Assembly (NCBI GenBank): GCA_030594205.1
Contig: JAUVFR010000005.1
Coordinates: 2,306 to 66,305, forward strand
DNA length: 64,000 bases
DNA from: Methanobacteriota archaeon
GTDB taxonomy: Archaea; Thermoplasmatota; Thermoplasmata; RBG-16-68-12; JAJISG01
Reading direction: 5' to 3'
Position numbers and translations under genes: made by a program. The notes below the pieces were generated by a model that saw nothing but the letters and a program-made list of their open reading frames with translations, had not been told where the DNA came from and did not search any database. Shown one piece after another: positions 1 to 64,000 of the stretch; position 1 is the stretch's first letter; the number at the start of each line of letters is the position of its first letter.

Positions 1-192
1 CACCGTCACGAAATCCTCGGACGCGATCTGGTAGCTGCGGTCCCACCAAAGCCGGGCCAACGCGCCCTGCCCCAGGCCGAGGCCATTCCGGTCGATGATG
101 GCCCCCATCACGTCCGGAACCGCCACGCCCTCCGCCTGGAACAGCGTGCCGAAGGCGTCGAACGTGATGAGGCGAGGGCGGCGCAGGGTCAC
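1..192 (-). CDS. HAD-superfamily hydrolase, N-terminal part (gene continues past window start)
   Basis: Reverse-strand translation from GTG at 192 gives VTLRRPRLITFDAFGTLF..., the HAD motif I (DxxGTLF-like). It sits directly downstream of the 194..1204 gene on the same strand. Truncated by the window edge. Confidence 0.5.
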   Translation of the reverse strand, partial: MTLRRPRLITFDAFGTLFQAEGVAVPDVMGAIIDRNGLGLGQGALARLWWDRSYQIASEDFVTV

Positions 193-193
193 C

Positions 194-1204
194 TCAGGTC
201 TCCTTGGCCATCTCCTGGATGCGGGGAATGACCTCTTGGGCAAAGAGCTCCAGCGGCTGGATCTCCCAAGCGTCCGGGAAGTAGATCACGAAGTATGTCA
301 CGCCTACCTCCAGGAACCGTCCGAGGGACGCGGCGATTCCCTCAGGATCCCCGACCAGGGTCCGGGCCTCATACTCCTCCACGCTCTGTCGCAGCCGTTT
401 CGCGAATCCCTCGGCCTTGCCCTGCGCCCCGGCGTGCTCCTCCGCCACCACGACGCTCCGGTTGTGGCTTCGCTCCACCTCGGCCGGATCGCGTCCGATG
501 GCACGACAGTGCTCGTCTAGGATCTGGGATTTCCGAGCGAAGGTGGCGGGATCCCCGAAGAAGTTGGAGCGGTCGGCCCACTTGGCCACCGAGCGCAGCG
601 TCAGCTGCTCCCCGCCGCCGCCAATGGTGATGGGTGGTCGAGGTTCCTGGACCGGCTTGGGGTCGCAGAACGCACCGGTAAGTTGGTAGTACTTCCCGTC
701 AAACTCGACTTGCTCCTCGCTCCAGCAACGACGGACAATCTGGACCGCCTCGTCCATCATCCCAATGCGGACTGCCGGGGTGGGGAACTCGTACCCGTAT
801 CCGCGGTATTCGTGCTCATACCAACCCGCGCCAAGCCCGAACTCCAGTCGGCCCTTGGAGAGCACATCGACACAGGCCGCCATCTTGGCCAGCAACGTCG
901 GATTCCGGTAGCTGTTGGCCGTGACCATCTGGCCAACGCGCAGTCGGTGGGTGACCGCCGCGATGGCCGTCGTCATGGTCCAACACTCGAAGACGGGAAC
1001 CGGGCCCGGGAAGGGAACGGGGTGGAAGTGGTCGTAGAACCAACCCGAGGTGTAGCCGAGGCGCTCGAGGGCCCGGGCGGTCTCGACGATGAGATCGTAC
1101 CGCTCCTCCGGCGCCGCCTCCTCGGGCAGGTCGTAGATCCACCCCTGGGGAATCATGGCCCCAAAGGTGATATCCGCCATGGCCGGACAACGGAGGCTCC
1201 GCAT
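194..1204 (-). CDS. LLM-class (luciferase-like) flavin/F420-dependent oxidoreductase
   Basis: 336-aa ORF with TIM-barrel LLM family features (…GRLEFGLGAGW…, …YFVIYFPDA…). The true start may be the internal MADITFG (~1180). Confidence 0.7.
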   Translation of the reverse strand: MRSLRCPAMADITFGAMIPQGWIYDLPEEAAPEERYDLIVETARALERLGYTSGWFYDHFHPVPFPGPVPVFECWTMTTAIAAVTHRLRVGQMVTANSYRNPTLLAKMAACVDVLSKGRLEFGLGAGWYEHEYRGYGYEFPTPAVRIGMMDEAVQIVRRCWSEEQVEFDGKYYQLTGAFCDPKPVQEPRPPITIGGGGEQLTLRSVAKWADRSNFFGDPATFARKSQILDEHCRAIGRDPAEVERSHNRSVVVAEEHAGAQGKAEGFAKRLRQSVEEYEARTLVGDPEGIAASLGRFLEVGVTYFVIYFPDAWEIQPLELFAQEVIPRIQEMAKET

Positions 1205-1240
1205 AAGCCACTTGGTCCCCAGGGCTTGGGGGTGTTGCCC

Positions 1241-2320
1241 CTACTCTCCCCGCCCCACGATCTCCGAAAGCTCCTCCCGCTGCTCCCGGAGGTTCCAGGG
1301 GTCCTCGGCGTACACGTCCTCAAGGAGGGTCTCCCAGCGGGGGGGCCCGGAGGCTTCCGCCTGCTTGATTGCGGCCGAGATTTCCTGGTCGGCCTTCATC
1401 TGGAGGTCGTCCTCGTGTACCTCGTCCAGGACCCCACGGTTCCGGAGGTAGATCCGGAGACGGTCGAGGGGGTCCTTGGCCCGCCACTTCTTCACCTCCT
1501 CCTCGTCACGGTACCGGCTCGGGTCGTCGGCGGTGGAGTGGGCCCCGATCCGGTAGGTAACCGCCTCAATGAAGGTGGGACCCTTCCCCGCGCGCGCAAG
1601 GTCCACCGCCCGCTTCGTGGCCGCATACACCGCGAACACGTCGTTGCCGTCGACCCGGATTCCCGGGAAGCCGTAGGCCTTGGCTTTGATGTGAAGGGTC
1701 TTGGAGGCGGTCTGAGCCGAGACGGGTACGGAGATGGCCCAGTGGTTGTTCTGGCATAGGAAGACCATGGGGGGCTGGAATACCCCCGCGAAGTTCATGG
1801 CGACATGGAAGTCGGAGGTGGAGGTCCCGCCGTCCCCCACGTAGCCCATCACCACCGCCTCGTCCCCCCGATACTTGGCGGCCATCGCGGTTCCCACGGC
1901 CTGAGGGAGCTGGTTCCCGACGCAGCTTGACCAGGACACGATGTTGGCCCCGCGGTAGGCATAGTGGCATGGCTGCATGTGACCCTTGAGGATGTCGTCG
2001 CTGCTCCCCATGAGCTGGGCGAGATACTTGGTGAGGGGGTACCCCCGGAGGAGGGCGGCGCCACCCTGCCGGAGGGCCGGATAGATCCAGTCCTGGTCCT
2101 GGAGGGCGAAGGCACTGCCGATCACGGACGCTTCCTCTCCGGTTGTCGTTCCGTAGAAGGCGATCCGCCCCTGGCGCTGTAACGCCATCATTCGGTCGTC
2201 CAGCAGCCGAAGCTGCAGCATGTGGCGGTAGAGGGTGCGAAGGTTCTCGTTGGTGAGGCTGGGGGTCCTCCCCTTGACGGCCCCCGAGGGGGTGAGAATT
2301 TGGAAGGGTTCCTTGGCCAA
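1241..2320 (-). CDS. 2-oxoacid (branched-chain/pyruvate) dehydrogenase E1 component alpha subunit, TPP-dependent
   Basis: 359 aa with typical E1-alpha motifs (YRHMLQLRLLDDRMMALQRQGRI.FY, GDGGTSTSDFH…). No E1-beta follows it. Confidence 0.85.
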   Translation of the reverse strand: MAKEPFQILTPSGAVKGRTPSLTNENLRTLYRHMLQLRLLDDRMMALQRQGRIAFYGTTTGEEASVIGSAFALQDQDWIYPALRQGGAALLRGYPLTKYLAQLMGSSDDILKGHMQPCHYAYRGANIVSWSSCVGNQLPQAVGTAMAAKYRGDEAVVMGYVGDGGTSTSDFHVAMNFAGVFQPPMVFLCQNNHWAISVPVSAQTASKTLHIKAKAYGFPGIRVDGNDVFAVYAATKRAVDLARAGKGPTFIEAVTYRIGAHSTADDPSRYRDEEEVKKWRAKDPLDRLRIYLRNRGVLDEVHEDDLQMKADQEISAAIKQAEASGPPRWETLLEDVYAEDPWNLREQREELSEIVGRGE

Positions 2321-2386
2321 GGGACTCTCGGGCGCGCTAGGTCCCCTCGGCGCTTAAAGGTTGCGCGGTCGGTCCTCCGCCAAGGA

Positions 2387-4036
2387 ATGGCGGAAAGTAG
2401 AATATGGCCGGAGCCGGATGGTGAATCGATGCCGGCCTGGAGCCGACCACACACGCCCCTGAAGGCCCTCGTCGAGGTGGCCAGGGCTCTCGCGGCGACG
2501 CGGAGCCGACTCAAGAAGCGGGAGATTTTGGTGGAGTTCCTCTCCGGCGTGAAGGACATCGAGGTGGCCCCGGCGGTTCTCCTCCTCACGGGACGCGTCC
2601 TCCCGGAGTCGCAGGATCGGACGCTGAACCTGGGCTGGGTGACGGTGAGTCGAGCCCTGGAGGCCTCTGGCCAGGCCACCCTGTTGGCCGAGGAGCTGAG
2701 CATCCTGCGGGTATACGGCGCTTTCCAAGAGATCGCTCGGGTGCAGGGCAAGGACTCTGTCAAGAAGAGGCAGGGGCTGTTGCAGGCCCTCCTCGCACAG
2801 GCCTCAGACGCAGAGAAGGACCTTCTTCTCCGGGCCATCAGCCGGGAGATGCGCATCGGGGTCAATGAGGGAATCCTGTTGCAGGCGCTGGCCGACGCAT
2901 CGGGCGCGGACCTGTCCGTCGTCCGACGGGCGAACATGTTCCTGGGCGATCTGGGGCAGACGGCCCACCTTGCCCTCACGGACGGCGCGGACGCCCTCGC
3001 GGCCCAAGAGCTACGCCTCTTCACCCCCGTCAAGCTCATGATGGCCGAGGTGGCCGAGGACCTCGAGGAGGTCCTGCGGGAGCATACGGACGGGACGGCG
3101 CTGGAGTTCAAGCTCGACGGCGCCCGCATCCAGATTCACCGAAAGGGGGCCGCGATTCGTGTGTTCTCCCGCCGCCTCACGGACGTGACGGAGAGCCTGC
3201 CGGAAGTGGTGTCCTGGACGCAGACCTTTCGGGGCGAGGACCTCCTTGTCGAGGGCGAGGTGGTGGCGCTGGGAGAGGGCGATCGCCCGCTCCCTTTCCA
3301 GGACCTCATGCGACGGTTCCGGCGGGTTCACGACGTGGAAGACCTGGTGAAGCGGATCCCCCTCCGGCTGTACGTGTTCGATGCCTTGGTGTTGAGCGGA
3401 ACCCTCCTCATCGACGACCCGTACGAACGGCGCTGGGAACGGCTTGCCGAGGCCGTTCCTAAGGCGTTCCTCGTCCCGCGTCTCGTCCGTCCAACTCTCG
3501 ACGACGGGCAGGCCTTCTTCGAGGAGGCCCTGGATGCGGGCCACGAGGGGTTGGTGGCCAAGGATCTCCAGAGCCCCTACACCCCCGGGAAGCGGGGCAA
3601 GCGGTGGCTCAAGGTCAAGCCCTCGGACACCCTCGACGTCGCGATCCTCGCTGCAGAGTGGGGCCACGGCCGCCGCCAGGGGTGGCTAAGCAACTACCAT
3701 CTCGGTGTGCGAGAGGAGACAGGTGGCTTCGCGATGATTGGAAAGACCTTCAAGGGGCTGACGGACCAGGAATTCCAGGAGATGACCGACCGACTTCTCG
3801 AGCTCAAGGTACAGGAGAATCGCTACGTGGTGACCGTGAAGCCACGCATCGTGGTGGAGGTCGCGTACAACGAGATTCAGCGGAGCTCACACTATAAGGC
3901 GGGGTACGCCCTTCGTTTCGCTCGCATCACTCGCGTCCGAGACGACAAATCCTGGGAGGACGTCGACACCCTCCCCGGCCTCGAGGCGCGGTACCAGAAG
4001 CAGTTCGAGCGCAAGGGCAAGTTGCGGGACACGTAA
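2387..4036 (+). CDS. lig: ATP-dependent DNA ligase
   Basis: KxDG adenylation motif (EFKLDGARIQIH), and motif V/VI plus OB-fold (EGLVAKDLQSPYTPGKRGKRWLKVKP). The ORF-track start 2222 overlaps the divergent E1-alpha gene; the internal ATG at 2387 (MAESRIW…) restores a divergent intergenic region. Confidence 0.9.
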   Translation: MAESRIWPEPDGESMPAWSRPHTPLKALVEVARALAATRSRLKKREILVEFLSGVKDIEVAPAVLLLTGRVLPESQDRTLNLGWVTVSRALEASGQATLLAEELSILRVYGAFQEIARVQGKDSVKKRQGLLQALLAQASDAEKDLLLRAISREMRIGVNEGILLQALADASGADLSVVRRANMFLGDLGQTAHLALTDGADALAAQELRLFTPVKLMMAEVAEDLEEVLREHTDGTALEFKLDGARIQIHRKGAAIRVFSRRLTDVTESLPEVVSWTQTFRGEDLLVEGEVVALGEGDRPLPFQDLMRRFRRVHDVEDLVKRIPLRLYVFDALVLSGTLLIDDPYERRWERLAEAVPKAFLVPRLVRPTLDDGQAFFEEALDAGHEGLVAKDLQSPYTPGKRGKRWLKVKPSDTLDVAILAAEWGHGRRQGWLSNYHLGVREETGGFAMIGKTFKGLTDQEFQEMTDRLLELKVQENRYVVTVKPRIVVEVAYNEIQRSSHYKAGYALRFARITRVRDDKSWEDVDTLPGLEARYQKQFERKGKLRDT

Positions 4037-4070
4037 TTGGAACGCCCCGCGGGACGAGAAGGAGGACTGG

Positions 4071-5501
4071 ATGGACGAGACGCCAGGGCCTCCCGCACGT
4101 GGCCCACCGGGGATGCCCCAAGGAGTCCAGACCCTCCTGGGTGACCCGAAGCGCGCCATCATCCGCCTTGCTCTCCCCATGATCGCGGCCTTCTCGCTGC
4201 AGACGATCTACAACTTCGTCGACGCGATCTGGGTCGCGGGCCTGGGGCCCGGCGCCCTGGCCGCGGTCGGGTTCTTCTTCCCCTTCTACTTCATCGCGTT
4301 GGCTATCGGTCTCGGCATTGGCACAGGCGGCGGGGCCGCGATCTCGAGACGAATCGGGGCCCGAGACCGCGAGGGCGCGGGTCGGGTGGGATCGCACACC
4401 TTCATTCTCATGCTTCTTTCCTCCACCGCCCTGGCCATCCCCTTCTTCATCCTCGCGGAGCCCCTCTTCCAGGCAATCGGCGCAGGCGGGACTACCGGAC
4501 TCGTGGTCGCATACGGGCAGATCCTCTTCGCGGCCACGCCCATTATCTTCCTTACCAGCGTCGGGAATGCGATCCTCCGGGCGGAGGGGGACGCTCGGCG
4601 AGCCATGTACGCCATGGCGTTCGGCGCGGTGTTGAACATCGTCTTGGATCCGATTTTCATCTATACCCTCGGTCTCGGTGTCGCGGGGGCGGCGTGGGCA
4701 ACGGTCGTGAGCCTCGCTGCCACGTCCATCCTCATGGTTAACTGGCTCTTCCGCCGCAGGGACACCTACGTTCGCTTTGCCTTCCGAGGCTTTCGATTCG
4801 AGGGGGCCATCCTTCGGGACATCCTCCGTGTCGGGCTCCCCGCATCGGTCATGTTCCTGACCATGTCCTTTGCCATCCTCACGCTGAATCTCATTGTGGT
4901 GTCCGTCGATGGCACGGACGGGGTGGCCGTCATGACCGCCGGCTGGCGCGTTCTCACCCTCGCCCACCTTCCCGTCTTCGGGTTGAGCACGGCCGTCGTG
5001 TCGGTGATCGGTGCGAGCTACGGCGCCCGCGCCTATGGGAAGCTGAAGACCGCCTACCTCTACGGGATCCGCTTAGGGCTGTACATGGAGATCCCGGCGG
5101 CAGTCGCCATCTTCTTCCTCGCAGGACCCCTCGCGGGGCTCTTCACCTGGTCGGCAGCCTCGGCCGGCATCACCACGGACATCATCGGCTTTCTCCTGAT
5201 CACCGCCCCCTCGATCCCCTTTATGGCGATCGCCGTCCCCACCTCCACCATGTTCCAGGGGACCGGCCGGGGCAGCAGCGCGCTTATCGTGACCCTCTTT
5301 CGGACCGTGATCCTGATGCCGCCCCTCGCCTACCTATTCGCGGCGTCCCTTGGCCTCGGGCTGACGGGAGTCTGGTGGGGCATCCTGGCCGCCACCACGC
5401 TGGGAGCGGCGGTCGCCTTCATCTGGGGTCGGGCGTACGTCAACACCCTCATCGCCGCAGAGGTTACCCGGACCGAGGAGGGCCCCGCGAAGGCCTCGTA
5501 A
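4071..5501 (+). CDS. MATE-family multidrug/oligosaccharide efflux transporter
   Basis: 476 aa with 12 predicted TM helices and the MATE N-terminus (RLALPMIAAFSLQTIYNFVDAIWVAGLG). Confidence 0.85.
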   Translation: MDETPGPPARGPPGMPQGVQTLLGDPKRAIIRLALPMIAAFSLQTIYNFVDAIWVAGLGPGALAAVGFFFPFYFIALAIGLGIGTGGGAAISRRIGARDREGAGRVGSHTFILMLLSSTALAIPFFILAEPLFQAIGAGGTTGLVVAYGQILFAATPIIFLTSVGNAILRAEGDARRAMYAMAFGAVLNIVLDPIFIYTLGLGVAGAAWATVVSLAATSILMVNWLFRRRDTYVRFAFRGFRFEGAILRDILRVGLPASVMFLTMSFAILTLNLIVVSVDGTDGVAVMTAGWRVLTLAHLPVFGLSTAVVSVIGASYGARAYGKLKTAYLYGIRLGLYMEIPAAVAIFFLAGPLAGLFTWSAASAGITTDIIGFLLITAPSIPFMAIAVPTSTMFQGTGRGSSALIVTLFRTVILMPPLAYLFAASLGLGLTGVWWGILAATTLGAAVAFIWGRAYVNTLIAAEVTRTEEGPAKAS

Positions 5502-5602
5502 CGCCCGAGGGAAAATCCTTTTACTGCGGCCCGCGTGAAATCACGCGATTCCCATGGAGCCGAGAGCCATATGGTCTGGGGCCATCTAGTTCGGCCTCGT
5601 GA

Positions 5603-6166
5603 ACATTCCCATCAGGCCTTACGTGGCCACCATGCGGAAGAGCGTGTCCTTCCGCAGCCTCCATCCGGAGCACCGGCGTCGCCCTCTTCGAGGTGGCCAA
5701 GGAGCGGGGTCTCGAGGGCATCATGGCGAAGAAGTTGGGGACCCCCTACGGGCCGGGTAAGCGCGTGGACCATTGGCTGAAGATCAAAACCTGCGTGCCT
5801 CAGAACGACGTCGTCGCCGGCCTCACCCTGGGCACCGGATGGCGGGAACCGTACTTCGGCGCCCTCATCCTCGGCGCGCACTGGGGAAACGAGCTCCGGT
5901 TCATCGGCCGTGTAGGGACGGGATTCGACCAGGCGAAGTTGGAGGAGATCGAGGCCCTGGCCCGCGCCTGCAAGGGGCCCAATCCCTTCCCGGACGAGCC
6001 GAAGGGCGAATCGGTGAAGTACTGGATGCAACCGGCGATGGTGGCCGAGGTCAAGTACCTGGAGTTCACCTCGGAGGGGAAGCCGCGGGCCCCCGTGTTC
6101 CTTCGCCTGCGTCCCGATCTGAAGCCGGCCGACTGCGTACTCCCAGACGACTACACGGGGAATTAG
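5603..6166 (+). pseudogene. Remnant of a LigD-like ATP-dependent DNA ligase (motif V/VI plus OB domain only)
   Basis: In-frame translation after the stop at 5600 gives …STGVALFEVAKERGLEGIMAKKLGTPYGPGKRVDHWLKIK…RAPVFLRLRPDLKPADC. That is the C-terminal third of a bacterial-type ligase domain. No adenylation domain or start codon lies upstream, because the MATE gene ends at 5501. Confidence 0.5.
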
Positions 6167-6204
6167 TTAATAGCGGCGCCGGATTGGTTCGCCCGAGGGA
6201 GGCG

Positions 6205-7074
6205 ATGCAGGTCGAGGACGTGCAACGGGTCTGTGTCTTGGGTGCGGGGACCATGGGCGCGGGAATCGCCCAGACGTGCAGCGTAGCGGGGTTCTCCGTC
6301 GCCATGCGGGACCTCACCGAGGAGTTTGTGGAGGGGGGCTTTCAACGGATGCGGGACCCCCTCGAGAAGCGGGTGGCCCGAGGAAAGATGACCCAAGAGG
6401 AGGTGGAGGCCATCCTCGGAAGGATCGAGGGGTTCACGTCCCTCGAGGAGGCCCTCAAGGGGGCCGACGTTGTCATCGAGGCCGTGTTTGAAGAGATGGG
6501 AATCAAGAAGGAATTGTACGGGGAGTTGGACCGCCTGACCCCCGATGAGGTGATCTTCGCCTCAAACACCTCCTCCCTGAGCATCACCGAAATGGCCGCC
6601 GTGACGGGTCGCTCGGACCGGTTCGTGGGGATGCACTTCTTCAACCCTGCCCCGGTGATGAAGCTCGTCGAGGTGATTCGGGGGTCGGAGACCTCCGACG
6701 AGACCGTCCAACTCGCCATGGAGCTGTCTCGAAAGCTCGGGAAGGAGCCCGTGGAGGTGAAGGAGTCCGCCGGATTCGTGGTCAACCGCCTCTTGGTCCC
6801 GATGCTGAATGAAGCGTTCAATCTCCTCTTGGAGAACGTGGCCTCGCCGGAGGACATCGACAAGGCTATGAAGCTGGGCACGAACATGCCCATGGGCCCC
6901 TTCGAACTCGCGGATTTCACCGGACTGGACGTGGGCCTCGCCGTCATGGAGGTCCTTCATCGGGAATCGGGGGACCCGAAGTTCCGTCCCAGCCCCCTCC
7001 TCCGCCAATTGGTGCGGGCGGGGCGGTTGGGCCGCAAGACGGGACGGGGTGTGTACGACTACGGGGGCGGGTAG
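6205..7074 (+). CDS. hbd: 3-hydroxyacyl-CoA / 3-hydroxybutyryl-CoA dehydrogenase
   Basis: Begins MQVEDVQRVCVLGAGTMGAGIAQ (Rossmann NAD-binding), then FFNPAPVMKLVEV and a C-terminal dimerisation domain. The ORF-track N-terminal extension (5773) overlaps the ligase remnant and is discarded. Confidence 0.85.
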   Translation: MQVEDVQRVCVLGAGTMGAGIAQTCSVAGFSVAMRDLTEEFVEGGFQRMRDPLEKRVARGKMTQEEVEAILGRIEGFTSLEEALKGADVVIEAVFEEMGIKKELYGELDRLTPDEVIFASNTSSLSITEMAAVTGRSDRFVGMHFFNPAPVMKLVEVIRGSETSDETVQLAMELSRKLGKEPVEVKESAGFVVNRLLVPMLNEAFNLLLENVASPEDIDKAMKLGTNMPMGPFELADFTGLDVGLAVMEVLHRESGDPKFRPSPLLRQLVRAGRLGRKTGRGVYDYGGG

Positions 7075-7855
7075 GACGCCCTCCCACATCCGCCTGAATG
7101 AGGACGAGGGCATCGCCATCGTGACCTTGGATCGCCCCGAGGCGCTGAACGCCCTCAGCTCCGAGATGCTTCATGAGCTACGGGAGGTCCTCCAGGAGGT
7201 CGCACGGCGCGAGGACCTGCAGGTAGTGATTCTGACGGGGGCGGGAGATCGAGCCTTCGCGGCGGGCGCCGACATCCAGGAGATGGGGAAACTGGGGCCC
7301 TTGGAAACCGAGAGGTACGCCACCCTCGGCCACGAAGTCGCTCGTCTCCTGGAACGCATGGGCAAACCGGTCATCGCCGCCCTGAACGGCTACACCCTGG
7401 GGGGCGGGACGGAACTGGCCCTGGCGTGTGACATCCGGCTGGCCTCCGAGACGGCGCAGATCGGGCAGCCGGAGGTCAAGTTGGGCATCCCGCCGGGGTT
7501 CGGCGGCAGCCAACGCCTCACCCGCCTCGTGGGACGCGGACGGGCCTCCGAGCTCATCTTCCTCGGCGAACCCATCGGCGCCGCGGACGCCGAACGCATG
7601 GGCCTCGTGAACCGGGTGGTCGCCCCCGAACGGCTCCTCGACGAGGCGAAGGCGTGGGCCCGCCAGATGCAGGAGCGAGGTCCACTGGCCCTCAAGCTGG
7701 CTAAGGCCGCGATTCACCAGACCCAGGAGACCGGGCTCTCCGCGGGGCTGGACTACGAGATAAAGCTCTTCAGCCTGGCCTTCGCCACCGACGACCGGGA
7801 GGAGGGCCTTCGGGCCTTCCTGGAAAAGCGGAAGCCCGAGTTCAAGGGGGGCTGA
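7049..7855 (+). CDS. Enoyl-CoA hydratase (crotonase family)
   Basis: Crotonase fold motifs (IAIVTLDRPEALNAL, AALNGYTLGGGTELALACDIRLA). The GTG start overlaps the hbd stop, so the exact start is uncertain. Confidence 0.85.
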   Translation: MCTTTGAGRTPSHIRLNEDEGIAIVTLDRPEALNALSSEMLHELREVLQEVARREDLQVVILTGAGDRAFAAGADIQEMGKLGPLETERYATLGHEVARLLERMGKPVIAALNGYTLGGGTELALACDIRLASETAQIGQPEVKLGIPPGFGGSQRLTRLVGRGRASELIFLGEPIGAADAERMGLVNRVVAPERLLDEAKAWARQMQERGPLALKLAKAAIHQTQETGLSAGLDYEIKLFSLAFATDDREEGLRAFLEKRKPEFKGG

Positions 7856-8026
7856 CTAGGCGCTGGATTCGAATTCCTCTTGGAGGTCGATGATGATCTG
7901 TTCGAGGACCTCCTCGAAGGTCGAACTCCGATACTCCCGGACCCCTCCGAGTTCGCTCTGCACCCGGGCGATGTAGGTGCTGGAACTCTTCAGAAACTCC
8001 ACATGGCAGAGGGATTCTTCGACCAT
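7856..8026 (-). CDS. Small acidic hypothetical protein (56 aa)
   Basis: ATG…TAG ORF on the minus strand (MVEESLCHVEFLKSSSTYIARVQSELGGVREYRSSTFEEVLEQIIIDLQEEFESSA) with strongly GC-biased third codon positions. A TATA-like element lies just upstream. Not in the ORF track because it is under 60 aa. Confidence 0.35.
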   Translation of the reverse strand: MVEESLCHVEFLKSSSTYIARVQSELGGVREYRSSTFEEVLEQIIIDLQEEFESSA

Positions 8027-8041
8027 CAGTCCGACGCCCCT

Positions 8042-8091
8042 TTAAATAGGGCTGACCTCCGCCCCACCTGTCAAATGGGAACCCTATTTAA
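8042..8091. repeat. Perfect 10-nt inverted repeat TTAAATAGGG…CCCTATTTAA (30-nt spacer), with a TATA-like box in each arm
   Basis: Read directly from the sequence. It lies between the small minus-strand ORF and the S17e gene. Confidence 0.6.
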
Positions 8092-8240
8092 GCGTTGTTC
8101 TGTGGTTGCCAAAACTCGTACCATTCGGCCCGAAGGTGTCGGATTCTCCGACCGGAACCTCTGCGCCCCCGACCCAGCCAGTAAGCTTTATCTATGGACG
8201 GGAGGTCATCACGACTTGGCTTCCCCCGGAGTGGGCAATA

Positions 8241-8432
8241 TTGGGGAACATCCGACCCACCTACATCAAACGAGTCGCCCTCGAGCTGATTCGGCTCCAT
8301 CCGGATCGATTCAGCGAGGACTTTGAGGCCAACAAACGCACCGTTGACGAGCTGACAGACGTCACCACCTCGACTATGCGGAACCGAATCGCTGGATATG
8401 TCACACGCCTAAAGCGGGTCCAGGGGACGTGA
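8241..8432 (+). CDS. rps17e: 30S ribosomal protein S17e
   Basis: TTG-start product [63 protein letters not shown] matches archaeal S17e (MGNIRQTFIKR…NRIAGY.TRL). The longer ORF-track version (8106) adds a non-homologous N-terminus. Confidence 0.8.
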
Positions 8433-8463
8433 GCGCTGCGAACCGACGTTTCGGGGCGGTCCC

Positions 8464-9459
8464 GTGAAGGACGCGATCCGGACCAAGGAACTGACGCGGG
8501 TTTTCGGCGGCAAGAAGCGCCGTCTTCGGCCGCGAGACGCGCCCGAGAAGCGGGTGATTGCCCTTGACCGCGTGGACACCCAAGTGGCCGAGGGCGAGCT
8601 CTTCGGGCTCCTGGGGCCCAACGGGGCCGGAAAGACCACCCTGATTAAGATCCTCGCGACCCTCCTCCTGCCCACCTCCGGCTCGGCCACCGTCGCGGGC
8701 TACGACGTCGCGAAGGACCCATACCCCATCCGCCAGCGTATCAACATGGTCTCCGGGGGCGAGACCAGCGGATACGGCCTCCTCACCACGCGGGAAAACA
8801 TCTGGATGTTCTCCCAGTTCTATGGCATCCCCTCCAAGGTGGCGAAGGCGGAAATCGACCGGCTCCTGAAGGAGTTCGAACTCTGGGAGCGCCGCGATGC
8901 CAAGGTGCGGACCCTCTCCACAGGCGAGCGGCAGAAGATGAACATGGTCAGAGGCTTCGTCACGGATCCCGACATCATCTTCCTCGACGAGCCTACCCTC
9001 GGCCTGGACGTGTCGGCCGCTCGGGCTATCCGCCAGTTTATCCGGGGGTGGATTCAGGAGAACCATGCCAAGACCGTCCTTCTCACGACCCACTACATGA
9101 TGGAGGCGGACGAGCTCTGCGACCGCATCGCCATCATCGACAACGGCAGGATCCTGGCCTGCGACACGCCGGAACGCCTCAAGGGAATGGTGAAGCGGGA
9201 AGTCACGGTGAAACTGGAGACGGATCGTCTGAAGGATCCCAAGGCTTTCGACGTCATCGAAGGGGTCCAAAACTACGTGGTCAAGGAGGAGGCGCAGACC
9301 AACCGCACGTCCCTGACCTTCATCCTGGAGGACGATGCGCCCATCGGAGACATCATGTCAGAGGTCCTGAATCAGGGGAGCAAGGTCCAGTCCATGGAGA
9401 AGATCGACCCGACCCTCGAGGAGGTTTTCATCAGCCTGGTCGGGAAGGGGCTGGATTGA
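8464..9459 (+). CDS. ABC transporter ATP-binding protein (ABC-2 type)
   Basis: Walker A GPNGAGKTT, signature LSTGERQKM, Walker B IIFLDEPTLGLD. Confidence 0.85.
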   Translation: MKDAIRTKELTRVFGGKKRRLRPRDAPEKRVIALDRVDTQVAEGELFGLLGPNGAGKTTLIKILATLLLPTSGSATVAGYDVAKDPYPIRQRINMVSGGETSGYGLLTTRENIWMFSQFYGIPSKVAKAEIDRLLKEFELWERRDAKVRTLSTGERQKMNMVRGFVTDPDIIFLDEPTLGLDVSAARAIRQFIRGWIQENHAKTVLLTTHYMMEADELCDRIAIIDNGRILACDTPERLKGMVKREVTVKLETDRLKDPKAFDVIEGVQNYVVKEEAQTNRTSLTFILEDDAPIGDIMSEVLNQGSKVQSMEKIDPTLEEVFISLVGKGLD

Positions 9460-10316
9460 ACCGGGAGGACGCGCGGGTAAGCAACCCCCTCGTCCTTAAC
9501 TTCCGCGCCTTCATCGGACGGGCCTACCCCCGGGTCATCGGGGCGCACAGGGAGCTGAGCTGGATCTTCTTCAACACACTCCTGCCGCTCCTGAGCGTCG
9601 CGGCCTACGTCTTCGTCTACGCGGCCCTCGGGGCCCCCGCTGCGTTTGCAGGCTTCGTCATCCTGGGCGGCACGATGGTTGCCTTCTGGATGAACGTCCT
9701 GTGGAGTATGGCGGCCCAACTGTACTGGGAGAAGGAGATTGGGAATCTTCAGCTCTACATGATGGCACCCATGTCTCGGATGGCCCTCCTAGGGGGCATG
9801 GCCGTCGGGGGGATGGTCATGACCTCCACCCGGGCCGCCGCCACCCTCATCCTCGGCGTGCTCATCTTCCAAATCGTCCTCGTCGTCGTCAATCCCCTGC
9901 TCCTCGCAGGAATCTTCTTGGTGACCCTGGTCGCCCTGTACGGCATGGGCATGCTCTTCGCATCCGTCTACCTCCTCTATGGACGGGAGGCATGGAACAT
10001 CTCCAACCTGCTCCAGGAACCCGTCTTCCTGGGCGCGGGTTTCTACTTCCCCGTCCAGTCATTCCAGCGAATCCTAGGAGGCCCGGGGCGTTGGATTGCC
10101 ATCGGGGTCAGCCTCATCCCCATGACCCTCGGTCTGGACGCGATGCGGCAACTCCTCTTCCCGGAACTCCTCGAGTGGGCTTTCCTTCCGGCCGACATTG
10201 AACTCTACATCCTCATCGTGCTCGCCGTCGTCTTCGTCTTCCTGGCGCGCCGGGCCCTGGCCTACATCGAGCGTCTCGCCAAGCAAGAGGGGAGGTTGAC
10301 CCAACGCCATCTCTGA
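9456..10316 (+). CDS. ABC-2 family transporter permease
   Basis: The TTG at 9456 overlaps the ATPase stop. Six TM helices. The ORF-track 5' extension (9048) runs through the ATPase in another frame and is discarded. Confidence 0.75.
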   Translation: MNREDARVSNPLVLNFRAFIGRAYPRVIGAHRELSWIFFNTLLPLLSVAAYVFVYAALGAPAAFAGFVILGGTMVAFWMNVLWSMAAQLYWEKEIGNLQLYMMAPMSRMALLGGMAVGGMVMTSTRAAATLILGVLIFQIVLVVVNPLLLAGIFLVTLVALYGMGMLFASVYLLYGREAWNISNLLQEPVFLGAGFYFPVQSFQRILGGPGRWIAIGVSLIPMTLGLDAMRQLLFPELLEWAFLPADIELYILIVLAVVFVFLARRALAYIERLAKQEGRLTQRHL

Positions 10317-10420
10317 GCACCCACCTCCGGACCCTGCGGACGGCCGCTTGGCTCGGATGGCAATACAGCTCCAATTGGACCGACCCTTGGCTGTTCGCCA
10401 TCTACTCCATCATCAAGCCC

Positions 10421-11170
10421 GTGGCGGGCACCCTCATCTTGGTCTTCATCTACTATGTCGCCGCGGCCGCGGGCGGGGCCGCGCCTCCGGAGATGCTCGC
10501 CTACATCTTCGTCGGGAGCGCCTTCTACATGTTCGTGTTCCAGGCGTTCTTCGGGATGTTCGAGGTGATCCAGGGGGATCGGGAGTGGTTCCAGACCATC
10601 CGGTACATCTACATCTCCCCCATCAGCTACTACGCTTACATCATCGGACGCGGGTTCACCCAGATGGTCGTGGCGGGAATCGGCGTCCTTGTCGTCCTCG
10701 CGATCGGGCGGGGGCTCCTCGGCATCCCGATCGGCTTCAACCTCGCCCTGTTGCCTTTCTTCCTCGCCGTCCTGGTCCTCGGCCTCTTCATCACCATCGC
10801 CATCGGCGTGGCCATCGGAGGCATCACCTTCCTGACCGCCCGGCATGGCGGCGGGATGAGCGAAGGCATCGCGGGGGTCTTCTACGTCTTCACCGGCGTG
10901 ATCTTTCCGCTCTCCGTCTTGCCCGTGTGGGGGCAGGTCTTCGGCCAGTGGATCCCCCTCACCTACTGGTTCGAAGCCCTCCGGCGCGTCCTCCTCGAGC
11001 GGTCCCCACCCCAGGCCGACGCCTTCTTGATGGCAATCCCGGAGTCCACGCTCCTTCTCATCTTGGCCCTCTCCCTCATCGTGGTGAGCCTCCTCTCGCT
11101 GGCGGTGTTCCGGTACGTGGAGCACTTGGCCCGCAAGAAGGGCAAGATCGACATGACCACGGCCTACTAG
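10421..11170 (+). CDS. ABC-2 family transporter permease (second subunit); N-terminus probably extends upstream
   Basis: TM-rich 249 aa. The in-frame upstream sequence to ~10313 (…LRTAAWLGWQYSSNWTDPWLFAIYSIIKP) looks like genuine permease N-terminus, but no ATG/GTG/TTG is available there. Confidence 0.7.
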   Translation: MAGTLILVFIYYVAAAAGGAAPPEMLAYIFVGSAFYMFVFQAFFGMFEVIQGDREWFQTIRYIYISPISYYAYIIGRGFTQMVVAGIGVLVVLAIGRGLLGIPIGFNLALLPFFLAVLVLGLFITIAIGVAIGGITFLTARHGGGMSEGIAGVFYVFTGVIFPLSVLPVWGQVFGQWIPLTYWFEALRRVLLERSPPQADAFLMAIPESTLLLILALSLIVVSLLSLAVFRYVEHLARKKGKIDMTTAY

Positions 11171-11502
11171 CGACGCCGGCGGGCACGGGCCTCCCGAAGA
11201 AAGGGGTATCGGGAGACCCGACCGCATGCCTTGCAGGTCACGACGATCCGAGAGCGACGGAGGCGGACTGTGGCGGCGGCGCCCGGTGCCAGGAAGGCCC
11301 CGCATCCGCGGCAGTAGCGGCGCCGATACGACGAGGGGAAGGGAACGTTGTACCGCATCCCAAGCCGCCTGGCGAGGTCGACGTAGCGGTTGGCCCGGGG
11401 CAGGTTACCCCGCCGGGCTTCCTCGTCCGCCAGCTCGAAGAGGATGTCCATCCGTTCCCGAGCGATGCGACGCTCCAGGCCCTTCCTCCGCCGGCGGACC
11501 AC
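11167..11502 (-). CDS. rnp4: RNase P protein component 4 (Rpp21/Rpr2 zinc-ribbon subunit)
   Basis: IARERMDILFELADEE…RYVDLARRLGMRYNV…CRGCGAFLAPG……CKACG matches the Rpr2 family architecture. Confidence 0.8.
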   Translation of the reverse strand: MVRRRRKGLERRIARERMDILFELADEEARRGNLPRANRYVDLARRLGMRYNVPFPSSYRRRYCRGCGAFLAPGAAATVRLRRSRIVVTCKACGRVSRYPFLREARARRRR

Positions 11503-11570
11503 GGACTCCCCGAGGCCTCTTTCGCCCTCCCGCCTGATAAGCTTTATTCCCGCCCGTCCTAGGTCCTTCC

Positions 11571-12659
11571 ATGGAGACCCGAGTTCGGCGCATATTCGAT
11601 GAACTGGAGAATCCTCTGGACGCGGTGGTCCTCCTCAACGGGACGGAGCCGCAGGTGGACAAGACCTTCTTCTACGCTACTGGCATGCACGGGGGCATCT
11701 TCGAGGGGTGCGCCGCCGTCCTTCGTCCCGACGGTACCTTGTCAGTCCTGTCCTCCCAGCTGGAGGCCGACATCGCTCGTTCCCAAGACGTCCCCGTCGA
11801 GGTCTTCACGGGGAAGGAGGAGAAGGCAAAGGCCCTCGAACGCCTGCTGAAAGGCGTCCGCACCCTGGGCATCAACGGGAATGAACTGACATACGCCGGA
11901 TATCGTCAGGTGGTCGAGGCCAATCCCGACGCGGAAGTCCACGATGTCTCCCAGGCGATCGTGAAGGCGCGCCAGGTGAAGGATGCCGCCGAGGTCGAAA
12001 TGATCCGCGAGGCCTGCCGAATCGCGGTGGAGGCCTTCGAGGAGCTCCTGCCCTCCTTGGAGGTGGGTCGCACGGAGTCGGAGGTCGCGGCGGAGCTGAA
12101 CTATCTCATGCAGACCAAGGGAGCCTCGGGTCCGGCCTTCTCCCCGATTGTTGCCTCCGGACCCAACGCGGCCTTGCCGCACCACGCCACCGCCGACCGG
12201 CGCCTCCGCGAGGGGGACCTTCTCCTGATCGACTTCGGCGCCCGGTACCGGGGCTACGCCTCCGACGTCACCCGGACCATGGTCTTCGGGAAGCCGGACG
12301 AGAAGCAGCGGCGCATGTACGACGTCGTCCTCGAGGCCCAGCAGGCGGCCATGGACGTGATGAAGCCGGGTGCCGACGGGAAGGCCATCTACGAACTCGC
12401 CCGCGACGTGATCGACGGCACGGAATTCAAGGGACGATTCATCCACGGTCTGGGTCACACCATCGGCCTCGCCGTCCACGACGGGGCGGGGATGGGGTCC
12501 CTGCCCGGAACCACCCTCGAGGAGGGGATGGCCATGACCGTCGAGCCGGGCATCTACCTGGTGGACTACGGTGGGGTCCGTATCGAGGACGACGTGCTGG
12601 TGACCGCCGATGGGATTGAAGTCCTAACCCCCGCGACCCGTGAGTTTCTGGAACTCTAG
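11571..12659 (+). CDS. M24-family Xaa-Pro aminopeptidase/dipeptidase
   Basis: Creatinase N-domain plus pita-bread domain with metal ligands (DFGARYRGYASDVTRT, HGLGHTIGLAVHD, EEGMAMTVEPGIY). Confidence 0.85.
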   Translation: METRVRRIFDELENPLDAVVLLNGTEPQVDKTFFYATGMHGGIFEGCAAVLRPDGTLSVLSSQLEADIARSQDVPVEVFTGKEEKAKALERLLKGVRTLGINGNELTYAGYRQVVEANPDAEVHDVSQAIVKARQVKDAAEVEMIREACRIAVEAFEELLPSLEVGRTESEVAAELNYLMQTKGASGPAFSPIVASGPNAALPHHATADRRLREGDLLLIDFGARYRGYASDVTRTMVFGKPDEKQRRMYDVVLEAQQAAMDVMKPGADGKAIYELARDVIDGTEFKGRFIHGLGHTIGLAVHDGAGMGSLPGTTLEEGMAMTVEPGIYLVDYGGVRIEDDVLVTADGIEVLTPATREFLEL

Positions 12660-12775
12660 TCGGCGTGGGTGTGGTCCTTTCGATCGTCGTTGCAGAGGGG
12701 CCCGCCACACGTCGGGCAGTAGTAGAACTCGTTTGGGTCTCCCACATTCGTGCCACACTCGATGCACTTGGGCAT
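12656..12775 (-). CDS. Small CPxCG-type zinc-ribbon protein (39 aa)
   Basis: Minus-strand ATG…TAG gives MPKCIECGTNVGDPNEFYYCPTCGGPLCNDDRKDHTHAD with CxxC…CPxCG. GC-biased codons. Convergent 4-nt overlap with the pepP stop. Confidence 0.45.
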   Translation of the reverse strand: MPKCIECGTNVGDPNEFYYCPTCGGPLCNDDRKDHTHAD

Positions 12776-12923
12776 TAGGTCGACCCTCGATAACGGATGA
12801 AATCTAGACGGTGTGGCCTCAAGAAGGTATCGGGGCGGACATCGCCCGCGAGGCCGATTATCAGCGCAGAAAATGGACTCACAGGGACTTTAAGCCCGCT
12901 CCGAGTAGAAACCCACCGACTTC

Positions 12924-13688
12924 ATGCCCCCGTTCTCCTCCTCCGCCCGGGCCTCGGGACTCGTCGTCCTGATGTGCCTCTCGGTCCTCCTCCTCTCCTC
13001 CATCCTCCCAGAGGGAGGGGCGCCGACGTTGGTCACCCTCGAAGTGACCGGTGCGGGCACCCTTCAGATTCCCGGCGGCAATGACACCCTTGACTCGGAG
13101 CGCATGGCGACGATGTCCCTCCTCCTCTTCGGAACCTCGCTCGTGGGCCTCTACGTCGCTGCACGGTACCTGAAGCGAAGGGGGAGCGGGTTCTCCCAGG
13201 AGACCATGGGTCGAACCAAGCCGAAGTCAGAGCGCGTCATCGAACTGGAGCCGGGGGAGGCTTACCTCGTTACCCAGGGGCAGAATCGGGCCATGAAGGT
13301 CTTCACCCAGGCCCTCTCCAAGGGCCATCCGGGGCTTTGCATTACGCGCACCTACCCCGACAAGCTGAAGGAGAGCTGGGACCTGGATGGTGCCCGCGTC
13401 TTCTGGCTCACCGATGACGGGACGAGGGCCAAGGGGGCCATTCAGTCCCTCGAGGACATGGAGGCGCGGGTCCACAAGTTCCTCGAGGGCGTGGAGAAGG
13501 GGGTGATCCTCTTGGACGGCCTGGAATACCTCTTCGTCCAGTACAGCTTCACGGAGGTCATGAAGCTCCTTCAAGGGATGCGAGACGCCATGCCCACCAG
13601 CGGCGCGAGGCTCATCATTCCCGTCGACCTCCTCGCCCTGGTACGGAGGCAGAGGGCACTCCTGACCCGCGAATTCCGGCAGCTCTAG
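12924..13688 (+). CDS. DUF835-domain protein with N-terminal signal peptide/TM region
   Basis: Hydrophobic N-terminus, then a cytoplasmic domain (ELEPGEAYLV…GLCITRTYPDKL…VFWLTD…GVILLDGLEYL) typical of archaeal DUF835, which has a KaiC/RecA-like fold without a P-loop. Confidence 0.65.
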   Translation: MPPFSSSARASGLVVLMCLSVLLLSSILPEGGAPTLVTLEVTGAGTLQIPGGNDTLDSERMATMSLLLFGTSLVGLYVAARYLKRRGSGFSQETMGRTKPKSERVIELEPGEAYLVTQGQNRAMKVFTQALSKGHPGLCITRTYPDKLKESWDLDGARVFWLTDDGTRAKGAIQSLEDMEARVHKFLEGVEKGVILLDGLEYLFVQYSFTEVMKLLQGMRDAMPTSGARLIIPVDLLALVRRQRALLTREFRQL

Positions 13689-13697
13689 TCTGCGGAC

Positions 13698-14852
13698 TCA
13701 GGGCCCTTCCTTCTTCCCTTTCCGGAGAGCCATGTTCCGGTCCTTCGTCCGCTTGATGCGTCGCTCCAGATGCCCCATCACTTTGCGCATGGCCTGCGCG
13801 GCGTCCCAGTCGTAGTCGCCGGCGATGAGCAGGCCGTGTTCCGTCCCAAGGCGGGTCCGAATGGAGTACTTGGAACGGTCCCCCTGGATGCGGTGGGTGA
13901 CCACGTGGACGTTGAAGACGGTGGGCCGGGCGATGTCGCTGATTCTTCGCAGCCCCCGGCCGATGACGGCGTAGAGGGTCTCATACGTCCACCAGTCATC
14001 TTCGTCAAGGCCGGAGATCTGGACCAGGACTTCGTCCCGCCGTCGCAAAGCGGCGACCTGCTCCAGGAGGTCGGCCTGCGTGACGATCCCCGCCGGTCGC
14101 CCGTCCTCCACGACCACAACGCTCGAAATGTCCCGGTCCCGCATGAGGGCCGCCGCCTCCGCTCCGCTCCCCTCCGGGCCGATGACGATGGCCGGGGCGC
14201 TCATCACACTCCGGACCTCCACCCGCAGGGCGGTTTTCTGGCCCGACCGTTCCCCCTGCGTTGCCCGACGGGGTTTGCCTTTCGTCAGGGCTTCCACCAT
14301 GTCCTTCACCCCGACGACCCCCGTCAATCGCCCCTCCCCGTCCACCACAGGGACCGATCGTTCGTCGAGGGATCGCATGAGGTCCCGCGCCTTCCCCAGG
14401 GATTCTCCCTCCTCCATCGTTTGAGGATCTGGGGTCATGATGTCTTGGATACGGAGCTCCGCGAACTCCTCGGTGTCCGCCAGGATCCCGACGACGTCGC
14501 TGCGGGAGATGAGCCCCACGAGGCGCCCGTTCTCCACAACAGGGATGCCCCGGTAGCCGGAAGCGATGAGGTACTCCGCCATGTGGGTCAGGGGATCCGA
14601 AGGCTCCACCCGGGGAGGGCGGACGAGGATGCTGTCCACCCGGGTCGTGAGGGGCAGGTTCCTCCGCCGAAGGACGGTGTCGTAGGAGATCATTCCCAGA
14701 ACCTCTTCCCCTCGGGTCACTGGCATCTCGTGGAAGTCGTGGCGGCGCATCACCGCCAGCGCGTCAGAAAGCGTCTCCTCTGGCGCGGCCGTACGAGGGT
14801 CCGTGGACATCACATCCCGGACGCGGTATTCGTAGATGCTTCGCCGTTCCAT
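13698..14852 (-). CDS. Four-CBS-domain protein with C-terminal HPF/RaiA-like (ribosome hibernation factor) domain
   Basis: Four CBS repeats (…VRDVMSTDP…, …[10 protein letters not shown]…, etc.). The last ~100 aa ([11 protein letters not shown]…[25 protein letters not shown]…[44 protein letters not shown]) align motif-for-motif with bacterial HPF/YfiA (ITGHN…YVEEKL.KLERY…VVL…ITLHVNGG.L.AEAESDDMYAAID.A.DKLERQLRKHK). Confidence 0.65.
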
Positions 14853-14933
14853 CCCAAGCCCTCAGTGACGGGCGCGGCGACCGAGTCGGTCGGAGTCGAC
14901 ATCATCATATGGTCCTTTCCCATCAACTTTGTG

Positions 14934-15209
14934 ATGGAGGTCCGGGCCCACGTACTCTTCTACGGCCAGGTCCAGGGTGTCTACTTTCGCGACAACACCC
15001 GCCGTAAGGCGGAGGACCTCGGCGTCGTGGGATGGGTCCGGAACCTGCGGGATGGCTCCGTGGAGGCGGTCCTGGAGGGCCCTCAAGAGCCGGTGGAAGC
15101 CCTCATCGAGTGGTGCCGGACGAGCCAGCCGTACGCCCGGGTCGCGGAGGCCAAAGTCTCGTGGGACGAGTACCAAGGCTCCTTCGACACGTTTTCCGTG
15201 CGGCGCTAG
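14934..15209 (+). CDS. acyP: Acylphosphatase
   Basis: [49 protein letters not shown]… carries the acylphosphatase signatures. It is the 3' end of a long antisense ORF in the track; only this part is coding. Confidence 0.8.
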
Positions 15210-16066
15210 GGCCGGTCGCCGTAGAGTCGGACGACGTTCTCCTCGTGGATGCGATGGATGTCTTCGCGGGTCGCGAGTCCTTCGCGGAGGAGGGCGGCGG
15301 TGCGTTTCGGGATGGTGCTCGGTCCAAGGACCGCTCCGGGACGTCGGGGGTCGTCCAGGTAATCCGTCTCCAGGAGGAATCGGAGTCCCTTGGAGGCCGC
15401 TTCCCGCACATGGTCTGCCTTGGCGATGACCGAGGGGAAGATCCCGAGGTTCTCCTCCGGGAGGATGGAGGCGTCGGCATAATGCTTCACGACCCGCCCT
15501 CGGGGGATCTCTACGCGATCCGCCATCGAGGCGAGATCATCGAACAGCCCGGGAGAGGGCGTCTCCGTATGGAGGATGACCGGACACCCGGCCTCACGGG
15601 CCAATTCCACCCCGTAGGCCATGATCTCGTTGGAATGGGTCCAAAGGTCCTCCTCGACGGTCCAATGGGGCCGCCCGATCTCGCCGATCGCATCGGCCTC
15701 CCCCTCCATGACGTGGGCCTGGGCGATCTCGAGGGCCGTCCGCATGGTCTCTGTTCCCCGCGCGAGGCCCCATCGCTCGCTCAGAGGAACCAACTCGGCC
15801 GGATGGGGCCCCAAGGCCACCAGCACGTCCACGACCTCGAGGGCCCGTACCTGCTGGGCCATCCGGAGGGTCCGCCTGTACGCGGCCTCAAAATCCTCGG
15901 GCCGGCGGGTGGGTAGGTCCTCGTAGGGAACGTGGACGAGGAGGATTCGCGTCCCTCCGGAGCGCGCGAACTCCTGGACGGCTTCCACACCATGCCCCGA
16001 AGGACGGAGGTGGACGTGGTGGTCCGTGATGGGCAGGCCCTGTAGCTCCTCCTTCCAGGCCGACAT
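15206..16066 (-). CDS. TatD-family metal-dependent hydrolase
   Basis: HVHLRPSG…ILHTETP…ETDYLDD pattern of TatD/amidohydrolase-fold nucleases. Confidence 0.7.
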
Positions 16067-16090
16067 AGGCCCTCCTGGAGGGCGCCGCCT

Positions 16091-16639
16091 TCAGCGAAGG
16101 AGGCCCGCTGCCTGAAGCTCCACGGTGATTTTCTGGACGGCTCGTGATACGTCCGAGGGCTGTCGGGCCCCCGTGCACACGAGCTTCCCGCTTCCGAAGA
16201 GGAGAACGACTACCTTCGGTTCGTCTAGGCGGTACACGAGCCCCGGAAATTGCTCCGGTTCGTACTCCACGCGCTCCAACCCCAGGCTGATGGCAATGGC
16301 GTTGAGGTTGATCTCCTGCTCCAGGTCGGAAGAGGCCACGATATTCTGGACCTCAATGTCAGGGTCGGTGTTGATATCAATGCCCGAATCTTTGATTTGC
16401 TTCGCGACCGTCCGAATGGCCGTGCCCACGTCCGCCAAGCTCTTGGCGCCCGTGCAGACCACCTTGCCGCTGCGAAAGAGGAGAGTGGCCGTCTTGGGCT
16501 CCTTCAAGCGGTAGATCAGGCCGGGAAACTGCTCCGGCTCGTACTCGGCCCCGCCCAAGGCTAGGGCGATGGCTTGCAGGTCCAATTCCCCGCCCAGCGA
16601 GGTGGATGCCACGACGTTCTCAATCTTGATCTTAGCCAA
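16091..16639 (-). CDS. tbp: TATA-box binding protein
   Basis: Two direct TBP repeats (IENVVASTSLGGELDLQAIA…EYEPEQFPGLIYRL / IVASSDLEQEINLNAIA…EYEPEQFPGLVYRL). TTG start. Confidence 0.95.
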   Translation of the reverse strand: MAKIKIENVVASTSLGGELDLQAIALALGGAEYEPEQFPGLIYRLKEPKTATLLFRSGKVVCTGAKSLADVGTAIRTVAKQIKDSGIDINTDPDIEVQNIVASSDLEQEINLNAIAISLGLERVEYEPEQFPGLVYRLDEPKVVVLLFGSGKLVCTGARQPSDVSRAVQKITVELQAAGLLR

Positions 16640-16670
16640 TTGTTAGTCCTCCCAAGAAGCGCGCCTGCCC

Positions 16671-16702
16671 CCTTTATAAACTATTTAAACGACCTTTATA
16701 AA
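16671..16702. promoter_or_regulatory. Divergent promoter region with tandem palindromic TATA elements CCTTTATAAA (x2) flanking CTATTTAAAC
   Basis: Read from the sequence between the divergent tbp (-) and M24 peptidase (+) genes. TTTATAAA is self-complementary, so it can serve both directions. Confidence 0.5.
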
Positions 16703-16776
16703 GCTTGGGGTCCCCCGGCCCTTTCCGGGCGAAGGGAGAAATACCGTCCTTCCCTCGGCGGGCCTGGGGAATCCTC

Positions 16777-17886
16777 GTGGAAAACGTGGACTATCCAGGT
16801 CGCTGGAAGCGATGCCGCGCGTTCATGGAGGCCCAAGACATCGACCTCCTGGCCCTGACCCCCGGGCCCAACATGACCTACATGACCGGATTTCTCGAGA
16901 CGCCCGGCGAACGCCTTCTGACCGCGCTCTTCCCTCGGGACGGAGAGCCCCGGATGGTGGTGCCGGCCCTGTACGAGGAACAGGTCCATCGGGAGGGGTG
17001 GATTGGTGACGTCCGTGCGTGGAAGGACGGGGACGACCAGGCGGCGTTCCTGCTGGAACAGATGTCCGACGCGGCCGGGCTGGTGAACGTGGCCCTGGAT
17101 ACCCGGATGTGGGCCCGCTTCGTTCTGATGTTCCACCGGGCCCTGCCTGGAGCCCTTCTCCAGGACGCTGAGGGCCTCATGCAGGAGCTGCGGATTGTCA
17201 AGGGCCCGGAGGAAATCTCGATCCTGCGTCGGGCCCACGAGGCCACGGACCGAGCCATGGCGGCCGTGGTGGAATCCTTGGAGGAGGGGCAAGTGGAGCG
17301 GGACGTGGCGAACACCATTCGCAACGCCCTCATGGCCGCCGGGGCCGACGCCGCTTCATTCCGCCCCATCGCCGCCTCCGGCCCCAACGGCTCGCAGCCC
17401 CACTACCGGTTCGGGGATCGTGTGCTCCGAAGAGGAGACGCCGTCGTCTTGGACTTCGGGGGCATGTTCGCCGGATACTATACCGACGTCACCCGCACCG
17501 TCTTCCTCGGCAAGGCGGACGACACGCAGCGAAAGGTGTACGAGCTCGTGAAGGAGGCCAACGAAAGGGCCGTGGACGCCGCGCGGGCGGGCACCCCCGC
17601 GGAGGAGGTGGATCGGGAGGCCCGAAGGGTCATCACCGACGGCGGCTACGGCGATCACTTCATCCATCGGACAGGCCACGGAATCGGCCTGGAGGTGCAC
17701 GAGGAGCCGTACATCGTCGAGGGCAGCAAACGACCGCTCGAGGAGGGTATGGCCTTCAGCGTCGAACCCGGTATCTATCTGCCGGACCGGTTCGGGGTGC
17801 GGATTGAGAACATCGTCCTCGTGGAGGACGGGCGGGCCCGACGCCTCGACCGATATCCCCGGGACCTGCAGGTCATCTCGTCGTAG
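16777..17886 (+). CDS. M24-family Xaa-Pro dipeptidase (second paralog)
   Basis: The same pita-bread motifs as 11571 (DFGGMFAGYYTDVTRT, HRTGHGIGLEVHE, EEGMAFSVEPGIY). GTG 16777 was chosen because the homology starts there (…RWKRCRAFMEAQDIDLLAL); the TTG at 16705 is possible. Confidence 0.8.
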   Translation: MENVDYPGRWKRCRAFMEAQDIDLLALTPGPNMTYMTGFLETPGERLLTALFPRDGEPRMVVPALYEEQVHREGWIGDVRAWKDGDDQAAFLLEQMSDAAGLVNVALDTRMWARFVLMFHRALPGALLQDAEGLMQELRIVKGPEEISILRRAHEATDRAMAAVVESLEEGQVERDVANTIRNALMAAGADAASFRPIAASGPNGSQPHYRFGDRVLRRGDAVVLDFGGMFAGYYTDVTRTVFLGKADDTQRKVYELVKEANERAVDAARAGTPAEEVDREARRVITDGGYGDHFIHRTGHGIGLEVHEEPYIVEGSKRPLEEGMAFSVEPGIYLPDRFGVRIENIVLVEDGRARRLDRYPRDLQVISS

Positions 17887-18790
17887 GCGCTGTCTCGGCT
17901 GCCGCAATGAGTCCGGCCAACAGGGCGTTTGTGGGTACGGGTTGACCCTGCTTCCGACCGAGACGGGCAATGGCGCCGTTGATGGCGTCGATTTCCGTTC
18001 GCCGCCCGCGTTCCAGATCCTGGAGCATGCTCGACCGGTTCTCCGCCGTCGCTTGGACGACCGAAGCGACGCGCTCGAAGACGTCGGTTGCGATCAAGTC
18101 GACGCCGTATCGAGCCGCGACCCGCACGCCTTCCTGGATCACGTCATGCACGATTCGCTCGGTCGCGCTCGTCCTGAGAACATACCCGTTTGGGGCTCGG
18201 AGAAGGGCCGTGAGGGGGTTGATGCAGGCATTTACGATGGCCTTCAGCCAGAGTTCTGCCCGGATGTCCCCGACCAGGTGGCTCGACAGGCCGCTCTCAT
18301 TGAAGGCCTCCACGACACGGACCGCGTCCTCCCGCTCCGCCCTCTCGAAGGGCCCGATGTAGGTATCCCCCGTCCCGGCGTGGTGCACCTCGCCGGGTCC
18401 TACGAACGTAATGCCCTGGTTGGTCACACCGCCCAAGACGCGGGCCCCGGAGGCCGCGAGCGTCTCCTCGTTCCCGAGGCCATTTTGGAGGGACAGGAAG
18501 AGGGCCGTTCCGACGAGGGACTTCAAGGCCCGCGCGGCGTTTGCCGTGTCGTAGGCCTTCACCGCCACGATGACGAGGTCGGGATCTGGCTCACGAGGCA
18601 GGACCTCGACGGCTTCCGGTCGTACGACGAGATTGGTCTTCCCGGTGATGCGCAGCCCTTGTTGGCGGATCGCCGCCACATGTGACTTTCTGCCTACGAG
18701 GACGGTCTCGTGTTTTCGCGAGAGGAGGCCTCCCACGAGACTTCCCATGGCCCCGGCGCCGAACACGAGGACGCGCACGCGCTGTTCCAT
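17873..18790 (-). CDS. panE: 2-dehydropantoate 2-reductase (ketopantoate reductase)
   Basis: N-terminal Rossmann VLVFGAGAMGSLVGGLL, ApbA/PanE C-terminal domain. Confidence 0.8.
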   Translation of the reverse strand: MEQRVRVLVFGAGAMGSLVGGLLSRKHETVLVGRKSHVAAIRQQGLRITGKTNLVVRPEAVEVLPREPDPDLVIVAVKAYDTANAARALKSLVGTALFLSLQNGLGNEETLAASGARVLGGVTNQGITFVGPGEVHHAGTGDTYIGPFERAEREDAVRVVEAFNESGLSSHLVGDIRAELWLKAIVNACINPLTALLRAPNGYVLRTSATERIVHDVIQEGVRVAARYGVDLIATDVFERVASVVQATAENRSSMLQDLERGRRTEIDAINGAIARLGRKQGQPVPTNALLAGLIAAAETAPTTR

Positions 18791-18811
18791 CCCCCCGCGT
18801 GATAAAAAGCC

Positions 18812-19735
18812 TCAACCTTCGTGGTATCGCCGGATCCGACGGGCCGCCCGATCCGCCAGGTGCAGAGGTTCGGGAATCCGGGTGCGGCAGAGGTGCTGGA
18901 CGAACCGGAGGGCCGTGAGATCGCTGATCCGATGGCCGGGAGAGACGTAGATGGGCTTGCCCGTCCCGGGTCGAAACGCATGTCCCACGACCTCCCCGTT
19001 CGCCCGTACCGGAGTGGCCTCCCCCGGCGCCAGGATTTCCCGATCCAGCCGACCCATCAGGAGGCTTTTCGCCACCCCGATGGTGGGTCGATCGAGCTTG
19101 AGGCCCACATGGCATGCCACGCCGAACCGGTTTGGATGGAGGGTCCCGTTTCCGTCCACCAAGAGCAAGGCGGGTGGACCCTCGAAGCGCGCGTAACAGC
19201 CGGCCACCGGGTCGAACTCACGATAGGCCAGGTAGGTCGAGATGTAGGGGAAGTCCACGGACGTCGTGAGGCCAATCTCTTCCCGGACCTCCAGGGTCTC
19301 CCAATCGAGGCCGACGGCGGCGGCGTACGCCACATCACCTCGATATGAGACGTCGAATCCCGCCACGTTGTCCGGTTCTTGGAAGCGGTCTTTCAACACG
19401 ACCTGGGAGGCGAGGACGCGTTGCTCTCGACGCAGGGCGTCCAAGGGCCGATCCGTGCGAAAGTCCTGGAAGAGAATTCGATGAAAGTCTCGGAGCGCGC
19501 CGCCGCGAACCTCGACCCCTTCCTCATGGAGGCGAGAGGCGGCCTCCCCAAAGGCCAGCGTACCGTCGGCCCGCACCACACGGTGCCATCCCGGAGGCCG
19601 ATTCCTGCGAAGGAGTCGGAAGACAGGCACGGCGGCGCGGGCGTCTCCCAGGGCCTCCGCCAAGCCGCCGAACGTGGTGACGCGTCCAGCTTCCACTTGG
19701 GCCAGCAACTTCTCAACTTCTTGGCGAAACCGCAC
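18812..19735 (-). CDS. nfi: Alkyltransferase-like (ATL) domain fused to endonuclease V
   Basis: N-terminal ~100 aa have the AGT C-domain fold with PGWHRVVRADG (Trp in place of the PCHR cysteine, as in ATL proteins). The C-terminal 200 aa carry EndoV motifs (DVSYRGD.AYAAAV, LLLVDGNGTLHPNRFGVACHVG.KLDRPTIGVAKSLL). Confidence 0.8.
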   Translation of the reverse strand: MRFRQEVEKLLAQVEAGRVTTFGGLAEALGDARAAVPVFRLLRRNRPPGWHRVVRADGTLAFGEAASRLHEEGVEVRGGALRDFHRILFQDFRTDRPLDALRREQRVLASQVVLKDRFQEPDNVAGFDVSYRGDVAYAAAVGLDWETLEVREEIGLTTSVDFPYISTYLAYREFDPVAGCYARFEGPPALLLVDGNGTLHPNRFGVACHVGLKLDRPTIGVAKSLLMGRLDREILAPGEATPVRANGEVVGHAFRPGTGKPIYVSPGHRISDLTALRFVQHLCRTRIPEPLHLADRAARRIRRYHEG

Positions 19736-19812
19736 GTCCAGGTCCTGCCTTGCGAGGTGCAGCCTCGTATCGCCCCCGCACCCATTAATACGCCTCGTCG
19801 ATTGGCGAGCCA

Positions 19813-21069
19813 GTGTCTCTTGCCGTCACCGACGGGACCCTGGTGACTCAGGATAAGGAACGGCGTGTGATCCGCGGGAACCTCACCATCGAAGAGAACA
19901 AGATCCGCGAGGTCGGAGGGACGGGGGACTCGGCGGATCGGCGCCTCGACGCCACAGGTTGTCTGGTCATCCCAGGGCTCATCGACGGCTACACCCGCTC
20001 TGCCTACGTGCTCTTGGGACCGCCTCGCGACGTGCCTTGGTCCGAGATGCACGTGGCGATGGTGGAATTGCGGGCAAGCTTGACGAAGCGGGACCTGGAG
20101 GTGGCGGCCGCACTCGCCACGGCGAACATGCTGGCGAGCGGGACCACCTGTTTTCTTGATCTCTTCACGTGGGAGGAAGAGGTGGGCCGAGCCGCCACCC
20201 AGGCGGGCATCCGGGCCCTGCTAGCTTGGACCGTCGAGACGGAGGAGGACCTCCCTCACGCGCGCCGTTTCCTCCGCAAGATGCGGGACCGTGATCGCAT
20301 CCTACCACTGGTCGGATTGACCGGACTCATCGATCCCGACCTGACGAAGGCCGTGGCCGAGCTCGCACATGCTGGAGGAACCCGGTGGTGTCTGCCTCTA
20401 GCCGAACGGCGAGCGGATGTATATCGCTTCCAGCGGGACGCGGGGACCCGACCGGTGGAATGGCTGGAGAGAGAGGGGCTCCTCTCGCCGGAGCTGCTTG
20501 CGGTTCATTGCGTCTGGCTGACCCTGAACGAGATACGGGCCCTCGCACGGGGCCAGGTCCCCGTCGTCCACTGCCCGAGCTCCAACCAGGTGACCGGGGC
20601 GGGGGGTCCCATGCCGCTCCCCGAGATGCTCCGCGAAGGGGTCGTCGTCGGACTCGGAACGGATTCGACCTTCCTCAGCGGGGGTTTCAGCCTCCGGTCT
20701 GTCATGCGGGCCTGTGGGTTCGTGCACCGGGGCCACCGGTGGGATCCTACCATCGTCTCCGTGCAGGCCTTGGTGGACCTGGGTACGATCAGCGGTGCCC
20801 GAGCCTTGGGATTGGGGAGTGGAAGCCTCGAGCCGGGCGAGACTGCGGATTTCGTGATCCTTCAACCCACGACGGGCCTGCCTGTCGAGCCTGGGGAAAG
20901 CTTATCCCTCCTCGCGTATGGAGGTCGGACCCTGCGGGTTCGGGACGTGGTCGTGGATGGAAAGCTGGTCGTGGAGGGCGGGGCGGTCCTCGGGTTTGAC
21001 CGGGTCGACCTCCAGGAACGCGTGGCCGACCTGAGGAGGGAACTGGGACTTGCGCATCTTGGGGATTGA
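19813..21069 (+). CDS. Amidohydrolase-family protein (MtaD/chlorohydrolase-like)
   Basis: Amidohydrolase fold, but the usual N-terminal HxH metal motif reads PGLIDGYTRS. Confidence 0.65.
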   Translation: MSLAVTDGTLVTQDKERRVIRGNLTIEENKIREVGGTGDSADRRLDATGCLVIPGLIDGYTRSAYVLLGPPRDVPWSEMHVAMVELRASLTKRDLEVAAALATANMLASGTTCFLDLFTWEEEVGRAATQAGIRALLAWTVETEEDLPHARRFLRKMRDRDRILPLVGLTGLIDPDLTKAVAELAHAGGTRWCLPLAERRADVYRFQRDAGTRPVEWLEREGLLSPELLAVHCVWLTLNEIRALARGQVPVVHCPSSNQVTGAGGPMPLPEMLREGVVVGLGTDSTFLSGGFSLRSVMRACGFVHRGHRWDPTIVSVQALVDLGTISGARALGLGSGSLEPGETADFVILQPTTGLPVEPGESLSLLAYGGRTLRVRDVVVDGKLVVEGGAVLGFDRVDLQERVADLRRELGLAHLGD

Positions 21070-21697
21070 CGAGGCGGGCCGAGGTCCAGTGTTGGGCCCC
21101 CTCGTGGTCGCAGGGGTCCTGTGCGAAGACCAAGAGGACCTACGTGGGCTCGGGGTGCGGGATTCCAAGCAGTTGACCCCCAGCCGGCGGGAGGCCCTCG
21201 CGGTGGAGATTGCGCGGGTGGCGACCTCCCGTGTTCTCCGCATCACCGCGGCCGAGTTGGACGTATCGATGGAGGAGGTATCCCTGAATCGCGTGGAGGC
21301 CCGCGCCTTCGCCGAGGTCATCCGCGATCTGGCTCCAGATGAGGTCATCGTGGACTGCTGCGACACGGACGAGGCTCGCTTTGGGGCACGTGTCCTTCGA
21401 GACCTCGGATACGACCTCCCGCTGCGGGCGGAGCACAAGGCGGACCAGAACCATCCTGTCGTTTCCGCCGCTTCCATCGTGGCTAAGGTGGCGCGAGATG
21501 AAGAGGTGCGCCGGATCGGGTTCGAGTTGGGACAGCCCGTGGGGAGCGGTTATGCGCACGACCCCAACACCCGGGCCTTCCTGAAGCAGTGGCTCACGGT
21601 CCACGGAGAGATGCCGCCCTACACCCGTTTGGCCTGGAAGACCAGCCAAGGTCTGCTGTCCGAGGCCAAATTGGGGAAACTGGAGGCCTGGGAGTAG
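21050..21697 (+). CDS. rnhB: Ribonuclease HII
   Basis: MRILGIDEAGRGPVLGPLVVAGV…DSKQL.. is the canonical RNase HII N-terminus (DEAGRG). TTG start. Confidence 0.9.
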   Translation: MRILGIDEAGRGPVLGPLVVAGVLCEDQEDLRGLGVRDSKQLTPSRREALAVEIARVATSRVLRITAAELDVSMEEVSLNRVEARAFAEVIRDLAPDEVIVDCCDTDEARFGARVLRDLGYDLPLRAEHKADQNHPVVSAASIVAKVARDEEVRRIGFELGQPVGSGYAHDPNTRAFLKQWLTVHGEMPPYTRLAWKTSQGLLSEAKLGKLEAWE

Positions 21698-21698
21698 G

Positions 21699-22037
21699 AT
21701 GCGCGAGGCTCTCGAAGATCTAGTCGCCACCTTCAACCGTCGTGCCGAAACGGACGCCCAGCTTCAGGAGGAGATCGCGGGGATGGAGCGGACGATCCAG
21801 CTCGTGACCGACAAGGGCGCGTATCACATGGCCCTGCGGGACGGTCGGATCGGGGGGCTGGAGGAGGGGCCGCTGGAAGGGGCCGACGTGACCATCACGT
21901 GCGACGAGGAGACGTTCCGTGGGCTGGTCGAGGGCCACATCCCGACCTTCAAGGCGATGGCCCTCGGGAAGCTGAAGCTGAAGGCCTCCTTGGAGGACGC
22001 CCTTCGGCTAAGGAAGCTCCTCTCGACCCGCACGTGA
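21699..22037 (+). CDS. SCP2 (sterol-carrier-like) domain protein
   Basis: 112 aa; …DVTITCDEETFRGLVEGHIPTFKAMALGKLKLKASLEDALRL matches the SCP2 C-terminal consensus. Confidence 0.65.
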   Translation: MREALEDLVATFNRRAETDAQLQEEIAGMERTIQLVTDKGAYHMALRDGRIGGLEEGPLEGADVTITCDEETFRGLVEGHIPTFKAMALGKLKLKASLEDALRLRKLLSTRT

Positions 22038-22079
22038 GACGATATCCTTAATATCGGCCGCGGCGGTGGCATCGACGAT

Positions 22080-22232
22080 AGCGGGGTGGGGTAGCTAGGA
22101 AACCCCGGGTCACCGCTTCAGCGGAGGCCGGAGCCTAAAATCCCGTCGGGCTCATAACCCGGAGATCCCTGGTTCAAAGGACCGGGGGCGGTGCCAACCG
22201 TGGTCCCCGGACTGGATTTCCAGGCCCCGCTA
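22080..22232 (+). tRNA. Initiator tRNA-Met (anticodon CAT), apparently interrupted by two non-canonical introns (~39 nt after position 26; ~40 nt in the T-loop at 59/60)
   Basis: Acceptor 5'-AGCGGGG / CCCCGCT-3' (A1:U72, the archaeal initiator hallmark). D arm GGGT/ACCC. Anticodon arm TCGGG-CTCATAA-CCCGG at 22146-22162. T arm CCTGG-TTCAAA[intron]T-CCAGG. Discriminator A. Folded by eye only. Confidence 0.55.
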
Positions 22233-22410
22233 TCCTCCTTTTACGCATCCCGGGCCCCATCACAGAACGATTAAGTACTCCCCTTTTCGTGCGAGGGGCA
22301 CGACATCGGAGAGCAGCCTCACCGTCACGAATCTGTCGAAGGCCTTCGACGGCCTCCAGGCGGTCGATTCCCTATCGTTAGACGTCAAGCGGGGAGAGAT
22401 TTACGGCTTC

Positions 22411-23232
22411 TTGGGGCCGAACGGGGCCGGGAAGACAACCACCATCAAGATGATTCTCGGCTTGACGTACCCCGATGAGGGCAACGTCCTCATCGACGGC
22501 CTCGACCTCTCTCAGCGGCCCCACGAGATTAAGCGCCGGATTGGCTTCCTGCCGGAGCGCCTTGCCTTCTACGACAATCTCACGGCCCTCCAGACCCTGG
22601 AGTTTTATGCCAGCCTGAAGGGACACAACCGAGAGGGACTCGCGGAACTCCTGGACTCGGTCGGGCTCCGGCAGTTCGCCGACAAGAAGGTCGGCACGTT
22701 CTCCAAGGGGATGATTCAACTCCTTGGCGTGGCGCAGGCCCTGATGGGCCGCCCAAGTCTGCTTCTCCTGGACGAGCCCACAACGGGCCTCGATCCCAAC
22801 TGGACCCGGGTAGTGAAGGACAGGGTGCTTGCGGCCAACCGCGAGGGAGCAACGGTGTTCTTCTCCTCTCACATCCTCACCGAGGTCCAGGAACTCGCGG
22901 GTCGCGTGGGCATCCTCAACCGAGGAAAGCTCATGGTGGAAGACACCGTCAGCAACTTGGGAAGCCGCCTCGAGATGAAACCGCGTCTCCACGTCACGGT
23001 CGCCGGCGATCTCGAGGTTGCCGCCGGAGTCGTCCGTGAAATGGACGGAGTCGATGAGGTCAAGGTATCCGGTGAGGAGCTTCTCGTGACCCTCGACACG
23101 AAGGCGAAGGCCAGGGTCTTGGCTCGGCTGGAGGAGAGGGGAATCGTCGTTCAGGACTTCCGGACCGAGGAACCGTCCTTGGAGGAGGTCTTCCTGAAGT
23201 TCACTGAGGATGTCCGGAGGGAGATCCGGTGA
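22411..23232 (+). CDS. ABC transporter ATP-binding protein; conserved N-terminus extends upstream without a canonical start
   Basis: Walker A GPNGAGKTT sits right at the TTG start of the track ORF. The in-frame upstream translation (…TTSESSLTVTNLSKAFDGLQAVDSLSLDVKRGEIYGF, from ~22300) is the normal ABC N-terminal beta-strand region. The GTG at 22290 is in the -1 frame. Confidence 0.7.
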   Translation: MGPNGAGKTTTIKMILGLTYPDEGNVLIDGLDLSQRPHEIKRRIGFLPERLAFYDNLTALQTLEFYASLKGHNREGLAELLDSVGLRQFADKKVGTFSKGMIQLLGVAQALMGRPSLLLLDEPTTGLDPNWTRVVKDRVLAANREGATVFFSSHILTEVQELAGRVGILNRGKLMVEDTVSNLGSRLEMKPRLHVTVAGDLEVAAGVVREMDGVDEVKVSGEELLVTLDTKAKARVLARLEERGIVVQDFRTEEPSLEEVFLKFTEDVRREIR

Positions 23233-24140
23233 GGCCCTCCGATTCCCCGCGGCGCGATTCCTTCGGCGTCCAGTTTGCCCGGCGCCGTCCCGTCGACCTT
23301 CGGGTCGTTTGGGCCCTGTTGAAGAAGGAATTCCTCGATAGCGTGAGGAACCGGTGGATCATTGCCCTCTCCGCCATCTTCATCGTGCTCACTTTGGTGG
23401 TCTCCTACTTCGGGGCTGCGCAGGCTGGCGGAGGGACGGGCTTTCAGGGCCTGCTTGAGACCGTGGTCGGCATGACCGCCATCGCGCAGATTCTCATCCC
23501 CATCCTGGGTCTCATGATCAGCTATGCCGCAGTGGTGGGGGAGAAGGAACGGGGCTCGATTCTTCTCCTCCTATCCATGCCCATCACCCGCCTCGAGACC
23601 ATCCTTGGGAAGTTCCTCGGTCTGGGCGCCGTCATGCTCGCCGCGGTCCTGTCCGGGCTCGGGATCGGCGGCATCGTCATCATGGCCTTCACGGGCACCG
23701 AGGGGTGGGAGAACTTCATCGTCTTTCTCTTGGGTGCCGTCGTCTTCGCCCTTGCCTTCCTGAGCATCGGCCTTCTCCTGTCCTCCCTCACGAAGCGTCG
23801 TGGCATTGCCATGGGCCTTGCCGTCTTCGTCTGGTTCTTCCTTGCCCTTCTCTTCAACCTTGTCCTCGGGGGGGTGTTGGTCGCTTCGGGGGGAAGCTTC
23901 CTCCCCGTCCCCGGTGAGCCGTTCACGCTTCCGGACTGGTTTTACGCGGCTGGATTGTTCAATCCTGTGGAAGCCTTCAGCTACTTCGCCGTACGGGCCT
24001 TCGGTCTTGGCGGCGCGTTCGGGTTCCCCATAGAGCTCCCTGAATTCGTCTCGATCGGGACGACCGGCCTCTCCATGGCGCTCTGGGCACTCGTTCCCGT
24101 CACCTTGGCCTTCTGGCGGTTCCGACGCCAGGACTTGTAG
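23229..24140 (+). CDS. ABC-2 family transporter permease
   Basis: 303 aa, six TM helices, overlaps the ATPase stop (GTG start). Confidence 0.8.
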   Translation: MRPSDSPRRDSFGVQFARRRPVDLRVVWALLKKEFLDSVRNRWIIALSAIFIVLTLVVSYFGAAQAGGGTGFQGLLETVVGMTAIAQILIPILGLMISYAAVVGEKERGSILLLLSMPITRLETILGKFLGLGAVMLAAVLSGLGIGGIVIMAFTGTEGWENFIVFLLGAVVFALAFLSIGLLLSSLTKRRGIAMGLAVFVWFFLALLFNLVLGGVLVASGGSFLPVPGEPFTLPDWFYAAGLFNPVEAFSYFAVRAFGLGGAFGFPIELPEFVSIGTTGLSMALWALVPVTLAFWRFRRQDL

Positions 24141-24189
24141 CCGACCCGTGGGAAACGCTCCCCATCGAGGCGACCTGACCGGCCTTATC

Positions 24190-24209
24190 ATCGGAAAGAA
24201 TCGGAAAGA
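24190..24209 (+). promoter_or_regulatory. Perfect tandem direct repeat ATCGGAAAGA x2 abutting the TATA-like GTTTATCA upstream of the KaiC-like operon
   Basis: Read from the sequence. It occupies the BRE/upstream-of-TATA position about 40 nt before the first KaiC start. Confidence 0.45.
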
Positions 24210-24245
24210 TACGTTTATCAGCCTTGGACCGAAGGAACCCGCGTC

Positions 24246-25298
24246 TTGATGCAGCGTGTTTCCACCGGGATTGAAGGCCTAGACGCCATGCTCCACGGCG
24301 GCTTGGTTCCCGGTCGGGCCTATGTGCTCACCGGTCCGTCCGGCTCCGGGAAGAGCATCTTGGGCATGCACTTCCTCCTTGAGGGCATCCGGAACGGCGA
24401 GAGCGTCATCCTGGTGTCGGTCGACGAGCCCCCGAACGAGATCAAGGCGAACATGGCCGACTTCGGGTGGAGCCTCGACCGCCTCCGCATTCTGGACGCG
24501 ACTCCCGACATCCGGGCCCATTCCAAGTCCAAGTCCATCATCGACGTCGGGACCACCCTCGACGTCCGCGACATGGAGCAGATCTCCAAAATGCGAAAGA
24601 GCCAGGCACGCATCATGGAGGTCTCCGTCCACTCGATCCAAAAGATGCTCAAGCAGGAGTTCACGGAGCACTTCACGCTCACGGGCAAGCGGTACACGCG
24701 TGTGGTTATCGACTCCATGACCAGCCTGAAGCTCTTCGGCATGCGGGGGGAGGACAACAGCATCCTCATCCAATCCTTCATGCGCTTCCTCTCCGAGCTG
24801 GAGGCGACCATCGTCATCACGACGGACCTCCCCTCCCGCGAGATTCTGGAGACAGAATTCCACCTCGCGCGCGGCGAAGTCCGTCTGCACAAGTGGTACG
24901 AGTCCGGCATGGTGCGGCGTGCGGTCTCCGTGGAGAAGCTCCGGGGATCGTCCTTCGACGATTGCTATCGCCCCATGATCATCGGGGACCAGGGCCTCTT
25001 CGTCCAGGCGGACGCGCAGGTGGCCCTCCATGGACAGCGAACCGACGGCGTTGTCGAGGACTTCATCGAGGACATCCAGACCGAGGAACTCTTCGAGGCC
25101 CTTGAGGAAGTCCTCCGGCTTTGGGAACGGTGCGAGGCCGAGAAACTCAACATCAACAACCTGCGCCCCCGGATCTACCGGGCCTTCACCCATTGGCAGA
25201 TGGGTCTGCGCGAGGAGGCCCTCCAGCAGGCCCTGCTCCTCTTGGAACAGCTGCGGAGTAGGCGGCGGAACCCGTCTCCGCAGGTCGTCGCGAGGTAG
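24246..25298 (+). CDS. KaiC-like RecA-superfamily ATPase (single domain, ~100-aa C-terminal extension)
   Basis: TGIEGLDAMLHGGLVPGRAYVLTGPSGSGKS (Walker A), RVVIDSMTSL (Walker B), KaiC/RadA fold. Confidence 0.8.
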   Translation: MMQRVSTGIEGLDAMLHGGLVPGRAYVLTGPSGSGKSILGMHFLLEGIRNGESVILVSVDEPPNEIKANMADFGWSLDRLRILDATPDIRAHSKSKSIIDVGTTLDVRDMEQISKMRKSQARIMEVSVHSIQKMLKQEFTEHFTLTGKRYTRVVIDSMTSLKLFGMRGEDNSILIQSFMRFLSELEATIVITTDLPSREILETEFHLARGEVRLHKWYESGMVRRAVSVEKLRGSSFDDCYRPMIIGDQGLFVQADAQVALHGQRTDGVVEDFIEDIQTEELFEALEEVLRLWERCEAEKLNINNLRPRIYRAFTHWQMGLREEALQQALLLLEQLRSRRRNPSPQVVAR

Positions 25299-25301
25299 AC
25301 C

Positions 25302-26069
25302 ATGCCAGGGGAGCGCGTCCGGACGGGGATCGAGGGACTTGACCAGATGCTGAATGGCGGCCTCATCCCCCACCGACCCTACATCGTCTCCGGTCCACTC
25401 GGCAGCGGGAAGTCGACGCTCTGCATGCAGTTCCTCCTCCAAGGGCTGAAAGAAGGGCAGCACGGACTTTTCGTGGCGCTGGAGGAACCGCCCAACGAGA
25501 TCCGTTACAATATGGAGTCGTACGGCTGGAAGGTAGGGGACGTCGAGATCTTGGACGCCAACTCCGATATCCGGCGGTTCGAGCCCAACCCCACCCTAGA
25601 GATTTCCTCCGAGATCGCCCCCGTCGCGATGAAGAACCTCCCGGCCAAGATCCGCAAGACCCCCGACGGCACCTCGCGAGAGATCACCGTTCACTCCCTC
25701 CAACAGTCCCTCAAGAACCTGTTCGCCAACAAGCAGTACGACCGCGTGGTCATCGACAGCGTCACGGCCCTCCGGCAGTTCTGCATGCGCAACTTTGAGG
25801 AGAACGTCTCCACCCAGTCCTTCATGCGGTTCCTTTCGGAGTCCGAGAAGACCGCCCTCCTGACCGTGGAGACGCCCTCGAACGGGACCTCCTCCAAGCT
25901 GGAGACCTTCCTGGCCCGGGGCGAGATCCGCCTCTACAAGTTTCGCCAGGACATCGGGATCAAGCGCTTCATCTCCATCGAGAAGTTCAAGGGCTCGAGC
26001 CACATGGAGTCCATCCTCCCCATGGAACTCAACGAGAACGGCCTCGCCGTCCACGCCCGGGCATCCTAG
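25302..26069 (+). CDS. KaiC-like RecA-superfamily ATPase (tandem paralog)
   Basis: TGIEGLDQMLNGGLIPHRPYIVSGPLGSGKS, RVVIDSVTAL. Colinear similarity to the upstream gene, including the same internal insertion. Confidence 0.8.
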   Translation: MPGERVRTGIEGLDQMLNGGLIPHRPYIVSGPLGSGKSTLCMQFLLQGLKEGQHGLFVALEEPPNEIRYNMESYGWKVGDVEILDANSDIRRFEPNPTLEISSEIAPVAMKNLPAKIRKTPDGTSREITVHSLQQSLKNLFANKQYDRVVIDSVTALRQFCMRNFEENVSTQSFMRFLSESEKTALLTVETPSNGTSSKLETFLARGEIRLYKFRQDIGIKRFISIEKFKGSSHMESILPMELNENGLAVHARAS

Positions 26070-26102
26070 GGGCGCTGACCGGACACCTCTCCGAGCCCGC
26101 CC

Positions 26103-27158
26103 ATGGCCTTACCCGTACCACGTCCTCCCCCGCCTCGCCGGCGCAAGGTCCTGGCCCTGACCCTCGTCGCGATCCTGTTCCTGGGGTCCGCCTTCTTTCT
26201 GCTGGCCAACCTGGACGCCGTCCAGCGGTTCTTCCGGGGCGTCCCCGACAACACGTGGGCCCTTTCCTCCACCCAGGCCGACCAGCTCCACGCCATGGGT
26301 CTCACAGGCGCCGGGGTCATTGTCTGCATCGTGGACAGTGGCATCGACCTGGGCCATCCCGATCTCGCGGGATTCGAGCCGGCGGCATGGAGGGACTTCG
26401 TCGCCGACGAGTCGCAGCCCTACGACGATCACGGGCACGGGACCTTCATGGCGGGCCTCATGGTGGGTCGGGGCTTGGTCCGGGGCTTCGCCCCCCAGGT
26501 TTCCATTGTGGTCGCCAAGGCGGTCGACGGCCTGGGCGTGGGCCGGGTCATCGACATCCTCGATGCCCTTCGGTTCTGCATGGACCCCTTCGGAAACGGG
26601 ACCCGGTCCCACATCATCTCCCTCTCCCTGGGAGGAGGCAGCGTCCCCCCCGGCCCCGTATCGGCCCGCGTGAACGAGGTCATCGACCGAGGCGTTGTGG
26701 TGGTCGCGGCGGCAGGCAACGACGGACCGGATGCGCCGGACGTTCAGACCCCTGCCTCGGAGGATCTGGTCATCGCTGTCGGTTCCGTGGACAGCCGCCT
26801 GGAGGTCTCCGATTTCAGCCAGGGTGGACAAAACACCGGTCGGTCGGACCCTAATCGAAAGCCGGAACTCGTCGCCCCCGGCCAGGGACTCGCGACCACG
26901 GGGTTAGGAGGCAGCTACGCGAGCGTCACGGGCACCTCCGCGGCCTCGGCCATCGTGTGCGCGATTCTGGCGTTGGTGTTTGAGGGGGAACCGGCCCTCC
27001 AGAAGCTCGTTTCGGCCTTGGATGTCTCTGCGGTGAAGGTGGCCCTCATGGGGACGGCCTTCCCCTTGGCCGGACAGTCGGAGCCCCACGATCGACTCTA
27101 TGGCTACGGCCTCATTCAGGGGGCAGACCTACTCGACGTGTTGCGCCTTGCCGGTTAG
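26103..27158 (+). CDS. Subtilisin-like serine protease (S8 family) with N-terminal signal anchor
   Basis: Catalytic triad motifs VDSGID (Asp), HGHGTFMAG (His), GTSAASA (Ser). Hydrophobic N-terminus. 33 nt downstream of the KaiC pair on the same strand. Confidence 0.85.
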   Translation: MALPVPRPPPPRRRKVLALTLVAILFLGSAFFLLANLDAVQRFFRGVPDNTWALSSTQADQLHAMGLTGAGVIVCIVDSGIDLGHPDLAGFEPAAWRDFVADESQPYDDHGHGTFMAGLMVGRGLVRGFAPQVSIVVAKAVDGLGVGRVIDILDALRFCMDPFGNGTRSHIISLSLGGGSVPPGPVSARVNEVIDRGVVVVAAAGNDGPDAPDVQTPASEDLVIAVGSVDSRLEVSDFSQGGQNTGRSDPNRKPELVAPGQGLATTGLGGSYASVTGTSAASAIVCAILALVFEGEPALQKLVSALDVSAVKVALMGTAFPLAGQSEPHDRLYGYGLIQGADLLDVLRLAG

Positions 27159-27226
27159 TCGCCTCCTGCCGCCGGCCCCGATTATCTTAAATAGACGCGC
27201 CAATTTCCGCCATCCCCTACTACGGG

Positions 27227-28348
27227 ATGGGATGCAACATGCGTTCGATTGTAAATAGGGCCATCGCCCGTCTGGAGCAGGCTAGGCTCCTGGAGGACAC
27301 GAGCGACCCCCCGGTCGCCGAAGAGGATGAGGAACTCCGCCAACTCGTGGACTCTTTGAATGTCAGCATCAAGATCATGGGCTGTGGCGGCGGCGGGTGC
27401 AACACGATCAGCCGCCTCTCGGAATCCGGCATCGTGGGGGCTCAGCTCAGCGCCCTCAACACGGACGCCAACCACCTCCGTCACATCCGGGCGCCGAAGA
27501 AGGTCCTCCTCGGAAAGGAGATCACCCGAGGTCTGGGGGCCGGCGCCATTCCGGAGGTAGGCGAGCGGGCAGCCCGGGAGAGCATGCCGGAGATCCGGGC
27601 CCTCCTCCAAGGGGCCAACGTCGTCTTCGTCACGGCGGGCCTAGGGGGGGGCACCGGCACCGGTGCGGCCCACATCATCGCCCAGACCGCGAAGGACCTC
27701 GGCGCCCTCGTCATGGGGGTAGTCACGATGCCCTTCGCGGCGGAAGGCACCATGCGGCGGGAGAACGCCGAGCGGGGCCTGGAAAGTCTCCGACGCCACT
27801 GCGACACCACGGCTGTCGTGGAGAATGACCGTCTCCTGGAACTCGTCCCGGATCTCCCTCTGGAGGCGGCCTTCAAGGTCGCCGATGAGATCCTCACGCA
27901 GAGCATCAAGGGCATGACGGAGATCGTCACGAAGCCCGGGCTCGTCAATGTCGACTACAGCGACCTCCTCACCATCATCGAGGAGGGCGGTGTCGCCATG
28001 ATTGGCATCGGCGAGGCGCGAGGGGAGGTGAATCGCGTGGACCTCGCGGTGGAGGAAGCCCTTCAGTCTCCCCTGCTCGGGGAGGTGGACGCGAGCCAGG
28101 TAGGCGGGGTCCTCATCCGGGTCGTGGGAGGGCCGGATCTTACGGTGGAGGAGGCGGAACGGGCGGCTGAGCTCATCGGCGCCCAGACGAACCCCATGGC
28201 GCGCATCATCTGGGGGTGCTCTGTCGATCCGGAGCTAGAAAAGGAGGTCCGCGTCCTCGTCGTCCTCACGGGCGTCCAGGGGGAGAACCTCCTGGGAAAG
28301 GACACGAGCCACGTCCTGGAAGGAATCGGGATTGACGTGGTTACCTAA
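27227..28348 (+). CDS. ftsZ: Cell division GTPase FtsZ
   Basis: IKIMGCGGGGCNTISRL and the tubulin signature GGGTGTG. The second ATG at 27239 (MRSIV…) is the more likely start. Confidence 0.9.
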   Translation: MGCNMRSIVNRAIARLEQARLLEDTSDPPVAEEDEELRQLVDSLNVSIKIMGCGGGGCNTISRLSESGIVGAQLSALNTDANHLRHIRAPKKVLLGKEITRGLGAGAIPEVGERAARESMPEIRALLQGANVVFVTAGLGGGTGTGAAHIIAQTAKDLGALVMGVVTMPFAAEGTMRRENAERGLESLRRHCDTTAVVENDRLLELVPDLPLEAAFKVADEILTQSIKGMTEIVTKPGLVNVDYSDLLTIIEEGGVAMIGIGEARGEVNRVDLAVEEALQSPLLGEVDASQVGGVLIRVVGGPDLTVEEAERAAELIGAQTNPMARIIWGCSVDPELEKEVRVLVVLTGVQGENLLGKDTSHVLEGIGIDVVT

Positions 28349-28476
28349 CGTGAGAATCAGCGTTGCCTAAACGGGCATCCGTCATACTCCCTGGAAGGGG
28401 AAGTGGACCTGACCACCTAGGTCCCCGCCCCCGCAAAGCTCATTCCCGTTCGCTCCTTCCCCGGCGGGGGGACACC

Positions 28477-28797
28477 ATGGTTGTGAAGGATCGGGTCGGC
28501 CGAAACCGCTACATCGCCTTCCGAATTGAAGGGGGTAAGGATTTCCAGACCGGCGAGGTCATCCGGACTCTTCGCGAGGCTTCCCATCACCTCCCCAAGG
28601 AGGCCCGCCCCTGGCTGGTCCACCTTCGGAACGGGCTGGGGGTTGTACGGGTGTCCCACCTCCACAAGGACACCGCCATCCCCCTCCTTCAGTCGATAAA
28701 AACCGTTGGCGACCGAGATGTGAAGTTCCACACGTTGGGGACCAGTGGGACCATCCGGCAGGCGATTCGGAAGTACCTCGAACGACTCTCCCCTTGA
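28477..28797 (+). CDS. rnp2: RNase P protein component 2 (Pop5/Rpp14 family)
   Basis: 106 aa: RYIAFRIEGG……LVHLRNGLGVVRVSHLHKD……HTLGTSGTIRQAIRKYL matches the Pop5 pattern (RYI.F……LGVSGTI..…K.L). Conserved position immediately upstream of psmA. Confidence 0.7.
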   Translation: MVVKDRVGRNRYIAFRIEGGKDFQTGEVIRTLREASHHLPKEARPWLVHLRNGLGVVRVSHLHKDTAIPLLQSIKTVGDRDVKFHTLGTSGTIRQAIRKYLERLSP

Positions 28798-28856
28798 AGG
28801 GAGGCACGTCACGCGGACCCGCGGCGATGACTTTCCGGACCGAAAACTGAGTGGCG

Positions 28857-28872
28857 AAGGTTTATTATTTCC
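28857..28872 (+). promoter_or_regulatory. BRE/TATA promoter (AAGGTTTATTATTTCC) of the proteasome/exosome operon
   Basis: AT-rich box about 30 nt upstream of the psmA ATG in otherwise 65% GC DNA. Confidence 0.5.
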
Positions 28873-28901
28873 ATATCCTTAGTTCGTGAGAGGCTGATTT
28901 C

Positions 28902-29618
28902 ATGCAACCAGGCCAGATGGCGTACGATCGTGCCATTACCGTTTTCTCGCCCGATGGGCGACTCTTCCAAGTCGAGTACGCGCGGGTCGCCGTCACACGC
29001 GGCGCCACCACGGCCGGTGTCAAATTCAAGAACGGCGTGGTCTTGATGGCCGGGAAGGGCCTCAGTAGCCGCCTGATGGAGGTGGACGCCATCGAGAAGA
29101 TCTTTGAGATCGACCGGCACATCGGGTGCGCCACCTCGGGCCTCGTGGCCGACGCCCGGGTGCTGGTGGACTACGCTCGCATCGCGGCGCAGGTGAATAA
29201 GGTCACGTACAAAGAGCCCATCTCGGTGGACCTCTTGGTCAAGCGGGTGTCCGATTACAAGCAGAACTACACCCAGTACGGCGGAGTCCGCCCCTTCGGG
29301 ACCGCCCTCCTGATCGGAGGCGCGGACGACCAGGGCATTCACCTTTACGAGACGGACCCGAGCGGCGCCATGGTCTCCTACAAGGCGGGGAGCATCGGCT
29401 CCGGAAGCACCACGGTCCGCGAGATGTTCGAGGAGAAGTTCGCGGAGGACATGGACCAAGACGCCGCCGTCCTCCTGGGATTCGAGGCACTCCAGAAGGC
29501 CTCCGAGGAGGCGCTCCAAGCAGACACCCTCGAGGTCGGAATCGTCGAAGCGGGAGAGCGGTTCGTCCGCCTCACTGCCGAGGAGATCCAGGCGTACCTG
29601 GGCCAGCTGGAGACCTAA
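28902..29618 (+). CDS. psmA: Proteasome alpha subunit
   Basis: YDRAITVFSPDGRLFQVEYARVAV is the canonical alpha-subunit N-terminus. Confidence 0.95.
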   Translation: MQPGQMAYDRAITVFSPDGRLFQVEYARVAVTRGATTAGVKFKNGVVLMAGKGLSSRLMEVDAIEKIFEIDRHIGCATSGLVADARVLVDYARIAAQVNKVTYKEPISVDLLVKRVSDYKQNYTQYGGVRPFGTALLIGGADDQGIHLYETDPSGAMVSYKAGSIGSGSTTVREMFEEKFAEDMDQDAAVLLGFEALQKASEEALQADTLEVGIVEAGERFVRLTAEEIQAYLGQLET

Positions 29619-29628
29619 GGGGCGAAGC

Positions 29629-30354
29629 ATGCCCTGGGACCTCCGGACTTCTCGGAAGGACGAGATTACCAAGGACATGGTGATCGCCCGCCTCGACCGG
29701 GGCGGGGAGACCTTCGAAATTCTCGTGCGGCCCGACGCCGTCGAGACCCTTCGAGCGGGGGAAGAGATTAACCTTGTCGACGAGCTGGCCAGCGATGCGA
29801 TCTTCCGGGATGTGAAGAAAGGACTCCGGGCCTCGGAGGAGAGGATGGCTGAGATCTTCGGCACGGCCGATTCCCTCCAGGTAGCCACGGTCATCGTCCG
29901 CGAGGGCGACATCGCCCTCACGACAGAGCAGCGGCGGGCCCTGCTCGAGACCAAACGAAAGCAGATCGTCGCCTACATTGCGTCCAATGCCATCAATCCC
30001 CAGACGGGGACCCCCCACCCGCCTCAGCGCATCGAGAACGCCATGGAGGAGGCCGGGGTCCACGTGGACCCGTTCCGCCGCGTGGAGGAACAGGTGGATC
30101 CGACGCTGGACGCCCTCCGTCCCCTCCTTCCCCTCAGCGTGGAGAAAACGAAGTTCGCCATCAAGCTCCTTCCGGGCGACACGGGGAAGGCCTACGGGGA
30201 GGTCCGGTCCTACGGTACGATCCTCGAGGAGGAGTGGCAACCCGACGGCTCCTGGATCGGGGTCGTAGAGGTGGCCGCCGGGTTCCAGGGCGAATTCCTG
30301 GATCGCCTGAACGAGCGGACCCACGGAAACGTGGAGACGAAGATTCTTAAGTGA
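29629..30354 (+). CDS. sdo1: Ribosome maturation protein SBDS (Sdo1)
   Basis: MVIARLDRGGETFEILVRPD…FGTADSLQVATVIVREGDIALTTEQRR matches the SBDS FYSH domain. Conserved superoperon position. Confidence 0.85.
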   Translation: MPWDLRTSRKDEITKDMVIARLDRGGETFEILVRPDAVETLRAGEEINLVDELASDAIFRDVKKGLRASEERMAEIFGTADSLQVATVIVREGDIALTTEQRRALLETKRKQIVAYIASNAINPQTGTPHPPQRIENAMEEAGVHVDPFRRVEEQVDPTLDALRPLLPLSVEKTKFAIKLLPGDTGKAYGEVRSYGTILEEEWQPDGSWIGVVEVAAGFQGEFLDRLNERTHGNVETKILK

Positions 30355-30392
30355 CCTGAGCCCTACGAGCCTCGCAAGGCAAGTGAGGTGGA

Positions 30393-31070
30393 ATGAGTAG
30401 TCCCAAACGGGCAGTTGTCGTTCCGGGAGATGTTCTCGACGGCGAAGGCCTGAAGCCCGGTGTCGGCACGTTCAGCGAAGGTGGCCAGATTTACGCCTCC
30501 CTCCTAGGCATCAAGCGGGAGCGAGACGGCTACGTCGACGTCGTTCCTGTTGGCGGGCGTTACATCCCCCGCGAGGGGGACCTGGTCATCGGCAAGGTCA
30601 TCGACCTTGGGCCCTCCCATTGGTTGGTCGACCTCAACGGTCCGCACCCTTCCCCGCTCCGTGTGAACGAGGTTCCCTGGAAGGTGGACTTCGGCGACAC
30701 GGCCCGCTATCTGGACGTGGAAGACGCGGTCCTGGTGAAGATCATCAGCCTGGATGAGACGAAACGGGTAATCATCACCATGAAGGATCGGTCCACCCGG
30801 AAGCTCACGCAGGGACGTATCGTGGAGATCTCCCACGCCAGGGTCCCCCGGGTGATCGGCAATCAGGGGAGCATGATCAGCCTGATTGAGGACTTTACCG
30901 ACACGCGGATGTTCGTGGGCCAGAACGGTCGAATCTGGATTGACGGAGAGATCGATGACGTCGTCCACGCCGTGACGGCCATCGAGATGATCGAGTCCGA
31001 CGCGCACGTGCACGGGCTCACCGACGCTGTCCGGGACTTTCTCGAAACCACCTATGGCAAGGCCGAATAA
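30393..31070 (+). CDS. rrp4: Exosome complex RNA-binding protein Rrp4 (S1 + KH)
   Basis: VVPGDVL…GDLVIGKVIDLGPSHWLVDL (S1), KH domain GNQGSMISLIE. Confidence 0.9.
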   Translation: MSSPKRAVVVPGDVLDGEGLKPGVGTFSEGGQIYASLLGIKRERDGYVDVVPVGGRYIPREGDLVIGKVIDLGPSHWLVDLNGPHPSPLRVNEVPWKVDFGDTARYLDVEDAVLVKIISLDETKRVIITMKDRSTRKLTQGRIVEISHARVPRVIGNQGSMISLIEDFTDTRMFVGQNGRIWIDGEIDDVVHAVTAIEMIESDAHVHGLTDAVRDFLETTYGKAE

Positions 31071-31076
31071 ACCTAG

Positions 31077-31871
31077 GTGAGCACAATGGCGGAAACGCCC
31101 AAGTTAATCGATTCCAAAGGAAAGCGGCTGGACGGCCGCAAGGCGAACGAACTGCGCCCGCTGACCATCGAGGCGGGCACCCTGAAGCGCGCGGACGGAA
31201 GCGCCTATCTCGAGTGGGGGAACAACAAGGTCATGGCCGCGGTCTACGGGCCACGGGAGTGTCACCCCCGCCACATGGCACACCCCGCCCGGGCCTTGGT
31301 CCGGGTGACCTACAACATGGCCTCGTTCTCCGTGGGCGATCGTAAGCGCCCCGGCCCCGATCGGCGCTCCACGGAGATCTCCAAGGTGACCAGCGAGGCG
31401 TTTGCCTCCGTGGTCTTCCTGGAGCAGTTCCCGCGCTCGAGCATCGATGTGTTCGTAGAGATCCTGCAGGCAGACGCCGGAACCCGGGTCGCCGCACTCA
31501 CGGCGGTGGCCGTTGCCCTGGCGGATGCCGGGATTCCCATGAAGAGCTTGTTGGCAGGGGTCGCCTTCGGGAAGATCGGCGGCACAGTCGTATTGGATCT
31601 CGGAAAGGACGAGGACAACTACGGCGAAGCGGACGTCCCCCTTGCCATCATCCCCCGGACGGAGGAGATTGTCCTCCTGCAAATGGATGGCGACCTCACG
31701 GCCAAGGAATTCCAGAAGGGGATGAAGATGGCGATCGCTGCGGCCAAGGAGATCTACGAGGTGCAGAAGGACGCCCTCAAGCGTCGGTACGCCGTGTCCG
31801 TGGAAGCATTGGAGGCGGAGGAAGGTGCCGAAGAAGAGCTCAAAGAAGAGACCGTCGAGGAGGAGGCGTAG
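31077..31871 (+). CDS. rrp41: Exosome complex exonuclease Rrp41 (RNase PH-like)
   Basis: [45 protein letters not shown]. Confidence 0.9.
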
Positions 31872-32651
31872 ATGGTCGAAGTCGTGCACGAGCTGACGCG
31901 AACCCACATCCAGCGGCTGGCCGAGATGGGCAAACGCATCGACGGGCGTGACCTCGAGGAGCATCGGCCTCTGACGGTGGAGAAGGGCTACATCGAGTCG
32001 GCCGAGGGGAGTGCCCGGGTGCACCTGGGCGCCACGGACCTTCTGGTGGGCGTTAAGATGGAGCTGGGCTCACCCTACGCTGACCGGCCCGAGTCCGGTG
32101 TCCTGATTGTTGTCGCGGAACTGCGTCCCGGCGCGAGCCCGACCTTCGAGCTTGGCCCCCCGAAGCCGCCGGCCATCGAGCTGGCACGGGTGGTGGATCG
32201 GGGCATCCGATCGACCGACACGGTGGACGTATCCAAGCTTGGGATCGAGCCCGGGGAGAAGGTCTGGCTCCTCTTCGTCGACATCCACATCCTGGACTAC
32301 GAGGGAAATCTCTTCGACGCCGGAAACTACGCGGCCTTGGCCGCCCTAATGAACACGACCATCCCGAACGCCACAAAACTGGGGGAGGGGAAAGACGCCC
32401 CCCTGGAGGTGAAGCATCAGCCCATCTCCGTCACTGCCGCCAAGATTGGGGAGACCATCTTCATCGATCCCTCCCTGGAAGAGGAGCGCATTGCCGATGC
32501 CCGCCTGACCGTCGTCACCGACGAGAAGGGCCACATCCGGGCCATGCAGAAAGGCTTAACTGGCAGCTTCACCGTGGATGAGGTTAACCAGGTCGTCGCC
32601 CTTTCCCAGAAGATTGGGAAGGAGATTCGGAAGACGATCGCGGAGGCCTAG
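31872..32651 (+). CDS. rrp42: Exosome complex subunit Rrp42 (RNase PH-like, inactive)
   Basis: RIDGRDLEEHRPLTVEKGYIESAEGSARVHLGATDLLVGVK. Confidence 0.9.
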   Translation: MVEVVHELTRTHIQRLAEMGKRIDGRDLEEHRPLTVEKGYIESAEGSARVHLGATDLLVGVKMELGSPYADRPESGVLIVVAELRPGASPTFELGPPKPPAIELARVVDRGIRSTDTVDVSKLGIEPGEKVWLLFVDIHILDYEGNLFDAGNYAALAALMNTTIPNATKLGEGKDAPLEVKHQPISVTAAKIGETIFIDPSLEEERIADARLTVVTDEKGHIRAMQKGLTGSFTVDEVNQVVALSQKIGKEIRKTIAEA

Positions 32652-32657
32652 TCGGGG

Positions 32658-32954
32658 ATGGCGCGGCGTACGAAGAAGGCGGGGCCCGCGGGCTCGCTCG
32701 GCCCACGTTACGGTGTCAAGATCCGCCGACGCATCCGTGAGGTCCTGCAGGAAAAGTCGCGGTGGCACGTATGTCCTCGATGCCGCCACCCGTCGGTGAA
32801 GCGGGTGAGCACGGGCATCTGGAGGTGTCGGCGTTGCGATTACACCTTCGCCGGGGGGGCCTACCGCCCCGTGGTCACGACCTCCATCTCTCGCCAGGTC
32901 TCCCGCCGGGCGGCCGAGGAGGATGTCGTGGTGCCCGAAGGGGTGGAGGAGTAA
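32658..32954 (+). CDS. rpl37ae: 50S ribosomal protein L37Ae
   Basis: RTKKAGPAGSLGPRYGVKIRRRIREV…CPRCRH…WRCRRCDYTFAGGAYRP zinc ribbon. Confidence 0.9.
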   Translation: MARRTKKAGPAGSLGPRYGVKIRRRIREVLQEKSRWHVCPRCRHPSVKRVSTGIWRCRRCDYTFAGGAYRPVVTTSISRQVSRRAAEEDVVVPEGVEE

Positions 32955-32955
32955 C

Positions 32956-33090
32956 ATGTACAAGTGCGCCGTGTGCAGAGAGCCCGTTCGCTCCAACATC
33001 AACACCGTGGGCATCCAGTGCGAACACTGCGGGTCCAAGATCTTTTACAAGGAGCGGCCCAACGTCAAGAAGGTCCTGAAGGTGCGATGA
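32956..33090 (+). CDS. rpoP: DNA-directed RNA polymerase subunit P (Rpo12/RpoP)
   Basis: MYKCAVCREPVRSNINTVGIQCEHCGSKIFYKERPNVKKVLKVR (44 aa, CxxC…CxxC). Canonical position after L37Ae. Missed by the ORF track (<60 aa). Confidence 0.75.
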   Translation: MYKCAVCREPVRSNINTVGIQCEHCGSKIFYKERPNVKKVLKVR

Positions 33091-33326
33091 GCGTGCGGCG
33101 GGCATGGGTGCGGGTGGAAACGGATGCGGCGGAGACCGTGGCCGCGGCCTTGGGGCCCGAAGCGACCCGACCGGTTCCCCGAAGTGCGGTCACCCTCACG
33201 ACCACCTCAAGCGCCCTGGTGATGGAGGTGGAGGCCCGAGACACAGGCGCTCTGCGGGCTGCCCTGAACTCCTACCTCCGCTGGGCATCGGGGGCCCTCC
33301 GGATGATTGAGGAGGCCGGCGCGTGA
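33087..33326 (+). CDS. pcc1: KEOPS complex subunit Pcc1-like
   Basis: 79 aa beginning MSVRRAWVRVETDAAETVAAALGPE…ALRAALNSYLRWASGALRMIEE. Its ATG overlaps the rpoP stop. Fits the Pcc1 pattern and its conserved neighbourhood. Confidence 0.55.
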   Translation: MSVRRAWVRVETDAAETVAAALGPEATRPVPRSAVTLTTTSSALVMEVEARDTGALRAALNSYLRWASGALRMIEEAGA

Positions 33327-33697
33327 AAGAACTCCCTCCCCAACTGCAGAATCAGATTAACCAGTTCCGCCAGCTCCAGCAGCAGCTCCAGGTGACCACA
33401 GCCCAGCGAGTCCAGATGGAGACCCGTCTCCGGGAGGTGGAGGTCACGCTGGAGGAGCTAGAGAAGGCGGAGGACGATGCGCCCATCTACAAGAGCATCG
33501 GGTCCCTCCTGGTCCGGGCCAAGGGTCGGGCGGAGGTCCTGAAGGAACTCCAGGACCAGAAGGAGACCCTCGCCATCCGCGTCAAGACGCTCCAGAAGCA
33601 GGAGAAGACCCTCGCGGACCGTTACGAGCGGATGCAGCAACAGATCACCCAGGCCCTCGGAGGAACGGGTCTGGAGACCGGCGTGGGCGCCGGCTAG
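33323..33697 (+). CDS. pfdB: Prefoldin beta subunit
   Basis: LPPQLQNQINQFRQLQQQLQ…coiled coil-hairpin-coiled coil. GTG start. Confidence 0.85.
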   Translation: MKELPPQLQNQINQFRQLQQQLQVTTAQRVQMETRLREVEVTLEELEKAEDDAPIYKSIGSLLVRAKGRAEVLKELQDQKETLAIRVKTLQKQEKTLADRYERMQQQITQALGGTGLETGVGAG

Positions 33698-33731
33698 AGA
33701 ACTAAATCGTTAAATCGCCGGCCCCCCTAGG

Positions 33732-34388
33732 GTGCCCATGGCCCAATCGGCACCTGCCGCACCCAGGCCGGGGTCCAACCAACTCTTGATGATGTTCATG
33801 TTCATCGCGATGATGTTCATCCTCTTCATCCCGGAGGCCCGCATGGGCCTCGGCTTTGTCATGGGGGTGGTCCTGCAACCCCTCATCGGCTTCGACGGCA
33901 GGTTCCTGGTCGTGACCATCTTCCTGGCCGGCGCCATCCCTCTCACCATCTCCACCCTTCTCCGCCACCGGATGACGAACTGGGTCACCCAGGGTCGCAT
34001 GGCGGCCACAAACAAGGCCCTCGGCAAGGAGATGCGAGAGGCCGTGGCCAAGCGGAATCAGGTCAAGATGAAAAAGCTCCAGGAGGTCCGGGCCGAGGTC
34101 ATGCGCGAATTTATGCCGGTGCAGATGGCCCAGTTCCGCACTCTCCCCATCACGATGATTCTGTTCATCGCCATCTTTGCCTGGCTCAGCTTCTTCATCG
34201 CATCCACGCCCTTCGCCGCGGTAAGCGTCCCCTGGGAGGCCAATGTCTCCCTTGGCGGGGGTGTCGGGTTCTTTGCGAGTTGGGTCCTCCTCTACATCGT
34301 TATCACGATGCCCATCAGCCTCGTGCTCTCCCGGGTCCTAAAGTTCATCTCGTTCCGTCGGAAGCTGGTGGCGCTGGGGGAGGGGTAG
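33732..34388 (+). CDS. DUF106-family membrane protein (archaeal Oxa1/YidC/EMC3-like insertase candidate)
   Basis: Three TM helices with an intervening coiled coil (…KEMREAVAKRNQVKMKKLQEVRAEV…). Conserved superoperon neighbour. Confidence 0.7.
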   Translation: MPMAQSAPAAPRPGSNQLLMMFMFIAMMFILFIPEARMGLGFVMGVVLQPLIGFDGRFLVVTIFLAGAIPLTISTLLRHRMTNWVTQGRMAATNKALGKEMREAVAKRNQVKMKKLQEVRAEVMREFMPVQMAQFRTLPITMILFIAIFAWLSFFIASTPFAAVSVPWEANVSLGGGVGFFASWVLLYIVITMPISLVLSRVLKFISFRRKLVALGEG

Positions 34389-34399
34389 AGGAACTCTCC

Positions 34400-34945
34400 A
34401 TGGCCCCCGTTCTGGTCATCGGGGGACTCCCCGGTTCCGGGAAGACCACTGTGGCCCAGGAGCTGGCCCGCCGACGGGACGGGGAGGTGGTCTCGGCCGG
34501 CGATCTCTTCCGCCAATGGGCGGAGGAGAAGGGCATGAGCCTCGGAGCCTTCGGACGGCTGGCGGAGGAGGACCACGCCATCGATCGGCGCCTGGATGAG
34601 GCAGTCGTGAAGCGGGTGGCCGACCTCGTCGCTCGAGATGTTCCCCTTGTTGTGGAGGGTCGCCTCCCCGCCCACCTCCTGCGAGAGGAGGGCCAGCCGG
34701 TGTTCGCCGTTTGGCTGGAAGCACCGCGTACCGTTCGCGCTGCCCGGATCGCGCGGCGTGACCAGGTTACCGGGAGCGTCGCCCTCCGCGAGATGAAGGC
34801 GCGGGAGGCCTCCGAGACCCGCCGCTACGCGACGATATACGGCATTGACCTCGGGAACCTGCGCGTCTTCGACCTCGTCCTGGACTCCTCGGAGCAGACG
34901 CCGGAAGAGCTGGTGGACGCCATCCTTGAAGAGGCCGGCGCGTGA
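34400..34945 (+). CDS. cmk: Cytidylate kinase (archaeal type)
   Basis: P-loop VIGGLPGSGKTTVAQELA; short NMP kinase. Confidence 0.8.
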   Translation: MAPVLVIGGLPGSGKTTVAQELARRRDGEVVSAGDLFRQWAEEKGMSLGAFGRLAEEDHAIDRRLDEAVVKRVADLVARDVPLVVEGRLPAHLLREEGQPVFAVWLEAPRTVRAARIARRDQVTGSVALREMKAREASETRRYATIYGIDLGNLRVFDLVLDSSEQTPEELVDAILEEAGA

Positions 34946-35895
34946 CGTCCACGGAGCCCACGGAAAGGACGGCTCCACCCTATGGGAAACCACCCCGAGC
35001 GCGGACGGTGGAGGAACTCCTGGACGCGGGGATGGTGGTTCTCGACAAACCTCAGGGCCCCACCTCGCACCAGGTCTCCGCCTGGGTCCGGGATCTCCTG
35101 GGGATCGCGAAGGCGGCACATGGCGGCACCCTCGATCCCCGGGTGACGGGCGTTCTGCCCATCGCCCTCGGGCGTGCCGTCCGGGTCCTCGACGCCCTCC
35201 ATGTGGGGGACAAGGAGTACGTGGGCGTTCTCCGCCTCCATCAGGATGTCCCCAGGGATCGTGTCTCCGAGGCCTTTGGCGAGTTCGTCGGGGAGGTATA
35301 TCAGACCCCTCCCGTCCGCGCGGCCGTGAAGCGGGTGCTGCGGGTACGTCGCATCCACGAGCTGGAGATCCTCGACCACCGGGCCCGGGACACCCTGTTT
35401 CGCGTGCGTTGTGAGGCGGGCACGTACATCCGGACCCTTTGCGTCGACCTCGGAGAGGCCCTCGGGGTCGGCGGACACCTCCAGGATCTGCGGCGGACCC
35501 GCGCAGCCGATCTTGGTGAGGAAGCGGCTGTTTCCCTGAGTGCCTTCCGAGACGCCTTCACCCACTGGAAGGAGGAGGGGGACCCGACGGAGCTCCGTGC
35601 CATCCTCCGCCCGATGGAGGAACTGCTGGGTCACCTTCGACGCGTGGTCGTAAAGGACACCGCCGTGGAAGCCCTCTGTCATGGGGCCCCGCTCATGATC
35701 CCGGGGATTCTGGAGGTCGACCCCGCGATTGCCTCGGGGGAACTCGTGGCGCTCTTCACGCGAAAGGGGGAAGCGGTAGCCCTGGGGCGGGCCCGCCAGC
35801 GAGGAGCGGAATGGTCGTCTGCCAAGACAGGAATCGCCTTGGACCTGGAGCGGGTCCTCATGGACCCGGGATCCTACCCACGACTCTGGCGTTGA
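34942..35895 (+). CDS. cbf5: tRNA/rRNA pseudouridine synthase Cbf5 (TruB family with PUA domain)
   Basis: VVLDKPQGPTSHQV, GHGGTLDPRVTGVLPIALGRA (catalytic Asp), C-terminal PUA. Confidence 0.85.
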   Translation: MTSTEPTERTAPPYGKPPRARTVEELLDAGMVVLDKPQGPTSHQVSAWVRDLLGIAKAAHGGTLDPRVTGVLPIALGRAVRVLDALHVGDKEYVGVLRLHQDVPRDRVSEAFGEFVGEVYQTPPVRAAVKRVLRVRRIHELEILDHRARDTLFRVRCEAGTYIRTLCVDLGEALGVGGHLQDLRRTRAADLGEEAAVSLSAFRDAFTHWKEEGDPTELRAILRPMEELLGHLRRVVVKDTAVEALCHGAPLMIPGILEVDPAIASGELVALFTRKGEAVALGRARQRGAEWSSAKTGIALDLERVLMDPGSYPRLWR

Positions 35896-35950
35896 GGCCC
35901 CGGCGCACCTTTTATTCGCCCCTGCCCTATGCGAACGTCCCTAGTCCGAC

Positions 35951-36049
35951 GCCGAGGTCGCCTAGTCCGGTAGGGCGCGAGCCTGGAGAGGACCCCTCGA
36001 TAGCTCGTGGCGGGCAACCGCCTCGGGAGTTCAAATCTCCCCCTCGGCG
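35951..36049 (+). tRNA. tRNA-Ser (anticodon GGA) with ~13-nt intron at the canonical 37/38 position and a long variable arm
   Basis: Acceptor GCCGAGG/CCTCGGC, discriminator G. Anticodon arm CGAGC-CTGGAG[intron AGGACCCCTCGAT]A-GCTCG. Variable arm GGCGGGCAACCGCC. T arm GGGAG-TTCAAAT-CTCCC. A TATA-like ACCTTTTATTCG lies about 30 nt upstream. Confidence 0.7.
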
Positions 36050-37050
36050 CTCGACCCTTCGCCCCCTCCCTCGCGGTTCGCGGCCTTCAATCGGTCAATG
36101 GATCCCACGGGACGGGGATCCACCCCCCGCAGGACCGCCAGGTACACGCTCACCAGGTCCCCAAGTAGGACGAGCTCCAACAGACCGGTCACGAAGTCCT
36201 CGCTGAGGAGCGGGACCGAGGTGACGGGCACCCGTTCCTCCAACAGCGCGAGGGTGTGCTGGAAGCGGGCGTGGATGGCGCTGTCGGAGGGTGGCATCAG
36301 CAAGACCGGGGCAAATCGTTCCGGATTCGATCCCTCAAGCCAGCCCACGATCTCGTTGTGGTTCGCCTCGGGGAGGATGCTGTGCCACGCGAGGGTCTTT
36401 GCGTTCTCGTTCAGCTGGGTCTGCCACCTTCGAGCCACCCCGGCATAGGGCGGGGGGCCGTAGATGATGGGTACCTTTCCCTCCAAGGCCGTGGCGATGG
36501 CCTTCGCCGGGTTCTCCTCCGTCGGGACGGCCGGAACCCATTCCTCTCGGATCCGGCCCAGGTCCGTAAGGGCACCCGGGAGCGCTTTTTCGAGTCGGGT
36601 GGAGGAGCGGGCCAGCAGGGTGAGCAGGGGTGCCAGAAGGTAGCCCAGAGCCGCCCGGGGCACGAAGCCGGGAGGGACGAAGACGTGGGGCACCCCCTGG
36701 GTCGAGGATGTCTCGGCAAGCTCTCCGCCCGATCCGACCGTCAGGCAGGAGAGGTCCCGCCCCAGCGCCTGTCGAAAGGCCGAGAGGGTCTCCCAGGTGT
36801 TCCCCGAATAGCTGATGGCAATCAGGAGATCCTCCTGGCCCACATAGGGGGGGATGCGGGGGGTCCGCGTGACTTGGACTTCCACCCCCCCGTACCACCT
36901 CCCCAGCGCGTGAGCAAGATCCCCTGCGATGGCCGACCCCCCCATGCCCACGACGAAAACGCGCCCCGAGGGCGGATGGGTCCAGGCAGCGTCCCTGACC
37001 CCTGCGAGTCCCTCCTCGATCTGCTCCGGGAGGGAGGAAAAGGTCCCCAT
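36031..37050 (-). CDS. Bifunctional phosphoglucose/phosphomannose isomerase (SIS domain, archaeal PGI/PMI)
   Basis: SIS motifs VFVVGMGGSAIAGDL…LLIAISYSGNTWETL. Start placed at MGTFSSLPEQIEE (37050) so that it does not overlap ribB. Its 3' end overlaps the 3' end of tRNA-Ser on the opposite strand. Confidence 0.7.
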   Translation of the reverse strand: MGTFSSLPEQIEEGLAGVRDAAWTHPPSGRVFVVGMGGSAIAGDLAHALGRWYGGVEVQVTRTPRIPPYVGQEDLLIAISYSGNTWETLSAFRQALGRDLSCLTVGSGGELAETSSTQGVPHVFVPPGFVPRAALGYLLAPLLTLLARSSTRLEKALPGALTDLGRIREEWVPAVPTEENPAKAIATALEGKVPIIYGPPPYAGVARRWQTQLNENAKTLAWHSILPEANHNEIVGWLEGSNPERFAPVLLMPPSDSAIHARFQHTLALLEERVPVTSVPLLSEDFVTGLLELVLLGDLVSVYLAVLRGVDPRPVGSIDRLKAANREGGGEGSSAEGEI

Positions 37051-37173
37051 CAGTTCGCTGGGGTCGATCCGGGACAGACGATCGGGGTCGTCCAGCACAC
37101 GGCGCGATGGGCCGAGGCGTTGAAAGGGTTGCGGGAGAGGAGGAACAGGTTTTTTGGTAATTACAAAAATCTT

Positions 37174-37935
37174 ATGAGAGGTCCGCGGGTTCCCTATACG
37201 ATGCGGGCCGCGGTGCGGGGGGCCCTGAGAGCGCTCCAAGGGGGAACCCCGATCTTACTCTACGATGCCGACGGTCGAGAGGAGGAGACGGACCTCGTTC
37301 TCCCCTCCCAGTTCGTTACCTCCGAATCAATCCGCCTCATGCGCCAAGAGGCCGGCGGCTTGATCTGCACGACCTTCCCGACCCCGGTGGCGAGACGACT
37401 GGGGCTGCCGCTCATGGAGGACGCCCTGACCATACTCAAGGAGGACTTCCCGGTGATCGAGGGGCTCCTCCGGCACCGGCCTCCCTACGATGTCCGGTCG
37501 GCTTTCAGCCTGACGGTGAACCACCAGGCGACCCGGACGGGGATTACGGACCGGGATCGGGCCCTGACGGTGGGCGCGTTGGCCGAGGTGTGTCGCAATA
37601 CCCTCGCCTCAGAGGACGGCCTGGCACGGGAAGCGTTCATGCAGGAGTTCCGTGCCCCCGGACACGTCCACCTTCTCATCGCGGCCGAGCCACTCCTGCG
37701 GGAGCGCCGTGGCCATACCGAGCTCTCCACAGCTCTTCTCCTGATGGCTGAGCTCCTCCCCACGGCCACTCTCTGTGAGATGCTGGCGGACGGCGGCGGA
37801 GCGCTCTCCAGGGCGGAGGCAAACAAATATGCGACAGCCCGACATCTTCCCTTTGTCGAGGGGAGCGACGTCCTCGAGGCTTGGGGAGCATGGTCCGGGT
37901 CATGGCGACGGGAGTTTTCGACATCCTCCACATAG
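37174..37935 (+). CDS. ribB: 3,4-dihydroxy-2-butanone 4-phosphate synthase
   Basis: LLYDADGREEETDLVLPSQFVTSESIRLMRQEAGGLICT is the DHBP synthase signature. An AT-rich near-palindrome (37151-37169) lies just upstream. Confidence 0.8.
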   Translation: MRGPRVPYTMRAAVRGALRALQGGTPILLYDADGREEETDLVLPSQFVTSESIRLMRQEAGGLICTTFPTPVARRLGLPLMEDALTILKEDFPVIEGLLRHRPPYDVRSAFSLTVNHQATRTGITDRDRALTVGALAEVCRNTLASEDGLAREAFMQEFRAPGHVHLLIAAEPLLRERRGHTELSTALLLMAELLPTATLCEMLADGGGALSRAEANKYATARHLPFVEGSDVLEAWGAWSGSWRREFSTSST

Positions 37936-38357
37936 GTCATCTGGACTACCTGAGGCAGGCCAAGGAACTGGGGGACGAGTTGGTGGTCGTCATCGCCCGC
38001 GACTCCCGTGTGCGTCGGATGAAACATGAGCCGGTGACCCCCGAAGCGTTGCGACGGGAGCTGGTGGACGCCCTCAAGCCCGTGGACCGGGCCCTCCTGG
38101 GCCACGAAGGGGACATCTACCAAACCGTGGAGGAGGTCCGCCCCGACGTCATCGCCTTGGGCTGGGACCAGGATTTCAACCTCGAGGAGGTGGAGGCAGA
38201 GGTTCGCCGGCGCGGGATACCGGCGAAGGTGGTCCGGCTGACGAAGATGGAGGGGGACTTGGACGGGACGACGAAGATCATCAACAAGGTGATCAGCCTC
38301 TGGTCCATCCAGAGGCAGGTGGAGCGGGTGGAAAAGACGCCCCCCGAGGGGGACTAG
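37890..38357 (+). CDS. ribL: FAD synthetase, archaeal CTP-dependent (cytidylyltransferase family)
   Basis: MVRVMATGVFDILHIGHLDYLRQAKELGDELVVVIARD (nucleotidyltransferase HxGH). Overlaps the ribB 3' end. Confidence 0.75.
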   Translation: MVRVMATGVFDILHIGHLDYLRQAKELGDELVVVIARDSRVRRMKHEPVTPEALRRELVDALKPVDRALLGHEGDIYQTVEEVRPDVIALGWDQDFNLEEVEAEVRRRGIPAKVVRLTKMEGDLDGTTKIINKVISLWSIQRQVERVEKTPPEGD

Positions 38358-38377
38358 GGCTGCGGACCATCGGCATC

Positions 38378-38845
38378 GTGGACACGACGTTCGCCCGGTA
38401 CGACATGGGAACGGCGGCGGAGGAGGAGCTGAAGGGCCTGGGGACGGGCTTCCAGGTCATTCGCCGTACCGTGCCCGGGGTCAAGGACCTCCCGGTGGCG
38501 TGTAAGCGCCTCATCGAGGAGGAGTCGTGCGACCTGGCGATGGCCCTCGGCATGCTCGGACCACACGCCGTGGATAAACAAACGGCCCTCGTCGCAGACT
38601 TGGGCCTTCAGGGGGTCCAACTCGCCACCAACACCCCGATTCTCGGCGTTTTCGTGTACGAGGAAGAGGCCAAGGACGAGGATGAACTGGCCTGGCTCGC
38701 GGCGCGCCGCACCCGGGAACACGCCCGGAACGCGTACAACATGCTCTTCCGGCCCGAGACCCTACGACAGAACGCCGGGACCGGTCAGCGGGAGGGGTTC
38801 GACGACGTGGGACCCCTCGAGACGACCTCGGGGAAGTTGAGCTAG
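38378..38845 (+). CDS. ribC: Riboflavin synthase, archaeal type
   Basis: …GIVDTTFARYDMGTAAEEELK… matches archaeal riboflavin synthase (IVDTTFARVDMG). The start is probably a few codons upstream of the GTG (no canonical codon there). Confidence 0.75.
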   Translation: MDTTFARYDMGTAAEEELKGLGTGFQVIRRTVPGVKDLPVACKRLIEEESCDLAMALGMLGPHAVDKQTALVADLGLQGVQLATNTPILGVFVYEEEAKDEDELAWLAARRTREHARNAYNMLFRPETLRQNAGTGQREGFDDVGPLETTSGKLS

Positions 38846-39256
38846 GTGCCCAACCTAGGCATTGTGGTCAGCGAGTTCCACGCCGACGTCACGGAGCGCA
38901 TGCTCGTTCGGGCCGAAGAGCACGCGGCCTTCCAGGGTCTGACGGTGACCCACGTCGTGAAGGTCCCGGGCGTGTTCGACATGCCCCTCGCCCTCAAGCG
39001 TCTCATCCGGCGGGACGACGTCGACGGAGTCGTTGCGTTGGGGGCCGTCGTTCAGGGAGAGACCGGCCACGATGCGGTGATTATGGCGCAGACCGCCCGG
39101 CAGATCGCCGATCTTGCGGTGGAGTACGAGAAACCCATCGGCCTGGGCATCTCCGGCCCCGGTCAGACGAAGGAACAGGCCCTCGATCGGGTGGAAAAGG
39201 CGCGGGAGGCGGTGGAGGCGGTCGTGAAGCTCCTGCAGACCCTGGAGGGAGTCTAG
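38846..39256 (+). CDS. ribH: 6,7-dimethyl-8-ribityllumazine synthase
   Basis: LGIVVSEFHADVTERMLVRAEEHA…VPGVFDMPLALKRLI. Confidence 0.85.
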   Translation: MPNLGIVVSEFHADVTERMLVRAEEHAAFQGLTVTHVVKVPGVFDMPLALKRLIRRDDVDGVVALGAVVQGETGHDAVIMAQTARQIADLAVEYEKPIGLGISGPGQTKEQALDRVEKAREAVEAVVKLLQTLEGV

Positions 39257-39284
39257 CCGCGAAGAAGGGTTATATCCCGACCTG

Positions 39285-39300
39285 TTAATCACGGAACTCG
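39285..39300 (+). promoter_or_regulatory. Conserved promoter-proximal motif TTAATCACGGAACTCG (copy 1), downstream of a BRE/TATA AAGGGTTATATCCCGACCTG (39266-39285)
   Basis: 14 of 16 nt identical to 42540-42555. Located 18 nt upstream of the roadblock-family gene start. Confidence 0.45.
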
Positions 39301-39317
39301 CGTCCCGAGGGCTGGCA

Positions 39318-39677
39318 ATGGCAGACATCCCCCAGATTGAGGAGATTCTAGAAGAGATCGAAGGCCACGAGGGCGTGCATGAGGTCTTCCTCGTAACCCG
39401 GTCGGGGATGTACGTTGCCGGGAAGCTCCCGAAGGGCGTCGAGCGGGAGACGTACGCAAGCATGTTCGCCGTCCTCCTGGGCTCCGCGGACACCGCCACG
39501 TCCCAGATGAAGGAGGCCATGCAGGGGGTCACCGTCCACTTGCGCGACTCCAAGCTCGTGGTGCTGGGGGACGGGCCCAAAGCCCTCTTCGTGCTCCGGG
39601 TAGGGGATGATGTGGGGGTACGACGCCTCCAGGAAATCCTGGGGCCCTACTCTGCGCGCCTCGAGGAGCACCTCTGA
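39318..39677 (+). CDS. Roadblock/LC7-domain protein (MglB-like)
   Basis: 119 aa with the roadblock fold pattern (…HEGVHEVFLVTRSGMYVAGKLPKG…ASMFAVLLGSAD…LVVLGDGPKALFVLRV). Confidence 0.65.
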   Translation: MADIPQIEEILEEIEGHEGVHEVFLVTRSGMYVAGKLPKGVERETYASMFAVLLGSADTATSQMKEAMQGVTVHLRDSKLVVLGDGPKALFVLRVGDDVGVRRLQEILGPYSARLEEHL

Positions 39678-39679
39678 GG

Positions 39680-40297
39680 CTACATCCGCCGGAAGCCTCG
39701 GAGCACCCATTCGCCGACGGCCTTCGTCACGTATCGCGCGGTCTGCCCTGCCCCCCGACTCAGACCGACGGGTCGTCCCCTCCCCTTGCGGATGGCCACC
39801 AACAGGTCCCCTTCGGTCTCGTACCCGTCTGCGAACACGAGGAGACCCCGTCCGATGTCTGCGAGCCGATGGGCGTCGCTGCCGGCTGTCATCGGCAGGC
39901 CGAGGTCCTGCGCCAGCCGCTCCGCCCGTCGGTTGTCCCGGCGGGTTGTGCGGGCATTCAGACCTTCCACTCCTTCGAACTGCACCTTCCGCACCACAGC
40001 TTCCCCGAGTCCGGACCAGAAGCGGTAGGGGTGGGCGGCTACGGCGAGGCCCCCCTGCTCGCGGATCTTCTCCAAGGCCTCGGCCGCGGGAAGTCGGGGA
40101 GGGACCGGCTCTTGCAAGCCATAGACGAGGATGTGCCCCTCCCGCGCCGAGAGTTCCATCGCCCGGATGCTGAGCAGCCCCGCCTCTCGGGCCAACCGCC
40201 GGGTTTTCTCGCTGCCGTCGGTTCGGTTGTGGTCGGTGATGGCCACCCCTTGGATGTCCCGACGCGCCGCCACCTTGAGAATCTCCCGCACCGGCAT
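39680..40297 (-). CDS. PHP-domain phosphoesterase; conserved N-terminus lies upstream of the first ATG
   Basis: PHP motifs (…GVAITDHNRTDG…, …AAHPYRF…, GSDAHRLADIG). The in-frame upstream sequence LFTVDLHLHSQYSPDSA (40298-40348) holds the first HxH motif but has only a CTG, placed 1 nt after the metG stop. Confidence 0.7.
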   Translation of the reverse strand: MPVREILKVAARRDIQGVAITDHNRTDGSEKTRRLAREAGLLSIRAMELSAREGHILVYGLQEPVPPRLPAAEALEKIREQGGLAVAAHPYRFWSGLGEAVVRKVQFEGVEGLNARTTRRDNRRAERLAQDLGLPMTAGSDAHRLADIGRGLLVFADGYETEGDLLVAIRKGRGRPVGLSRGAGQTARYVTKAVGEWVLRGFRRM

Positions 40298-40349
40298 GGC
40301 TGAGTCGGGGGAGTACTGACTGTGGAGGTGCAGGTCGACCGTGAACAGC

Positions 40350-42476
40350 TCACGTCACCTCGGACCCTGGACGGACCGGGCGGTCTAGGGTGACCTCGCG
40401 TTTGCCCGCCTTGAGGGGAAGACCCGGACCCCGAGAGCTCCCGTGGAAGTAGACGCGTCCGTCCTCCCCCACCTCTATGCGGAGTTTCTTGAACTCCTCG
40501 AAGGAGAGACGCGGGGCCCCCGGGGTGCCCAAGACCTGCGTGCCTGGTTCCGCATCCTCCGTGAGGAGGAGGGAGATTACGGGGCCGTCCACGGCGGCCA
40601 GGAGCATCGCATCGGACCGGACCCCTCGGAAGGTGCCCGGTTTGAGATTGACCAGGATCGCGACCCGTTTTCCCTCCAGCTCGCCGGGCTCATACTCCTC
40701 CCGCATCCCGGCGACCATGGTTCTTCGTTCCGATCCGAGGTCGGCCTCGACGACATACAGCTTGTCGGCATCGGGATGGTCCTCGACCTTGGTCACCTCC
40801 CCCACGCGCACGTCGAGCCTCTCGGCCTCCTCCACAGGCAACGCAGCCAGCTCGATCTTACGGAAGAGGGGCTTTGGGGCCTGGAGTCGTTGGCCCTCGG
40901 CGATCTCCTCTGGAACCGCCTCCCAGGGAGTCCCCTCGACGGGGCCATCGTAGCCCAGATATCCCCAAAGGCGTTGGGCAGAGAAGGGCAGGAAGGGGGC
41001 CGTGAGCAGGGCGAGACCCCGTACCACTCGCGTCGCGACGTGGAGGACGGTACCCACACGTCCCCGGTCCTGGGTGAGGAGGTCCCACGGAGCCTGGGCA
41101 TCGAAGTACTGGTTTCCCCGCTTGGCGAGGCGCATGATGCTCTGGAGCGCATCCCGGAAGTGGACGTACGCCAGATTCTGACCGACCTGCCGCCACGCCT
41201 CCTCCAGTTCGTGGAGGAAGGCCTCGTCTTCGGCCGTGAGGTCTCCCGCCGGAGGGACTTTGCCGAAGTTCTTGTGGGTGAACGTGAGGACGCGATGGAC
41301 GAAGTTGCCATAGATGGCGACGAGTTCGTTGTTTACGCGGCGGGCCAGCTCTTCGAACGTGAACTCGGAATCTTTGTTCTCTGGCATGTTGGCGCTCACG
41401 TAGTATCGCAGGGCGTCCGGATCGTATGCCCCAAGGAGGTCCTGTAGCCAGACACCCACTCCTCGGCCTGCGGACATCCTCTCCCCTTGGAAGGTCATGA
41501 ACTGGTTCGCGGGGACGTCGTATGGGAGGTCAAGGGTCTCGTCATACCCCATCAGAATGGCGGGCCAGATGAGCGTGTGAAACACGATGTTGTCCTTTCC
41601 AATGAAGTAGTAATGGCGCGCATCCGGGTCCTCCCACCAGGCCTTCCACTTCTCCGGATCACCCTGACGTCGGGCCCATTCCTGACTGGCCGAAAGGTAG
41701 CCCTGAACCGCCTCGAACCAGACGTAGATCCTCTTCTTCTCGTACCCGGGAAGGGGAACGTCGATGCCCCAGTCGATGTCCCGCGTGATGGGTCGGTCTT
41801 TCAGTCCCTCCCGTAGCCACGAGAGGGCGAAGTTCAGGACGTGGGGACGCCAGTGGCTCTTCGTCTGGAGCCAGGTTTTCAGCGCTGTTTGGAAGGCGCT
41901 GAGCCTCAAGAAGTAGTGCCGGGTCTCCCGCCGTTCCACCGCGGTCCCGCAGACCTGGCAGCGCGGCCCAATCAGGTCGAAGGGGTCGAGGATCCTCCCG
42001 CAATTCTCGCACTGGTCCCCGCGGGCCGCTTTGAAGTGGCAATGGGGGCACTCGCCCTCGATGTAGCGATCCGGCCGAAACCGCTCATCGTGAGGGCACC
42101 AGGCAGCGTCCATCGAGTCCTCGTACACGTGGCCTCGGTCCTTGAGGCGAAGGAAGACGTCCCTGACGAGGGCAGCGTGGGCGGGGTCCGATGTCTTCCA
42201 GTAGAGATCCCAGGAGATGCCGAGTGCCTCGAAACTCTCGGTGTGGATTGCGTGGAAGCGTTCGGCCACCTCCTCGGGCGAGACTCCCTCTTCCTCGGCA
42301 CGGACGGTCGTGGGGGTCCCGTGCATGTCGCTCCCGCTTACCATGAGCACCTCGTCGCCCGCCATCCGGTGGTACCGGGCGAAGATGTCCGCAGGGACGT
42401 AGGCCCCGGCCGCGTGTCCGATATGCCGGGGTCCGCTGGCATAGGGCCAGGCGACACCCAGGAAGAGCTTGGCCAT
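40350..42476 (-). CDS. metG: Methionyl-tRNA synthetase with C-terminal tRNA-binding (EMAP-like) domain
   Basis: HIGH motif (GPRHIGHAAG), zinc knuckle CPHCHF…CENCG, KMSKS-type region. Confidence 0.95.
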   Translation of the reverse strand: MAKLFLGVAWPYASGPRHIGHAAGAYVPADIFARYHRMAGDEVLMVSGSDMHGTPTTVRAEEEGVSPEEVAERFHAIHTESFEALGISWDLYWKTSDPAHAALVRDVFLRLKDRGHVYEDSMDAAWCPHDERFRPDRYIEGECPHCHFKAARGDQCENCGRILDPFDLIGPRCQVCGTAVERRETRHYFLRLSAFQTALKTWLQTKSHWRPHVLNFALSWLREGLKDRPITRDIDWGIDVPLPGYEKKRIYVWFEAVQGYLSASQEWARRQGDPEKWKAWWEDPDARHYYFIGKDNIVFHTLIWPAILMGYDETLDLPYDVPANQFMTFQGERMSAGRGVGVWLQDLLGAYDPDALRYYVSANMPENKDSEFTFEELARRVNNELVAIYGNFVHRVLTFTHKNFGKVPPAGDLTAEDEAFLHELEEAWRQVGQNLAYVHFRDALQSIMRLAKRGNQYFDAQAPWDLLTQDRGRVGTVLHVATRVVRGLALLTAPFLPFSAQRLWGYLGYDGPVEGTPWEAVPEEIAEGQRLQAPKPLFRKIELAALPVEEAERLDVRVGEVTKVEDHPDADKLYVVEADLGSERRTMVAGMREEYEPGELEGKRVAILVNLKPGTFRGVRSDAMLLAAVDGPVISLLLTEDAEPGTQVLGTPGAPRLSFEEFKKLRIEVGEDGRVYFHGSSRGPGLPLKAGKREVTLDRPVRPGSEVT

Positions 42477-42534
42477 TGGGGGCGAACTAAGGGTGCGGGC
42501 GATTTAAAGCATGAGCCCGGACTCCGTGGTTATC

Positions 42535-42555
42535 ACGGAACTCAGTCTCCCGCAA
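42535..42555 (+). promoter_or_regulatory. Conserved motif CCGTGGTTATCACGGAACTCA (copy 2; contains palindrome CCGTG-N5-CACGG), upstream of a BRE/TATA AAAGGGTTAAATACCGACCTGG (42564-42585)
   Basis: Shares ATCACGGAACTC with 39289-39300, and the BRE/TATA shares 18 of 20 nt with 39266-39285. The order of the two elements is swapped relative to copy 1. Confidence 0.45.
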
Positions 42556-42645
42556 AGGGTTAAATACCGACCTGGAAATCGCTCCCCAGCCTAAGGAGTT
42601 GATGTTCTGGATCAGGAACGTGGCCAGGGACCCTATGAAGCGCCC

Positions 42646-42825
42646 GTGGAAGAAGGAAAGGTTTACGAGGCCACCATCGAGGATTTGGGCCGGGAGGGGG
42701 ACGGCATCGCCCGCATCGACAGCTTTGTCGTGTTCGTGCCTGGCACAAAGATCGGGGACACTGTGAAGGTCCGGATTACCCGGGTCCTCCGCCGCATGGC
42801 CATTGGGGAAGTGGTCGAGGAATAG
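42646..42825 (+). CDS. TRAM-domain protein (59 aa)
   Basis: GTG-start MEEGKVYEATIEDLGREGDGIARIDSFVVFVPGTKIGDTVKVRITRVLRRMAIGEVVEE matches the stand-alone archaeal TRAM consensus (…EDIGRKGDGIAR.EGFVIFVP…G..VKVKIT). Missed by the ORF track (<60 aa). Confidence 0.7.
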   Translation: MEEGKVYEATIEDLGREGDGIARIDSFVVFVPGTKIGDTVKVRITRVLRRMAIGEVVEE

Positions 42826-42860
42826 CGCCTTTTCCGCCATCCCGTTTGCCATCGCCAGCG

Positions 42861-43511
42861 CTAGCTTCCCTCGCGGGGGTGGCCAATCAGGAGGAGGCGC
42901 CCCATCTCGGAGAGACGGATGAGGAGACGACCCTGGATTCCGCGGTCGATCTCCGCGAGCCCTAACTCCTCGAGCCCCTTGGCTTTCCGGCCTCCACGGA
43001 GGTGGTAGCTCAGGAGGGACTTCTCGATCCCCGAGGCGTTGCTCAGGTCGCTGAGGGAGCCAGCTTCTCCGCCCATGTCATCGAGGGCTTGGAGGACGCG
43101 GATCTTGCTCGGGGAGATGACCTCGCTGTAGCTGAATTTGAGGACGGGGAGCATCATCGGGACGTCGTCCTCCACATGGAAAGCCTTCACCCCGTTTACG
43201 AACGCGGCGCTGATGGCGGAGCAGGTCAAGAGCTTGCGTCCGCTAGAGACGTTGATGAAGATGTCGTCGTACTGGTCCCGCTGTTCCCGGATGATCTGCG
43301 CCACGACCTCGTACATCTCCCGGGCAGGGTTCCGGATCTCCTCCCGCTCGACGGGGATCTGGAGTTCCCCAAGCTTGCGGCCGATTTCGGCCGCGTGAAA
43401 GCGGGCCTCTGGTTCGTGGATGAGGACCAGCTTGCTGACGGGGTACTCCCGGATCCCCGCGAAGATTGGGGCTTCCTCGTCCCCTAGGGTCGCAATCTGG
43501 AGAATCTTCAT
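42861..43511 (-). CDS. Predicted transcriptional regulator: Csa3/CARF-like N-terminal domain + C-terminal winged helix
   Basis: The N-terminus MKILQIATLGDEEAPIFAGI…LVLIHEPE resembles CARF/Csa3 Rossmann-like domains. The C-terminus (IRVLQALDD…SLSDLSNASGIEKSLLSYHLRGG) is a wHTH. Family assignment is tentative. Confidence 0.45.
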   Translation of the reverse strand: MKILQIATLGDEEAPIFAGIREYPVSKLVLIHEPEARFHAAEIGRKLGELQIPVEREEIRNPAREMYEVVAQIIREQRDQYDDIFINVSSGRKLLTCSAISAAFVNGVKAFHVEDDVPMMLPVLKFSYSEVISPSKIRVLQALDDMGGEAGSLSDLSNASGIEKSLLSYHLRGGRKAKGLEELGLAEIDRGIQGRLLIRLSEMGRLLLIGHPREGS

Positions 43512-43627
43512 GTCGGATTATTCTAGCGGGATGCCGCTATAAAAACGGTTTGAAATCTTGAAGACGGGGTTGAACATTGCCCCGGGTCAGGGTCAAATAA
43601 GGGCGCGATCATTTCGTCACGATTCCC

Positions 43628-43909
43628 GTGCAGAGACTCCTTTGGCACCTCATCGTGGGGACCAGGGGAGGCATCAATCGAGCCCGGATCCTTCTCCTGT
43701 TGAAGGATCGACCGTACAACGCCAACAGCCTCGCGGAGGAGCTGGGCCTGGACTACAAGACGGCCCGGCATCACCTCCGGGTCCTCCGGAAGAACGACCT
43801 GGTGATGGTCTCGAAGGAAGAGCACAGCACCCTTTACTTCCTGACGCCCACCATGCTTCGGTTATGGGAGGACTTTGAGGGAATCTGGAAGAAGATTGGG
43901 AAAAAGTAG
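43628..43909 (+). CDS. ArsR/SmtB-family HTH transcriptional regulator
   Basis: ARILLLLKDRPYNANSLAEELGLDYKTARHHLRVLRKNDLV is a classic ArsR HTH. Confidence 0.75.
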   Translation: MQRLLWHLIVGTRGGINRARILLLLKDRPYNANSLAEELGLDYKTARHHLRVLRKNDLVMVSKEEHSTLYFLTPTMLRLWEDFEGIWKKIGKK

Positions 43910-43956
43910 ATGGAGTATGGAAGAATGAAGCAAGACTCGACCCGAGGTGAGAGCCC

Positions 43957-44247
43957 GTGGTAAGCCAGCTTTGGTCGCTGAACATGGTCTTTGGGAGTGC
44001 CAGTATCGGACTCCTCGTGGCGCTCCTTGTGGTCTACGCAAGGAACCTCCGGCAGATTCGGTCCGCCTTCGGCCTCGGCCTCGTCGTGTTCGCGGCTCTC
44101 CTGATTGCGCAGAACGGATGGGCCCTCTGGTCGATGTTCCAGTGGGCCACGGCGGGTTGGCCTGATACGCTCGCCACGACCTTCCTCTATCTCAACATCG
44201 TCCAGACCTCGGCTTTTGGAGTTCTGCTGGGGATCAGCTGGGGCTAA
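43957..44247 (+). CDS. Small membrane protein (3 TM), hypothetical
   Basis: 96-aa hydrophobic ORF downstream of the ArsR gene, with GC-biased codons. Confidence 0.45.
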   Translation: MVSQLWSLNMVFGSASIGLLVALLVVYARNLRQIRSAFGLGLVVFAALLIAQNGWALWSMFQWATAGWPDTLATTFLYLNIVQTSAFGVLLGISWG

Positions 44248-44340
44248 GCATTAGTTGAATTTTTTCTTTAACTGTCGAACCAGAGTTTTACATTCCGACG
44301 ACACGTCCCTCTTGCCAGCGACGAAAGAGGAGAGAACGGC

Positions 44341-45324
44341 ATGGAAGCCGACGTGTTATTGCCCACGCAGGACGAGGATTCGTGCCCCGAGTGTCGGAGC
44401 TCCCACGTCATTCGTGATTACGTCCACGGCGAGCTGGTCTGTGAGAGCTGCGGCCTGGTGGTCAGCGAGTCACTCATCGATCCTGGGCCGGAGTGGTCCG
44501 GAACGGGCCAGGATGCGGCCAACAAGATTCGAACGGGGGCCCCCGTGAACGTCGCCTCCCACGACAAGGGGCTGACGACCGAGATTGCGCCCGGATTGCG
44601 GGACTCGCAGGGAAAACCCTTCCGGGAAGAGAACCGGCCTCAGATTTACCGCATGCGGAAGCTGCAGAAGCGAATGCGCTACGCCCAGGCCGGGGAGCGC
44701 AGCCTGGCGGAGGCCCTCATGGAGTTGGAGCGGATGACGTCCGTGCTGGGGCTACCCCGGCCGTTCCGGAACGAGGCCGCCCTCTTGTACCGAAAGGCCG
44801 CAGGGAAGGGACTGGTGCGCGGGCGAACCATCCTGGGGATGGCATCCGCCGCGATCTACGCCGCCTGTCGGTTGAACGGGGCGCCCCGCACCCTGGAGGA
44901 GATCTCTTCTACCCTCGGCATACGGAGACGCGAACTCACGTTATCCTACAAGGCCATGGGCCGAGGCCTCGGGCTCCGGCTTCCCCCACCCAGGGCGGAG
45001 GACTTCCTTCGGCGCTTTGCCAACCAATTGGGGTTGCCCCCCGCAGTTGAGGCCAAATCGCTGGAACTCGTGCGCGCCACAGAACGGGCCGAGCAATTCC
45101 ACTCAAAGGGTCCTTCGGGCACGGTGGCCGCCTGCATCTACCTGGCCTCCATCCTCCGGGGCCAGAAGGTGCCTCAGGAGAAAATCAGCCGCGTGGCAGG
45201 CGTTTCCGAGGTCACCATCCGGATTCGGTACACGAGCATTGCCGAACGCTTGGGACTCGAGCTCTCTCATCGCCACCGGTCGCAATCCTCGCCCTCGGAC
45301 CCGTTGCCCCCCGTTTCCGCCTAG
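44341..45324 (+). CDS. tfb: Transcription initiation factor IIB
   Basis: N-terminal zinc ribbon CPECRSSHVIRDYVHGELVCESCG, B-finger, two cyclin repeats. Confidence 0.95.
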   Translation: MEADVLLPTQDEDSCPECRSSHVIRDYVHGELVCESCGLVVSESLIDPGPEWSGTGQDAANKIRTGAPVNVASHDKGLTTEIAPGLRDSQGKPFREENRPQIYRMRKLQKRMRYAQAGERSLAEALMELERMTSVLGLPRPFRNEAALLYRKAAGKGLVRGRTILGMASAAIYAACRLNGAPRTLEEISSTLGIRRRELTLSYKAMGRGLGLRLPPPRAEDFLRRFANQLGLPPAVEAKSLELVRATERAEQFHSKGPSGTVAACIYLASILRGQKVPQEKISRVAGVSEVTIRIRYTSIAERLGLELSHRHRSQSSPSDPLPPVSA

Positions 45325-45953
45325 GCTCCCGTCGACGACGGAGACGCGAGGCCCTCTTCGTCCAGGAGGACGTTGCGTCCGTTCACCCGCACCCGGCCCT
45401 CGGCGAACAGCTTCACGACGTAGGGGAGGACCCGGTGCTCCACTTCCAGGATCCGGGCAGCCAGGGTCTCCTCCGTATCCCCGGGACGAACGGGAACCGT
45501 CTCCTGGTAGATGATGGGTCCTCCGTCCAGCGAGGCGTCCACGAGGTGGACCGTGCACCCGCTCACCTTCACCCCCCATTCCACCGCGTCCCTCTGGGCG
45601 TGGGTTCCGGGGAACGAAGGCAGCAGGGAGGGATGGATGTTGAGGATGCGGTTGGGGAACTGGTCGATGAAGTATGGGGTCACGAGGCGCATGAACCCCG
45701 CGAAGACCACGAGTTCCACATCGCGCTGACGGAGTTCCTGGACGATCTCCCTCTCAAAGGCCTCCCGACTGCGTCCCCGATGATCGACAAAAACCCAGGG
45801 AATCCCATATCGATCGGCCCGGCCGAGGACCGGAGCGTCTTCCTTGTTGGAGACCAGGATGGCCAAAGACACGTCGAGGTCCCGTCGCTCGACGGCATCG
45901 ATGAGGGACTGAAAGTCCGTGCCCCGTCCCGAGGCGAGTACCCCGACCTTCAT
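45321..45953 (-). CDS. purN: Phosphoribosylglycinamide formyltransferase
   Basis: MKVGVLASGRGTDFQSLIDA…NIHPSLLPSFPG (formyltransferase SLLP motif). The ORF-track 5' extension is discarded because it overlaps purH. Confidence 0.8.
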   Translation of the reverse strand: MKVGVLASGRGTDFQSLIDAVERRDLDVSLAILVSNKEDAPVLGRADRYGIPWVFVDHRGRSREAFEREIVQELRQRDVELVVFAGFMRLVTPYFIDQFPNRILNIHPSLLPSFPGTHAQRDAVEWGVKVSGCTVHLVDASLDGGPIIYQETVPVRPGDTEETLAARILEVEHRVLPYVVKLFAEGRVRVNGRNVLLDEEGLASPSSTGA

Positions 45954-45972
45954 GCGATTCATGCTGACCCAG

Positions 45973-47520
45973 TCAGTGTTTGAAGACGCGGACCCCGGTA
46001 AAGGCCATTGCCATGCCGTGCTCGTCGGTGGCCTCAATCACCTCGGCGTCTCGAATGGATCCGCCGGCCTGCAGGATGGCTGCGACGCCGCCCTTCGCCG
46101 CCTCGTCGACCCCGTCCCGGAACGGGAAGAAGGCGTCGCTGGCCAAGACGCTCCCCTGAGCTTCCTTCCCTGCCTTCCGAACCGCGAGGATGACCGCATC
46201 CACCCGACTGGCCTGCCCCCCGCCGAGCCCCACGGTCCGGTCTCCTTTCGCGAGGACGATGGCGTTGGACTTGAGGCTGCCGAGGACGCGATGGGCGAAG
46301 AGCATCCCGCGAATTTGGTCCTGGGTGGGAGGGACGCGGCTGACGACCTTCAGGTCCGCGGGCTCCAACGGGACGTGTGCGCGGGCCTGCACCAGCATGC
46401 CTCCCCGGATGCCCCAGGTTTGAATGGCGGGTTCCCAGGTGAGGGGCCGTCCCGTCCGCAGGGCGCGAAGCTTTCGCTTCTCCCGGAGTACCTTGAGCGC
46501 GTCGGCCGTGTAATCCGGCGCGATCACTCCTTCCACGAAGTGCGGCCTCAAGGCCTCGGCCGTCCTCTGGTCGATCGGGCGGTTGAAGCCGATCACGCAG
46601 CCGTAGGCCGATTTAGGATCCGTCTCCCGCGCCAGGCGGTACGCCTCGGGCAACGTGTCGGCGGTCGCCACCCCGCAGGCGTCCGTATGCTTGATGATGG
46701 CGGCGGTGGGCCCCTCGAACTTCATGGCGAGTTCGAGCGCGGCGTTGAGGTCGAGGATGTTGTTGAACGAGAGGTCACGACCGAAGAGCTCCTCCGAGGT
46801 GGCCACGGAGGTCCCGGTGAAGTTCGGGTCGCGGTAGAAGGCGGCCTGTTGGTAGGGGTTCTCCCCATAGCGGAGTTCCCAGGCGTGCTCGAACGCGATT
46901 CGTAGGTCCTTGGGGAAGGCGTTCGGGTTGTCCCCGACGAGACGGTTGTACAGGGAGGCCTCGTACCGGCTCGTGAGGGCCAATGCCTCCTCGGCCAGGG
47001 TCCGCCGGGTGTCCTCCGGGACGGATCCCTTCCCCGTCTCGAGCGCTTCGATGAAGCCGGCATACTGGGCGGGGTTGGTGAGGACGCTGACGTAGCGGAA
47101 GTTCTTCGCGGCCGCTCGGATGAGGGTCACGCCGCCGATGTCCATGGAGGCCAGGAGATCCGCCTCCCCAGACGCCTCGGGCGGGTCCAGGGGATAGAGG
47201 TTCACGGCCACGACGTCGATGGGAGCGAGTCCGCGTGCTTCCAGATCCTCACGATCGTCGGCCTCATCGCGTCGGGCCAGGATGCCCGCCAGGAGGGCGG
47301 GATGGAGGGTCTTGACCCGGCCTCCCAACATCTCCTCCCACCCGGTGACGTCGGCGGCTCGCCGGACCGGGATGCCCCGTTCGGCCAGGTGCAAGGCAGT
47401 CCCCCCGGAGGCGACGAGCGAATGGTCCCACGCGAGAAGTGCCTGGGCTAGCTCCTGCAATCCTTCTTTGTTGGAGGCGCTCAGGAGGGCTGTTCGGGAC
47501 CGTACCATCCCTATTACCAA
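45973..47520 (-). CDS. purH: Bifunctional AICAR transformylase / IMP cyclohydrolase
   Basis: MGS-like N-domain (ALLSASNKEGL…ASGGTA), AICARFT domain. Confidence 0.9.
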   Translation of the reverse strand: MVIGMVRSRTALLSASNKEGLQELAQALLAWDHSLVASGGTALHLAERGIPVRRAADVTGWEEMLGGRVKTLHPALLAGILARRDEADDREDLEARGLAPIDVVAVNLYPLDPPEASGEADLLASMDIGGVTLIRAAAKNFRYVSVLTNPAQYAGFIEALETGKGSVPEDTRRTLAEEALALTSRYEASLYNRLVGDNPNAFPKDLRIAFEHAWELRYGENPYQQAAFYRDPNFTGTSVATSEELFGRDLSFNNILDLNAALELAMKFEGPTAAIIKHTDACGVATADTLPEAYRLARETDPKSAYGCVIGFNRPIDQRTAEALRPHFVEGVIAPDYTADALKVLREKRKLRALRTGRPLTWEPAIQTWGIRGGMLVQARAHVPLEPADLKVVSRVPPTQDQIRGMLFAHRVLGSLKSNAIVLAKGDRTVGLGGGQASRVDAVILAVRKAGKEAQGSVLASDAFFPFRDGVDEAAKGGVAAILQAGGSIRDAEVIEATDEHGMAMAFTGVRVFKH

Positions 47521-47785
47521 CAGCCTATGGGGAGGGTCTAAATAACCTTTTCAGGCCCCCTCGAAGGCAGCCGTCTCGTGCCCGTCGAGGGTGGAAAGTG
47601 TGCCTGAACCATTCTGGTAAAGACTTATATGTCGTGCCCTGATAGATTTTGAATGGGTGTCGAATGGGCAACCTCCCCCCTCCTTGAAATCCCACCCATC
47701 CGGCACCTCATTTTTTCGTTTGGGCGCCCCCTCACGCGTTCCCCTGCGAAGCCTTAATCCACCCGCCGTGATGCGGTCGCCAGCG

Positions 47786-48670
47786 ATGGCCGAGATCCTT
47801 GATGGTCGCGTCTTGGCGCACGAGATCCAAGGCGATGTGGCAACCGAGGTCGCCCGCCTGGCGGACGAGGGAACGGTCCTCACCCTCGTCGCCCTCCAGG
47901 TCGGAGAAGACCCTGGGACCCGCGCATACGGACGTGTCCTTGCCCGGGCCTCCCGCGAAGTGGGGATACGGTTCGAGGCCCAGGAGCTTCCTGAGGAGAC
48001 GCCGCAAGCCGTTCTGCTCCGCGAGCTCGAGGCTCGCAACCGGGACCCTGAGATCCACGGGGTCCTCGTGCATCGGCCTCTGCCCTCCCACCTCGATCCG
48101 TATGCCGTCTCCGAAGCCGTCGCCCCCATCAAAGACGTGGACGGTCTTCATCCTCTCAACCTGGGGAAACTTCTCACGGGACAGCCGGGGATCATCCCGG
48201 CGACCCCTCTCGCGGTCCGTGACCTCCTCGTGCACTTCGGCCACGCTCCCCTCGGAAAGCACGTGGTGGTCGTGGGAAGGAGCGACATCGTGGGAAGGCC
48301 CCTCGCAGCGCTTTTGATGCAGAAGAACCCCGAGTCGAACGCGACCGTGACCGTCGCCCACAGCCGGACCAAGAGCCTGGATCGCCATACCCGCGCGGCC
48401 GACATTGTCGTCGTGGCCGTTGGTCGGCCAGGCTTCCTCCGAAAGGACATGGTTCGTCCCGGGGCCGTGGTCGTGGATGTGGGGATCAACAGCGTCCCCG
48501 ATCCCGAGCGACCGGGCAAGCGTCGGCTCGTGGGCGACGTGGCCTTTGCCGAGGTAGAGGCCGTGGCAGGCGCAGTGAGCCCGGTGCCCGGGGGGGTCGG
48601 TCCGGTTACCGTGGCCGCATTGCTTCGCAACACCGTCGAGGCGTTCGACCTGTCCATCCCCGGTTCTTGA
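47786..48670 (+). CDS. folD: Bifunctional methylenetetrahydrofolate dehydrogenase / methenyl-THF cyclohydrolase
   Basis: MAEILDGRVLAHEIQGDV…VVVVGRSDIVGRPLAALL…PVPGGVGPVTVA. Confidence 0.85.
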   Translation: MAEILDGRVLAHEIQGDVATEVARLADEGTVLTLVALQVGEDPGTRAYGRVLARASREVGIRFEAQELPEETPQAVLLRELEARNRDPEIHGVLVHRPLPSHLDPYAVSEAVAPIKDVDGLHPLNLGKLLTGQPGIIPATPLAVRDLLVHFGHAPLGKHVVVVGRSDIVGRPLAALLMQKNPESNATVTVAHSRTKSLDRHTRAADIVVVAVGRPGFLRKDMVRPGAVVVDVGINSVPDPERPGKRRLVGDVAFAEVEAVAGAVSPVPGGVGPVTVAALLRNTVEAFDLSIPGS

Positions 48671-48733
48671 AGGTCCGTGTTCGTCCCCCGGGAAACGTTT
48701 TAACGAGGCCTAAGCTAGAGGACCGGGGACCCT

Positions 48734-50056
48734 GTGAACGTCCTGACCGTCGGCGGGGGCGGCCGAGAACACGCCATTGTGGAGGCCGTTCGTGAGAGCG
48801 GAGGCACGGTCTTCTCGGTGATGAGGAACCGAAATCCGGGCATTGCTCGCGCCTCGAAGGACGTCCTCCTCGCCGACGAAACCAACGTAGAGCGCGTGGT
48901 CGCTTGGGCCCAAGAGGTGGGGGCGGCCCTGGCTGTGGTCGGACCCGAGGCTCCTCTTGGCCACGGACTCGTCGACCAGTTGGAGTCCGCCGGCGTGCCG
49001 ACCGTCGGACCGTCGCGGCGGGCCGCCCAGATCGAGCTATCCAAGGAGTTCGCTCGGGACCTGATGCGGCGACACGAGATTCCTGGGTTGGTGGAGTATC
49101 ACCCCTTCGACGACCTCGACGAGGCCCGGGGCTTTCTCCGGAACCACGTGGGTCCCTTCGTGGTGAAACCGATCGGCCTCACCGGGGGGAAGGGGGTCAG
49201 GGTGATGGGGGACCACTTCCAGACCCGAGAGGGGGGGCTTCGCTACGTGGAAGAGGTCCTGGAGAAGCGCATCGGGAGCCAGGCCCGGGTCCTCGTCGAG
49301 CGCAAGGAGGAGGGGGAGGAGTTCTCCCTCCAGGCCTTTACCGACGGGGAGCACCTCGCACCCATGCCCGCGGTTCAGGACTACAAGCGCGCGCAGGAGG
49401 GGGATCGGGGACCCAATACGGGCGGCATGGGTTCCGTGTCGGTGGCGGACGGCTTGCTGCCGTTCCTGCCCCGGGATGACTACGAGGCGGCGGTCGAGAT
49501 CCTGCGTCGCACGGTTCGCGCACTCCGGTCCGACGGCACCCCGTTCAGGGGGGTCCTCTACGGGGGCTTCATCCTCACCGCGGAGGGTCCTAAGGTCTTG
49601 GAATTCAACGCCCGCTTTGGCGATCCTGAGGCCATGAACGTGCTCCCGGTCCTCCGGGAGGACTTTCTGGAAGTTTGCGAGAGCATTGTGGAGGGGACGC
49701 TGTCCGAGCGGCTCCTCTTCGCCCCGAAGGCCACGGTGTGTAAGTACGTGGTGCCCCGGGGATACGGCCGCAAATCCGAGGCGGGTCGCCCCCTCACCGT
49801 GGATGAGGACGCGATCCGGCGTGCGGGCGCCGTGCTGTATTACGCTTCAGTGGACGAGAAGGACGGAGCCATCCTGACCACTTCCTCCCGGTCCTTGGCG
49901 GTCGTCGGTGTGGCCGATAGCCTGCCGGAAGCCGAGCGCCAGGCGGAGACGGCGTTAGGACACATCGGAGGGGAGCACGTGGCGCGGCACGACATCGGGA
50001 AGGCTGAAACGATCGAGGCGAAGGTGCGGAAAATGAAGCAGATGCGGGTGGTCTAA
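48734..50056 (+). CDS. purD: Phosphoribosylamine--glycine ligase
   Basis: MNVLTVGGGGREHAIVEA, ATP-grasp domain. GTG start. Confidence 0.9.
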   Translation: MNVLTVGGGGREHAIVEAVRESGGTVFSVMRNRNPGIARASKDVLLADETNVERVVAWAQEVGAALAVVGPEAPLGHGLVDQLESAGVPTVGPSRRAAQIELSKEFARDLMRRHEIPGLVEYHPFDDLDEARGFLRNHVGPFVVKPIGLTGGKGVRVMGDHFQTREGGLRYVEEVLEKRIGSQARVLVERKEEGEEFSLQAFTDGEHLAPMPAVQDYKRAQEGDRGPNTGGMGSVSVADGLLPFLPRDDYEAAVEILRRTVRALRSDGTPFRGVLYGGFILTAEGPKVLEFNARFGDPEAMNVLPVLREDFLEVCESIVEGTLSERLLFAPKATVCKYVVPRGYGRKSEAGRPLTVDEDAIRRAGAVLYYASVDEKDGAILTTSSRSLAVVGVADSLPEAERQAETALGHIGGEHVARHDIGKAETIEAKVRKMKQMRVV

Positions 50057-50057
50057 C

Positions 50058-50699
50058 ATGGGCATGTTGGGCCCGACTCGACGCCGGGAACTGGAAGCCA
50101 TCCTGACCGGCATGGAGCAGGACTTGGAGGAGAAAGATGCGGTCCGAGAGCTGGCCCTCAAGTCCAGTCGCGCGGTGGCACGGCTCTCCGTGAGTGCCGT
50201 CGGGTCCCTCCACCGGGGCAAAGAGGTCGCCGGCCTCCTGGAGGAGGCCCGGGAGGAGGCAAGCCGGCTGGGAAGCCTTCTCAAGGAACATCCCGACCTT
50301 TACCACTCCGGGTTCGTGGAAAACGCCCATCAGGACATGACCGAGGCCGCGATCGCCTACAGCCTTCTCCGGGATACGCCCTTGCCCAGTCCGGACGAGC
50401 TTGGCGTGACGAGCCGGGCGTACGTCTTGGGCCTGGGGGACGTGGTGGGGGAACTGCGCCGATACGCCCTAGAGCGCCTCGGCAAGGGGGACGTCGAGGC
50501 GGCCCGCGAGTCCCTGGAGGCCATGGAGATCCTATACGAGGGTCTCATGCGTTTCGATTTCCCACGGGCGGTGGCCGCCGTCAAGCGCAAGCAAGACATC
50601 GCCCGAAGCCTCGTGGAGAAGACCCGGGGGGAGGTCGCCGTCGCGGTCCGGACTCAGGCGCTGGAGCGGAAGTTGGATGAACGGTTTGGGGAGGCCTAA
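50058..50699 (+). CDS. Translin-family protein
   Basis: All-helical 213 aa with …RAYVLGLGDVVGELRRYALE… as in archaeal translin/TRAX. Confidence 0.6.
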   Translation: MGMLGPTRRRELEAILTGMEQDLEEKDAVRELALKSSRAVARLSVSAVGSLHRGKEVAGLLEEAREEASRLGSLLKEHPDLYHSGFVENAHQDMTEAAIAYSLLRDTPLPSPDELGVTSRAYVLGLGDVVGELRRYALERLGKGDVEAARESLEAMEILYEGLMRFDFPRAVAAVKRKQDIARSLVEKTRGEVAVAVRTQALERKLDERFGEA

Positions 50700-51467
50700 T
50701 CAGCCCCCTCGACGCCGCCTTCGCAGGTAGGCGCCCACGAAGAGCGCCACGACGAAGACCGCGATGGCGCCGAGGATGATAAAGAGGGGGTTGATGGGCT
50801 CGGCTTCGATCGTGAACACAGCCCGGAGGACGACGTCGCCAGTGGCCGGGTCGATGATGCCGTCATCGCGGAGGTCCACCCGGACTTCCAGGGTATGGGT
50901 CCCGACACCCAGATCCACGGGCAGGTAGGAGAAGCTCACCGACTTCGTCTCGCCAGGCATCAGGCTGTCGATCTCCGTCTCCGCCACCTGCTGCTCGTTG
51001 ATGAAGAGGGCGACTGGGACGTTCCGGACCTCGATGGAGCCCGTATTTCGCACCTGGGCGGTGATCTCCAAGGGGACCAGAACCCGGATCTGTTTCGTGC
51101 CGGTGCCGAGGGCAAAGTCGCCCCCCTTGGTCGAATTGCCCTCCACCACCAATGTGACGAACTGGTCGGCGAAGGGCATCGTGACGTTGAACGCGAACGT
51201 GGAGTTCACGGACGAGAGGAAGAGGGGGTCGTCCTCCAAGGGGGCAGCGCCTGCCAGGTCCGGTCCCCTGAGGAAGGCCTGGATGGACCAGGTTCCGTTG
51301 TTCTCCCCCGGTCCGCCGGCCACCGTGGCCGTCATCTCCACGGTGGCGCCCGTCGCCAGGTCGTCAGGCCCCGCAACGAACACAGCCACGGATTCCTGGG
51401 CCTGCGTGGGGAGAACCGGAAGAAGCAGGAGCGCGAGGGCCAGCAGGGGGAGGAGTCTCGCGCTCAT
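50700..51467 (-). CDS. Secreted surface protein with CARDB-like beta-sandwich domains and C-terminal TM anchor plus poly-Arg tail
   Basis: N-terminal signal peptide MSARLLPLLALALLLLPVLPTQAQ. NxS/T sequons. C-terminal …LFIILGAIAVFVVALFVGAYLRRRRRGG. Its start overlaps the aglB stop by 4 nt, so it is co-transcribed. Confidence 0.6.
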   Translation of the reverse strand: MSARLLPLLALALLLLPVLPTQAQESVAVFVAGPDDLATGATVEMTATVAGGPGENNGTWSIQAFLRGPDLAGAAPLEDDPLFLSSVNSTFAFNVTMPFADQFVTLVVEGNSTKGGDFALGTGTKQIRVLVPLEITAQVRNTGSIEVRNVPVALFINEQQVAETEIDSLMPGETKSVSFSYLPVDLGVGTHTLEVRVDLRDDGIIDPATGDVVLRAVFTIEAEPINPLFIILGAIAVFVVALFVGAYLRRRRRGG

Positions 51468-54400
51468 CGGCGCCGCCTCCGACCACGGTAGGTGAGGAAA
51501 AGCACGGTGAGACCAATCGCGGCCGCGGCCAAGGCCCCGTATAGCAAGACCGGGAACTCCGGGGGTCCGAGTCGCACGCGCTTCCCCTCAACCTGGAGTT
51601 GGTCCGCGGGGATCTGGAGGGAAGGGAAGCCTACCGCGACGTCGAGTCTGGATTCCACTTCATCATCCTGCTCGGAGAACGCGAGGAAGGTGGCCGTGCT
51701 CGCACTGACGCGACCCTCGGCCTGCAGTCGGAGGGTGACGGGCCGGGACTCGCCGGCCGGGACCACGATGCCCGTGATGTTGTCAGGGGAGATCTGCCCC
51801 TCAAAGACGAGTTCCGCCCTCCACCCCTGGGCCGCCAAGACCTCGGAGTTGGTCAGGACGAGCTCGAAGGTGTCCCCCCCGTTCCCATCGTTCGTCACAT
51901 CGATCTGGTACGCGAGCTCCTCCGCCTCCAAGATCGGCGGATCCTCGCTCAAGTCGATGGTCAGGCCACGGAACTGGAGGACCTCGACGAACATCGTCTC
52001 CAGCGAGACCACGGACGGATCCGTCGTGGATCGGGCGACCACCGTGAGGGTCCCCTCCGGGGCCTTCGCGTTCTCCGGGGTGGCGATCTGGACCGTCACC
52101 TCGGCCGAGGTCCCTGTGCCAAAGGGCAGACTCACCCTCGAGGGCCGGAAGCTGAAGACCCAACCCGCGGGGCGTCCCTCGAAACTGAATGTGTCCGCCA
52201 GGTTCCCCGTGTTAGTGACCGTGATTCTGTACACGAAGGTCTCGCCTGGGGCGACGAGGGCTCGCTGGTCGGAGTCCCACGTGACCTCCAAGGTCCTCAC
52301 GTCCACCCGCGTGAGGAGAGGATTCAGGAGGGTGCTGTCCGCCAGGTGCACCCCCCTTTCGAATCGGTACTCCACGGGGACGCCCCCCTCATCCCGCCTC
52401 GCGAGGGCCAGGAGATCGTAGGCTCCTGCGGGCAGGTAGACCTCGTACCCACCTTGAGCATCCGTGGTGAAGCTGGCGCTGCCAACCAACGATCGGAACC
52501 CGAGCTGGGCCGTGCGGCGACTGCCATCGGAGAGGATGGCGACCCCGAAGATCCGATACCCTTGTTCCAACGGGAGGGCCAAGGTCGTGGGGCGGTCAGG
52601 GAGCACGTCCAGCTCGGCCAAGGCGGCGGAATTCCCGATATCACGGAAGGCGTAGACGTGGTACGTTCCCGGGGCCAGGTCGACCAAGAAGGGGGCGCCC
52701 GCGGGCACATCGACGGTGACGTTGAGGGCCGTCTCGTTGGCGGCCTGGAAGGCGACTCGGGCCGAGGTCAACTGTTCGCCCAGGAGAACCCGAAGCTCGA
52801 CCGCTCGTGTGTCCAACGTCCGCGCAAAGAGGAGATCGGCGGTGCCGTTCTCGGTAAGGACGATGGTCTGGTCCAACGTGTAGCGTACGAAACGGCTCAC
52901 CTCGTCGAGGCGATCCACGCCAACCCACTCCGCCGTGGCTCGGTATGTCGCCGGGACCAGGATGGTGCTGTATCCGTCCGATCCGGCGCCGGGCACGACC
53001 ACCTGGGCGCCGTCGGCTAACCGGGTGAAGGCGATGGAAACGTCGGGGGTCACCGTCTCGCCATTGACTTTCAGTTGACCCCTCAAGGTGGCCGCCGGCT
53101 GGAAGGTGGTATTGAATTCGGCGGGATTCGTCAGGTCGAGCACGGTGAGCAGGGCCAAGGGCGACGGGAGGTCGGTCGCGCCGGAGACGGTGTACTCTCC
53201 GGGCTCCAGATACACGAGGTACTCCTCATCGGACTTCACGAAGACGCGATTGGGACCGTCGAAGAGGACGGCCACTCCGAGGGGGCTCCCCGAGCTGATG
53301 GTTCCTCGAACGCGGACCCGCTCCAGCACGGGGAGACTGAAGGCCTCGACCCCACCGCCGACGGGCACGCGAAGCTCCGCCGCCTCCCCCTGAACGCGTC
53401 GACTTCCGTCCCCGGGCGGCGCCTCCGCGTCCACGACGAGGCGATAGATGCCCGGTTGGACGGAGGCGAGCACGCTTCCGAGGGCCCCCGTCGCCAAGGT
53501 GGCGGAGGCGGCACCGTTGCTGACGGCCTCGAAGGAGACATTCAAGCCCGAGAGATCCAGGGGCCCGAGGGCGGTGAGCTGACCCGCCACGGTCACGTTC
53601 CGGGCCAAGAGTTCGATGGGGGCCCGAGCCCCGAGGTCCCGGGGGGGCAGCGGGCCGACCGAAACGGGCTCGAAGGCCTCCTCGTCGATAGACCAGACGT
53701 AATCTGTGTTCTCAAGGAGGGTCGTTTCGAATGCGCCTTCGGTCTCGGTCAAGACGGTAAACGTGGGCGTCGTTGGCGTCGAGATGCGAACATGGATTCC
53801 CGACAGGCCCTCGCCGGGGTCGTAGCTCATGTTCCCGTTGAGATCGCGGAAGACGCGACCCGGCGCGACCACGCCGGGAGATAACGTGAGGTTTAGGTCC
53901 GTAGGCCCGCCCACCGTGACTGTGGATACCTGCTGTCCCGTGACGTTCAGGGCCACGACCTGGTACTGCGCCGTCGGCAGGAACGCGACGAAGGACCCGT
54001 CGAGGTCGGAGGTGACGGCGTGTCGGGCTCCTCCCCCCTCGAAGGTCACGGTGGCCTGGGCGGCGACGCCCCCCTGGCCCGTGACGCTGCCTCCGACCCG
54101 GTAGGCGGTCCGGAGGTTGAATTCGATGGTCTGGCTCCCGGGCCCGATCTCCACCAACCCGAGGAATCCGAAGGTCCGTCCCCCTGCGAAGTGGAGGGCG
54201 TAGGCGTCGTAGGTTCCCAGGGGCAACGCGGTGGCGAATCGACTGGCGGCGTCGCTGGTCACCAGCAGCTGATTGGCCTCACCCCGGCGTTGCAAGGCCA
54301 CGGTCACGTGAGGCGTCGGGGCGAAGGAGAGCAGGGTGCGGCCCGTCACCATTGCCTGTGGCTCGACCCGGAGGTCCAATGTCGCCTCCGACCCTCCGAC

Positions 54401-57400
54401 GAGGGCGATCTCCCGCGGAAAGGCCCCGCGCTCACCCCCCTCCGCCTTCACGGTGTAGATTCCCTCGAAGAGACCGTCCAGGCGGTAGGTCCCGTTCTCC
54501 CCCGTCACGACGCTCGTTACCTCGCTCGTGGCCTGTTCGACGATCTGAACCGTCGCGGCGACGGGAGGCAAGCCGAATTCGTCCGTGAGCAAGCCGGATA
54601 GCGAGGCCCCAGGTACCGCCAGGTCCTGGTTTCGGTCCTCTCCCTGGCTCATTGTGAGGTTAACCGAAGCGACCTCCGTGCCGTTCCGGTCGAGAAAGAG
54701 GTGGTAGCGGGTCGGGACGAGATCTACCAACTCGTAGGCCCCGTCGGGCCCGGTGACGGTCGCCGCTTCGAGGGCATCTCCGGCGATGTCAAGAACGCCA
54801 ACCTGCAGCCCCGGAAGCCCTGGTTCTTCGGGGTCTCGCACGCTGTTCCCGTTCACGTCCATGAAGGCCGTCCCCCGGAAGGTCCCGGCCTCGACGATGA
54901 AGTCACGCTCAATGACGAAGCTAGGGAGGCCGGTCCCCGTCTCGTCCAGGGGGACCCGAAGGGCCTGAGCCTGGCTGATGTTGAATTTCTCCTCGATGAG
55001 CATGGCTCCGACTCCGGTGGCGCTATTCGCCGGACCGGTGGAGATGGCCAGCGTGGTCTCTCCGAAGAGGAGGGTCGCTTCGAAGAACCCGTCGCTGTCC
55101 GCGAACGTGATCGAGTGGGGGGTAAGGAGCTCGTCCAGGACCGTGACCCGTACCCCGGCGAGCGGCGTCCCCGCCTCGGTGGCCACGCGACCGCGCAGCA
55201 GGGCGCCGTCGAAGAACTTGAGAAACACGATGCCGCTCTGGAGGGCCGTGCGAGCGGCAACGTCGACGGTCCCCTCCCGTTCCCCCGCGGTGATCTGCCT
55301 CTGGAGTTCCAAGGCATCAAAGATGTTGAGGGCCGTGAACTCCTCGGTGAAGCTGGCGACCTCGTCGGGCGGATGGGGGTTGAAATAGGCCGTCCGGTAG
55401 ACCATCTTGAAGTGCTCCAGCATCCACCCGTGTCGGGGTTCGACGCTCGCCAGAGCCCCCGAGAAGGCCGGGAGGCCCTCGTTGGCTAGGCCCAAGGCCT
55501 CCCCGTCGGGTCCGAAGAAGATGCGGTAGAGCATGGAGCGGTACCAGGGGTCCAGATACTCGATGCGAATGTCCGAGATTTGGCCCCCTGGGGGGATCTG
55601 GTCTAGGTCGAACTCGCCCTGGGGCGTCACCGCGATGAGACGATAGAAGTCCACGGGGATGCTTCGGCCGTCCGCGAGTTCCGTCTTCCGGTGGTCCGTG
55701 AGCTTGGCTACGGCGTAGAAGATGCCGGTGCTGGTCCCGGTGAAGGGGATCAGCCGGGAGTCGACGGCGAAGTAGCCGATGGAGGCGCCGACCGTGCTCC
55801 GGAGGTCCCGGTAAAAGTCGGTCTGGGCATCGATCCCCAGGGCCTCGACGAAGATGGTGCGGAGGTAGATGATGCGCGCGTTCTGCTGCGAGAGACGCGC
55901 GTCCCACTCCCGGAACCGTTCGGGCTCCGCCCGGATCAGGGGGATGAAGAGGGCAGGCTGCCTCATCGCGTCGAGGACGTGGTCGGGGTCGAACCCGTAG
56001 GCGACCAGGACTGCCTTGGTGGCCGCGCTGAACTGGCCTCGGTTGGTCGCGAAGTCGCCATGGAGGAGCCGAACGTTCAAGACCGCGATGCCCTCGTTCT
56101 CGGATTGGGAGGTCAGGAAGTGACCCGCGTACTCCAGGCCGTTCTGGAAATTGTCGGCCACGGCGGGGTGCCGCCCGTCCTGGATGGCCTCGAAACCGTA
56201 GTCCCACCAGCTAAGGAACGCCGGTCGTTCCCACGTAGGAATGACTTCGGTGTCCTGGTCCCGTAACCAGGACCACGCCTGGGGGAAGTAGCGGTTGGGG
56301 AGGGGGAGCGTGTACCCGAAGGCCCCGAAATAGAAGAGGCCCTGGTCCGCCTGAGGGGGTCGCAGAAAGTCGGGGATCACCCGGAGGACTTCCTCCTGCA
56401 GGGCATCCTTGACCTCGAAGGGACTCCCCGCGTCCACCGCGAGCCAGGCATTGGGGAGGAACACGAGGATGGCCACGAGGAAGACACCCGCCACGTGGCG
56501 GATCTTGACCCCCCGGCGGAGGGCCCCGAGGCGGCTGCCTCCCGTGGTGGCGATGGCCTTCTCCACCTGCTCCAGCCCGAGGCGCTCGACGATCAGGATG
56601 ACGACCCAGGCCGCGGTGATGGCGAAGGCGGGCGAGGCGTTGAAGAGGAACCGCACTGCGGAGAGGGCCATGAAGATGGCCGCCACGATCCACACGAGCA
56701 CGAACAGGAAATCGGGCCGAGGACGTCGGATGAATTGGAGGGCCAACAGGACGATGCCCGCCAGGGAGAAGTAGAAGGTGACCGCGCCGAAGGAGAGGAT
56801 GACCTGACTGAGGTTCGGGGGCTGCGCCTCGGCGATGGTCTCGAAGACCTTGTTCGGGACGAAGTAGCCGAGTCCGGAGCTCAGGGCCGCCGCTACCGAA
56901 GGACTGTACACGGCCATGATGGCGGTCCCGGCTAGGAAGCCGAGGATGATGGGAGGGATCACCAGCATCCAGGGCAGACGGTGGAAGATGGCAAACACGA
57001 GCCCGAGACCGAGGGAGGCCAGGAAGAGATACAACGGGACGTCGAACCAGGTCCGTACCTGGCCCGTTAGCACGTAGTACGGTGCCGCCAAGAGGTGGGC
57101 GACGCCGAGCGTGATGGCGAAGACCAGGAGGATGCCCAAGGGGTCCTGGTTGCGAATCTTGTGGACCACAAGCTGCGCCAGGAAATAGACGACGATGATG
57201 ACGACGGCGTAGGCCCACCCTTTCCACGTCAGCGCGATGACCGCCAGGGCCGTGCCCGCCATGACGGCGAGGAGGACGGTCCTCCGGTTCTCTGTGAACA
57301 GCGCCCCGAGTCCCCGGACGACGGCACGAGGACGCCACCAAGCCTCGACCCAGGGGCGTTCCTTGAGCCCCGCCAAGGCCTTGAGGAGGAAGTAGAAGGC

Positions 57401-57919
57401 CGTGACGACGAAGAAGAGGACGAGGGCGTCGTGGTCTCCGTTGCTGAAGGGCGTCCGCTGGATGTGGGCGGGAAGGAGGGCCAGGAAGAAGGCGGCGATG
57501 TACGCCGTCCGCCGACCGAACATCTCCTTCGCCAGAAAGTACGTCGGGAAGATCGTCAGCGCGCCCCAGACGGCCGTCGAGAACAGGAAGGTCTGGCCGA
57601 CGCCGACCGATACGGAACCCTGGAGGGTGCCTACCACCTGGCCGACCAGAGCGACACTCCAGGCGTAGATGGGCGGCCGGGGATTCAGCATCCCCACCGG
57701 GAAGTTCAACATCGGATCCTGCAGGAGGTGCCGGCCGGTCGCGACGATGTTGTCCAGGATCCACCCGAAGTAGAAGGCGTCCGAGCCGCCGGAGACCAGG
57801 AAGTCCCGGATGGCCAGCTCGTAGGCGAAGAAGGCCCGGATGAAGAGGGCCACGGCGAAGATGCCGCCTAGGACAAGGAACGGGCTCACCCTTCTCCGTA
57901 GGGTTCCCTCGGTTTCCAT
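51464..57919 (-). CDS. aglB: Oligosaccharyltransferase AglB/STT3 fused to a ~1250-aa array of CarboxypepD_reg-like and CARDB beta-sandwich repeats, ending in a second C-terminal TM anchor (2151 aa)
   Basis: N-terminal ~13 TM helices and the catalytic WWDYG motif (…FLSWWDYGFEAIQDGRH…) identify STT3/AglB. Residues ~900-2100 contain at least 10 repeats of the pattern G.V……G.P..GV.V…TD..G.Y.…P.G.Y, two CARDB-like units (NTGNLADTFSFEG, NDGNGGDTFELV) and many N-glycosylation sequons. The C-terminus is …LLYGALAAAAIGLTVLFLTYRGRRRRR. Confidence 0.8.
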   Translation of the reverse strand: METEGTLRRRVSPFLVLGGIFAVALFIRAFFAYELAIRDFLVSGGSDAFYFGWILDNIVATGRHLLQDPMLNFPVGMLNPRPPIYAWSVALVGQVVGTLQGSVSVGVGQTFLFSTAVWGALTIFPTYFLAKEMFGRRTAYIAAFFLALLPAHIQRTPFSNGDHDALVLFFVVTAFYFLLKALAGLKERPWVEAWWRPRAVVRGLGALFTENRRTVLLAVMAGTALAVIALTWKGWAYAVVIIVVYFLAQLVVHKIRNQDPLGILLVFAITLGVAHLLAAPYYVLTGQVRTWFDVPLYLFLASLGLGLVFAIFHRLPWMLVIPPIILGFLAGTAIMAVYSPSVAAALSSGLGYFVPNKVFETIAEAQPPNLSQVILSFGAVTFYFSLAGIVLLALQFIRRPRPDFLFVLVWIVAAIFMALSAVRFLFNASPAFAITAAWVVILIVERLGLEQVEKAIATTGGSRLGALRRGVKIRHVAGVFLVAILVFLPNAWLAVDAGSPFEVKDALQEEVLRVIPDFLRPPQADQGLFYFGAFGYTLPLPNRYFPQAWSWLRDQDTEVIPTWERPAFLSWWDYGFEAIQDGRHPAVADNFQNGLEYAGHFLTSQSENEGIAVLNVRLLHGDFATNRGQFSAATKAVLVAYGFDPDHVLDAMRQPALFIPLIRAEPERFREWDARLSQQNARIIYLRTIFVEALGIDAQTDFYRDLRSTVGASIGYFAVDSRLIPFTGTSTGIFYAVAKLTDHRKTELADGRSIPVDFYRLIAVTPQGEFDLDQIPPGGQISDIRIEYLDPWYRSMLYRIFFGPDGEALGLANEGLPAFSGALASVEPRHGWMLEHFKMVYRTAYFNPHPPDEVASFTEEFTALNIFDALELQRQITAGEREGTVDVAARTALQSGIVFLKFFDGALLRGRVATEAGTPLAGVRVTVLDELLTPHSITFADSDGFFEATLLFGETTLAISTGPANSATGVGAMLIEEKFNISQAQALRVPLDETGTGLPSFVIERDFIVEAGTFRGTAFMDVNGNSVRDPEEPGLPGLQVGVLDIAGDALEAATVTGPDGAYELVDLVPTRYHLFLDRNGTEVASVNLTMSQGEDRNQDLAVPGASLSGLLTDEFGLPPVAATVQIVEQATSEVTSVVTGENGTYRLDGLFEGIYTVKAEGGERGAFPREIALVGGSEATLDLRVEPQAMVTGRTLLSFAPTPHVTVALQRRGEANQLLVTSDAASRFATALPLGTYDAYALHFAGGRTFGFLGLVEIGPGSQTIEFNLRTAYRVGGSVTGQGGVAAQATVTFEGGGARHAVTSDLDGSFVAFLPTAQYQVVALNVTGQQVSTVTVGGPTDLNLTLSPGVVAPGRVFRDLNGNMSYDPGEGLSGIHVRISTPTTPTFTVLTETEGAFETTLLENTDYVWSIDEEAFEPVSVGPLPPRDLGARAPIELLARNVTVAGQLTALGPLDLSGLNVSFEAVSNGAASATLATGALGSVLASVQPGIYRLVVDAEAPPGDGSRRVQGEAAELRVPVGGGVEAFSLPVLERVRVRGTISSGSPLGVAVLFDGPNRVFVKSDEEYLVYLEPGEYTVSGATDLPSPLALLTVLDLTNPAEFNTTFQPAATLRGQLKVNGETVTPDVSIAFTRLADGAQVVVPGAGSDGYSTILVPATYRATAEWVGVDRLDEVSRFVRYTLDQTIVLTENGTADLLFARTLDTRAVELRVLLGEQLTSARVAFQAANETALNVTVDVPAGAPFLVDLAPGTYHVYAFRDIGNSAALAELDVLPDRPTTLALPLEQGYRIFGVAILSDGSRRTAQLGFRSLVGSASFTTDAQGGYEVYLPAGAYDLLALARRDEGGVPVEYRFERGVHLADSTLLNPLLTRVDVRTLEVTWDSDQRALVAPGETFVYRITVTNTGNLADTFSFEGRPAGWVFSFRPSRVSLPFGTGTSAEVTVQIATPENAKAPEGTLTVVARSTTDPSVVSLETMFVEVLQFRGLTIDLSEDPPILEAEELAYQIDVTNDGNGGDTFELVLTNSEVLAAQGWRAELVFEGQISPDNITGIVVPAGESRPVTLRLQAEGRVSASTATFLAFSEQDDEVESRLDVAVGFPSLQIPADQLQVEGKRVRLGPPEFPVLLYGALAAAAIGLTVLFLTYRGRRRRR

Positions 57920-57949
57920 GACCCAACCCGTTCGGTTCCAGACTGGAGT

Positions 57950-58010
57950 CCCTTATATATCCGTTTTCCAGACAGTTCCCATTCGGCCTCGGTGCCCAAA
58001 GGGTTAAATC
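57950..58010. promoter_or_regulatory. Divergent promoter region: ATATATAA TATA box for aglB (minus strand) and AAAGGGTTAAAT BRE/TATA for the Trm112-like gene (plus strand)
   Basis: AT-rich boxes at the expected ~-30 distance from the two divergent start codons. Confidence 0.45.
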
Positions 58011-58034
58011 GGCCTCGAGGGTCCAAAAAGCGGG

Positions 58035-58211
58035 ATGAAGCGGGAGCTCATGGACATCCTCTGTTGCCCCGTCTGCAAGGGGAATCTCGAGCTCGTGGTC
58101 GCGCGGGAGGAGGACGAGATTCTCGAGGGCGGCCTCATCTGCCATCACTGCGACTTCACCTACGAGATCGAGGACGGCATCCCGAACCTGCTGCCGCCGG
58201 AACTCAGGTGA
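58035..58211 (+). CDS. Trm112-like zinc-ribbon protein (58 aa)
   Basis: MKRELMDILCCPVCKGNLELVVAREEDEILEGGLICHHCDFTYEIEDGIPNLLPPELR matches the Trm112/DUF343 signature (LL.CP.CKG.L……L.C..C…Y.I.DGIP.LL). Confidence 0.65.
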   Translation: MKRELMDILCCPVCKGNLELVVAREEDEILEGGLICHHCDFTYEIEDGIPNLLPPELR

Positions 58212-58701
58212 AGCGTGCCTGCGCCTCGACGACTTCCTTGGAATCGCGGGCCGCCGCGTACCGGGCAAGGGGCTCCTCGTTGAGGGCCAGGAACGTGGGC
58301 CCCCACTTGAATTTCGAGACCAGGGTCTCCGCCTGGGCCGCCTCTCCTAGAATGGTGAGGGCCGCCGCGAGCGCCTCCACGCTCGAGAGACGGGTGGGCT
58401 TCCCGTAGTTGACGGGGTTGGCCGCGACTAGGTAGGGAAGCAGACGCGAACGCGCTTGCGGCACGTCCGGGAACGGGCCGACCTTCCATGAGGTATCAAT
58501 CACCCCCAGCCCCCTACGGCGGGCGGTCGGCGCGTCGGCCTGCGAGAGGGCGACCTCCGATCGGGGGGTGAGCAGCACGGTCCTGCGTGGAATCTCCCTC
58601 CGCCGTTTCACCATCCGCAGCATATCCAGGCGCGCCAGCTTCTTGGCCGTGCAGCGCTTCGGGTCGCACCGTTCCAGGTCGAGGGCAAACAGGCGCATCA
58701 T
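58204..58701 (-). CDS. tsr3: rRNA aminocarboxypropyltransferase Tsr3 (DUF367)
   Basis: MRLFALDLERCDPKRCTAKKLARLDML…LPYLVAANPVNYGKP. The ORF-track N-terminal extension (to 58836) is non-homologous and is discarded. Confidence 0.7.
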   Translation of the reverse strand: MMRLFALDLERCDPKRCTAKKLARLDMLRMVKRRREIPRRTVLLTPRSEVALSQADAPTARRRGLGVIDTSWKVGPFPDVPQARSRLLPYLVAANPVNYGKPTRLSSVEALAAALTILGEAAQAETLVSKFKWGPTFLALNEEPLARYAAARDSKEVVEAQARFT

Positions 58702-58926
58702 GGGTCGCTCGGATACACGGCGCAAGGCATAAGGCGTTCTCCTCGATAGGCAGGAGGCCACCGTGATGACACGTATTGTTGCTGATCGGGATGTGTGATG
58801 GGCGGACTGAGTGGCCTCCTCCTCCGACGCCGCCACGGCGCCCGGATACCGTGATCCACCGAACTTGAGCCTGTAGGCTCGCGAAATCGAAAAAGGGAAA
58901 AGGGGGAGTCAGAGAACCCTGCAGGG

Positions 58927-59385
58927 TTACTGCAGCGTTCCCGATGCCAGGACGCCATTTGCGTCAATCAGCTGGTAGGTCGAGCCCGCCGGGTAGGCTA
59001 ACACGTCGAGCAGGATCCTGTCTCCAGCCGCGAGGGCGCTTCCGGTCGTGATCGGCGAGTATGTTTCGCCGACCCCGTCGAGAGTGGCTAGCGTGGTAGC
59101 GGGGAACATAGCCGCCCCGCCCGCGTCAGCGATCGCCAACGAGACCGTGAGGTTGGCCTTCCCTGCGGGAACGTCCGCAAAGATAAGCACCCAGTTCAGC
59201 CCGTTGGAGCTCTGGCTTACGGAGACACCAATGGCGTCAGGCGTCGCTCCAGGACCGGAGACCAGCCCGGATACCATCACATACAAGACGGCAGCCAGGA
59301 CGACGGTGATCGCCACCATGAGGATGGTTGCGATGACCGGCGATACGGCCTTCCGATCCTTTCGGATCGCCCCAATTGTTCTCAA
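58927..59385 (-). CDS. Archaeal type IV pilin-like protein (class III signal peptide)
   Basis: MRTIGAIRKDRKAVSPVIATILMVAITVVLAAVLYV has a prepilin-peptidase (PibD) processing-site context plus the hydrophobic pilin N-domain. TTG start. Confidence 0.7.
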   Translation of the reverse strand: MRTIGAIRKDRKAVSPVIATILMVAITVVLAAVLYVMVSGLVSGPGATPDAIGVSVSQSSNGLNWVLIFADVPAGKANLTVSLAIADAGGAAMFPATTLATLDGVGETYSPITTGSALAAGDRILLDVLAYPAGSTYQLIDANGVLASGTLQ

Positions 59386-59395
59386 GTTTTGTCCT

Positions 59396-59415
59396 CCTGT
59401 AGGTTTCCCTACAGG
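59396..59415. repeat. Perfect inverted repeat CCTGTAGG-TTTC-CCTACAGG between the pilin TATA box and start codon
   Basis: Read from the sequence. It lies in the 5' leader or at the TSS of the pilin gene. Confidence 0.55.
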
Positions 59416-59473
59416 CGTGGAAGGTCCGGAAGTTAGGGTATAAAGGCTTCCTCGCGATTCTCATCCGTGGTTA

Positions 59474-60043
59474 TCAAGGCCCTTCGAAACGGACCACGTC
59501 GTCGGTCACGAGATTGAGGATGTTGGCGATCTCCTCGGAGGCGTACTCCTCCATGGAGAAGATGAATGTGTAGGCACCCCGCGCCCGCAGATGGTTCGTG
59601 AGCATGAGGAGGAACTCCGAGAGGACCCGGGGGCTGTTGTGGATTGCGAGGGAGTTGATGGAGTCGAGAACGACGACGGCTTCCGCGCCCCCCAGCTTCC
59701 GCAGGAGGAATTCCACCTTCAGGAGGACCGTTTCCAGCATGGTGGGGCTCTCGACGTACACCGCACGGTCGTCCCGCTCGCTTGCGCCCATGGTCATCCG
59801 GGAGACGCAATCCACGAAACGGGTGCGCGTGAGGTCCACCTCGAGGGTGGTGAGGGCCCCGATGATGGATTTGGAAGGGATCGTGGCCGTGACATAAACG
59901 GCATCGAGCTTCTTTTGCGGGGCGAAGACGTCCAAGATCCCCTGCACGGCATCGAAGTAGTGCTCCGCCGTCATCTCCAGGGCGATGGCCGAGGCGGGAG
60001 GGATCTCCAGGAGCTTTTGCACGCCGGTGGCCGTCGCCTCCAT
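59474..60043 (-). CDS. KaiC/RecA-fold protein lacking Walker A (degenerate, non-ATPase paralog)
   Basis: …AVVVLDSINSLAIHN…FLLMLTNHLRARGAYTFIFSMEE… reproduces the RecA/KaiC core after Walker B, but the N-terminus has no GxxxxGK[ST]. Its start codon abuts the stop of the upstream KaiC gene. Confidence 0.55.
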   Translation of the reverse strand: MEATATGVQKLLEIPPASAIALEMTAEHYFDAVQGILDVFAPQKKLDAVYVTATIPSKSIIGALTTLEVDLTRTRFVDCVSRMTMGASERDDRAVYVESPTMLETVLLKVEFLLRKLGGAEAVVVLDSINSLAIHNSPRVLSEFLLMLTNHLRARGAYTFIFSMEEYASEEIANILNLVTDDVVRFEGP

Positions 60044-60793
60044 CTAACCGCCTCCCTTGAGCAGGGGCGCCAGAAGGACGCCCACCGACGTCAGGTCTAG
60101 GATGTACTTGGCCCGGGAGTGCGTCGTGCCGCGCATCTTCACCACCTGCAGCGTGCGCAGCAGGTCCCCCTGCCGCTCCAGGTTGCCCAGCAGGATGACG
60201 CCGTCCACCACCGCTTCCTCCACCCCGTAGGGTGAGTAACGGTGTTCCCCCGCGGGGACCTCGGCAATGAGCAGGGCCGTGCACCCCTCTTGGGCGAGGG
60301 CGTGACTCAGGCCCCGGATGAATTCCCGGATGAGGTCGGCCGTGAGCAGGCGCGCGCAGATCGAGGTAATGGAGTCGATGACGAGACGTTTCGCGCCGTG
60401 GGATCTCACCGCCCCCACGATGGCCTTTATCAGGGCCTCGGACCCCTTTTGATCGATCTCCGGCGCCTCGGTCTTGGCTTTCTTGTAGAGCTCATGGAGG
60501 TCGATGAAGAGAATCTGCTTCTTCTCCAGCATCTGGGGGTCGTAGAAGTCGTACGGCATCATGTTCTCCTTGAGCTTCTCCGGAGGCTCCGTAGCCGCGA
60601 CGAAGATTCCCATCTCGCCCTCTTCCGCCCCGTGAAGAAGGAACTCGAGGCTCATGGAGGTCTTCCCCGTCCCGCAGCTGCCGGTCACCAGGATGGCGTT
60701 GTTTCGTGGCAGCCCCCCGTATAGGATGTTGTCTAGGCCATCGATGCCTGTCAGACACCTGTTTCGCCCGGCCGCGCTTTCCGAGCTGCCCAC
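60044..60793 (-). CDS. KaiC-like RecA-superfamily ATPase
   Basis: LTGIDGLDNILYGGLPRNNAILVTGSCGTGKTS (Walker A), KRLVIDSITSI (Walker B). Confidence 0.85.
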   Translation of the reverse strand: MGSSESAAGRNRCLTGIDGLDNILYGGLPRNNAILVTGSCGTGKTSMSLEFLLHGAEEGEMGIFVAATEPPEKLKENMMPYDFYDPQMLEKKQILFIDLHELYKKAKTEAPEIDQKGSEALIKAIVGAVRSHGAKRLVIDSITSICARLLTADLIREFIRGLSHALAQEGCTALLIAEVPAGEHRYSPYGVEEAVVDGVILLGNLERQGDLLRTLQVVKMRGTTHSRAKYILDLTSVGVLLAPLLKGGG

Positions 60794-60912
60794 GGACCGT
60801 CTTGGGGAACGGTTGTTTATCAGCCTTTTCGCCTCACTATCAACTCCGATTCTAAGGCAGGGAGGGCGGTTGGCGAAGCAAGCCTTTAACCTCGCCCTGA
60901 GTATGGAAAGGC

Positions 60913-62211
60913 ATGCTCACCGAGCCTGTCCTTCAGGTGGCCTTGGACTTCATGCACCTGAATCGGGCCCTTCAGGCCGCCAAGGAAGCGGTGGAGGGCG
61001 GGGCCGACTGGATCGAGGCCGGTACCCCTCTCATCAAAAGCGAGGGCGTGGAGGCCGTGCGGGCCCTCAAGCGAGCCTTCCCGGACCGGGTCATCGTGGC
61101 GGACCTGAAGATTATGGACACGGGCGCCTACGAGGTCGAGATCGCCGCCAAGGCCGGAGCCGAGGTCATTTCGGTCATGGTCGTCACTGACGACGCCACC
61201 GTCCTGGAGGCGGTGAAGGCGGCTCGCCGGTACGGATCCAAGGTCATGGGCGACCTCATGGCGGTGGAGGAGAAGGTGAAACGGGCCCGGGAGGTCGAGG
61301 CACTCGGCGTCGACTACCTTTGCCACCACGTGAGCATCGACGAGCAGATGATCGCCCGGACCCCGCTGGAAGAGCTGAAGGCCCTCTCGGAGGCCGTCCG
61401 CATTCCCATCGCCGTGGCCGGTGGGCTGAACACTGAGACGGTCCCACAGGTCCTCGAAGCCGGCGCCTCCATCGTGATCGTGGGGGGCGCCATCATCAAG
61501 GAGCCCAAGATCGCCCAGGCGACGGCGGACATCAAGCAGGCAATCCGGGAACGGAAGGCCCTCCGGACGGAATTATACAAGAGGTACGGGCAGGAGGAAC
61601 TCTACGCGGCGTTTGCCCAGGTGTCCACCTCCAACATCGCCGACGCCATGCAGAAGCGGGGCCCCATGGCGGACATCCTGCCTCGCATTAATCGAGGCAC
61701 CCACATGGTCGGGCGTGCGTTGACCGTCAAGACGGCCGATGGCGATTGGGCCAAGCCTGTGGAGGCCATCGATAAGGCCACCCGGGGGACGGCCATCGTG
61801 GTGGACGTCGGCGGAGGCAAGACCGCGGTGTGGGGCGAACTCGCTTCTTGGAGCTGCAAGGTGAAGGGCGTCGCCGGCGTGGTCATCGACGGGGCTTCCC
61901 GGGACATGGAGGCCATCTTGGACGCCGACTTCCCGGTCTTTTCGCGTTGGGTCGTTCCCCACGCGGGAGAGCCCAAGGGGCACGGCGAAATCGGCCCCGA
62001 GATTGTGTGCGGGGGCCAGCGGGTCCGGACCGGCGATTGGATCGTCGGCGACGAGTCCGGCGTGGTCGTCATTCCCCAGGAGATGGGCGTGGAGATCGCG
62101 AATCGGTCCCTGGACGTGCTCGAGCGCGAAAACCGCATCCGTGAGGAGATCAAGCGCGGGGGCACTCTATCCAGCGTGCTCGAGCTCGAGAAATGGGAAA
62201 AGGTCGGTTAG
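60913..62211 (+). CDS. Bifunctional 3-hexulose-6-phosphate synthase (OMPDC-fold) / RraA-like domain protein
   Basis: The N-terminal 210 aa are the HPS/KGPDC TIM barrel (VALDFMHLNRALQAAKEAVEGGADWIEAGTPLI). The C-terminal 210 aa are RraA/MenG-like (…GRALTVKTADGDW……AIVVDVGGGKTAVWGELAS…GVVIDGASRD). Confidence 0.7.
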   Translation: MLTEPVLQVALDFMHLNRALQAAKEAVEGGADWIEAGTPLIKSEGVEAVRALKRAFPDRVIVADLKIMDTGAYEVEIAAKAGAEVISVMVVTDDATVLEAVKAARRYGSKVMGDLMAVEEKVKRAREVEALGVDYLCHHVSIDEQMIARTPLEELKALSEAVRIPIAVAGGLNTETVPQVLEAGASIVIVGGAIIKEPKIAQATADIKQAIRERKALRTELYKRYGQEELYAAFAQVSTSNIADAMQKRGPMADILPRINRGTHMVGRALTVKTADGDWAKPVEAIDKATRGTAIVVDVGGGKTAVWGELASWSCKVKGVAGVVIDGASRDMEAILDADFPVFSRWVVPHAGEPKGHGEIGPEIVCGGQRVRTGDWIVGDESGVVVIPQEMGVEIANRSLDVLERENRIREEIKRGGTLSSVLELEKWEKVG

Positions 62212-62215
62212 GTCC

Positions 62216-62965
62216 ATGGACCGGGAGAAGCTCCGGGTCCTCCTCGAGGCGCTCCAGGACGGGGAGATGACCGTGGGCGAAGCCATGGAATCCTTTCGGC
62301 GCCTCCCTTTCGAGGACCTGGGGTTCGCCAAGTTGGACACCCATCGGTCCATCCGCCGCGGCTTCCCTGAGGTGGTGTACTGCCCCGGCAAGACGCCTGG
62401 CCAGGTTGCTCTGATCCTCCAAAGCCTCTCCCGGGACGCGGACCGGGTCCTCGCGACAAGGGCGGAGTCCGAGGTCTTCGACGCGGTGAAGGAGCAAATC
62501 TCGGAGGCCGAGCTCGCGTATTTCCCGGAGGCTCGATTGATCCTCGTGGGGTCCCCGGCCCCCCCTGAGCGCGGCCAGGTCGTGGTCGCCACTGCCGGTA
62601 CGTCCGATCGACCGGTGGCCGAGGAGGCGGCGGTCACCTGTGAGGTCCTAGGCAATCGGACCACGCGCTTGTACGACGTGGGGGTGGCGGGGTTGCACCG
62701 GTTGCTGGATCAGCGGGAACTGTTGGAGGAGGCCGAGGTGGTCATCGTCGTGGCCGGGATGGAGGGGGCGCTTCCGAGTGCCGTCGCGGGCTTGATCGAG
62801 GCGCCCGTCATTGCCGTGCCGACGAGCGTCGGATACGGTGCCAGTTTCGATGGGTTGGCCGCGCTCCTCGCGATGATGAACACGTGCGTGCCCGGGGTGG
62901 TGGTCGTGAACGTGGACAACGGCTTCGGGGCCGGCTTCTTCGCGAACCTCATCAACGCCGGCTAG
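62216..62965 (+). CDS. larB: LarB-like (PurE-related) nickel-pincer cofactor biosynthesis carboxylase/hydrolase
   Basis: The MDREKLRVLLEALQDGEMTVGEAME N-terminal helical domain plus PurE-like fold with …VVAGMEGALPSAVAGL… The ORF-track 5' extension is discarded. Confidence 0.7.
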   Translation: MDREKLRVLLEALQDGEMTVGEAMESFRRLPFEDLGFAKLDTHRSIRRGFPEVVYCPGKTPGQVALILQSLSRDADRVLATRAESEVFDAVKEQISEAELAYFPEARLILVGSPAPPERGQVVVATAGTSDRPVAEEAAVTCEVLGNRTTRLYDVGVAGLHRLLDQRELLEEAEVVIVVAGMEGALPSAVAGLIEAPVIAVPTSVGYGASFDGLAALLAMMNTCVPGVVVVNVDNGFGAGFFANLINAG

Positions 62966-63633
62966 AAGGGGCTGAAGAACAGGAAGCCGAGTACGGTCAG
63001 GGCCGCCAGGGGCACCAAAAGGAGGACGTACGCACCCACGTCCCACCGGACGATCTTGGAGCCGTCCAACGGGCCGAACGGGATCATGTTGAAGGTGCCC
63101 AGAAGGACGTTGATGAAGGCGACCCCGGCAACGAGGTCCGAGAGGGTGAGAGCCATGCCGATGGCGAAATTCATGCCGGTCAAGGTGAGAAGGAGCCACA
63201 CGAAGGCGAACGAGCCCCCGATGGCCAGGTTGACCCCCGGCCCGGCGGCGCTGATCCTTCCAATCTGGTGCTTCGACCCGAAGCCCTGAATGACCACGGC
63301 GCCAGGGGCGGCGAAGAGGAAGCCCACATAGGCCGTGAAGACCGCCAGGACCAGCCCCATGTACCACGCGCGAAACTCCGCAAGGAACCCGTATCGCTGG
63401 GCCACCACCTTGTGTCCCAGCTCGTGGAGGAGAAATCCCAGAGGGACCGCGGTGGCGGCGAGGATGAGAGCCCCGAGGAAACCGTATCGGAAGCGAAAGA
63501 GCAGGGCGAAGGCGACCGTGAGGACGGCGACGGCCAGGACGATCTGCCCTACCTCCCGTCGGCTGAAGCGGATTCGAGGCTTCACGGGCTGCCCGTAAGA
63601 GTACACGGCCATCGGACCTGCTAGTGACCCCAA
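62962..63633 (-). CDS. Site-2 protease family (M50) intramembrane metalloprotease
   Basis: HELGH zinc motif within TM helices; second ligand motif in …NMIPFGPLDG. Confidence 0.8.
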   Translation of the reverse strand: MGSLAGPMAVYSYGQPVKPRIRFSRREVGQIVLAVAVLTVAFALLFRFRYGFLGALILAATAVPLGFLLHELGHKVVAQRYGFLAEFRAWYMGLVLAVFTAYVGFLFAAPGAVVIQGFGSKHQIGRISAAGPGVNLAIGGSFAFVWLLLTLTGMNFAIGMALTLSDLVAGVAFINVLLGTFNMIPFGPLDGSKIVRWDVGAYVLLLVPLAALTVLGFLFFSPF

Positions 63634-63876
63634 GCGTATTTCTAGGTTGAGTGCCTTGGCGGGCGAGAATCACGGCGTTATGCCGGAGACTGGACAGTCC
63701 CCGTCCGGACGGGAAACATTAAGTTCGCACCTAACGATGAGGCGGAGAATCGCGTTCCTGCCCCGCTGCGTGCGGGCGGACCCGAGGGAGGTCGCTTGGG
63801 GATGAGTCAAACCAAGCCGGTGACGCGAGGCGGTGGACCCCGCCAGGAGTCTCGACGACGGGGGGGTGGATGAGAG

Positions 63877-64000
63877 ATGGCCCGGATCGTCCTATCGGCG
63901 GACTACAGCCTGATGACGAACTTTCGGGACCTGCCGCTGGCAACGTTCTTTAGCTGCATTCCGACAGACTTCTGGTACTCCCGGTTCGCCTTCCGGGCCT
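63877..64000 (+). CDS. Hypothetical protein, 5' fragment (continues past window end)
   Basis: ATG-start ORF MARIVLSADYSLMTNFRDLPLATFFSCIPTDFWYSRFAFRA… with GC-biased codons, truncated by the window edge. Confidence 0.3.
   Translation, partial: MARIVLSADYSLMTNFRDLPLATFFSCIPTDFWYSRFAFRA

Follow-up and report, generated by a model that had tools for sequence, protein, structure and literature searches.

In Archaea, N-glycosylation has been attributed to an enzyme with a single subunit, 600 to 1,000 residues in length: the oligosaccharyltransferase (OST) AglB, which moves a lipid-linked glycan onto the Asn-x-Ser/Thr sequons of exported proteins. The 64-kb window analyzed here (the whole stretch of DNA, 64,000 nucleotides in length) carries a gene for a giant member of this family. 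AglB-L of Archaeoglobus fulgidus (AfAglB-L; PDB 3waj and 5gmy; 868 to 875 aa) belongs to the same enzyme family; its membrane domain and WWDYG core are collinear with those of the giant AglB, and both proteins have the first acidic motif, DxH/DxD, TIxE, and WWDYG. However, the giant AglB is 2.5 times longer: its usual extracellular domain is followed by 13 extra beta-sandwich domains and by another anchor in the membrane, and its gene has an obligate partner gene downstream.

A second described system, NOMO (nodal modulator; PDB 9c7v), is a subunit of the BOS complex in the multipass translocon of the eukaryotic endoplasmic reticulum (ER). It consists of 12 domains (PMC11186639) and acts as a 27- to 30-nm spacer, its length determining how far apart membranes lie (PMC8327139). 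NOMO (1,222 to 1,267 aa) is similar in size to the extension of the giant AglB (∼1,250 aa), and in both, ∼12 tandem prealbumin/transthyretin-like domains are followed by a C-terminal transmembrane (TM) helix and a short tail. Both are also neighbors of the machinery for protein export and glycosylation in their own membrane. NOMO occurs on its own, as a type I protein in complex with Nicalin and TMEM147; the AglB extension (the arm) is fused to the OST, and the lineage of the arm is Thermoplasmata rather than the Asgard relatives of eukaryotes. In the eukaryotic OST, STT3 is joined by single-pass luminal beta-sandwich subunits (such as ribophorin I and OST48), an arrangement like that of AglB and its partner. 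Archaeal S-layer glycoproteins and PGF-CTERM/PEF-CTERM substrates are likewise extracellular, rich in sequons and beta-sandwiches, and terminated by a helix with a basic tail. In the giant AglB, however, an enzyme takes the place of a signal peptide at the N terminus, and no evidence was found that it forms a lattice.

Gene integrity and the catalytic module

The original prediction, made from the DNA sequence and its open reading frames (ORFs), of a giant AglB with a WWDYG motif fused to a long beta-sandwich array was borne out by the ORF itself, by HMM matches, and by WWDYG at residues 571 to 575 (positions 56195 to 56209). No internal stop codon was present in the 2,151 codons. The divergent intergenic region of 115 nt contains a TATA-box-like element (Table 1), which, going by the archaeal TATA consensus, is a putative promoter of AglB. 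A glycosylation gene cluster around AglB was considered and rejected, as the neighbors are housekeeping genes; those identified were purH, folD, purD, translin, Tsr3-like, and Trm112-like genes and a pilin gene. Neither a second STT3 gene nor another transthyretin-like array was found within the 64-kb window.

Table 1. Features of the giant AglB locus, with positions numbered from the first nucleotide of the window
Feature	Positions	Strand	Basis or remarks
Giant AglB gene	51464..57919	minus	2,151 aa from ATG, single uninterrupted ORF
Residues 1-500: multi-span GT-C/STT3 membrane domain	56420..57919	minus	Pfam STT3, NCBIfam archaeo_STT3
Residues 501-905: extracellular catalytic domain	55205..56419	minus	WWDYG, weak AglB_core-like match, 3vu0/3vgp matches
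Residues 908-1859: eleven tandem transthyretin-like/CarboxypepD_reg domains	52343..55198	minus	Iterated repeat HMM
Residues ∼1875-2095: two CARDB/DUF11-like beta-sandwich domains, conserved NxGN motifs	51635..52297	minus	HMM matches, AlphaFold2
Residues 2119-2151: second membrane anchor, formed by the C-terminal TM helix with its RRRRR tail	51467..51565	minus	Hydropathy peak 2124-2142
Partner gene, 255 aa	50700..51467	minus	Directly downstream of AglB; signal peptide, CARDB, TM helix
TATA-box-like element ATATATAA	57953..57960	minus	∼37 nt upstream of AglB ATG; read from sequence

Within the membrane domain, Pfam placed STT3 at residues 73 to 434 (E value, 2.3e−13), and hydropathy analysis identified ∼13 hydrophobic segments in residues 14 to 495. 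The NCBIfam model archaeo_STT3 (TIGR04154), which represents the archaeosortase A system-associated subfamily, matched residues 15 to 633 with 224.1 bits, a score that does not reach its curated cutoff of 450 bits and that comes from an alignment to model positions 2 to 602 of 831 only. Using phmmer, residues 41 to 632 were found to be collinear with residues 41 to 621 of AfAglB-L (PDB 3waj), with G44-G-S-D47 opposite GGND47, D162-H163-D164 opposite D161-H-H163, and T361-I-A-E364 opposite TIAE. Together with W571WDYG, these residues make up the catalytic motifs of the giant AglB. D47, H163, T361, I362, and E364 were invariant in 30 homologs, in which D162 and D164 were at least 90% conserved, and WWDYG was present in all 120 homologs inspected for it.

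The extracellular catalytic domain matched the C-terminal domains of A. fulgidus AglB (3vu0 and 3vgp) and, weakly, an AglB_core-like model. It contains no sequons and is the best-conserved extracellular part of the protein. No DK/MI motif (Ser/Thr pocket) was located with confidence; a conserved block, I733-F-Y-A...K739-L-x-D742, lies in a part of the protein where the AfAglB alignment is unreliable (past residue 620). Identity to the most distant homolog was 40 to 50% over the catalytic module and 14 to 26% over the arm. With the catalytic module conserved more strongly than any other part of the protein, the enzyme is under selection and does not serve as a mere anchor. By these comparisons the N-terminal 905 residues appear to constitute a complete AglB, with all testable catalytic motifs conserved.

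Distribution of the giant AglB family

More than 200 protein clusters consist of relatives of the giant AglB, and the species-representative genomes contain at least 554 stretches that encode one. The best matches all came from Thermoplasmata or Methanomassiliicoccales, including the cultured Methanomassiliicoccus luminyensis, and the family was found in genome bins from gut, rumen, soil, sediment, and the subsurface. Full-length homologs shared from 31 to 92% identity with the giant AglB, and their lengths from the 5th to the 95th percentile spanned only 2,143 to 2,189 aa. The homologs were drawn from NCBI, ENA, JGI, and Logan assemblies and included megabase contigs as well as a cultured species.

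These data bear on the explanation that the gene is an assembly or annotation artifact, two genes fused through a chimeric contig or through an error in sequencing. In its favor the unusual length of the AglB ORF, and nothing else, can be cited. Against it stand the recurrence of equal length and architecture in the clusters from these several assembly sources, on megabase contigs, and in the cultured species, and the nature of the shorter relatives. Shorter collinear matches were considered as possible "unfused" arms and rejected, since all were N-terminally truncated fragments in register with the full protein. Because more than 200 full-length homologs exist in independent assemblies, both chance and misassembly are ruled out as the source of the ORF; an artifact is vanishingly improbable and, judged by the comparative data, already refuted. 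A stand-alone arm was not found among the 192 clusters with E values of ≤1e−30. One short match, P0281, begins 50 nt from a contig end.

The ∼1,250-aa extension is the normal state of this AglB gene throughout the Thermoplasmata and Methanomassiliicoccales, where hundreds of species carry it. The combination of AglB, 13-domain arm, C-terminal anchor, and partner is conserved across the class, from 92% down to ∼30% identity. The architecture had been predicted to be unusual and undescribed; the first part did not hold in view of this distribution, and the second did, in that full-text literature searches found no published description. Nor is the extension a specifically annotated one. It is common in related genomes, where the public records carry generic names, namely, "carboxypeptidase regulatory-like domain-containing protein," "STT3 domain-containing protein," and once "AglB." The architecture is common in databases, and no paper describing it was found. 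In a whole archaeal class, human-gut and rumen methanogens included, an AglB of ∼2,150 residues is found whose arm has an unvarying set of 13 domains, and the presence of the family in cultured M. luminyensis makes the questions that it raises directly testable.

The extracellular arm and its relation to NOMO

The arm comprises 13 beta-sandwich domains over ∼1,200 residues, 11 of them transthyretin-like and 2 CARDB-like. At least 10 CarboxypepD_reg/Cna-B-like repeats and two CARDB-like domains had been expected; an iterated HMM identified 11 repeats, and the two CARDB-like domains were recovered as beta-sandwiches. Pfam matched CarboxypepD_reg (E value, 9e−33), SdrD_B (residues 1018 to 1099), and NPCBM_assoc (residues 1890 to 1963), the last within the CARDB-like region, which also matched FixG_C, B_ant_repeat, and choice_anch_T. 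In this region N1903, G1905, N2010, G2012, and N2013 were invariant and N1906 was at least 90% conserved in 30 homologs. The proposed HMM annotation therefore confirmed STT3 and CarboxypepD_reg in the 2,151-aa protein, with CARDB confirmed in the partner. AlphaFold2 predicted an all-beta arm with a mean pLDDT of 87, in keeping with the expected array, and a pTM of 0.46, at which inter-domain geometry is uncertain. A Foldseek search with this model returned generic multi-Ig arrays only, with TM-scores near 0.1, and NOMO was absent from the top 50 fold matches.

The C-terminal TM helix and poly-Arg tail had been correctly recognized: the helix spans residues ∼2124 to 2142 and is followed by RRRRR, and a C-terminal hydrophobic helix with a basic tail was present in 120 of 120 homologs. 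An archaeosortase signal (PEF-CTERM) was considered for this tail and rejected. The "PEF" before the helix is limited to the nearest clade, other clades have unrelated residues at this position, a conserved tripartite motif is absent family-wide, and the NCBIfam sorting-domain HMMs gave no matches to the AglB tail. STT3-type enzymes have their C-terminal domain outside the cell, and by the positive-inside rule a poly-Arg tail is expected in the cytoplasm. Given these two constraints, both ends of the arm would be rooted in the cytoplasmic membrane, and the arm would rise from the cell surface as a loop or arch.

Of the 16 N-x-S/T sequons in the protein, far fewer than the "dozens" anticipated, 14 lie in the arm, where shuffling gave an expectation of 5.0 ± 2.1; the enrichment is nevertheless real. 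Family-wide, sequon density was 1.68 per 100 aa in the arm and 0.33 in the TM domain. Since sequons are about threefold enriched in the arm, the arm itself would most likely be N-glycosylated.

Exactly 11 repeats were counted in 29 of 30 sampled homologs. For 9 to 11 of the 11 repeats, the best match was the repeat in the same position of other homologs, and neither expansion nor homogenization of repeats was found in the sample. These properties weaken the reading of the array as adhesin-like, as first proposed, because repeat number is fixed and the repeats are orthologous by position; they fit a structural ruler rather than a variable adhesin. An arm that works as an adhesin or ligand-binding module, attaching cells to surfaces, hosts, or polysaccharides while STT3 serves chiefly as its anchor, would agree with the CarboxypepD_reg, SdrD_B, SpaA, and Cna-B-type domains typical of bacterial adhesins, with the faster evolution of the arm than of the enzyme, and with the presence of BaTIE and pilins among the fold matches. 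Such a module is hard to reconcile with the fixed number and order of repeats, and anchoring at both ends leaves it no free tip. The family is also spread alike over gut, rumen, soil, sediment, and subsurface bins, and the AglB catalytic residues show little or no variation. An adhesin role is thus quite unlikely.

Sequence comparison linked the arm to NOMO. Human NOMO2 was the best PDB sequence match to the AglB family profile (E value, 5e−30), and the Pfam models NOMO_5th, NOMO1-like_9th, and NOMO1-like_2nd matched AglB homologs. HMMER aligned the two out of order: profile positions 1401 to 1562 matched NOMO residues 70 to 231, and positions 1062 to 1262 matched two NOMO regions, 271 to 478 and 900 to 1082. 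Orthology was rejected, as the sequence matches were significant but not collinear, and because of this lack of collinearity the homology holds at the level of the domain family only.

A rod of fixed length might also span two membranes, reaching from STT3 in the cytoplasmic membrane to the C-terminal helix in an outer one; in double-membraned Thermoplasmata the 13-domain arm would then set the width of a periplasm-like space. M. luminyensis, for which two membranes have been reported (PMC4243693, PMC10673518), encodes a giant AglB, and the fixed length of the arm recalls the ER spacer NOMO (PMC8327139). However, a helix followed by poly-Arg is consistent with a stop-transfer anchor of the cytoplasmic membrane, ultrastructural data on M. 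luminyensis have been called poor (PMC4243693), and the family is found in hundreds of species while Methanomethylophilus alvi, of the same order, has a single membrane (PMC10673518). Such an inter-membrane tether is very unlikely. The broader proposal, that the arm is a NOMO-like molecular ruler that with the partner makes AglB a multi-subunit, envelope-organizing machine, either as an arch that would build and space a glycoprotein canopy in place of the S-layer or as a tether to the outer membrane reported for M. luminyensis, is also unlikely. If true, it would provide a prokaryotic precedent for an OST that is physically coupled, next to the export machinery, with a spacer of the NOMO type, and the wall-less Thermoplasmata would have a candidate for the envelope scaffold that they are missing.

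The downstream partner and a proposed two-subunit model

The ATG of the partner gene lies inside the ATGA that carries the AglB stop codon, giving the predicted overlap of 4 nt. The partner has a signal peptide, two beta-sandwich domains, a TM helix (residues 227 to 254), and an RRRRRGG tail. The predicted signal peptide and anchor of the same kind as that of AglB therefore stand, whereas CARDB domains in the plural do not, as Pfam finds one (PF07705, residues 132 to 200; E value, 3e−12; 46.9 bits versus a gathering cutoff of 22.7). In the AlphaFold2 model (pLDDT, 85), the N-terminal domain of the partner also folds as a beta-sandwich. Native AglB and partner contain no Cys. In all 64 intact loci the partner lay directly downstream of AglB, with stop and start overlapping or abutting, and two of its sequons, N94-V-T and N111-S-T/S, were invariant in 16 of 16 aligned homologs.

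The partner had been proposed as a cognate glycosylation target made beside its enzyme and presented or captured by the arm. The two invariant sequons allow for glycosylation, and the protein is translationally coupled to AglB and exported and membrane anchored as the arm is. However, AglB enzymes are general and act on many substrates, a single small substrate leaves a conserved 1,200-aa arm unexplained, and one-to-one adjacency with stop/start overlap at 64 of 64 loci, over ∼30 to 92% AglB identity, is the usual mark of a stoichiometric subunit. This adjacency fits an obligate subunit at least equally well, and a cognate target as the explanation of the locus is rather unlikely. The substrate and subunit readings of the partner are compatible with each other.

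The explanation that we favor, and consider fairly probable, is that the Thermoplasmata-type AglB is a two-subunit OST with a fixed-length, probably glycosylated scaffold arm that loops back to the membrane. Gene adjacency is what points to a possible complex of AglB and the partner. The arm would most likely act as a structural scaffold or spacer of fixed length, a function comparable to that of the NOMO rod, in which 12 prealbumin-like domains and a C-terminal anchor set membrane spacing in the eukaryotic ER. The partner most likely docks at or near the membrane-proximal end of the arm; here the analogy would be with the single-pass beta-sandwich accessory subunits of the eukaryotic OST. Cultured relatives are without an S-layer or cell wall (PMC10673518, PMC4243693), and in such organisms the scaffold could keep the active site within a defined glycoprotein canopy. 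If arm and partner prove functional, the OST of these organisms has several components and is linked to a scaffold on the surface. This bears on what organizes the envelope of the S-layer-less Thermoplasmata and on how the eukaryotic enzyme acquired its surrounding set of accessory luminal beta-sandwich proteins, for example NOMO and the ribophorins.

An origin of the partner by duplication of the AglB C terminus was unsupported, as hhalign aligned only the TM helix and basic tail (50% probability). Neither by sequence nor by fold did the partner specifically match an OST subunit, and its matches to the NCBIfam sorting-domain HMMs were all sub-threshold.

At loci from Methanomassiliicoccaceae, the AglB-partner pair is followed by a thioredoxin gene with a weak OST3_OST6 match.

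Gene pair and locus

The pair of genes encodes a complete AglB that continues into a fixed 13-domain extracellular arm and a second anchor, together with an obligate co-encoded partner. The AglB reading frame is uninterrupted, and its stop codon lies in an ATGA whose ATG starts the partner gene, an overlap seen in the original prediction. Given this overlap and a TATA-box-like element (ATATATAA) ∼37 nt upstream of the AglB ATG, the two genes look like an operon with its own archaeal promoter, from which they would be co-transcribed. The element lies within a 115-nt divergent intergenic region common to AglB and a Trm112-like ORF. The same divergent arrangement occurs in L001, a related AglB locus, where the gene is called PF03966 Trm112p. 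The stop codons of the partner gene and the convergent translin-like gene are separated by no intergenic base, leaving no room for a terminator for either.

The G+C content is ∼65% throughout the window. Neighboring genes are of housekeeping type (purH, folD, purD, translin, a Tsr3-like ribosome biogenesis gene, Trm112, type IV pilin, and OMP decarboxylase/RraA), and translin-purD synteny downstream of the pair was kept down to 31% AglB identity. No glycosylation cluster, second STT3 gene, or further transthyretin-like array was found within the window. Pilins are classic AglB substrates; the pilin gene here, two genes upstream of AglB, shows synteny with L001.

Features of the window and of two related loci
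Feature	Position	Strand	Remarks
AglB ORF	51464-57919	-	ATG at 57919, stop codon 51466-51464; 2,151 codons
Partner ORF	51467-50700	-	255 codons
AglB and partner together	50700-57919	-	0 cysteines in both proteins
WWDYG motif	56195-56209		
Lost tenth-repeat sequon	∼52808-52810		AglB residue ∼1704
TATA-box-like element	57960-57953	-	ATATATAA
Trm112-like zinc-ribbon ORF	58035-58211	+	58 aa; MKRELMDILCCPVCKG...
Type IV pilin gene	58927-59385	-	Archaeal, Pilin_N
Translin-like gene	50058-50699	+	
ORFs with no Pfam match at thresholds used	9048-10316, 10348-11562, 59433-60284, 62648-63673		422, 404, 283, 341 aa
Thioredoxin gene	L002:15448-15771, L085:12437-12760		Methanomassiliicoccales / M. luminyensis-type loci

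Catalytic part and family

Pfam placed STT3 at AglB residues 73-434, the NCBIfam archaeal STT3 model spanned residues 15-633, and a direct PDB search aligned residues 41-621 of the crystallized Archaeoglobus fulgidus AglB-L collinearly with residues 41-632. Motifs paired as GGSD47AFYF/GGND47PWYY and GD162-H-D164/ND161-H-H163 (window/A. fulgidus), T361-I-A-E364 corresponded to TIAE, and SWWDYG was identical in both. A DK/MI motif was sought in the window AglB, and no position was assigned. Across 30 aligned homologues (31 to 74% identity), D47, H163, T361, I362, E364, and WWDYG were invariant, and D162 and D164 were ≥90% conserved. The predicted WWDYG was carried by all 120 listed homologues. 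Conservation was greatest in the membrane and extracellular catalytic domains (to ∼residue 905), which shared 40 to 50% identity with the most distant homologue versus 14 to 26% for the rest. Judged from these alignments, the AglB part is an enzyme under purifying selection, not a relic, and is more than just an anchor. Tyr thus occupied the fourth position of WWDxG in every listed homologue; TACK/Asgard AglB and eukaryotic Stt3 typically have Tyr there, and the residue varies among Euryarchaeota (2024 review, PMC11407970).

The first protein search returned 252 clusters. Of the 120 listed, all except a few of 1,870 to 2,078 aa measured 2,117 to 2,205 aa and had query coverage of 94 to 100% and identity of 31 to 92%; the names were Thermoplasmata or Methanomassiliicoccales. 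They came from NCBI, ENA, JGI, and Logan assemblies, and recurrence of the same architecture across these sources excludes the assembly artefact for which a chimera check had been suggested. When one genome per species was scanned, at least 554 stretches encoding relatives were identified; the best 80 were full length wherever the contig permitted and were labeled Thermoplasmata, Methanomassiliicoccales, or broader archaeal, with one Methanomicrobia. A search seeded from a Methanomassiliicoccus genome bin gave 409 clusters; these include a protein of 2,173 aa from cultured M. luminyensis and a record called AglB by its depositors. Within this large family, which public databases list under generic names, the window gene is typical. 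The architecture had been thought undescribed, which agrees with the full-text literature searched, where no description of the giant AglB, arm, or partner was found, but not with its wide presence in databases; an earlier mention is possible, as the main AglB-diversity survey (Nikolayev et al. 2020) lay outside that search.

The extracellular arm

Iterating an HMM from a single CarboxypepD_reg repeat identified 11 transthyretin-like domains (residues 908 to 1859), where at least 10 had been expected. The anticipated two CARDB/DUF11-like domains (∼1875 to 2095; NxGN motifs conserved) and C-terminal hydrophobic helix (∼2124 to 2142) with RRRRR follow. AlphaFold2 (residues 903 to 2102; alignment of 10 sequences) predicted an all-beta arm with a mean pLDDT of 87 and a pTM of 0.46, values giving confidence in single domains and not in their mutual arrangement.

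Exactly 11 repeats were present in 29/30 homologues, and the 5th to 95th percentile of family length was 2,143 to 2,189 aa. Repeats inside a single protein were barely similar to each other; for the window AglB, 11/11, 9/11, and 9/11 repeats had the same-position repeat as their best match in homologues at 53%, 36%, and 31% identity. Repeat number, positional matching, and near-constant length together indicate, at the sequence level, that the arm is an old, fixed, position-specific structure. An adhesin-like array had been proposed; the fixed, position-specific repeats are not of the expanding adhesin type, and their constancy in length and order favors a role as structural scaffold or spacer over one as a tip that binds ligands. 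When residues 952 to 2151 were searched against 1.84 billion representative proteins, 192 clusters were obtained (E ≤ 1e−30), none of them a stand-alone arm bearing a signal peptide; all collinear matches were giant AglB (2,028 to 2,404 aa) or N-terminally truncated, in-register fragments. One sub-group (P0258, P0259, P0282, P0303, and P0330; 2,334 to 2,404 aa) has an extra N-terminal segment of ∼55 to 110 aa and a ∼100-aa insertion after the membrane domain, the arm being otherwise collinear.

AglB carries 16 sequons, not the predicted dozens. The arm holds 14, compared with an expectation of 5.0 ± 2.1 after shuffling, and none falls in the extracellular catalytic domain; across 30 homologues, density was 1.68 per 100 aa in the arm versus 0.33 in the membrane domain. 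This enrichment suggests that the arm is glycosylated. A sequon starting the tenth repeat (consensus LDNxTVSG) in 28/30 homologues is lost in the window AglB (TLDTRAVEL).

When the family profile was compared with all PDB sequences, human NOMO2 was the top match (E value, 5e−30), ahead of A. fulgidus AglB (1.6e−22), and Pfam NOMO_5th, NOMO1-like_9th, and NOMO1-like_2nd matched AglB homologues. NOMO, an ER protein that belongs to the translocon's BOS complex (PMC11186639), has 12 prealbumin-like domains and a C-terminal anchor (PMC8327139, PMC11186639) and forms a flexible 27- to 30-nm rod whose length sets ER membrane spacing (PMC8327139). However, matched arm stretches were not collinear with NOMO, and a fold search with the arm matched nothing beyond multi-Ig arrays of a generic kind; one of these was BaTIE, reported in PMC8327139 to be the closest structure to NOMO1. 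Orthology was therefore rejected in favor of a common domain family and plan. The gene is of moderate interest as it stands; the interest would be high if the arm were a NOMO-like spacer or envelope scaffold.

Partner and membrane arrangement

STT3 enzymes have their C-terminal domain outside the cell. With the poly-Arg tail presumably inside, the arm would leave the membrane and loop back into it, and the partner probably docks at the arm's membrane-proximal end. Cultured relatives lack an S-layer and cell wall (PMC10673518), and two membranes are reported for M. luminyensis (PMC4243693), making a role in canopy-building or spacing attractive. The two membranes would also accommodate an arm bridging them as a tether, which is less likely.

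The partner comprises the predicted signal peptide, two beta-sandwich domains, and helix 227-254 followed by RRRRRGG (AlphaFold2 pLDDT, 85); only the second sandwich is CARDB (E value, 3e−12), where several had been claimed. Fold searches with the partner yielded Ig-like matches of a generic kind only, none to an OST subunit, and hhalign did not support a duplicate of the AglB C terminus. In 62 of the 65 related loci where AglB is complete and enough sequence follows it, a partner homologue begins no more than a few bases from the AglB stop codon. Another two had divergent ORFs (256 or 263 aa) with the same −3 offset, signal peptide, helix, and basic tail, and in the last AglB is frameshifted, giving 64/64 intact loci. 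Such strict, translationally coupled adjacency family-wide points to a stoichiometric subunit; the proposed dedicated substrate, AglB's own glycosylation target, is a less likely reading. The partner might itself be glycosylated as well, with sequons N94-V-T and N111-S-T/S invariant among aligned homologues.

No thioredoxin gene follows the pair in the window. Ost3/Ost6 are thioredoxin-like subunits of eukaryotic OST, and the AglB-partner pair of Methanomassiliicoccaceae loci is directly followed by a thioredoxin gene (107 aa) that matches Pfam OST3_OST6 weakly; its product may be only a generic thioredoxin.
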